Source: Blastocystis sp. Blastoise (Eukaryota; Protista; Bigyra: Opalinata). From it: 64,000 nt of DNA. Numbering within the stretch: the stretch's first letter is position 1; each line of letters opens with the position of its first letter. The stretch covers positions 62,001 through 126,000 of the forward strand of contig JBBPEB010000015.1 of the NCBI GenBank assembly GCA_039096225.1, written 5' to 3'. The notes beneath the pieces were generated by a model. It had not been told where the DNA came from. It worked only from the letters and a program-made list of their open reading frames with translations, and did no database searches. This document shows positions 1 to 64,000 of the stretch, piece after piece. A program made the position numbers and the translations under genes.

Positions 1-1051
1 ATGTATGAAGTTATTACTTATTACTTATTACTATTTATAAATATAGTAGTAAATAAAATTCGCATTAACGATTTTTGAATTAATTCTCAATGCTATTAAT
101 TGTAGTATTGTTTGTAAGTGAAATGCTATCATAACATCTTCCTTATTAATTTTTGAGAGTTGTAATATTTAAAAATTGAATTTATAAAATAATAAATAAT
201 TAAATAAAAATAAATAAATAAAAGAATTATATTTTTTATTATGTTGATTTAAGTTAAAATATAAATATACTTAAAATCGTTTTTGTTAACTACTTTAAAC
301 ACTGTAATGAATACATCATTAACTTTTGAAAATTATTGTGACGAGACATTGTAATGTACTGAATTATATATTCTATGCTTCAAATTCTTATTATACTTTA
401 TTCCTCATAGCTATTATAACTATATATAAATAGAATTTAACTTAATAAGACTTTCAAAAAGAAGATCAGTTTATAATTCACTGTTTTATTGTCATGATGT
501 TGTTTATTTATTATATACTAGAACACTATATCTAGAAGACAACAATTACAGTTTCAATTATTATAAATATCACTTAATGATACATGATTAACACATTCTC
601 TTTTATGTCAAGTATTAAACACAGATTCTGTTTTATATACATGCCAGAAATATATATATATTTGATTCTAATACTTTAGTAAAAAAATAATAGATGAAAA
701 TACACTTTTAGCCAAAATTAATAAAACACATAAATATTATTAAAACTATATCTATTTTCCACATTTATAAGTGATTATTTAAATATATATCTTATAAATT
801 GATATATACATATGGAAGTATTAATATACTTTCCTAAGAAGATAAATATAACAGTTTCAATATCAAATCTATTATAAAATCTATAAAAAAAACTTAAGTC
901 AGGAATTGGACCTGAAAAGAGTCGATGAGACTTTTCCTTACTATCAAAGCTTAAGTAGAGTTTATATATATATATATCTGCATATATTAAATATAATTAT
1001 AAGTAACTTAAAAACATGAAATCCTATATATAAAAAGAATAAAATATAATG

Positions 1052-2300
<1,249 letters not shown>

Positions 2301-2319
2301 AATAGAAATAAATAAATAC

Positions 2320-3113
2320 TGCTAATTCAGGAATAATATATAATGTAAAGAATTCATTAATATTCACATCCTCTATATATATAATAATAATAATATATAT
2401 ATATATATATATACTATTATAATCTTTGATGCCTTGCATCGCTGTTTGGAATCCAGAAGATATATACATAAATAGAGAGAGGCATGCTTCTTTTTCCCGC
2501 CATTGGGAGGGATTCGACAGCGCCAAGAAAGGAGACATTGTTTGCATTGATATCATAATTAACTATATATAATAAATATAATAGAAATTATAATAATAAG
2601 TAATAAAAATAATAATAATATTAATAATAAATATTATAATAATAAATATATTAATAATAATAAGTATAATAAGTATATATATGTATATATACTTGTTCAT
2701 TATAGAATTGTCTCATAGAATACAGTACATCATGACACCTCGTTTACAGCTATTGCAGTTAGCATCCTATGGGGATTATGGGGGATTATATAAATAAAAT
2801 TTATTAGATAGAAATATATAGTTAAAACTCATTATATATATAAATATAAACAAAATTTATTATATATATAGATAAAATCTGTTATATATAAATATATAGC
2901 AGATTTAAATAATAATAATAATATATAAATAATATATTCTATAAATACTATATATATATACTTCTAGTTCATTTTGAATATACTCATAAGGCATGTCTTC
3001 ATAGTTATTCATATCATCATCAGTAAATAATAAACAAGGAATAATAATATTCTGTATAATAATTTTTAGACTTTCACCGGTAAACAAGGACTGATTAGAA
3101 GGAAGCTTAGACA

Positions 3114-3152
<39 letters not shown>

Positions 3153-3197
3153 ATATAATTTAACATTATAATAAGATTTATATTTATAATTTATTAG

Positions 3198-3259
<62 letters not shown>

Positions 3260-3548
3260 GCAAAATATGTTAATCTATTTTTATATATAGTATTATATCG
3301 ATCTTCTTCTTTATATTTAACATCACTTAATATATTCCAGACTTTTTCAGTAATAGTCTTAGCATAAGGAAGAAATAATAAGTTATTTCTACTCTCCATT
3401 CTATATATATATATAAATAGATTATGCTTATTAGTATTATTAACTTTAGTACTATTATATTTCACTTATTATATATATATATACGTAGAAATGATTTCAA
3501 TGATATTTGCCTTCAATCTCTCAACTGGACCTTCTTCATAACCACTTT
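2320..3548 (-). pseudogene. CSE1: Exportin-2/Cse1 internal gene fragment (left-arm copy)
   Basis: Mirror of 12199-13425, including the same frameshifted exon. Confidence 0.75.
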
Positions 3549-5406
3549 CTATATATATATATATATCTTAATAATAATAATAATTATTATTATAATAATA
3601 AAAGTATATAATAATAATAATAAAATCTCTAAGTATAATAAAACCAATATAATAATAATACCAATAAAACCTATATAATAATAAAATCTATATAATAATA
3701 ATAAAATCTATATAATAATAATAATAAGTATAATAATAAAACCTATATATATATAATAATAAGTATATATATATATATATAGAAAAAAGTAGCAATATAT
3801 ATATACACATCAATATTAATAAATTAAAACCCCCATAACCTATATATATATATAATTATAGCAATAATACTAATGAAAATAATAATATGTTACAACAAGA
3901 TAACATATGTATAATAAAGAAATAAATAAACTTTTCATTAAAATAATTATAAACATGAATAGATGATTGAATATATTTACAAAATAATATATGAAGGCAA
4001 TAAATATTAGAAAGTAAACTAAATAAATAAAACACATAGAAATGATAATGTGGACAAACTAAAAGACAAGACAAAAAAAGAGTTATAAATAGTTTAATAT
4101 AAAATGATAACTATATACAGGGAAAAAATAATGAAACAACAAAGACGAATAAAAGCACAATGGGAGATTTGCAACGTGCAAATAGATTATCTTACACCAG
4201 AATCAAAGCCACAAACCCAACATTGAGTTTTAACGTTATCGGTACAACAGAACCAATCTATATAAGGAAAATAAAAAGTACAAGAATGTAGATTGTGTTG
4301 AATAGTTAGAAACTTACAATTCTGACAATAAGGGATCTGCAACGACATGACAATTGAGAGACAAAGCTACAATAAGCAGCATAAGAAAATTTTAATATTT
4401 TAAATAATAAAAATTAATAATGATTATTTTATCAATATAACCTTTAAAAAAATATTTTTCGTGAATACATAAAAAATTAATTAGTCTTTCCTAGATTTCA
4501 ATATAATAAATCTATTCATCATTATCAAAAAGCTGGCTCAACAATAGTATATTCTATACTATAATTGTCTTTCTATTATTGTAATTAGTGTACACAAGAT
4601 TTCGACTCAATTCATGATCTACTCCATTTCTGTGACAAATTGAAATATCAAAAAACACAACAAAATATGTAGATTGTATCGAAACATTCTGATTATCTAG
4701 TATTCAAAAATATTATCATTTAGCCAGAATTATAGACAATGATGATTTTGTTTATCTCAGGCCTTATTTCTAGTTCATCACATAATCACAAGAGTGTGCA
4801 CTATTTATTATGGACAATATAATATGATATATTGGTAAATTACTGTGAATCTTGAATCCACTATAATTAACGTACATATATAGTTTGATTCTTTATTAGT
4901 TTAGTATACTGATCTTTTGTCATTTTAATTGTTGTTGTTATTTGTAAATAATAATATTATTATTTCATAATGATTATTATTCTTTCAAAGAGATTATTTT
5001 TTATATTAATATTATTAAATATGTGTTATTTTCCAAACAAAAGAATATGAATTTATTGCATAATAAATATATAAAAAAAGTGAATACATAAATAAATTAA
5101 TTAATTAGTTATATATATATATATTGTATATATATATAATATTTATAAAGAGAAATATTAAATTATATGGATACATCAATATATTAATTATATGTTATTT
5201 GTATTAATTAAAATTAAAAACACTAGCTGTTTATCAGAAATAAATAATAAATAAATATTTATATGAACTTCATGATATATAAAGAAAATAAAAAGAAAAA
5301 CATATTCGTAAATAGCTAATATTAAAGAGGCTTATCTATGTTAATTGCAAATTGTTTATTTAAAATACTACAGTTTAATTAAATTTGATTAATATAGTAA
5401 TATATT

Positions 5407-6062
5407 TTATTGAATTCCATTTTTACGTTGTTTACATCGTGTTATACGTCTAGGAGTGAAACGTTTCGCATGCCTCGTTCTTTTAGCATTTGGATCATTA
5501 ATTACAGACTCTTCTGAATCTTGAGAGGATAAGTTAATTTTTATGTACTTCCTTTTAATAGGGTAATGTTTTTTGTTTATGATTTTTTCACATGACGCGT
5601 TTATATGATCAGTAAAGGCATTATCGCTAATATCTACATCTTCTATTATATAATCACTGATTTCACTGGCACTTTGTTGGGTCTGTACTGATCTACTGCC
5701 ATCACTCTTTGCTATGTCTAATAAGGCTTTCGGGATATCAGAAAAGCGTCTTTTTACACTATCATATCCTTCAAGGGAACACATTATTTTCAATTTTTCG
5801 TTTATTTCATTTCTTACTTCATGTGATTTACATTCATAATTAATACTTGAATTCGTAAACCAAGATAATAGATTCTTTGCAATATATTCAATATTTTTTA
5901 AAACAAAAATTCCACAATCATATCCATTTTTCTGTTGAGGAGATTTCTATTTATTATATAAATATAAATAAAAATATTAAATTTATATAAATATAAATAA
6001 AAATATTAATAGTAATATAAATACAAATTTTAATAGTAATATAAATACAAATATTAATAGTA

Positions 6063-6093
<31 letters not shown>

Positions 6094-9000
6094 TGTACAC
6101 ATATTTGAATTTGAATGTTAACATGCTTAAATGAATCAATTAATTTGGATGTCTCAGCTGTACTTTCACAATTCAGGGCTATAATTCTTGTTATTAAACG
6201 CATGGTAAACTCTGAAATATTTGCATTATGTGTATTGAGTCCTACATTGTTTGAATCATAGCACCTAAGAGTAATATTTTTTTTATTTGGTTCAGAATGT
6301 GTTTTAGCAGTTTCAATCAATTTAGTGATTTCATTTAGTTGAACAGTAAATAAAATCCAATGATTGTGTATTAAGTACGGGATAATGACTATTGATGTAT
6401 TACAATTTATAATTTTTTCAATAATCTCATTCAAATGTTTTTTATCATTATCATTTACATTATCAATAGTTTTACGTTCATAATAATTAATAATGTATAT
6501 ATAGTTCTTAGAATTGTCACTACAATATTTTCTGTAGTTTATTAACCAAATATAATTAGAATAGGTATCAATTATAAAATCATTTATATATAAATCATCT
6601 AGAGCACTTAAATCGTTATTATTCGTTAAAATATTCTAAACAAATATATTAGCTGAGTAATAAAATACTGTTGCCTTGTTATAAAGTGAATGTTTGTAAT
6701 CATCATCGTCATTAGTTGAACCTAAAGTAGTAGTACTAGCACAAGATATTATACTTATGCCAGATTCCAAATCATTCTCAATAGTATCAACACTCAAACT
6801 ATCATCAGATAATGCAAAATAATCGTTAATAACAAAATTCTGTGCTTCATGATTCACGTTTAACTGGTTTAAATTAGTATTTACAATATTATCCAAAGTT
6901 TTTTCTATAATAAATGATAATAATTTCGTATTATAATGACTGTATTATACATGAAATAATATTTAGTTGGTATATATGAATAGCGACATACGTTCATAAG
7001 GAATACTTCTATCAGATTTATTTTCATTTGATTCAACAACTGAATGTTTCAGTTCATAAGTATCATCAATCTTGTTAATGGTTGAATCTTCATAATTAAT
7101 AACTTCTTTAAATTCTTCAAAGCATTTGCTTATATCTTCATTGTAAACATATGTTAAATTTTTATCCCATAAAATATTAAGTTTATAAACATCAGAGAGA
7201 ATATTTAATAACGTTTGTATGCATAAAGGAATAATTTCACTACAAATTATAACAGTTTTACATCTCAATATATTTGACTCTATACACTGCTGCAACAAAT
7301 CAACTGCATAATTTGTTAAATCACCAATATTTAGTTTTAATTCCTTCATATTATAAAAGAAACTTGATGCATAAGGACGTTGATCATAAGTTATACTAAT
7401 GGTATACCTGGAATCTATATAGGTGTACTAATAATTCTATTAACAATAATTATAATAGTAATGATACATATTGCCAATCAAATGATAATAATAAATTAAA
7501 ATATAATAAAGATATAATAAGAATATAATTATTAATATAATAATAGCAGCTATACTCTCTTTTTCTTCTTCTTCTTCTTATTATAAATATTATTATATTT
7601 ATTATATTTATTAATATTATACTGATTATTATTATTATCATAAAAAAAATTAATTACTATGTTACATATATTAATATATACAATTTAAAACTAGAACATT
7701 GACATTGATCGAAAACTGTTTATATAATAAGAAAAAGTTGTTTATATCACAGATACCTAAGAAATAAGAAAGAATAAAATATAAAATACAATTCATATAT
7801 AAGTCTCCATTCATATAAGCTTGCTTAACGTTTATTAGAGATGAATATGGTACTATAAAAAAATGGTAATCTATATATAGTTATATACATACGGTGTGTA
7901 AACACTTGAAATGACTTACAACTCTCAATAAAGGGAGCTTGTACTAAAACCATTAATATCGTTAATTTTGAAAGAAATCTGCATATGCGAATGTCTTTAA
8001 TTCGTATGCTATCATCATATAAGTCACCATCTGATGATAATAATAATATTTTAACAAATTTACATGTTACCAACAATTTTGATATTCTGATCTTTATATC
8101 GCCAATTGTTATTTCATTAGGTAATGTAATTACATTATATTCACCTGTCTTAACATTAATAACATTTGCTTGTATCTATACAAAAATTATTTTTAAAATG
8201 AAGGCTTTTAGAATAAGAACCGGAACATACAGTTTTATCTAGTATAATATTGTTTATTGATTTTTTAATAAGATCTTCTGAACACTTAGAAGAATATAAT
8301 TCACGTAACTGTGACATACCAGACTCAAGATTAACTTCACTTTGAGATGTAGAATTTTCGATACTACTTACTTGCACTAAATATTATAATATGTTATAGT
8401 AGTATATATTTTTATTATATACTTAATTAATTAAAATATAAAAAAAGATATATATAAATTTGATATATAAATATATAACATACTTTTATTAAATGGATTA
8501 TATTTTTCAAAGTATGTACAGAATGTAATAAAATTTGAAAATTTTAATGGATAGAACAAATCATTTATACATGTACAAGCAACCTAATAATGATATAATA
8601 CATATTATAATAAATACTGAAAAGATAGTTTTGTATAGATTTAATAATGCTTCCATATATTCTATAATTTTATAATTTAATAATATTATGTATATACTTT
8701 CTTGTGTGATGAATATATGATCAGAATCAATAACATCATAACATAATTTATTCATCCTTGATAATGACTCACTAATAGAAGAATCAGTGATTATAGGATC
8801 ATATATATAGGAAACAAATCTATAAAAAACTGGTGGATTACATATATTAACATTCAGCGAATCATATAATCGCTTTAATATGATTGTAGGAATGTTCTCA
8901 AACTTTATATCATTTTGTTTAATGAAAAATAGACAATGATCACATAATACTTCTGTTGCACAGCGACTACAGTTACAAACAAGGGTAACAGTTGGAATAT

Positions 9001-10788
9001 ATTGTATTGTATAAACAATCATCTCATCAATTCTGAAGACATAGAATTTGTTAATACCTTGGGAATTTATTATATACTGATTAACGTCAAGGGCATCTAT
9101 TTTTTGATGTATAGAATTTGGCATAGTTCCTTTAATTAATATATTATCACAATTAGTTATCATCATTTTTATATTTTCTAAATGATAAAAGAAAGGAAAC
9201 ATAGCCAATGAAGATTTTCTGACGACTTTAGCCCAAACTGAATGAATCTGTTCTGTAGGATTATTACTCAGTATCGTAAGATTAAACCCAGCGTGCATAA
9301 AACGACAAAACTTCTTGTCGCAACTCTGTAAGTAACAACTAAGAATTATAATATTTGATAAATTATTTTGTGTTTCATCATTATAATAATGAGAAGCTTC
9401 CTCCATTTCTGTATATAGTAAAGTATCTGCAATTTCTTGTGTTTCTGCATTTGAATATTCAAAAAAAATGTGATTAATATAAGCTGATTCCTTAATGCAC
9501 ATTTTTCTATACATAATACACCTGGCATGAAAAAGACACATTACGTTAGTAGCATTTACAAACACACGTTTTATACTTTCTGTGAGACCAATTAAACCAT
9601 CTGAATGTATTACATATTTTGCATCTTTATTCATTCCTATAATATAATATAAATATAGATAATATATTAAGTAGTATAATATATATATAGTATAATGCAT
9701 ATATATAATATAGTATTAATGTATATACTATATAATACATATATCTTATATTATATTATATGTAATAATAAATGATAAAAGAAATAATATAACATTTTGC
9801 TTACCATGACTAACAAGAAATAAAAAAAAATCTTCCCAAGAATAAGAACTTTCGCCACCAAGATCTATCATGTACCCAAGTAAATATTTTTTGTTATAAC
9901 TAGACAGAACAACAATATTATAGATTAAAAATTTATCTTTAGACTGAGAATGCGTCGCATCAATGTAAATTTCATTGTTAAACAATTTTTCAAGATTGAC
10001 CACAATATTTTTGTATATGACAATGAGTCTGACAAAGCTTCTATTATTCTTATCGATATATAATTTATAATCGATTTCATCTGAATATTTCACTGATAAT
10101 AACATTGACGGAAGATACTTAAATTCTTCTTCTGCAGCACCATAAATTCTGGAGAACAATTTAACATACCAATGATCTATTACAGTTTGAGAAGTAAATG
10201 GAAACAACGCCTTAATAACTGGATCATTACGAGAATACATACCAAAAGGATCGTTTAGAAACGAATCATATTCTTTTTCTTCAAAATCTTCATACACATA
10301 TGTGGTTTTAGTATACGAGATCTTTAATATAGACTCTTTAGCTAAAAAATATTAATAATATTAAATTAAATATAATAAATTTAGTCAAATAAAATTAACA
10401 ATAGAATAATAATTATTGATAATATGAAATAAATATATACTATCTGAATTATAAACAGTATGCAAATCATACGATTGTTCTGGCGTGGCTAGATGAAATT
10501 AAATAAAACAGAGTATAATCAATAATATGTACGTTTATGATTATGTTTGCACATATAAGATGTTACATCAAATTGGAGACCATTCTTTTTATAAATAACA
10601 TAAAATAGGCACCCATCTGTATTGCATATGTACTTCAAAGGATGGCCACCTCTTTGCTGTACCGAGAAGTGACTTTTTGATCTATACGCAGCGAATGATG
10701 CTTTCAATTCTTCACGAGTATCATAATGATTTTTAAGTCCAATGTTGAATAATTCAGTATATCCAGCAACACCTTTCGATATATCCAT
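5407..10788 (-). CDS. MULE transposase (MuDR DBD + DDE + SWIM) fused to a ubiquitin-like segment and a Ulp1/C48 cysteine protease, ~14 exons, ~1,400 aa
   Basis: YDTREELKASF...KYIC...GC...HNH (MuDR-type DBD); IYIDATH, GGESSYSWEDFF, HSDGLIGL...VF...CLFH, SNNPTEQIHS (DDE and CxxH); CNCSRCATEVLCDH (SWIM); DLSALDDLYINDFIID, IPYLIHNHWIL, CYDS, SPQQKNGYDCGIFV (Ulp1). GT-AG splicing keeps one frame from ATG 10788 to stop 5407. Confidence 0.88.
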
Positions 10789-10912
10789 TTTGATAAAGAA
10801 ATAAATAAACTAAACATAGTAGTCCATAAATTTAAATAGAAGAATATTCACGAATAAATGAATATAATAACAAATAACTCCAAAATAACAATACCAAGTG
10901 TTCGTTTAATAG

Positions 10913-15743
<4,831 letters not shown>

Positions 15744-15809
15744 GTAAAATTTGAAGTCAAATAATTATAAAATAACTATAATAAATTGATAAATAACTTG
15801 AATTAAATT

Positions 15810-15952
15810 AGCCAATAGAAAAATACTTTGAGTTAACAGTAAGAAATTTTAAGACATTTTAATAATTCAATACTAGTCGAGTCTAATAGAATTCTATAAA
15901 AAAAATAAGCCAATAATAATAAAGCAGTCTAGTCAGCTAAAAATGATTGGCT
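15810..15952. promoter_or_regulatory. Cluster of three CCAAT-box-like motifs upstream of the aspartic protease gene
   Basis: AGCCAAT at 15810 and 15908, ATTGGCT at 15946, 230-370 bp upstream of ATG 16181. CCAAT/ATTGG also occurs upstream of FTHFS (30631, 30673) and scramblase (27218, 27241). Confidence 0.4.
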
Positions 15953-16180
15953 AAATATGAAATATTGTTCCTAAAAGTCAATTGCGTTCGAATAGAATTC
16001 TATAGTCGAGTTTAACGGCAACTAGGCGTAAAACGTCGAGGTAGGTCATAATCTCTCAAATGTGTCCTTTTTGATGACACACAATTAATGATAATGACAC
16101 AGACCTTTTCACATTCTTTTTTCTCTCATTTTCTTTTCATTGATATAAAATAGTCATACATTAATTCACGTCTTTTAAAG

Positions 16181-18461
16181 ATGAATCTGGCACAAGTCCT
16201 TATTCTTCTTGTATCTGTAGCACAATATTCCGTATTTAAATGCATTTTTTAAGTAACTGTCATTTAGTGTGCTTTTTCTGTAGTAAAAGAAATTGAAGGA
16301 AGTATTCAAGAAGGAAGTTATGCTTCTGATTTCTATATTGGATATCCTTTAACGGAATTCAAGCTAACGATTAGCATCGGAGATCTACGAAACATTTTAT
16401 ATGCAAGTCCATATGATGAATCTAACAATGTATTTTTTAATAATTGCTTTTTTTTATTAGAATAGGATCAGAATCACTTTTATAATTGTGACAAGAGTTT
16501 CTCATACCAACCAATGAGTTCAGATGACCAATTCTGCAAGAATCGTATTTTATTTTTAAAGGACTCCATTTTTTTTTTCTAGACGTTCTACCAGTATATG
16601 AATGCAATAACTCAAAGCAGCAATACATTATGGATTCAAATAGCAAAGAGTGTACATTCTGTTCTCATGAAATTGATCGAAACTCTGGTCGTGTTATATA
16701 TGATAATATAACAATGTTTTTAAATGCAACAGAAACTCCTATATCTATACAGACATCATTCTTTTACATAACGTATATAATCCTAAGAAAATGATAATAA
16801 TTACATATAACAATAGTATTATTATAATGAATTGTTTTATATAATTATTATAATAACCATCTAGTTGTTGTCATCATCCTAATTATATCATAATAATAAT
16901 ACTCTCACTATGTTACTCTTTGATTAGATCTTATTCATGTACTTCCTTTCCAGTTAATAGACAAGGTTCCATAGGTATATCTCCTCTCTCTCCTCTGTCT
17001 CTATCTTCTCTTCTTCCATTATATAACCATTCATTTATGAATATTGTCACATTATGTATGGGTAACTATAAAGGCCAAATCGCATTTGGAAACATCGAAT
17101 CAACTTTATTTAATGGAGATATAACATGGATTCCAACCCAAAATGACAGTTATTATTCTGTATTATTGAATGATATCAAAATAAGCAAGACATCCATACA
17201 TTCATTTACTTCTCCTATAGTAGCATCATTCGATTCTTCTCTTCCTTTTATCTATCTTCCTTCCTCTATTTATATGTCACTAAAAAGTGCATTTCAAAAT
17301 ACATACTGTTCATTACCAGGTAAATTATTATTTATTTTCTTTTTCTATTCTATTATGATATGTATTTTTAATATATATATACACGAATAGTTATAATGTA
17401 TATATTTGTTATTCATGTATATTACTTCTAGGAGTGTGTAGTTCGTATAATATTTTCAATACTTATTGTTTGACTTCATTCCCATCTTCAAAGTGGCCAC
17501 CTATTGACTTTTATATTCAAGATATCTTCATCTCTATCCCATCCTCTCTCTATTTCTATCCATTTTTCAATACTACTTCTTCATCTACTGTCTATTGTTT
17601 CTCTATCAAAGATAATACAAATCAATCTACAGCTATTTTAGGAAATGCATTTCTACGTTCTACCACTTTTCTCTTTAATAATGATAATAATACCATCGGC
17701 ATTGCTACTCCATCTTCTATATGTCATTGTGAATATACTGGAGGTATTAATGTAACTATATCTACTTCTCTTTCTGTCTCGGATATTCTCTACACAATCA
17801 TCATTCTCTCTATCTTTGCATTTCTCAGCTATAAATTCTGGAACTGTTATTCACAAGCCAGGTAAATATATTAATAATAATTAGTATAATTATAATATTA
17901 TTATTATTATATTCTTATTGTATTATAATTATTATATATTAATGATAATCATAATTATAATCACTATTATTATAACTATTATTATAACTATAGTTATAAT
18001 TATATAACTTCATATATAGTGAGGAGAAGCAGAGAAAGTCTCGTCGACGTCTCTCTAGACGTGTAATTACTCATATTCCTAATGATATTACTCAGGAAGT
18101 CATGTTACGTGTCTTTGCTCCAGATATTGAAGCTGAGTTAGATCACATGCATTCAAGAGGGACTCAAACTGAATCTTCTGCTCATCACGTGATACCTATG
18201 TCTTCATTACCAACACGTGACGGACATTATGAATTTGATCTCAATACACCTGTTCAACCTGTTATTAATGAATTCGATAAAGAAGAAGAAAAAAGTGATT
18301 CAGCAGTCACTTATGAAATAGGAAAGGAAGAGGAAGAATATATAAGAAATTGCTTTTCTCCTGAGACTCCTAGAGAAAACAATGATACAAGTATTCCTCA
18401 ATATAATACAGTTCATCAACCTTCAGTTTACGATGACTCCTCAGATCTAACCACTATTTAA
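16181..18461 (+). CDS. A1-family (pepsin/BACE/plasmepsin V-like) aspartic protease homologue, signal peptide plus C-terminal TM, degenerate active site
   Basis: MNLAQVLILLVSV signal; GSYASDFYIGYPLTEFKLTISIGD; GSIGISP; ITWIP...YYSVLLNDIKI; SFDSSLPFIYLP; AILGNAFLR...F...NNTIGIA; hydrophobic ILYTIIILSIFAFLSY; spliced. Confidence 0.8.
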
Positions 18462-18699
18462 ATATATATATATACTTTTATTTATATTTGTACCATAAAT
18501 AAATATATTATTGTTATGCTTTTCTCCTTCTTTCTTTTCATATTTTTGTTTTGTTTGTATACATTTATCTTTATATTGTATTCTTAAAGATCGTTTGGTT
18601 TTCTCATAGTAGCAGTCTTTATTCAAAAGATATTGAAGATATCATAATTAATGCATAAATATTTGCATATATTTTTGCAAAAAAACTTGTGATAACAAT

Positions 18700-23480
<4,781 letters not shown>

Positions 23481-24092
23481 TTTGAACGTTAATAGCTATG
23501 ATTTCACAAGAATAATTCTGATGAAGAATGTGTTATTTTTTTAAATAAATTATTTACTGATTTTTTAAAACCACAGTTATTGTTCTTATCAACTTTGAAA
23601 TATTATTTTATTATAACTCTTAAAAATGATAAGAAAAAAAATGTTCCTTTTTATTTTATTTATTTGTCGCTTGTTTCAAAGTTTAAAGCTATAATAGTAT
23701 TATAATCAAATATAGTGAGTTCTTAGATTTACTGTTAAAGCATATATATAATGGAAGATCAACTATGGTTGGAGAGAATAGTATAAAATATGAATGAGTC
23801 AATAAATCAAAATGAATTCAGAACAATAATCCATGTTTAAACAGACTGAAAATCAGGTTATATGGGCTTTAGCCCAATGGAATCGTTATTTTCCCATTTT
23901 CATTGATATTTTTTAACTTTTTCATGACTAAAATGAAAATAAAATAGAAAGAGAATAGAAAATCAGGATTATAATAATCAATTAAGAAAAGAAAACTACT
24001 TTAAATATATATTGCTTTATTCATAAGGTATATTACTATAAATTATGTTATTTTAATATTTTTTTATTGTAGATCATTATTGTTTTGAGGCA

Positions 24093-25060
24093 ATGAGACT
24101 TACTGCTGATTTAATATTACAATCTCGTGCATTCTATAATCCTCTTAAAGAGAGAGAGCTTGATTTAAGAGGACTTAAGATACCAACCATAGAGAATTTA
24201 GGTGCTGCTGAAGATCAATTTGATACTATCGATTTATCTGATAATTCGATCACTAAGGTAGAGAATCTTCCTAAATTTAATCGTCTAAAGACTATTATAT
24301 TGAATAACAATAGAGTAATTAAGATTGATGATAATTTAGGAAATAACTTAGATCATGTAGAGACTTTGATTCATATCCTGTTAGTTGAGTGTTTTTTTTT
24401 CATTATTATTATTATTTTCTATAAAGATTCTATTTGAGTATATATTATAGAGCAAATCTATTTTTCTTAATATAATTTTTACTTACTAAGAATGAAATAG
24501 AAGATTTAGAAGAAATTGCACATCTTAAGGAATGGAAGCTTTTAAATATCCTTTATAATTCTATATAATATATTTATTATTTAAAATATTTTTTTCCTTT
24601 ATTAAACACGACATTTGTCTGTTGTAGAGAATCCAGTCATGTTTCAACCAAATGCTCGTTATTATATTATTCAACATCTTCCTCAATTAAAATGGCTCAA
24701 TTTCCAAAAGATCACTTTAGAAGTATTTATGTTTATTATGTTATTATTTATTATGTTTATTATGTTATTATTTATTATGTTATTATTTATTATGTTTATT
24801 ATGTTATTGTTATTATGTTATTATTTATTATGTTTATTATTAATATTATTTATTATATTTATTATGCTTTTATTATTTATTATATTTATTGATTATATTT
24901 ATTATGTTAATTATTAATATTATTTATTATATTTATTATGCTATTATTTGTTATTATATTTATTGATTATATTTCTTATGTTAATTATTAATGTTATTTA
25001 TTATATATATTATTAATATTTTTATAGGAAAGAAAGAAAGCTGCAGAATTATTTCAATAA
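24093..25060 (+). CDS. SNRPA1: U2 snRNP A' (LRR protein); exons 24093-24372, 24483-24545, 24610-24722, 25028-25060
   Basis: MRLTADLILQSRAFYNPLKERELDLRGLKIPTIENLG...DQFDTIDLSDN...LETLILTKNEI-type LRRs...HLSVVENPV...RYYII...LKWLNFQKITLEERKKAAELF. Confidence 0.95.
24373..24482 (+). other. AT-AC U12-type intron (phase 1)
   Basis: 5' ATATCCTG, branch-like TTTTCTTAAT just upstream, 3' TTTAC. Removal gives ATT C|TT ACT AAG (ILTK). Confidence 0.88.
24546..24609 (+). other. AT-AC U12-type intron (phase 1)
   Basis: 5' ATATCCTTT (exact consensus), branch-like TTTCCTTTAT, 3' ACAC. Removal gives TTA A|GA CAT TTG (LRHL). Confidence 0.9.
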
Positions 25061-25501
25061 ATGAAGAATTTTTTCAATCATTTTCCAAAATAAAAAAATA
25101 ACTTATGGCATTTCTATTAATATTTGATTGTTTTATGTTTGTTGTGTACTCCTTCCTCCTTGTTGTATTTAAATTATGAATTTGCTTACTCTGTATTAAC
25201 TTGAATAAAGCTATAAATTGCTGTGATTAGACAAAAAAAAAACAAAACAAAAATAAAACTAAGAAACACAATAATGTGTAAAACTGAATAAATTAAAACA
25301 AATCTATGGAAAGAAATTAAATATATAAAGAAATGTATTTATCAAATACCAACACACAGAGAGAAAGAACAATACATTGTTTAAAACTAAAATAAATACA
25401 CAATAAGAAGAAAAAAAGAAATATTAAAAGAAACAAATCATGAATAATAGATATATATAGCGAAAATAATAGCTTGTTCTTTTTAATTCTTATCAAATTA
25501 T

Positions 25502-26925
25502 TTAGTTAATAGAGAAATTGTTATCTTGTTTATCGTTACTATCCTTTTCAAAATACATGAAATCAATAAGGAAAGTAGAGGAAAGGACAAGAACTCTTTC
25601 ATTAAGAGTAGAGTTAGGAGGGAAGACAACAATGAAGTTATCAGCATCAGATAAAAGTTCTCTAGTGAAAGAAGAGAATTTCTTATCGACAGCACCTTCT
25701 TGTCCAGAAGCAGTATTAAGGATAGAATAATGAATAGTATCAAATCCTTCACAAGGGAAATGACAGAATTTTCCCATTTGACAGCAATCACCATGAACAC
25801 TCATAATAGGCATTTCATTGTGATCATATATAGTAAACTTATCATCACAACAATCAAAATCAGCACAAATCTTACCAATAGGAACTTCAGTATTATTAGG
25901 GAAATAAGAACTTAATTCAGGAAGATTGCAACAAGCACAAACTATATAGATATTGATTAATAATAATGAAATAATATATATATAATATTGTATTTTAATA
26001 ATTAAATAATATTATATTATAATACTAAAATAATATATATATATAATATATTCATACGTTGACATTTAAAAGGACGATGCATCATAAGAATATCTTGACC
26101 AGTACTAGTCTTAATAAACATAGTGAATTCTCTAGCAGAACCACACATTTGTCTTTGACAACACTCACTATCTTCGACAGCCTATATACAATAAAGATTA
26201 TAGAATAATATCACAAAATAATTTTTTTTTAATAAAAAAAATATACAAGGAAAATAGGTTGCATGAAATCAGTTACTTTACCATCAGGAGTTAAAGGATA
26301 AATTAAATATTTATATATAAATAAGATATAGTCACAATTTTTTCATATTAATTATGAATCATTTAAAATCTATGAATATTTACTTATTGGCTTGTTCAAA
26401 ACCAGTGAGACCTTCAAGATATTGAGCCTTCTGCTTAACAATAACACCATTAACTATATATTTATAAAAAAAAGAACAATAATATCAACATAATGCTATA
26501 ATTTTAAATTAAATACGGTTCATTAAGGCTTGGAAAGCATCATAACCTTGGCCAACTTGTCCTTGATTAGGAATAGCTTGCATAGGAACACCTTGCATAG
26601 GAGCACCCATAGGAGCAGCCATAGGAACACCTTGCATAGGAGCACCCATAGGAGCACCCATAGGAGCACCCATAGGAACTCCTTGCATAGGAACTCCTTG
26701 CATAGGAGCAGCCATAGGAACACCTTGCATAGGAGCGCCCATAGGAACTCCTTGTACAGGAGCAGCCATAGGAACACCTTGCATAGGAGCAGCCATAGGA
26801 ACACCTTGCATAGGAGCAGCCATAGGAACACCTTGCATAGGAGCAGCCATAGGAACAGCAGATTGCATGTTAGGATCAGTTACAGGATAGGCAGAAGGAA
26901 TGTTATTAGAATTGTTATTTTGCAT
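25502..26925 (-). CDS. Phospholipid scramblase with N-terminal (AAPMQGVPM)n repeat
   Basis: VKQKAQYLEGLTGFEQANKY, EDSECCQRQMCGSAREF, MHRPFKC, VDKKFSSFTRELLSDADNFIVVFP...ERVLVLSSTFLIDFMYFE; 27-bp coding repeats ~26580-26860. Confidence 0.9.
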
Positions 26926-28190
26926 CTTAAATAAAATAAATATGTAAAGAAAATGCTATAAAGTACTCTTAAAATATAAAAATGCAATTACTTAATAAAA
27001 AAAGTACAGTTATCAAAGACGTATTTGATTTGTAAAGACTTCTCAAAAAAAACAGACTTTTGAACCTTGTTTCCAATATAAATGCCAGTTTTTATACAGT
27101 TCACAATACTCACTGGACATCTTTTCAGGTTTCATCATTTCTCAGTTTTTCCCAAGTATTCCCAAACTAAAAAAATTTAAATTTTTTGATGATAAATTCC
27201 ACAGTTAACAGAAATTCATTGGCTTTATACAATCGAAAAACCAATAAATGATCATTTTTTATTTTTATTTCTTTTACTGATTCATAAGAATATACTACTT
27301 GTTATTACATACTAAAAGTTTTCTTCCTGATAGCTCAAGTAATAATAAAAGTAGCTCTCTACTAAGAAGAATCACAAACGATTTCTACCACTTTAGTATT
27401 TGAATTTCTCTATAGTGTTTTTTGGTGTATCAAATATTTCTCTAATTCCGATTTAGTTGTGAGAAGGCTACAGAACTGTTTAATAAAATAAAACTGATCA
27501 ATCAAGTGTTTTTTTTTATTAACACAGAAATAATATGAATAATAGCTTCTAAAGCATAGAAGAGTCTTCTATAGCTCAAATATATATGTGTATTTCTATT
27601 CAATATATTTTGGCGGGATTTGTAAAACAATTCAATTTTTTTTTTGTAATATAATACTATATAGAACAGTCATCAAGTATATAATGCGATTTCAAATTGT
27701 TTTTACTTGGAAACATGAATGTATTCTTACGAATCAATAATGTGAACAACTCATTTCTTTTTCTTCATAAAATCATAAAAAGAAATTGACGTTATATGAC
27801 AATATCAAGAATAAATTGTTACACATCATTCAGAATATGAAGAATTTGTTTCTCTTTAACAAGAATAGTTTAAAAAATATATTATGAACAATATAAAAAA
27901 ATGAATGCATTATTATAGAATTCTATAATTTATAAACAAATTTTTTCAATGAAAACAAAACAATACTATATATATACTAAAGAAAGAATGATATTATATA
28001 ATTTTTAGAGTGAAATAAAATGAAATAAGAATAATGAAGTGATCTCTCTTACGAAAGGTAGGAATAGTAATATATATATATATATTAGGCATGTTAATGT
28101 TTTAAGAAGAATAATAGAAGAAATATATAAATACTGTCAATCTTATATTCTAAAAGATTAAAACGTAGCTAATAGTGTATAAATATATGT

Positions 28191-30399
28191 TTAGAATAAT
28201 CCATGAACAGTTCCTGTCTTGCAATCGATATCGATATCATAGAAACCAGGACGAGTAGGAAGACCAGGAATAGTCATAATAGATCCTAATACAGGATAAA
28301 CAAATCCAGCACCACAAGAAGCATGGATATCACGAACAGTGATCTTAAAACCACGGGGACAACCAAGAAGAGTAGGATCAGCAGAGAAAGAATACTGAGT
28401 TTTAGCCATACATATAGGGAATTTGTTATATCCTTGAGCTTCATAACAAGCAATTTTCTTTTCAGCTATTTCACTATATTCAACAACATCACCTCTATAG
28501 ATCTCACGAACAATAGTTTGAATCTTTTCTTTAATAGATAAGTTATCTTCATAAATAAGTTTGAAGTGAATAGATTGACGAACAGCTTCATCAGTACAAG
28601 CTTTAACAACAGATTCAGCAAGGACTTTAGCTCCCTTAGCACCTTCGGTCCAATGATTACTCATACAAGCATCTAAAGCACCAGCTTCTAAAGCAGCACT
28701 ACGTAACATTTCAATTTCCTTATCCGTATCGGTAGTAAATCTATTAACACAAACAACACAAGGAACACCATATTTTAAAACATTTTGAATATGTTGTTGC
28801 ATATTACATAAACCTTTAGCAAGTAAATCAAGATTCTCTTCAACATATTCCTTTTGAAGTCTTTGACCAGGTTGAACTTTAGGACCACCTCCATGCATTT
28901 TCATAGCTCTTACAGTAGTTACAAGAACTACACAATCAGGAGCTAAACCACTTTGTCTACATTTAATATCAAAGAATTTCTCCATACCAATATCAGCACC
29001 AAAACCAGCTTCAGTAACTACATAACCATCTTCACCAACTAATTTAAGAGCAATTTTATCAGCAATAATAGAAGAATTACCATGAGCAATATTAGCAAAA
29101 GGACCAGCATGAACAAATACAGGTGTACCTTCAACAGTTTGCATAAGAGTAGGTTTAATAGCTTCTTTCATTAAAACAGTAAGAGCACCAGCAACACCAA
29201 GATCTTCAGCAGTTACAGGTTCACCCGATTTAGACATACCAATAACCATAGCACCTAAACGTTCTCTCATGTTTTCAAGAGAAGTAGATAAAGCAAGAAC
29301 AGCCATGATTTCAGAAGCAACAGCAATATCAAAGCCAGTTCTTCTAGAATGACCACTTTCAGTAGGAGCTAAACCTATTTCAATTTCTCTTAAGAAACGA
29401 TCACAAGTATCAACAACACGTTTCCAAGTAATAGTTTCAGGATCAATATCTAAACGAACTAATTTAGTACGTTCTTCTTCAGTAAGTTCATCAGCTTTTG
29501 TTTTATTAATACCTAATTTAGCAAGTCTCTTTAAAAGAGGAGCAGCAAGAGGTTCATATTCACCATTCTTATTCTTAGGACAAATACGTCTAAATAAAGC
29601 TTCATCAGTTTGAGTAGATTCATGATACATTCTAGCATCAATTTGAGCAGCAAGTAAATTATTAGCAGCAACAATAGCATGAATATCACCAGTTAAATGA
29701 AGATTAAATTCTTCCATAGGAATAACTTGAGAATAACCACCACCAGCAGCACCACCTTTAATACCAAAAGTAGGACCTTGAGAAGGTTGTCTTAAACAAG
29801 AAAATACTTTCTTATGAAGAGCAGCACCAAGAGCTTGAGAAAGACCAACCTAAAGAGAGAGGTATTATTATTATTTATATTTATTATTTATTATTTATTA
29901 TTATTTATATTTATATATTATTATAAATGATTATTATTTAAAAAAAATATGAATTATAACAAAATAAAAATAAAAATATAATCATTATCTTCATTAAATA
30001 AATAATTACATACAGTACAAGTACTTTTACCTTCACCAAGAGGAGTAGGGTTAATACCAGTAACAAGAACCTATAAATAAAAGAAAAAATAATAATGAAA
30101 ACAACATTATATAAAAGAATCATACATAATGACCATTCTTTTGATCCTTAAGACGATCAATAACTTCAAGACGAACTTTAGCTTTAGTATTACCATAAAG
30201 CTCTAATTCTTCAGGTAAGATTCCAGCTTCCTTAGCAATAAGATCAATATTGATAGGCTCAACAGATTGAGATATCTCAATATCAGAAGGAACGGGAAGC
30301 TTAAAATCTACACGAGCAGCAGCACGATCAACAATTTCTATACACAAGAATAAAAATAAGAAAATCACAGATTATATAAGAAATCATACCAAAAGACAT
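28191..30399 (-). CDS. fhs: Formate--tetrahydrofolate ligase (monofunctional FTHFS); start may extend upstream
   Basis: [102 protein letters not shown]. Confidence 0.96.
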
Positions 30400-31256
30400 C
30401 TTCCGTAATTTCTTGATTATTCGAATAATGATAGTTCTATTATATGACTATAAAAGAATTGTACCAAAAACATACTTGGCTTCTTTTTCTTTTGGTATTT
30501 TTAAAGTTTTAGAATCAAGCTTGATGAATCGAATTGAATCATGGTTATTCCCTTTTGTTTCTACTTGAATTCCCTAAGAAATAACAATAATCTTCACTGA
30601 ATAAAAATGATGACTGTTATTCGGCTGATAATTGGCTATTGAATTGTGTTTTTTCTACAATTAGGAATGTCATTGGTTCTCGTTTCCCTATACCAATATT
30701 ATTCATAATTCATGAATAATCATGAAAGAAAATTATTTTTTACTATATTTCCAAATTAAATCATAAAACTATAAAATGAATGTATCTCGTTTCTATTGTT
30801 TAAACTATTTCACGATATATTTATTAATATGCCATTAAGTCATCACATCATATATATTCTATTGAATATCATGTATCATATAATATATCGCAGTTTTATC
30901 CTTGAAGTTTTTCTTGTAATCAGCAATAATTTGTGTATTTTTCTTTTTTTGCAACTATTCTTTTTAAATAAAGATTCTTTTCATGAAGTTACATATTGAT
31001 TAAGTATGTGAATTGTAATATTATTTCAAAATATAACTAAATAGTATGAAAATTGAGATATTACTTTAATACACTATAGTTTATCAATTTTTATCATAAA
31101 TTTATGCATGTTTTTAGCATACACATATAAATTAATACATTCAAAAACGTTATATACTAAAACAATAGCATTACCTAGTTATTCTTAAAATAATATAAAC
31201 AACAACAAAAACAAACACTTTAAGATAATCATTCATATAAATATCTCAAACTAGTA

Positions 31257-31452
31257 TTATCTTCTTTTGCTTCTCGTATTAATATGACTTTCTGCTTGTT
31301 GTAATCCAGTAATAACAGCTACAACACGAGGATGATAAGAAGGATATACATTCTTATATCTAGAGAAAACATATATAGAAGTCACATATATAGAAGAATA
31401 TAGGTGTAGACATATCCGCTATAAAACTCATTATAACGTGACATGAATATAG

Positions 31453-31509
<57 letters not shown>

Positions 31510-32105
31510 TACAGAGCTTTTGCCTTTTCTAAGTATCGTTGAGCCTCTCTATATCTAGCGAGATGACAGCATAATGTACCTATATTAGCATACTACACAA
31601 AGGGAAATATAGAATAAATATAAAGAGAATAATATAGAGAAATATAAAGAGAAATATAGAATAAATATAAAGGGAAATATAGAATAAATACAAAGAAAAA
31701 ATAGAATAAAATACAAAGAAAAAATAGAATAAATACAAAGAAAAAATAGAATAAAATACAAAGAAAAAATAGAATAAAATACAAAGAAAAAATAGAATAA
31801 ATATAAAGTGAAATAAATAGTTACAATTATATTAAATAGAATACTATAAAGTATAGAATATCATATATAATAATAATATAAATAATATACCATTCCTGCA
31901 ATTTTAGGATACCCTTCTATACGTGCTCCACCTTCTAAAGAATGTAATATATATATACCAAGATCATAAGCTTTCTCATATGCTTGAATACTAATCAGAT
32001 AGGAATAGTATTTCATTGTATACGATTCAATTTGATAATTTGTATCAGTTAAGAAGTTCTTTAAAATCTTTATAATACTCTCAATAGTATCCACAGCTTC
32101 TTCTT

Positions 32106-32176
<71 letters not shown>

Positions 32177-33933
32177 GGTTCTCCACTGACTATCTAAAAA
32201 CTGTATTGAATCTTCAAATTTATTCTTATATTCCTCTTCTGTATGAACATCACCACATTTTTCACATTTCCATTCCTCTATATATAATATACATATATTT
32301 AAGTAATATTTATAGAGTAGATTATATATATATTATATTAAGAGTATATTATATATATAGAGTAGATTATATATATAGATTATATATATATACTAGGCAT
32401 AGTATAGTTGTCAATATATACTGGTTCACAAACCCCGCCACAGCGTATCTCCTTTCCCTCCTCTTCTTTTATACTTATACACTTACGCTTATTAATACGA
32501 ACATCTTCTGGATTATTCACTATCTATATATATATATATATATAATATATATATATATATAATATACATACAGAACAACGAGGGCACATACAATCGAAAT
32601 GCTTGAATTTTTGGAGATTTCTATTAATATATATATTTAGAATTGTAATAAGAACATAAAATACAGAATAAAAATATATATAGAATAGGATTCACTCAGA
32701 GTATGGTAATATAGTATATACAAATAGATACATATATAATGAAAAAAAAGAATAAATATATATACTGTTTTCGAATAGGAGTAGGAGAATATAACGTGGT
32801 ATAATTAACCTAGAATATATAGGATATATATATATAGGATCATATATAATAAAATAAATACACAGATTTCTTCTCCTTTTTGTATTTTTCGAATAGCTTG
32901 AATATTCATTGCATTCCCGTGATTATAACGATACACATTAGGAGCACAAGAATGATTAAATAAAGATAAAGAAGGATAAAAACCAACTATAGAAAATATA
33001 TATATAGAGGATATTTAAAATATTAAATAATAAAAATTATATATATATATAATACACAATAAATAATATATAATAAATAATATATATAATAAAAATATAT
33101 ATAATAAATAATATATATAATAAAAATATATATAATAAAGCAATACTTGCGATAGAAGAAGAATCCATATCGTCCATAATTTCAAAGTGGTTCGTAAATA
33201 GATATAAATAAATAGTAAAGATAAAATCTTCAGTTAAATGAAAAGTAGACTTTTGTTCTTCAGTAAATAATGATAATAGCATCTATATATATATATACAT
33301 AATCTATATATATTATTATATATAGATATACTTTGCATTTGGATCGATAGATCTCTTCATCTTCATTGAATAAATCTATAGATATATTATATTAAGAAAT
33401 CTAAATAGTTATTATAATATACCCGAATGACTACATAATAATGAAATATCTTTATATGAACCCTTTATATATTCATTATCTATCTTTGCTATTTCTTCCT
33501 GATTACTAATATCTCCATTTCTCTCATTTATAATATTCACTACAATCTTAAATACATTAAACATATCTTGATCGAGGGATATATCTTTATGCTCACACAA
33601 TATAGGACATTCTTGTTTATGATTTTTCCAATCCGCTATCTGACATTCTCTTGAACAATATCCAACTTGTCTACATTTCCCACATAACTTCAATGAAGGA
33701 CATACTTTATAACAAAAATGGCATCGTTGATCACGATTTTCATCATTAATTCGATACGAAAATGGATATCCTGTTAATATAGTATCACCTATTTAGAAGA
33801 ATAACGAAACAAAGAAAGTATGATCGTCATTACCTGCTTTAAAATTCTTGTTAGCTACGATATAATGTCCTTTATGCTCATCATGAGCGATTAAAAGACC
33901 ACGCTTTTGAAAATATTTCTGAAATGAAAACAT
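31257..33933 (-). CDS. SMYD-type SET + MYND zinc finger lysine methyltransferase
   Basis: KGHYIVANKNFKAG, CHFC...CGKCRQVGYCSRECQIADWKNHKQEC, SLFNHSCAPN, AIRKIQKGEEI, FDCMCPRC, YHPRVV; many introns. Confidence 0.88.
31610..31805. repeat. 21-22 bp tandem minisatellite (aaaaatagaataaa(a)tacaaag) inside a SMYD intron
   Basis: Several visible units, degenerating leftwards. Confidence 0.8.
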
Positions 33934-34556
33934 ATTCGATACAAAAAAAGAAAACAATTGGTTTTTATAATTGTTTTTCATTTTTCTTCTTGCAAATATT
34001 CATTTTTGAGATTTATATTATCATAACAATTCTTTTATTGATAATTTAATAACTTTTAAGTATTTTCACTAATTCTATGATATTCTAACTATATAATATA
34101 TGTATAATAATTCAGTGATCAACACAACATTTTTTTTACAACCTTCTAAGACCGATCATTATTATTATCAACACATTTAGTTATTTTCAGTATGAATTAT
34201 TATAAGATTATTTTTTTTTGAAAACTAATCAGTATCAATTATCAACTCCTCCATTCGGCATTTATCCTAAATAGAATTTAAATTTAAATTTCATTCAATT
34301 TGTGAATATCCTTTTAACCTATATTTTGTTTTTAAAAGTAATTGAAAACCAATAATGTTAGGAGAAATCTCAAATATTGCTATAGCTTATTCATCCAGAT
34401 AATAATTCTGTTATACATTATTTCAATACTAAGACTCATACAACACAAGACGATCTTTGCCAAAAAAAGTTCTTTATTCCATACGATTCTATTCGAAATT
34501 CTAAAGCAATAGAAAAAGTCCGTTTTTTTCAAAATTTATTTATTTCATATAACCTA

Positions 34557-37654
<3,098 letters not shown>

Positions 37655-38243
37655 AAGTATTAATATTATATATTTATTTATTTGTTACTTTGTATGTACT
37701 CTTCTTCTATAAATACTCTTTATATTTATATATTTTTAAATCTATATAAACATAAATGTCATTGAGTTTTTTTTTATTTATTTATTTATTTTTAATATTC
37801 ACTTTTATATGGTATAATCATATGCTTACAATTCTATGGATTATCGTTGCTAGTTGTTAATACTTGTCAATCTCTTTTTTCAATATTATTTTTGCCTTTT
37901 GTTTATTTGTTTTTTTTTTTCATTTTATTACTTTTCAACACATTATAGAATTCATATTTCAAATTGTGAATGTAACTAACAAATAAATCACTCATTTTAA
38001 ACAATGACATAAAAAAACTATTTTTCTGTATTCTCATAATTACTCTATTTTTTCTATACCAATAATAAATTAGAAAGTGATTTAGCAAACTCTCTTTTGA
38101 TCCGTTTGTTATAAAACAATTTTTTGTTGATCTTCGCTTTTTATTATCCGGTTTATCACAATTGGTAATATCACTCTCTCTTTTCTTAACATAAATAATG
38201 GAGTATCATGAAATAAAATTCTATATATTCTACACATCTTTCC

Positions 38244-39288
38244 ATGACTCATACAGCAAATCAGTTAATTAAGCCAGATTATTCTGTAAAGCTTCTTATT
38301 ATTGGTGACTCAGCTGTGGGTAAAACCTGTATTTTGATGCAATACGCATGTCATGCTTTTTTCAGAACATACATAACTACTATTGGAATTGACTTTAAGA
38401 TCAAAACAATTAATGTCGAAGGAAAAAATATAAAATTACAAGTATCAATTTTTTATATTAAATTATAATATAGGAAATTATATATATATATATTAGATTC
38501 TTATATTCATTAAATTAGATATAAATAAATTAATAAATAAATAAATATATATATATATTAGATATGGGACACAGCTGGTCAAGAAAGGTTTCGTACTATT
38601 ACTACATCATATTTTCGAGGGGCAGAAGCAGTCATGTTAGTATATTCAGTAACCAATCGAGAATCATTTAATTCAGTCACAAATTGGATGCAACAAATTT
38701 ATCAAGTATTCTATTGATTTATATATTATATATTTATAAAATTATATATATTTATATTTATATATATTTATAAGTCAAAACTAATACATATACATAAATA
38801 ACATATAATAATATGACTTTTTTTAATAAATATATTTATGTTTTTTAATAATTATATCTATTATAATTATTATTATATATATAGCATGCTGATCCAGAAA
38901 TAGCTATATTATTAGTAGGGAATAAAATTGATTTAGAAAAAGATCGAGTATATTTCATTTCATCTTTCATCTTCTTTCTAATAATAATTAGGTTATTTCT
39001 TCAGAAGAAGGATCTAATCTTGCTGTTCATTATAATATTCCTTTTGTAGAGACATCTGCACAAAATGGAAGTAATATAGATTATGTATGTATTCTATATT
39101 TATTTATTTTATTGTTCAATAACACATATAGGCATTTTATACATTGACAAAGAATGCTGTTGATAGAGCATTAACTCCTATAAAAGAGAAAAATACTATT
39201 CAACTAGAACAAGTATATATTCCTTTATAGATTATTTCTTTTATTATATATATAGAATAAAAAACAAGCCAAGTGTTGCTCAAGTTAA
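38244..39288 (+). CDS. Rab GTPase, Rab8/Sec4/RabE-like
   Basis: [40 protein letters not shown]-terminal CCSS; six GT-AG introns. Confidence 0.93.
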
Positions 39289-39524
39289 AAAAATATATAT
39301 ATTATTCCTATTACTCTATATTTGTTCACTAATTTCCAATTTTTGTTATACTAAATACTATTTTAAAATATATCGCCATTTTGAAAATGACACAATATAT
39401 ATATATAAAGATATAAAAATCATAATTTTCTTAATATCTATAAATAATGATAATAATAAAAGGAACAAAACAATTTTGATTGAATTTATTCATTGAACGC
39501 TTGTTTTGTATTGTGTAAGCATTT

Positions 39525-40407
39525 TTACTTTCTCTTAAGGGAAATCTTTCTCTTGTAGAAGTTGAGTTCTTCACCTTCAAGAAGGTAACCATATATAAAT
39601 AATATTAATATAATAAGATCAAAAAAAAAAAAGAGAAATATATAATAAAGAATATTAAAATATAACCATCAGCACGACCAGATTGACCAGGTCTAGAAGA
39701 GATGGCGGCAAGAACACGACCAGAAGCAATTTGTTCCATAAGTTCCTTGGGGATATGGATGCTGTGTCTTCTTTCAAGATACTTTCTAGCAGTAGCCTTA
39801 CACTTACCTTCAGTAGTCTTAGCGTTTACAACAAAAGAAGATTTGGTATCAAAAGTAACACCATAGTGTTTTTCGAACCATTGTTTGAAGGGAAGGGCAT
39901 CGATAGCAACGATGCAACCCTTGACAAGAGTCTTAGTTCTGACAAGTTCGTTGTTAGAAGAATTGTACATGACATCTAAGATACGAGACTTAGCAGCCAT
40001 GGCTTCACCAATAAATCAAATTAATTAAATGTAAATAAATTATAAGCAAAATAATAGGAAAAACAAATAATCAAAATAAATATGATCAAACAAATAAACT
40101 AATGTTTCAGCCATGGCTTCACCAGCCCAACTGAAAGAACCAGTATCAAGACGGATAGCACGATGCTTAAGGTTACCACCAAGACCTCTAGCAAGATAAA
40201 TTCTCTTGGCACCGAGTTTAGTGTTAGCGGGTTGTCTACCCATTTCGAACTTTCGCTTCTTAATGTTAATAGCGGGCTTAGCACCAGTAACAGTATGCTT
40301 ATGACGAGAATCACGACCAATACCCAAATTGATTTAGTACAAGTTTAAACAATAGAATGAATTTAGGAAGAACTATCAAATACAATAAACACTATATACA
40401 TACCCAT
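39525..40407 (-). CDS. RPS8: 40S ribosomal protein S8 (eS8)
   Basis: [10 protein letters not shown]...[17 protein letters not shown]...[14 protein letters not shown]...[16 protein letters not shown]...[23 protein letters not shown]. Intron ends are non-canonical (see findings). Confidence 0.97.
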
Positions 40408-41867
40408 GATTATAATATAAATTCAAACAAGCGGATTGAATAAAAAATGCTATTAAAAGACAGCTATGGTCAATTTTTTGATAAAGGAAGGTGAAAAAAC
40501 CATCTGTTCAGTGATCAAAAATCTATTAGAAATTTTTAATAGAACTCTTTTTATTGACATTATGATTCTTATACAACAATGCTTAGTCACTTTACATCTA
40601 TTCTGTATCTCATTTTTATCTCGTTTTTCTTATCACCTGTTTCGTGGAATTCCTGGCTTTTCCAGAGATTTTTATCATTTTTTTATGAATTTTTTTTTCA
40701 CATAATTCCCAAGAAAAACGATTCTCATGGTAATTCTTCAAAAAGGCGACCATTTTTTGTTCTTTCTCTACTCTATTTACTTTAGAAACGTTTTCTTATT
40801 TTTTATTCCTCCATTGTCAAAAGAAATCATTCATTATCATTCTACTTTATATGCTTACAATGTTTATAAGTCTTTCATTTAATCAAATGGCTTATTTGAA
40901 TAAGAGTCTTCCTCTGATGGGTCTATCACTATTAAGAAATCACTGTTCGTAATGTAAATATCATTGATTTTATCTAAGGATATTGCTTGTCTTCTGAGAA
41001 CTGAGTAAAAACTTGTTTTGCGATTCAATAATGTTCAGCGAGATTGTTTATGAAGTATATTATATGCTTAGAAATCAACGTAATAGGTATATTATCTCCT
41101 AGACTTTTAACTATTAAAAGAGTTGTTCAATAATAGTATTTTATAACAAATTTCACTTTTTTTTTTGAGAAGATCTTTAATTAGTTTCAAGTTTATACTT
41201 TTTTTATCAGGCTTGAAATATCATAAACTCTGATTAGCACTATTATATAAGACATGGACTAGATAATGGTATCATTTCAATTAAATTCTAATTCTTGTGT
41301 ATATTCACTGAATACTATGGATATTTTTAATATTTTTCATGTCATATATGCATTTAAACAAACGCTTTCAATCCATTAGCAAATGATCTTTTGATTGATT
41401 TGACGATTCATTTCAAATAGCATCAATCTGTGACTCCTAAAACTTATGCATATTATGAATATTATATAACTAGTTCTATCAAATAGTATACCTTACCAAC
41501 ATATAATTGTGTTAAAATTATCATAAAGAATCTCATAATTACAAAGAATAGATCTTAGATGTCTTAGTTTAGAATCAAAACATACAAAATACATTTTCTT
41601 TTTAATAAATATCATTTGTATCCAATCTCTACAAGAATATTACTAATGTAAACAATTTCAACGAAGAAAATTTTTGTAAAATTTTGTTTTTATTATTTTA
41701 TTGATGAATTTTGACTATATTTATATTTGGTATATATTTATATATTGTATATAACATATATTATTTTATACACAATAGTTTATCAACACAAATAAGTATT
41801 ATTAAAGAGTATAATCACATCATGAGTAAATATTTCATATAAGAAAGTTGACAAAAAAATTCTATTA

Positions 41868-41949
41868 GACAATTTGTCCGAGTGGTTAAGGAGGTAGACT
41901 AGAAATCTACTGGGCTTTGCCCGCGCAGGTTCGAATCCTGCAGTTGTCG
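41868..41949 (+). tRNA. tRNA-Ser(AGA)
   Basis: 82 nt; acceptor GACAATT/AGTTGTC+G; D arm GTCCGAGTGGTTAAGGAG; anticodon arm GTAGA-CTAGAAA-TCTAC; long variable arm; GGTTCGAATCC; T-run downstream. Confidence 0.97.
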
Positions 41950-42015
41950 AATTTTTCATCTTTTTTATAAATATTAAGAAATTGGCAAGAGAATATATTT
42001 TTTGTTAAATACGTG

Positions 42016-45000
42016 ATGGAAGTCAATACAAATAACGTTATTCAAGCTATTCTAACATTATACGGGAATGTATGCTTTATAAAAATTATATATTATAAAA
42101 AACATAGAACTATTCCAATGATGCAAAAAACGCGGCTGACAATTTTTTAAGAGAAGCAACAAATAATGAGAACATTCTTAGTATTGCGTGCCAACTTATG
42201 TTACAGGATGACTTCCATATTCAATTCATCGCTTTTGATATAATTAACTTGAAAGTAACTCGATAATAGTAATTAGTCATAAAATATATATTCATAGATT
42301 CGTCAAGATTGGCGTCAGTTAACTATAGATGGAATAGCTCCTTTTCGTCAGACTGTTCTTAATATCCTTAATGGTATTATTCACAAAACTGTTAAAGAAC
42401 CTCAACCTGTGATTTTATTGAGACAATGTTTAGCTTTTACTCTTTCATCCATGTTTTCTCTTGACCAATTTAAAGAATGTTTTTCAATTGCATTCCAATG
42501 GATTGAAGAAGGACAAAAATCAAATGATCATTTAGAGCTTTATCTTGGATTCAATTTATTAAACGTATATATATAATATTTAAATTGTTATTGTTGATTT
42601 TCTCTATGTGAGCTATACATAGTAATAAATATATTATTATATAATAATAAATATATATACGATAATACAATATATAATATACAAAACAAATATATTATTA
42701 TATAATAATAATAAATATGCGATAATACAATAAATAATATTCAAAATAAATATATTTTATGCAATATATAATATAAATATTATGTAGACATTATTAGAAG
42801 AAGTGAATTCACCTTATATTCCAGATACACTTCTTGAAGATTACCGTCTCTTTCTATATACAAATAAGAATACTATTCTTTCTTATATATATCAGTCACT
42901 AATTAATCAGAGTATTTATAGTATACTTTATATAATATTAGTATATACTATATATAGTTCCTATTGATATATATGAATATATATATAAATCACTTCTTTC
43001 ATTTTCAAAATTTGGATTAACTTTTGTTGATTTATATCATTATAAACCTCAAACCTCTTCTTCCTCTCTTTTATCTCTTCTCTTAAATTCACTGAATATG
43101 CCTGAAACATTTGTATCTTCTCCTGTTTATATATCTCTCTGTACTCTTCTTTCCTCCCTTACTTCTAAAGTCACTTTCCCTACCCCTGAAGAACTTCCTA
43201 CTATCTATTTAGAACTCTATAAGATGTTAGGTATCCTTGCTATTAAGATAAGACAAGGAATTGAAGATGAAGCTCTTCTTCTTCATATTATTATACTATT
43301 CTGTGATATATGTATATATAGAATATCTTATGTAATCTATTTAAATATATATATATATAGTAGAAGTCAATATAGACCTTCTTTTCAAAGACACACCTGA
43401 TTCCCGTAGTTATGTTGATACTATTCTCTATATATTGACATTATCCCCGCAATCAATTGCTTCTATCCCACTTGACTTAATTCTGGATATTCAAGTATAT
43501 ATATATATATATATTATTGATTATAGTCTATTTCATCATATATAGTTTTTTTTTCTTTATTTATATGTTATTCATTATTCTATATTTTATTATATATATA
43601 TTTAATTAAATATTTATTATATAATAAATTAATATATTTATCATATTTATACATATATATATATCTTTTTCATTATCTATATATACATATATATATAGGA
43701 TTATTCCTTAGAAGAGCGTCCTTCCTTTTTACAATGTGATTTTAATTACAAGTTACTGGATCTCTTCATCCCTCAATTCCAGATCCAAGATCCCCCATAT
43801 CCTGGGGAGTTTGATACTATTAATAATACATTTTCTCTTCCTTCTACCCAATTAACTCTTATACAAGACACAGATCTTCTTAATTTATATCAACCCTTTT
43901 ATTCCGGTATCACTACAACTACTACAGCAGTTCTTGCAGGAATTGAAGAGAAAGAATATAATTGCTTTCGTGTCGGACCTCCTGGATGTGAGGGACTTCT
44001 CGAAAACATTATTTATGAACAAAGAGCTGAAGTCTTTTTATATCTTCTCAATAAAATGAAAACCATTCAAGTATATTATATTATAATTTTTTATTTATAT
44101 ATATATGCTTATATATATATGTTTATATATATGTTATATTTATATGTTTATATAGGATGAAGATCTTGTAGAATCCTATATATATCTCCTTTTTGTTACT
44201 GCAAATAAATTTAAAGAATTCCAAAAATCAATATCTAATCAAGATGTATTTATATATATTCATATTATTATTAAAGTTATATATAAATATAAATATGTCT
44301 ATATCCATAAATATCATAACATATTTTGCTATATTCATTTCTCTACACTTTAATAATACTACAATAATATATAGAGTGAATTGTTAAAGTCTTTTATTAG
44401 TGAATTTATTGAATGTCTCACTCCTCTATCTCAATATAAATCTATATATATCTATAAATATACATGTATTTTATTTGAAAAACTAGCTCCTTTCTTCTCC
44501 ATTCTTAGTATATATATATATTATATATATTGTATTTAATTATTATATTCTATATTAATGTCTATATACTAATATTATCAATAACTATAGAGTTAGATGG
44601 ATCAGTATATGTACCTATATATGTCTATTTATTATCTCCTCCTTGTCCTGTATGTCAAGTATATTCCCTCTATCCTCTTCTCTCTATCTCTCTTCTCTCC
44701 TCTCAAACTATATTGACCACATCCATTCATCAACAACTCGTCTCTATTCTTACTGTATATATTATTATATTATAATATAATATAATATAATATAATAGTA
44801 TATAATAGTATATAATAGCTATTCTTGAGATTTCTTCTATTTTATATAATTATGTATAGTCTCCATCGCCTATATATACTCCCTTCTTCCTTTATAAGCT
44901 TCATTATATATATATTTCTACTCTCTCTACTCTCTCTCCTCAAGAGCAATATACCTATTTAAATACACTTGTTACATCTCTCTACTCGAAGATTCAGAAT

Positions 45001-46579
45001 TATACTGCGTTTTCTAGAGATCATATAGATTACACACTTCTTTTTAATCTCTATTACTGTGTGCCACTTCTCTATGCTTCTTTCATCTATATACAAATAG
45101 GTATATGAATATATATAGTATATAGTATATAATATATTATATATAGAAGAGTATCCACCTCTTCAAGAACTCATTAATTCTATTGTTAACAATATATTCA
45201 CGGTTATTTCTTATTTCATTCAGAATCTTCCTGAAAATATTTCTACATCTTCATTTATATGTATATTCACTTCTTCTCTTGCTCCTCATTGTCCACAACT
45301 ATTCCAACCTTATATACAAACACTAGTATATATATATATATATATATCATTAAGTTTTATTTTATTTATATATTCAGATAACAATATATCTTTATTTTAA
45401 ACTTGAATATATAAATATATAGACTCAATTTTGTGTTCAGTCTTTTACTCAATATTCAAATTTGCTGTCTCTCAAATCCCTCTCTATTCTTGGCGCTAAT
45501 TTTGCCGCTAAATATCCTTCTGAATTCGCTCATATCGTTGAATACCTAACGGAAACCATTAGTCATAATACGAAACTGCTTGAAGAAGGAATCTATATTG
45601 ATACTTTCTATAAGATATCCTATATCTATTATATTGCTATTATTCTTTTATTAATTTAATGCTATTTTTTTAATCTTTTATAAATATAAATATAAATATA
45701 AATATCACCTTAATTAATTACTTCATTCAAGAAATCTTGCCATGTGTTTCAGTATCAGTCACAAATTACTCTATATATATCCTTCTTATTCAAATTGCTC
45801 TTTATTCTTTTGATTTCGCAACATTCACATCTCGTCGAACTATTCTGAAAACTGTTTCAGTTGTGTTGACTTTGGCTGAATCTAAAGTCGAAATCAAACA
45901 AACTTTAGCAGGAGAATTAAATAACATTCTTTCTGTAAGTTCTTATTATTATGTTTATTATGTTTATTATGTTTATTATGTTTATTATTATTTATCTTTT
46001 CCTCTTTTTTTTTCATTCTTAATCTCATTCATGTCTTTATTCTTGTTTTCATTTTCATTCTTATTCATTACTCTATTCTTTTTTTCATTCTTATTCATTA
46101 CTCTCTTCTTGTTTTCATTCTCATTTATCTCTCTCTTCTTCTAGTCCTTCTTAGCTAAAGCCATTTCTAATGATTCTTCTATTGTTCCTATGATGGCTGT
46201 TACTATATTTAATATACTTATATATCTTCTTGACACACCACAAGAACGAACTCAAACGCTTCTTGCACAACCACAAATAAACAACTATTTCCGTGATTAT
46301 TTGAGTAATCTTAATACTATTTTACAAGAGTACATTTCTTTATATATATCTATTTATATTATTTCAATTTTTATATTTCTGTCTCTTCTTATTTATGTAA
46401 TTATTATGTTTATTAATTCATCATATATAAATATATATTTCAATGAATCTATCTTCTATTCTATTTATAGTTCCTTAGAAGCTCCTTCTCAATTATATAA
46501 GTTTAAAGTGATATTCACAGATGTTATTGATATTATTTGTGGACGAAATACTATGGACACACTAGCTTCCTATGTTTAA
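42016..46579 (+). CDS. Importin-beta family karyopherin, importin-13/transportin-3-like, many exons
   Basis: VIQAILTLYG...AKNAADNFL...ACQLM...IQFIAFDIINLK|IRQDWRQL...FRQTVL is an IBN_N/Xpo1-type N-terminus; helical HEAT-like exons continue to TAA 46579. Confidence 0.75.
45615..45721 (+). other. AT-AC U12-type intron (phase 0)
   Basis: 5' ATATCCTAT, branch CACCTTAAT, 3' ATTAC. Joins ...TFYK|FIQEILPC in frame. Confidence 0.85.
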
Positions 46580-47174
46580 CATATATATTATATACTTATA
46601 TATACTTCATATTTTTCCTTATCTTCTTTCCTATAATTTTGGTTTTGTTTTATTCTTCGGGTACATTTTTTTTTGATAAATATATGTATATGTATATATT
46701 CTATTTTACATTTTTTTTTCATTCTATATACTCTTCAAGTAGTTTAATATATGTATACTAAGAAAAAACTAGTTTTTTTTTTTTAGTTTCTTTTCATTCA
46801 TAGATTTCTTTCTCATTAATTAGTATTACGATAAACAATATTCTATCATTATATATTCTTCACTTCCACTGAATCTTTCTCATTTTATTATTCAGTCACC
46901 ATATAATCGGCACTCATTTTAATACTAGGACACTTGGGTCTACTTATAGTTTTATTTAAAAACATTCACAAGTTTATAATTCATGTAAATTACACATAAA
47001 CATTCTATCTAACTGTTAAAACTGTATTTTATTAAAAATGATATTAAAATGACTCCTCAAATCTTTATGTAGTCAGTACAAAAATATATATATAAAACTA
47101 GTGGACTTTTATTAATTGTGTCTATTTATTTTTTTTATTTTAAATAAATTATTTTTTTTTTAATTTTCCAAGAT

Positions 47175-48687
47175 ATGGCTCGTATTAATGGAATAGATTT
47201 TAATAAGGGGATAGCCATTTTAGGAATGCTATTCTTTCATGCTTTTCAAACAGGTATTGCACATAATAATTCTGAACTTACTATTAATTGGGCGTTCAGT
47301 CTTCCACCATTTGTAACTTATGGAATCATTCTACCTCTTGTTTTCATATCACACCTAGGTTCCCTCTTTGTATTTCTAACAGTCATGACAACGACAATTA
47401 GTTTGTTGTCACTCTATAAGAAAAACAAGAAAGCTATTATTTCTTATCTCTTTGGTAGATTAATATTTGCTGTTGCTCTTAAAGCATTAGAGCTATTCTG
47501 GTATTCATTCTTAATTAATTACGACTTCCTTTCAAAAAGAGAATTTGCTTTTCCTTCATTTGAGATTCCTTATGATTCAGGAACATTAGATGCTATAGGT
47601 ATTCTTGGATTTCTCGTTCCTACGTTGGTTTATGGACTCATTTCTATTCCACATATTCATTACTCGTTTCAAATCCTTATCATTATGTGCTTTATTATAT
47701 GTTGGTGGCCTTTCTACCAAATTATTGGAGATAATTGTAATGTATTAAGTAATTGGCTGTCTACTCATGGATTTAACATTCTTGGATTATTTTTCTCAAA
47801 GTGTGGTACTGGATCATTTCAGATAAGTGAAATGCTTCCTTTTGGACTTTTAGGTGCATGTTGGGGTATTTTAATGTTTAATACTAAATCTTGGAAGTAT
47901 TATGCTATTTTTTGTTCTGTTGTTGTTTCTATCTGCGTTGTCATAGGGACTATTCTTATTTTCTTTACTCCTGAATTCATTCAGAAGATAGGTGATGATC
48001 GTAAACCTTTAGGATACCTCTTAGTGATAATGGCATTCCAAAATATCATGCATTTAACGCATTGTTACTTCACTGATGGTCCTCGTACTGATGAGAAGCT
48101 CTTGAAGTCTCGACGACATACAACTTATCTTCGTCGTCTATCTTGTGTCTCTCTTACTGCTTTCGTTATCGACACATATACTGAACTTCAAGTATTAAAA
48201 GTATTTGAAGCTATCTTTGGTCCAGCTGCTGATTATAAATCTAACGCTGTTCTTTGGAATTCTTGGCTTGTCTTAATCTATATGTTTACCTATGCTCTTT
48301 GTTGGATGCTTCTTATTCGTCTTTGGGAAAAAATCAGTTTCCGATGGTCGCTAGAACATCAATTATCTTCAATTATTCAATGGATCTATAATAAACCATA
48401 TAATAAAATGGACTTTAAAAAAGTTATTTATGAACCTATTTGGGAAATTGAACGTAAAAGTCGTATATATATATATTTATTTAATACTTTTATATAATAC
48501 TTAAATCGTCATATATATGTTTATATTACTTTATATAGTAATTTGTATTACTATTTATTCTTTATATATGAATATACTATATATTTCTATAGAACCTAAT
48601 GAAGATACAACTATAATTATTTCACAAAATAATGATGAATATGAATCCATTGCAGAAATTCCTAAAAATACACAAATTGATCATTAA
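47175..48687 (+). CDS. Polytopic membrane protein, HGSNAT/DUF1624-like acyltransferase N-terminus
   Basis: MARINGIDFNKGIAILGMLFFH fits the RxxxIDxxRGxAIxxMxxxH motif; about ten hydrophobic segments; one intron near the 3' end. Confidence 0.75.
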
Positions 48688-49150
48688 ATATTTTATTTAT
48701 TATAATATGTTTCAAATTATTTATATATTAATCTTTCTTTTCATAAGAATTTTGTATTATATTCATAATGAAAAATTAATAGATTATAACAACATGTAAA
48801 TGAAAATGCAAAAAAAAAAAAAAAAGAAGAAAAACTAAACAAATATATTGATTGACTGAATAATTAAACTTACAATAAAAAAAGTATAAATAAATAAAAA
48901 AGAAAACTATGTAAACAAGGAAATATACTGAAATATATATATAGGATGTGAATGTTTTACACAAATAATTAAAATATTGAATGAATATAAGAAATAGATA
49001 AATTTTAGAAGAATGAATATATAATAAAAACACGAAAAATTACATTATTTTTTTAATTCTATTATTATTTGTTTAATTTAAATATATAGTTAAAAACGGA
49101 TATAAAGAGTAGGAATAGATAAATAAAAGAATATTTTATATAGATACAAT

Positions 49151-49502
49151 TTATAATGCTCTTAAGAAATAAGTTTCTCCACAAATACATTCACACTTTT
49201 GTCCAATATCAAAGCATTGACATTTATCTCCTTCTTTCATTCCTCCAGTGACATAGCTAGTTCCACAGAGAACATTGGAGACGTCGAATTCAAGAGAGAG
49301 AGAAGCATTAGGAGATTGAACAATAGTAGAGACAAGAGTATTGGCTGGAAGCATTAAGGTAGAATGAACAGCTGATAAACTGTTTACATATATATATAAT
49401 ATATTCTTATGTTCAGAAGATACTGCAACACGAAGTTTATCATCAGTAGAAATCTATATATATATAAATAATAATAATAATATATAATAATAATAATAAT
49501 AA

Positions 49503-49576
<74 letters not shown>

Positions 49577-51087
49577 TATAATATATAATAATAAAATTAT
49601 GATATATATATATATACAGTATAAACTTTTTCACCATTTTCAAGAATAATTGTTTGATGAGGAACAATAGTAATATCCATGTTGAAAACTAATTCAATAC
49701 GAGGGTTACGAGGGACTTTGGCGCCATTTTCATTGGCGGGAATCGAATGAACAAGAGTTAAAGCACTTGTAGGAGCTATAAGGAAATCAATATAATAATA
49801 TAATATAAATATAATAATATAATATAAATATAATAATATAATAAAATATGTATGTATATATATATAGCATAAGTAAAATCAATGTCATGAATAAATTCAT
49901 TGTTAGCTTCATCAAAGAATTTAACACTTAAAGTAGCAAAAGAAGCCTAAGGAAGAAATAGAAAAATAGAAATAAACTAAGATATAATAATAATAAACAT
50001 AATAATTCAATAAATCTATCTATCTATATACTTGTTCTTGCATGATAGCTTGAACTTCAAAGACACGTTCACTAATAGTGTTGATTTGAATAGATTGAAT
50101 ATTCTTTCTATTAAGAATAACATAATGATCAATATCCTTATCGAAATGTAATTGATAAGTCTTTTCATGTTTATCTACAGGAAGGTAACTGAAATCCTTG
50201 GCATTTAATAACTTGGGAGAAGTAGCATCATAGATAATAGTATGAATAAGACCCTTAGCAAGAGGAAGGCCTTCTTCAGATAATAACTCACGATTTAATA
50301 AAATAGCTACATTAGATTGAGGAGTATTTGGTTTGATTTCAAAAGAATAAGTAGAATCATTGATCTTTTGAATACTACCTTCAGTAATAGAACCGTCTTT
50401 GACAACAAAACTATTTTCTGATAATTGTGTGTTCACATTAGGACCTAAGGTACTCTTAAACATTAAAGTAACATGAATAGTTTCACTATTATAAGTAGAA
50501 GGAGAATAAGAAGCAACAAGACCTTCTTTAGTATTAGAAGCAGGATAAGTATTGATTTCTTTGGAATTTACAGAAACTGATTGACTCCAAGCATTTGTAT
50601 TATATCTAACTTGACATCTATATATATATATATGTAACAATAAGTAAAAACAGAAATAAATAGAAAAACAAAAATATAATAAAAAAAAAAACTTACATAT
50701 CAGAAGATTGACAGATAACAACAAAGTTAATCTTAGGTTTAGTAGGTAAATCAATGGCAAATGTAGATCCAGTCTCTTTTGATTCTTGTCTAGTTCCAAC
50801 AATTTCATTACTATAATTCAAAACATTAAAATAATAATACTAAACAATAATTACAAACAAGATAGAAAAGAAACACATAATATTCATATAAAAAATAGAT
50901 TAGATAAACATATATACCATCCATTAGTACAATCTACAAAATAAAAGCTGACAGGTCCCTTGAAAACCTCAACAGTAGCAGATTCAACTGAACTGACGAA
51001 AGTCAAGAATACAATAGCGCTTATGAAAAAAGTCTTCAAAATCTAAATTCTTAGGATAAAAAAATGCACATAACATACATTAATCAT
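49151..51087 (-). CDS. Secreted protein with bacterial Ig-like-looking domains and a Cys-rich tail
   Basis: Signal peptide MINILKTFFISAIVFLTFVSS; FVVKDGSI...DSTYSFEIKP; YDATSPKL; VHSIPANENGAKVPRNPRIELVFN; tail CQCFDIGQKCECICG. Confidence 0.7.
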
Positions 51088-52310
51088 ATCTCAAAGTAAT
51101 AATATAATAAAATAGTATCTATATTATAAAAATAGAACTATTCTTTCTTCATTTAAAAGACTAGGAAATAACGTCAATTTTCAATCATATTTATCGTATG
51201 GACCTAATTGTATACATTTCTCATACTTCAATCGGGGCTATTTCTTTTTTTATGACCTAATAGATTTCTTTTTTTCTTTTCCTGATTTTTTTGGTTTACT
51301 TTTTATTCAAAACTTCTTTCGTTTACTATTTTTGTATTCATGGTTTTTTTTATATTTTAAAATTATTTAGTTTTTATTTACTATTAAGAATTTATTCATT
51401 AACTACTGATCATTTGAATAGACACATATCACATATATGGATAGATATACTTTATAAATACTAGCATAAACACAATATGTAAATTCCATACTATTAATGA
51501 AAATGCACTTTCTTGTTGAAATGATCCTAAGATGAGCTAAGAAGAACTTCACATTTCGAATTTATCGTCATATGTGTAAAAACATAACATTTTTATATTT
51601 TCATTTCATTATTCTTTATGTTTTTTATCGTTATTATTTTTTTCTTGTATACTCTAACAATCATGATCTTTGAAATTCATAAATATATATTCAACTTGCC
51701 TTATAAAGATTATATAAGCGACATATCGTTCATTCGTTGAGTTATTCTCTTTTATAAGCTCAAACAAACAGAATATTTAGTCAGAAGAAAATATAATGAT
51801 CTCACCATAAAGAAAAGGAAACAAAAACGTTTTTTAGCTTTTATTTATTGTCTTGTGGATCTTGAATAACATAATAATTTACATGAAATCGAGTGTGGAA
51901 GATACTGTGATGATTATCTAAAAGAAAAATACCACAACAAACTGTTTCTAATCAAGAATCACTGGTGTCATTGCAAAAGAAATATCTTTCAACTCTTTAG
52001 AATTAAACATTTTTAAAGTAGAAAAAATAAAATAAGACTCTTTTTGTCCATAGAAACATACAACAGATTCTAAAACGAATAGTAATTATGAATGATGAGC
52101 CTTGATTTTTGTATTCTATGATATACATGATTAAATTTTCTTAGGATTGAAAATGAATTTTGGGGGAACAACAATAGATTTCCGCGAGTATTGGACTTTG
52201 ATACTTAAAAATTTTTGGAACACCACAAAACATTAAGACAACAACTTTAATTCTTTTTAAAGGTGTTGTTACCAATTAGCATAGCTAATTAAGATAGTTT
52301 GTTATTTAGA

Positions 52311-55300
52311 ATGAACTTTACTGCTACGTCACCTTTGGATTCTGACTCACCAGTCATTACGCCTTCTGACTCCGACTCTCCAATCTATGTTCCTCCTAGA
52401 ACTCAGATTAATGAATCGCCTGTCATTACGCCTTCTGACTCCGACTCTCCAATCTATGTTCCTCCTAGAACTCAGATTACTGACTCCCCAGTCATTACCC
52501 CTTCGGACTCTGACTCTCCCATTTATGTATCTCCTGGAAATAAGAGTTCTGACATATTAGGATACAAAGTGGAGAGTAAGAAAGTTACAGGGATGTTGTC
52601 ACCTCTTTCTCTTCCTTACTCTGCTTATGTTCAACCATTAGGAAAAAGTGATTCCACAAGGGAAACGTTATCATCTGCATCGCTACTTCTAGCTTCTTCC
52701 AACAAAGATGATAAGCTAAGCCCCGAGATGATTTCTTCGGTAGATGATCTTCTTCCATCTTGCCTTACGAAGAACTCAGTAATACAGGCTATTCTGAATG
52801 AAAAGAAGACATATGAAGATGGATTTGTAACTATTTTAGGCTTGATTGAGATGCTTTCAAAGAGTTACAATTCGTACTGTTCGTGTATTAACGCTATTCA
52901 ACAGTCTGAAGAAGCCTTAGATGCTGAAATCCCTCCTGAAATGGTTTGTAACGTGAAATTCTTGAAATATAAATATCAAGTCAAAGAGTTCTGCGACCAT
53001 ATTGAAAGAGATGTCAAAAATGTTTTCAGTATAATTGATGAAAAAATAGGTATTTTTATATAGTACTTTTGTCTTTCATATTTTTGTATATCCTCTTTAT
53101 GTTTTCGTTTTTAATTAATTATTTTTTTAAATTATTTCTTTCTTTAGATATCAGAACTATATTGAGCAAAAAAGTCGGTGAAGACTCATTATCTTCACGC
53201 TCAATGGATTCTGATAAAACATCTATTAAGAAAACTATCTTGAAACTCAATCAAGATAAACAATCTCCTCTCGAGATTCCTAGTGTTCCTAGTGTTCCTA
53301 ATACTATTGTTACTAGTATTCCTAGTGTTACCAGTGTTCCTGGTGTTGTAGCTGCCGGTATTCCTGCTGCTACTACTGTTGCTCCTGTTACAGCTGTTCC
53401 TACTGCTACTGATACTGCTGTTCCTACTGCTACTGATACTGCTGTTCCTACTGCTGTTCTTGCTACAGCTGTTCCTACTGCTACTGCTACTGCTACGGCT
53501 ACTGCTACTACTGATATTATTCCTGTTAGTGATGTAATTTCTACTACAGTTATTCCTACTCCTTCTGATGCTATTATTCCTGCGCCTTCTCCTTCTTCTT
53601 CTTCTTCTCCTATTGTTGTTTCCAGTAGTGATACTACCACTACATTACCTGGAGAAGTTATTTCTCTAGATGAATATAATAAAGATTTTGATTTAGAAAG
53701 TCAAATTCTACAAGATATTATTAATGCAGTTAATAAATGTTTAGATAGTAATTTAAATATCAATCTTAAAACTATTGATAACACTATTAGTGCTATACAT
53801 AATAATGATAATGATAATACAGAATCTGCAGATGTTTCAAATACCGTAGATCCATCGAAATCATTGATTCCGTCTAATAAAACTGATTTAAATACATTAA
53901 CAGAATCATCTATGAAATGTGTAAATCATAGTGATAATACTTTAGATAATAATACATCTGCTATGAATGACACACAATCTAACATAGACATATCTCCTTC
54001 TTCTAAGGATTCTTTATGTAATGTCAATCTTATAAAGTCTTTAGAGACTACTATTAATATAAATAAACCTAGTAGTACTGTTATACCTCAACAAGAGAAC
54101 TTTATAGCAATTACTTCTCCTATTGAGTCTATAACAAATATTACTAAGGATACTCCTGCTTCAAGCTCTGTTTTAACGAATGCTACTGTTAAACAACTTT
54201 TAACTTCAAATGGATTGAATGAATCTGATTTGAATGAATTTGAAAGCAATAATACTGATGGCAAACAAATCTCGAAATTAAAGTCTATTATTTTTTCTTT
54301 ACAAGAAAAATTGAATACAATCACTGAACAAAAGATTCAATTAACTGAAGAATTTGCTAAGTATACAAGTCGTCAAAAGACTATTGATGATATACCTATG
54401 GATCGAGATGATAGTTATGAAGTAAAGGCATCAGATCTTAGTAATTATTGTTTTGAATCTATTTATGCTCCTTTTAGTGGAGATAGTCAATTGAAAGTTC
54501 GTGTAGTTGATTTTGATATGTATGCAAAGATTCGAATGGAACGTAATAAACTTACTGAACAACTTAAACAACTCTCTCTTCAATATGATACATTGAAGTC
54601 TGATTATATACTGAAAATGAATCAGTCTCTTGATGAGTTACCTATTCTATCAGTTCCTCTTCCAGATACGTATGTTCTTACAGAACATAGTAAGTATCTC
54701 CAATCTCAACTTGAGAGTATGTCTAGACAACTTGAAGAATATGAATATATCTCGAAACTTAATCAAATGGCTCAGAAGAATTCTGCTTTATGGAAAGCTT
54801 ATGATCACAGTATTGATAAACACATTTTTGAAACACTTCATCTATGTCCTGTCGATATAGAGAAAACTCAAAATGTTAAATCAAACCAAATTCCAGGAAC
54901 AGCTATCATGTCAAATAATAACCTTAGTAAGACAACTAGTTATATTAATAATAAGTCTACTACAACTATGAATAATAATAATTCAAAGAATACTTTAAAT
55001 ACTACAAAGAATACTCCATTCAGTATTGTTTCTTCTTCATATAATCAGAAGGATGAATTGTCCTCAAATATGACTAGTAATAATAATGATAATACTAATA
55101 ATAATGTTACTACTAGTAGTGTTACTGGTGTTGCTAATACTACTACTACTACTACTAATAATAATAATAATAATACTACAACTACTACTACTAATAGTAG
55201 TTCTATTCCTCCTCCTTTAGAAGAGAAATCTACTGCTTCTTTAATTCATAATGCTGAACATTCTGTTGGTTATTATGTCAAACAAAAAGATAATGATGAA

Positions 55301-58300
55301 TATATGTATCTCTCCTATGAACAAGAACAAGGAACTCCTCATGTTCCTGTCTTACCAGATCAAATTATACTTGAACCTCCTACTTTTATAGAAGATGCTA
55401 AACTTCAGCAACGTATTTATTTTACAATTTATCATAATGATATATTACAAGTACGTCAATTGAGTCGTAATATTAGTATTAATGACTCAAAGAATAAAGA
55501 AAGATATCGACCTGTTATTGAACATAACTGTAAGTTACTGGAAGCCTATAAGGATCAACAGTATAAGAAACGTTGTGCTGTCCGTGGAAAAGACAGTATT
55601 TTCGTAAAGAGTTCTTCGAAGAACGCTGTTCCTACGTCAATTCGTAATGATAAACGAGTTAAACAACAACGTGATCAAATGGAACTAGAAGAACGTGAAA
55701 GACAAAAGAAGAAGAATAATAAGAATAATAAGAATGATATAAATGTAGAGAATCACCCTACTATCGTTGATTCTACTGAAACAATCGATGATAATGCTAA
55801 TTTTGACTTATATAATCGTGATATTATTATGGCTCTTCCAAGAACATTCAAACAATATGAAAATATTGCAATGAATATATCTTCTCAAATTCAAGAACGT
55901 ATGTGTAATAATATGTTTATTGATATCAATTCAGAAACAGAAGATTCAAATACTCTATTACTTCAATATACTCCTGAATTTTATGATCCTCATCAACCAG
56001 TTTCTAAAGAATTATCTTTGAGTATGTCTAAAAATGTTTCAAATGAAACTAATATCAATAACAAAGATGAGTATAAACGTGAAAATAGATATAATACTCG
56101 TTATGGCAAGACTATAGATCTTCCTACTCCTTCTGTTACTTTAGATGCTGCAATACCACTTCCTATGGATGAAAGTAAAATGCCTTATCCTGTACCTATA
56201 TCTACTACTACTTCTAACCCTATAGTAGATCCAGCTTGTGATTTTATTCCTACAGCTAATATATATAGTGTTAGTGATAGACCTATTCATGCTTCTTTTG
56301 AAGAACTTCAAGATTATATTCTACCTAGTTCTACTAGTACTGTTATTCCTAATAGTATTTCTAATAGTGTTATTGATAATGTTTCTAATAGTGTTACAGA
56401 TAATGTATTTAATAGTGTTACAGATAATGTATCTAATAGTGTTACAGATAATGTATCTAATAGTGTTACAGATAATGTATCTAATAGTGTTACTGATAAT
56501 GCTCCTAATAATGTATCTAATAATGTTACTGATAGTGTTCCTGATAATGTATCTAATAGTGTTCCTAATAGTATTCCTTCCTCTACTACTTCTTCTCTTC
56601 CTCTTCCTTACTGTTCTAAGAATCAGAATGCTCTTGATGTATATCTGTCAAAAGCATCTCCTTATTCTGTAGATGATGATGTAGATACAGATATCGATAG
56701 TGATACTGAAGAAAATAAAATTGCTACTCAAGCTTATGCTGTTTTCAGTCATGATATTCAGAGTGAAGATGAGCATTATGATGATGAACCAATATTCCTA
56801 GTCAATAATTCTATTACTCCTAATACTAGTACTCCTAATACTAGTACTCCTAATACTAGTACTCCTACTACAATTATTCCTAATACTAGTACTCCTGCTA
56901 ATGTTACAATATCCCAGGATATTAATGATAACAAACAAGTTCTTGTATCGAAGATATCTCATCCTCCTCATCGTCCTCCTCCATCTTTCTCTTCATCTCT
57001 AGATGTTGCTAATGCTGCTACTAAGAACACATCTGGTTATGAAGATTGTTATGCTTCTTTTGATCTGTCCGAAAAGGTCTTAGAAGAATATACCAAGTCA
57101 TATGATTTAGATGAAGAAGCTTATGATGAATATCTTGCTGAAAAGAAGAAACAAGCACTTCAAAATCATCTATATTCATTACTTACTATAGAAGGTATTG
57201 AACGAGAAAATCGTGAAATGCTTCGTGTATTTTATGATTCTAAAGAAAATCAAGGTGAAGAAGGTAAACTCTTATATGATCCAGAATCAAATCGTCCTCA
57301 TATTCAAAGTGTAGTTCTTGAACCAGAGGCACTTATACTTCGTAATGATGTTTTATTGGATTATAATTGCAACGGACTTGAAGATCTTCTTCCTCCTAAT
57401 CACTCAGCACGTGATTTCGTAAGAGATCATTCCTCTATTTTGGGATATAATGAAGATCAACGTTTACTTGGACCTACATTAAAAACAATGGATAAAGAAC
57501 AACAAATTCGTAAGAAATATTATCGTTTACCTCCTCAATCCTTTAAAGATCTCTATTATGTTGCTAACGCTAAGGCAGTAAATGTCTCTCTACAACAATA
57601 TATGGAGAATTGGCCTTCTACTAAAATTCATCGAGAAACAATGAATGAAAAGGAAATTAGAGAAGAAAAGAATGAAGAAATCTATATACGTAATAGCGCT
57701 CGTCAAGCTATTATCGACAGTAATAATAATGATAATTATTATAAGAGTCGCCCTCCTCTTCCTTCTTATATCTATGATTCTATACGTTGTATATTGAAAG
57801 ATATTGAGTCTAAAGAGAAAACTAAAGATGATTTGAATGCTTCTGAAGGAATTCAATCTGAATTATCAAAATCGATATCTATCATTCCAGTTGAGACTTA
57901 TAATGATGTTCCTCATACAAATGATATCAGTGTTCTTGTTGATGAAAATAAAAAGTATTATATTCCTCTTCAAAGATTCAATACCTTATCTGATAGTACT
58001 ATCAGTGGTGTTAACGTATGTGAATGTGAGAAACAGAAACAGATGGAGAGAGAAAGAATGAAATTACAAGGAACATGGCATGAATATGGTGATGCTATAG
58101 ATGATAAAGGATGGGAGCATGATTCTTTATACTCTCATTATTATCCTTTTAAAAATAAACCCAGAGCGCCTACAGCCTTTATTGGACTTGTTTATAATGA
58201 TAATAATAATACTATTGCTAATAATACTATTGTTAATAATACTATTGTTAATAATACTATTGCTAATAATACTATTGTTAATAATACTATTGTTAATAAT

Positions 58301-59500
58301 TATACGAATAGTAATCTTCAAACTACTATTGATAATAATGCTTCTGATACTATTACTGATATTAATATACCTGAGGGTACTCCTACAACTACTACATCTA
58401 TTGCTTCTGCATCTACTATACCAACATATGCTTACGATCCTCGTTCTCCTATCGATTCTCTTCTTCGTCCTATAAGAACACTCGATAAAATCATATGTAC
58501 GAACAATGATAATAATGTCAATTGTATGAATACAAGTGGTATTCCTCTTAATATTGTCACAAACATTCCTGTCAATAAAATATGTAATATCCTTCCTAAC
58601 AGTGAATTTGATGAAGTATCTAAGAAATATAAAGAAGAACTAAATATTGTTGAAAAGAAGAAGATGGATGAAATGAGCCAATTGCATTCTTCTTCATCTG
58701 GTTCATTATCTTATTCATCACCTCTTCCTTATGGATCGAATAATAAGAATCAATTCTTTATGAATTCTACTTCTTCTAATAATAATACTTCAGTAGCTTC
58801 TAAAGAAACACCTGCTGCTTTATTATCTCCAGATACAGATCCTAATGCTCCTCTTCTTCCTCTTCCTCCTATTTCACTAACTGATGAAGAAGCTGAATAT
58901 AACCGTATAATGAAATGTATTGAACTCACAAATAGTTATGAAGATACTTCTTATTCTATTCCTCTAAGTGATGTTCCTAAGGATATTCACATAAATAGTA
59001 AGAGTGCTAAAGGTAAAGCTAAGTTCCAAGAATATAAAAATAAACTTATTATAACAAAAGAACAAAAGAAACAAGCATTCTTACATAGTATCTATAAGGA
59101 TATTGATGAACGAAAAGAGTATTATGACCTCTTGTCACTTGAAGAACCGATGTTCTATCGTGAATTATATTTTGAATCTTTACAACAGGTTGTTAAGTAT
59201 AAACAACTTTTAGAAGATAATAATGAAAATGAATCAATTTCTAAGAAATTATTATCTTCTCTTCAAGAAGATAATGCTTCTTTAATTGAACAAAATAAGG
59301 AATTACTTACAGAGTTAAAGAAGAAGGAAAGTGAAACTACTGTTATGGATCAACTGATTAATGACTGTAATTACTATAAATATAAGTTATTACTAGCGAA
59401 TAAGTATATTAAGCGAGTTAATACTAATACTTCAAAAAGTCTAAGTACTGTTAAGAATGTTATTACTAATACTAATACGAATAATAATAATAGTAATAAT

Positions 59501-59561
<61 letters not shown>

Positions 59562-62500
59562 GTAGTAATAATATTAATAATAGTAGTAATAATATTAATA
59601 AACCTCTTTCTGTACAACATTCTATATGTCATTTATTTGATTCAGATGATTCTACTTCTACTTCTACTTCTTCTTCTTTATCCTCTCCTATCCATATTTC
59701 TCAACAACCTAAGTATGATATGAATATGACTGAAGAAGAACGAAATCATATTATTGAACATATGTCTATACCTCATGTTTCTCTATTTGATCCTCAATCT
59801 CCCATTATGACGTCTCATGAATATTTGAATTCAACTCCTAATTCTTTAAGTGATGATGATCTATCTATTTCAAGTACTCCATCTCTTCATACATTCTTAT
59901 CTACCTATCCTACTCATTCTCATACTTCTAACGATCATCTTAAGACTACAATTGATCCTATTCAAATTGATGAATCCTTTATTGATCATTATTCACTTGT
60001 GAACTCACTTATTGAGAAAAATAATCAAATTAATCAATTACAGGAAGAAATCGAGAAATATAAACATATGAATCCTATTATTGATACTTCTCATCCTTCA
60101 ACAGATACTTCTTCTTCTACTCCTGCTTCTAATTTAAAGGGTAATTCATCAACTAATGATTCTTCTTCTACTCCTGCTTCTAATTTAAAGGATAATTCAT
60201 CAACTTCATTGTTACAAAAGGAATTCGATCATATAAAAGATCTTTTGAAGACAACATCTATTGAAAGAGCTAGTGCCATTACTGAAGTTATCCATCTAAG
60301 AGAATTTATTATTAAACTTGTAAAAGAACGAAATTCTCGATTTGAACAATTTTCAAAGAAATATATCAAATTAGCTGAGAGAAGTCATGTTCTTTCTGAT
60401 AAATATTCTGATTTATATACTTATTATGGTGCATTATTAAATAAGATAATTCAAGGTAATTGTGAATGTGGTTCTGTTGAAGATTTACAACGTTTCCGTG
60501 AACAACTGTATGCTTATAGAGATTTATTTGAATCTCAACAATTGAGAGGTGATAAATATGTAGATATGATGATTAAACGTCAATTCTATTATTATGATAA
60601 ACCTATTAATGATGTTATTCAAACTTATGATGCTCAAGCAATTGATCTTATTAAGAAGAAATTGAAAGATAATGCGTTCTTGATACAAACTGCGGAAGAT
60701 GTTGATTTGACTTGTAATATCGTCACGAAACCTGAGTTGAAAGATGCTGTTGATGCATATACTAAAGAACAATTACATAAATTAGAGGAAACTATTTATA
60801 AAGATATGAAGATCATCAAAGATTTAACTATTTTAAATAGTAATTTAACTGAACAAAAGAAAACTCTTCAATTTCAAATGGATCGTCTTGTTCATATTAT
60901 TGAATATAATGAATATAATGTAAAGGAAACAATAGTTGATATTAAGGAATCGGATTTGAAGAAGGAAGATAGACGTCTTCATTGCTTTTCTACTTATAAT
61001 AATCCTGATTCTCTTATTGAACAACTTCAAATTGATTGTGATATTCTTTATGATTGTAAAGTATATAATGATAAAATCATAGACGAGTTAAAACATAAAT
61101 TAGATACTATTAATAATGATCATAAAGAAGAACTTCAACCACTTCGTCTACAAGTTGAACAATTAACTCATCTTTCTGAAGAACAAGGTCATAAACTTAA
61201 AGAACTTGAAAAGACAAATGATATTAATAAACAATCTTATGATTCACTTGCTCTTGAGGAACAAAAACATGTCAAACAACTTGAAGATTATCAACAAAGA
61301 CTTTCTTCTGCTAATGTTAATATAGAACAATTAAATAAAGTTAACAGTCGTTTAGATAAAGAAAATACTATTTTATTTGAAGTGAATACTAAATTAAGAA
61401 AGAAGATTGAAATCGAAAAACAAAATGCTGCTACATTAAGCAAAAAGATTAGTGATAATAAGAATAAAAAGATTATTGGTCAATTAAAGAATTCGAATGC
61501 CTTCCTTATTTCTGAATATGCTAAATTAGAAACTGAACGAGTTCGTATTATTAAAGAACGTAATCATTTTATTGATGTTATCAAGACTTTGAAGGCTGAA
61601 CGTAATTCTATTACTCAAGAACGAAATCTCTTATTATTCCAACGTAATAATTTATATGTAGAACATCTTGAACAGATGGGTATTGATGAAGATGCTATCC
61701 CTAGTTTCTTTAAACAATTACCTAGTGATATATCTCGAAATACTAAAGAGACTGCTTCTACTACTAGTATAGATTCTCCTAATATGACTTTTGATGTATT
61801 AAATATTATTGATAATAATACTATTGATAATAATGATAATATTGACAATAATGATATTAATAATAATACTATTGATAATAATGCTGCTAATAATAATACT
61901 ATTGACAGTAATAATATAAATAATAATACTATTGATAATAATACTATTGATAATAATGTTGCTAATAATAATACTATAGATACTACTGCCTCATCTATAC
62001 CTGTGACTATGAATAGTAATTCATCTTCATCTTCATCTAATCCTCTTAAAGAGCATTTGACTTCGGTTATAAATTCTCTTCTTGCTGCATCTCCTTACGA
62101 GATATTACGTACTCCATTAGTTCATTATGATTATACTATTACGAAGGATCAATATAATAGTATTGATAAAGCTACTTTACTTAATATGTATTATGCACTA
62201 GTTGAAGATCATAAGAAACTTATACAACGTTATACTATGCTTGAAGTCACTTATGATGCTAGTAAACTTATAACTCATGATTGTCATTATGAATCTAATA
62301 AGAATTCTCAAGAAATTAATTCACTTGAAAATCAAATTCAATTCGATCGTCAATTAATCTCTGATTTATATATTCATTATAAATCATTAATTTATAATTC
62401 AGCAACTTGGAAATATACTCTTTCTTTAGTTATGGAAGAATACAATCATATTGATACTTTTATTAATAATAAAGACTTTTGTTCGGAAATGGTGAATACT

Positions 62501-64000
62501 ATGGCTTCGAAATCTTTAGGATTCACTTCATCTCTATCATTTATAGAAAAGAATACTCAATTGAAACAACTCTTTAATTCATTCAAAATGAAGATTCTTG
62601 ATATGAATAACATAGCAAATAACATATTCACTATATATTCTATACCAGATCTTACTATAGAACAGAAGAATTGTATTCCTCTATCTACTATTAATACTTC
62701 TTCTAATACTCATGAACAATCTACTAAAGACACTGGTATTATTTCTAAAGATAATAATATAATTAAGAATAGTAATGCTATTACTCATGAACAATCTACT
62801 AAAGATACTGATATTATTTCTAAAGATAATAATACAATTAAGAATAGTAATGCTATTACTCATGAACAATCTACTAAAGATACTGATATTATTTCTAAAG
62901 ATAATAATAATACAATTAAGAATAGTAATACTAATGCTAATAAAATTATTCCTTCAAGTGTTTCTATACCTCCTTCAACTGATACATCTATTCCTATTGT
63001 ATCTTCAGTTCCTTCATCTGATCATAAACTTAAATTAGAGTTTGATAAGAATGGCCATGTTATTATTCCTGAAGAATTCAAGCGTATGAGAGATCGTATT
63101 ATGAATGCACCTACCTCTGAAGAATTCCTTAAGAAATCTCCTGAAGAATCAAATCGTTATATTGAAGAATATCAACGATTATTAGATTCATCATCTACTC
63201 ATTCTTCTTCTACTTCTAATATTATTATTATTACAACTACTCATGGAGATTATCCATCTAGTTATCCTCGAATCCCAAAAGGATATGAATTCCGTTATGT
63301 ATTTATTGCTCCAACTAATTATGGTGATCTTTCTGATGAGGAATATCGTATTCAACGTAAGATGAACATTGCTCGTCTTCGTCGTCAATTCCATATTGAT
63401 GAAACATATCATATTATATTTGATGATCCTGAATTAACTCCTTATAGTGAAGACATTGCTTCTGTTGTTCCTATAAGTAGAGATCATCGTATTGATGTTA
63501 TTGATTGTCCAGATATGATTTACTTAGATCAAGAAGACGATATTCAAACAAAACATGATTCTATTCATTCTAATAATATTACTATCTCTCAAAATATATC
63601 ATCGATACCTACTGATTCTAATATTAATACTACTATTAAGGATACTATAGACTATAATAATGATATTAATACTACTATTAAGGATACTATAGACTATAAT
63701 AATGATATTACTACTACTATTAAGGATACTATAGACTATAATAATGATATTACTACTACTACTACATCTGAGTCTTCTGATCCGATAGCATGTGATCCAC
63801 TTAATAATAGTGATATATTATTGAGTCTAAAGAAGTATTTCCCTTGCCTTTATTATGAAGATATGCTGAAAACAATTCCTGGAGACTATATTCAAATGAT
63901 GATACAAAAAATCAATGATCTTATTGAACAAAGTATTAATTCTGAGGCTTATCTTAAGCAAGATATTTCTACTGATTCTATTACTATTCCTGTCTCTGTA
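52311..64000 (+). CDS. Giant orphan protein (>3,860 aa, incomplete at 3' end): repeats, low-complexity N/S/T/P segments and coiled coils
   Basis: Exon 1 52311-53049, GT-AG intron 53050-53147, exon 2 from 53148. The first and last codons are in the same frame, segments translated by eye are stop-free, and the track lists no terminated ORF in this frame. Confidence 0.88.

Follow-up and report, generated by a model that had tools for sequence, protein, structure and literature searches.

Results

Structure and copies of the element

Positions 5407-10788 of the window, the 64,000-nucleotide stretch of Blastocystis sp. Rus-B ('Blastoise') DNA analysed here, harbour on the minus strand a multi-exon gene with transposase and protease motifs. 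The gene occupies the centre of a 16.4-kb Mutator-like element (MULE) whose inverted arms measure 5.14 kb and which is flanked by a 9-bp target duplication. Alignment of the arms against each other (5,147 nt, 99.85% identity) places the left arm at 1-4833, with a further 311 bases outside the window start (to G000:C4:61689), and the right arm at 10913-16055, where it reaches the element terminus. The termini begin with GAGATTATGACC, and the same 9 bases border both of them: the right copy of the duplication, TCAAATGTG, is located at 16056-16064, and the left copy immediately precedes the left terminus, beyond the window start. Arms of 5.14 kb greatly exceed the 20-640 bp listed for the inverted repeats of MULE groups (PMC6446971).

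A second full copy was identified at a different insertion site on another contig (C2:178978-195659). Over the 6.08-kb centre the two copies do not present a single substitution, and their four arms differ by 2-8 substitutions per 5.14-kb arm. Two 417-bp derivatives with ends at 96-97% identity were also detected, as was a sister family (family B, the element in the window belonging to family A) with 709-nt arms, whose termini share GAGA and ACCTCG with those of family A. Four independent insertions, two of each family, are bordered by 9-bp duplications (TCAAATGTG, AAAAAATTC, AAAAGATAA and ATAAAAAAC), a length within the 9-11 bp that define the MULE superfamily. The left arm carries a minisatellite and a fragment of a Cse1/exportin-2 gene. 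All four arms contain such fragments, and a locus resembling the parent gene, at C19:474393-475494, encodes a protein 82-91% identical to them, as in Pack-MULE-like gene capture.

The DDE core described below, the 5.14-kb inverted arms and the 9-bp duplications at four insertions support the assignment of the element to the MULEs, in agreement with the original prediction. The occupation of two sites by near-identical copies with intact frames, together with the short derivatives, indicates that the element is young and probably still mobile. The original proposal of a probably active element is in keeping with this, although only two full copies exist.

A 14-exon reading frame encoding transposase motifs

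The prediction that the open reading frame fragments of this locus are joined by GT-AG introns into one frame was borne out. On the minus strand, 14 exons and 13 GT-AG introns define a 4,227-nt frame devoid of internal stops, starting with an ATG at 10788 and ending with a TAA at 5409-5407. The exons have a GC content of 27.5%, versus 12.7% in the introns. Given that 7.6% of the codons on this strand are stops, exons that stay open for 313, 179, 179 and 141 codons greatly exceed chance expectation. The exon set originally proposed was nonetheless incomplete, having overlooked three small exons (2, 5 and 6, below).

Exon 1 (10533-10788) contains the start codon and a Cys/His zinc-finger-like motif (CNTDGC at 10626-10609 and CKHNH at 10551-10537). 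It is 47% identical to its family B counterpart, in which the start Met occupies the equivalent place. No Pfam family, including FAR1 and the expected DBD_Tnp_Mut, was found to match this exon or residues 1-110, and only a Cx4C...CxHxH pattern, conserved in family B, could be recognized. Exon 2 (10441-10488) is a 48-nt micro-exon bounded by GT-AG introns, with phase 1 on entry and exit, which is present in the public gene models P0001 and P0004 and conserved in the family B models. Exon 3 (9805-10341), with 51% identity to family B, encodes the first half of the DDE core, including the first Asp (IDATH, 9964-9950). After the 168-nt intron 3 (9637-9804), exon 4 (8698-9636) provides the second Asp (HSDG, 9607-9596), the CxxH motif (CLFH, 9538-9527), the Glu (NPTEQ, 9262-9248) and a SWIM-like CxCx8CxH motif (8977-8936). 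All DDE and CxxH residues were hence found where they had been predicted, with IDASH, HSDG, CVFH and NPSEQ as their family B equivalents; the catalytic positions were assigned from known MULE motifs rather than from a structure.

Profile searches with P0001, the public model of this gene, identified the Pfam Transposase_mut family (PF00872) with 28 bits for a cut-off of 21, the NCBIfam IS256 transposase (NF033543) with an E-value of 3.9e-13 over residues 226-420, and the Pfam MULE family (PF10551) with 27.5 bits, 0.1 bit under its cut-off of 27.6. Individual exons yielded E-values of just 0.03-0.05, because intron 3 divides the MULE domain. The nearest Atlas neighbours are MULE/SWIM clusters (0.92-0.94). 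Regarding the proposed SWIM domain, family B conserves the CxCx8CxH motif seen here, and SWIM-bearing clusters figure among the Atlas neighbours, but the SWIM profile (PF04434) did not return a Pfam match even at an E-value of 10. A search of 1.84 billion representative proteins with exon 4 produced three matches, two of them from this same genome. By sequence comparison, the transposase core is a very divergent, new stramenopile lineage, for which no close relative was detected beyond this genome.

Linker exons and a ubiquitin-like segment

The transposase exons are followed by a linker. Exon 5 (8618-8661) is a 44-nt micro-exon, conserved in family B, with GT-AG borders and fitting phases, that is absent from the public models of this family. 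The 100-nt exon 6 (8484-8583) encodes a conserved YPL...FEK.NP block and bridges an apparent stop at 8561; it matches family B with an E-value of 5e-10 and a further copy on contig C5 with 4e-8, and a homologous exon appears in the public family B models. Exon 7 (8231-8376) is a poorly conserved linker, the junctions of which equal those in P0001 and P0004.

Exon 8 (7893-8175), entered through a 55-nt intron that bypasses a stop at 8156, encodes a ubiquitin-like segment. Downstream of it lie intron 8 (7853-7892, 40 nt), with a family B intron at the same codon and phase, the 63-nt exon 9 (7790-7852), with equal length and phases in family B, and intron 9 (7757-7789, 33 nt). The 75-nt exon 10 (7682-7756) precedes the longest intron (267 nt, low-complexity), and family B presents the same phase-1 junction at the same Tyr codon.

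The identity of the ubiquitin-like segment is a call at the motif level only. Its pattern NIKT...P.D...F.F.S..G.L, with a P.D...F.F/L.S..G.L block resembling ubiquitin, is conserved in four families, and ubiquitin-family clusters dominate its named Atlas neighbours, at just 0.79-0.81. The copy on contig C5 was matched in exon 6, exon 11 and the C-terminal half of the segment, the N-terminal half being read by eye, and family C matched the N-terminal half. The ubiquitin-like character put forward originally is therefore visible in the conserved pattern, but was not substantiated by any significant profile or fold match: the best Pfam match, to a plant ubiquitin-like family, has an E-value of 0.1, searches of PDB sequences returned no match, the segment is absent from the PF00240 matches of this genome at an E-value of 1e-5, and a single-sequence AlphaFold model was poor (pLDDT 56). 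No Gly-Gly was found after the last strand of the segment in family A, nor in family B or the C5 copy, the C-terminal halves of which were read. This suggests that the segment is not processable, and makes the self-processing once envisaged for this protein unlikely.

A C48 protease domain downstream in the frame

Exon 11 (6992-7414) encodes a conserved middle region of unknown fold that matches no Pfam family, and exon 12 (6669-6904) an acidic, Ser/Asp-rich spacer preceding the protease. Exon 13 (6099-6635) encodes the first part of a C48 domain, with the His (HNHW, 6368-6357) and Asp (YDS, 6260-6252), and exon 14 (5407-5946) the Gln and the catalytic Cys (PQQKNGYDCG, 5940-5911), followed by a basic tail (5484-5422) and a TAA that overlaps an AATAAA. 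The predicted Ulp1 set is thus complete and in the order His, Asp, Gln, Cys. The Asp was placed by position alone, and in family B an Asn replaces it.

On its own, exon 14 matches the Pfam Peptidase_C48 family (PF02902) with 36.8 bits for a cut-off of 20.7, and the public model P0001 does so with 45 bits, the match spanning positions 57-194 of the 217 in the profile. In alignments, the block around the His pairs with its counterparts in SENP5 and SENP2, and that around the Gln and Cys with its counterparts in SENP5, SENP8 and SENP2. The PDB sequence matches (SENP5, SENP8, SENP2 and Ulp1) have E-values of 0.002-0.05, at which they do not distinguish among substrates. A single-sequence AlphaFold model of the domain was poor (pLDDT 44). 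Overall, these results support the prediction of a C48 (Ulp1/SENP) protease downstream of the transposase in the same spliced frame.

Evidence for a probable single transposase-protease product

In family B, which is only about 43% identical, all exons are conserved in the same order and with the same intron phases, linker included. Linker exons 5 and 6, the ubiquitin-like segment and the middle region are all conserved there with the same junction phases, and no conserved start was found within the linker exons. The four public models (KAK8803205.1, KAK8795504.1, KAK8814268.1 and KAK8803343.1), products of a Braker3, Stringtie and Mikado pipeline with RNA-seq input, each combine the transposase and the protease in one protein. 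Their middle part differs among them and from the 14-exon model, and they continue into the Cse1 fragment of the arm, which makes them unreliable in detail. Searches of protein databases did not identify a transcript-derived protein for the fusion. Given that the linker exons are phase-compatible and conserved in family B, and that four public models join both parts, we infer that transposase and protease are most likely encoded as a single protein by one mRNA.

Alternatively, the element could give rise to a transposase without protease, about 640 residues long and terminated by the stop near 8561, and to a second protein with the ubiquitin-like segment and the C48 domain, originating from two genes or from alternative splicing. 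Read-through frames do end at 8561 and 8156, exon 4 is followed by a 36-nt intron that keeps the frame, and retention of the next intron, the 34-nt one after exon 5, would lead to the stop at 8561 and hence to a transposase-only product. Exon 7 could moreover offer a separate start at an in-frame Met, and the Arabidopsis element has three genes, of which one bears the Ulp1 domain. The tails generated by read-through are, however, not conserved between families, whereas exons 5 and 6, which lie between both parts and have no start of their own, are conserved in family A, family B and the C5 copy with phases that fit on both sides. Together with the fusion in four public models, this renders the production of two proteins unlikely. 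We assign even less credence to the 3' end of the public models, in which the last exon is spliced at about 5447 into the Cse1/exportin-2 exons of the left arm, yielding a chimera of 1,497-1,499 residues. The Cse1 exons are located downstream on the same strand, and the extension features in both P0001 and P0004, with a Pfam Cse1 match of 67.9 bits over residues 1318-1447. Yet family B, which lacks a Cse1 fragment, conserves the basic tail encoded past this donor, the TAA and its overlapping AATAAA lie at 5410-5405, and P0001 and P0004 are in conflict elsewhere, as illustrated by read-through of intron 9 and, in P0004, by a spurious intron within the last exon.

The notion that this is a dead or domesticated copy, with a frame intact merely because of its youth and a transposase and protease that no longer work, appears highly improbable. 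It would be in keeping with the finding of two full copies only, the strong divergence of the core from all other known MULEs and the Asn that takes the place of the protease Asp in family B. Speaking against it are the full set of catalytic motifs, the separate 9-bp duplication that flanks either copy at its own site, and the existence of short derivatives whose ends match. Moreover, the exons have been kept open and conserved between families that are about 43% identical, which needs long-term selection. The data hence favour an autonomous Mutator-like DNA transposon whose single gene encodes a fused transposase-protease, a reading that we regard as likely, inclusive of the roles and origin proposed below.

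Intron differences between the two copies

The window copy and the copy on contig C2 differ by ten exact GTA..TAG segments, each present in one copy and missing from the other, against the background of no substitution in 6 kb. The C2 copy lacks introns 8 and 9, and its frame remains open for 143 codons across their positions. The window copy lacks eight introns that in the C2 copy interrupt exon 11 (at window positions 7328/7327, 7241/7240, 7157/7156 and 7103/7102) and exon 13 (at 6435/6434, 6370/6369, 6305/6304 and 6276/6275). All ten differences coincide with intron positions of family B, indicating that these introns are ancestral and have therefore been lost, two of them from the C2 copy and eight from the window copy. 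The exactness of the ten segments was counted as evidence that the introns are spliced in vivo, and the losses would most simply have arisen via spliced RNA.

Discussion

Ulp1 domains in Mutator elements are already known from plants, hydra and lancelet; what is new here is a very divergent stramenopile lineage. Among the described systems, the Mutator (MuDR-type) elements of hydra and lancelet also combine a Mutator-superfamily transposase with an Ulp1 C48 domain, which is listed for them and aligned within 'Mutator TPases' (Bao, Kapitonov and Jurka 2010, PMC2836005). Those elements are from animals. Compared with that description, the element reported here belongs to a gut protist, a stramenopile, its protease is preceded by a ubiquitin-like segment and a conserved middle region, and it combines 5.14-kb arms with a core lacking detectable close relatives beyond this genome. 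With the Kaonashi/KIU genes of the Arabidopsis VANDAL (non-TIR) MULEs and with CUMULE of melon, Mutator-like elements likewise carry and conserve an Ulp1 C48 domain, and KIU-type VANC proteins have been reported to counter the silencing of their own elements. In Arabidopsis KIU, the Ulp1 domain belongs to a separate gene of an element without terminal inverted repeats; in Blastocystis it forms part of the spliced frame of the transposase itself, and the inverted arms of the element are very long. An assignment to the plant KI-MULE/Kaonashi type was rejected on these two grounds. Ginger1 resembles the Blastocystis protein in joining a cut-and-paste transposase and a C-terminal Ulp1 or OTU cysteine protease in one protein, encoded with at most four introns, but it constitutes a separate superfamily, with a Gypsy-integrase-type DDE core, 44-270 bp inverted repeats and other target duplications (PMC2836005).

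The predicted product, of about 1,408 residues, would comprise, in this order, a Cys/His zinc-finger-like N-terminus, a Mutator/IS256 DDE core with CxxH, the SWIM-like CxCx8CxH motif, the conserved linker, the ubiquitin-like segment without Gly-Gly, the middle region, the C48 protease and the basic tail. In the proposed mechanism, the N-terminal part would bind the arms and the DDE core would cut and paste the element. The tethered protease could free the transposase itself, or proteins of chromatin or repair at the element, from SUMO or a related modifier, and this de-modification may aid transposition or expression. The countering of SUMO-dependent silencing put forward originally would be a hypothetical role of this activity. 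The ubiquitin-like segment would act as a built-in interaction module rather than as a cleavage site, and the basic tail might function as a nuclear signal.

As to the intron differences, spliced RNA of the element gene would have been copied back to DNA very recently, with each copy exactly losing a different ancestral set. A possible route would be the repair of double-strand breaks, such as the gaps left by the transposon's own excision, with a transcript or cDNA as template. Exact, in-frame intron loss has likewise been described for the transposase genes of another group of DNA transposons, the CACTA elements, and explained by recombination with cDNA made from mRNA that had been spliced completely or in part (Buchmann et al. 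2014, PMC4158355). For CACTA, the losses were inferred from old families in different plant species, whereas in Blastocystis two copies without a substitution in 6 kb differ by ten losses, the set is not the same in both, and the direction is fixed by the sister family. We tentatively suggest, as a possibility that falls somewhat short of an even chance, that the Blastocystis lineage loses introns exactly and extraordinarily fast by copying spliced or partly spliced RNA to DNA. If the RNA-to-DNA reading holds true, the two copies would represent a clean, polarised snapshot of intron loss.

Structure of the gene

The minus strand of window positions 5407-10788 presents a chain of open segments that join, as 14 exons separated by 13 introns, into a single frame of 4,227 nt, running from an ATG at 10788 to a TAA at 5409-5407 with no internal stops. 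All 13 introns are of the GT-AG type, nearly all of them following the pattern GTA...TAG, and the exon borders were traced by hand and then checked by script. Stops make up 7.6% of the codons on this strand, and GC content differs sharply between exons (27.5%) and introns (12.7%), indicating that the frame is not a product of chance. The original prediction that these segments splice into one frame was thus borne out, and all the motifs it listed were found at their assigned positions, but its exon chain had overlooked three small exons (10488-10441, 8661-8618 and 8583-8484). A ciliate-type genetic code was rejected, since the stops are spliced out and a TAA closes the frame.

The host genome spans 33.3 Mb in 34 contigs, with a GC content of about 22%, and the window corresponds to G000:C4:62001-126000. 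Blastocystis sp. 'Blastoise' is the Russian-tortoise isolate Rus-B, whose genome was assembled with Flye from Nanopore reads and then polished with DNA reads of both Nanopore and Illumina origin; its gene annotation came from Braker3, Stringtie and Mikado, informed by RNA-seq (PMC10690189). The same publication reports overall percentages for transposons and does not describe Mutator elements.

Inverted arms, target duplications and related families

The gene is the sole long frame within the 6.08-kb centre of an element of 16.37 kb (window -311 to 16055), flanked by inverted arms of 5,147 nt that are 99.85% identical. The element termini start with GAGATTATGACC, and a 9-base target duplication, TCAAATGTG, is present at both ends. 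A second copy of this element (family A), with its own 9-bp duplication, was located on another contig of the Rus-B assembly (G000), at C2:178978-195659. In addition, two 417-bp elements (G000:C24:73233-73649 and G000:C16:274003-274419) carry inverted ends 96-97% identical to the element termini, and look like a MITE-type derivative.

Both arms contain a fragment of a Cse1/exportin-2 gene (window 2420-3550 in the left arm, mirrored at 12198-13325). A parent-like locus at G000:C19:474393-475494 shows 82-91% protein identity to the arm fragments, which are read from this resemblance as a Pack-MULE-like gene capture. The arms also hold an ATA-type minisatellite (window 1090-1270, mirrored at 14470-14650), and changes in its repeat number constitute almost all the differences among the four arms of the two copies. 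An ordinary host gene lies near the element: a 508-codon open exon on the minus strand (window 28191-29717) matches formate-tetrahydrofolate ligase with 654 bits.

A sister family (family B) with the same domain order was identified in at least three copies, including those at G000:C33:752170-760065 and G000:C4:574179-585143. Its 7.9-kb element presents 709-nt arms, related termini and 9-bp duplications, its transposase exons are 43-51% identical to those of family A, and its C4 copy harbours a 3-kb nested insertion within a TA-rich intron. Further, older relatives reside on contig C5 and at 1.74 Mb of C4. In the C5 relative (G000:C5:272900-293600) the gene is spread across about 21 kb, and a 4.3-kb sequence is present as two inverted copies, 90.7% identical, at two sites between exons.

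Domain composition of the predicted protein

Database searches used as queries single exons or two public models of the family A gene (P0001 and P0004). Exon-by-exon profile searches returned only weak transposase matches, since the MULE domain is interrupted by intron 3. P0001 matched Transposase_mut (28 bits) and MULE (27.5 bits), and the NCBIfam IS256 transposase profile was matched with an E-value of 3.9e-13 over a region spanning both Asp residues and the Glu. Together with the inverted arms and the 9-bp duplications, these matches uphold the earlier interpretation of the locus as a MULE-type element, which is right. The assignment of the C-terminal region to the Ulp1/SENP-type (C48) proteases was likewise confirmed, with exon 14 passing the Peptidase_C48 cut-off by itself and P0001 scoring 45 bits. 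The His and Gln/Cys blocks of this domain can be aligned with their counterparts in SENP5, SENP8, SENP2 and Ulp1; the family B protease presents Asn at the position of the catalytic Asp of family A. AlphaFold, run without an alignment, modelled the C48 domain poorly, with a pLDDT of 44.

No profile recognised the SWIM signature or the N-terminal Cys/His pattern, both of which are nonetheless present and conserved. Nothing useful came from PDB sequence searches whose queries were the ubiquitin-like segment encoded by exon 8 (Ubl), exon 13 by itself and the transposase half. The Ubl is the weakest of the domain calls. It gained no support from Pfam, from the PDB sequence search or from PF00240 matches, and AlphaFold without an alignment yielded a poor model (pLDDT 56). 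Ubiquitin-family neighbours in the Atlas (0.79-0.81) argue in its favour, and a ubiquitin-like pattern is kept at this position in four families of the Rus-B genome: the NIKT strand and a P.D...F.F.S..G.L block were detected in families A and B and in the C5 copy, and the NIKT half only in a further related family (family C). The segment is rated a probable beta-grasp domain. No Gly-Gly ends the Ubl in families A, B and C5, those in which the C-terminal half was read, so it does not qualify as cleavable. The proposal that the protein might process itself therefore loses its basis and is unlikely.

Intron differences between the two family A copies

No substitution separates the two family A centres over 6,079 bases, a count to be read in the knowledge that genuine substitutions between repeat copies can be lost in polishing; the four arms are 2-8 substitutions apart. 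The centres do differ by ten indels, each of which corresponds precisely to a segment that reads GTA...TAG in the coding direction: eight extra introns of 32-72 nt in the C2 copy, and two, of 40 and 33 nt, in the window copy. The differing sites fall within window 6275-7328 and 7757-7892, corresponding to G000:C2:186856-189073. Family B carries introns at all ten sites, matching in both codon and phase. These introns are therefore ancestral, and the differences reflect loss; gain is rejected on the same evidence. At least 23 introns were present in the ancestral gene; the window copy keeps 13 of them and the C2 copy 19.

As read from the assembly, on which the loss calls rest, these intron losses are recent and precise. 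That RNA reads used in polishing produced the pattern is considered unlikely, given that the published methods describe polishing with Nanopore and Illumina DNA reads only. A cDNA or transcript from which only some of the introns had been spliced might have converted the gene and so caused the losses; this would fit the two introns that the window copy retains between its two lost blocks. Intron differences of this kind are absent between the family B copies, which have diverged by 1.1%. Loss of introns through reverse transcription has a precedent in the transposase genes of CACTA elements (PMC4158355), although there the losses are not between copies as similar as those in Blastocystis.

Evidence for a probable single transposase-protease protein

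The original prediction held that transposase, Ubl and protease form one protein. Protein databases returned only NCBI models for this gene, and no transcript-derived protein sequence, so the argument is a comparative one. Exons 5 and 6 separate the core of the transposase from the Ubl, contain no start codon themselves and match in phase the exons on either side; family B conserves the two of them, and the C5 copy conserves exon 6 as well. The read-through tails that stop at 8561 and 8156 show no conservation, and a transposase-only isoform generated by intron retention is possible. From the Ubl onwards, every block follows in the same order in family B, and the junctions agree in codon and phase. 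This applies to the two halves of the Ubl, a pair of small exons, the middle region, the acidic spacer, all three blocks of the protease and the basic tail. Furthermore, transposase and protease are fused in four public models from two families. The conserved linker exons, the fitting phases and the fused models make a single protein quite likely, and the proposed fusion is probably right. At the DNA level, the junctions left by the lost introns also indicate very recent transcription and exact splicing of the part from Ubl to protease.

The public models P0001 and P0004 are wrong in detail and disagree with each other in the middle of the gene. The deposited models of the 5407-10788 gene, KAK8803205.1 and KAK8795504.1, are mis-spliced and skip the conserved exons 8661-8618 and 8583-8484, and in one of them the 33-nt intron at 7789-7757 is read through and a spurious intron is placed in the last exon. 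At about 5447, inside the C-terminal tail that is conserved with family B, both models use a donor that takes them into the arm and its Cse1 fragment. Tracing the exons anew refines the annotation of this recently published genome, whose public models mis-splice the gene in the linker and at the 3' end.

Relation to known Ulp1-bearing transposons

Mutator, Ginger and further DNA transposons have acquired Ulp1-type proteases on repeated occasions. Among Mutator elements, Ulp1 domains occur in Arabidopsis, maize, rice, melon and grapevine, as well as in hydra and lancelet, and they are also found in Ginger1 transposases (PMC2836005 for the latter three). In Arabidopsis the domain is encoded by a gene of its own within non-TIR elements and has been linked to anti-silencing; the animal Mutator entries list it with the transposase (PMC2836005). 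A survey of MULEs in six groups, including stramenopiles, mentions neither Blastocystis nor any protease (PMC6446971). Among 1.84 billion representative proteins, the only close relatives of the core were those of the Rus-B genome itself. The host group, the extreme divergence of the core, the Ubl-like and middle regions preceding the protease and the 5-kb arms are all new.

Intact, very young and hosted by a culturable protist, with a sister family of the same design and a protease apparently joined to the transposase, the element provides a compact test case for the role of the protease. The intron result may outweigh the fusion in importance. How exact intron loss takes place, and at what rate, is a long-standing question, ordinarily accessible only through comparison of distant species; in Rus-B, two otherwise identical copies reveal the losses as well as their direction.
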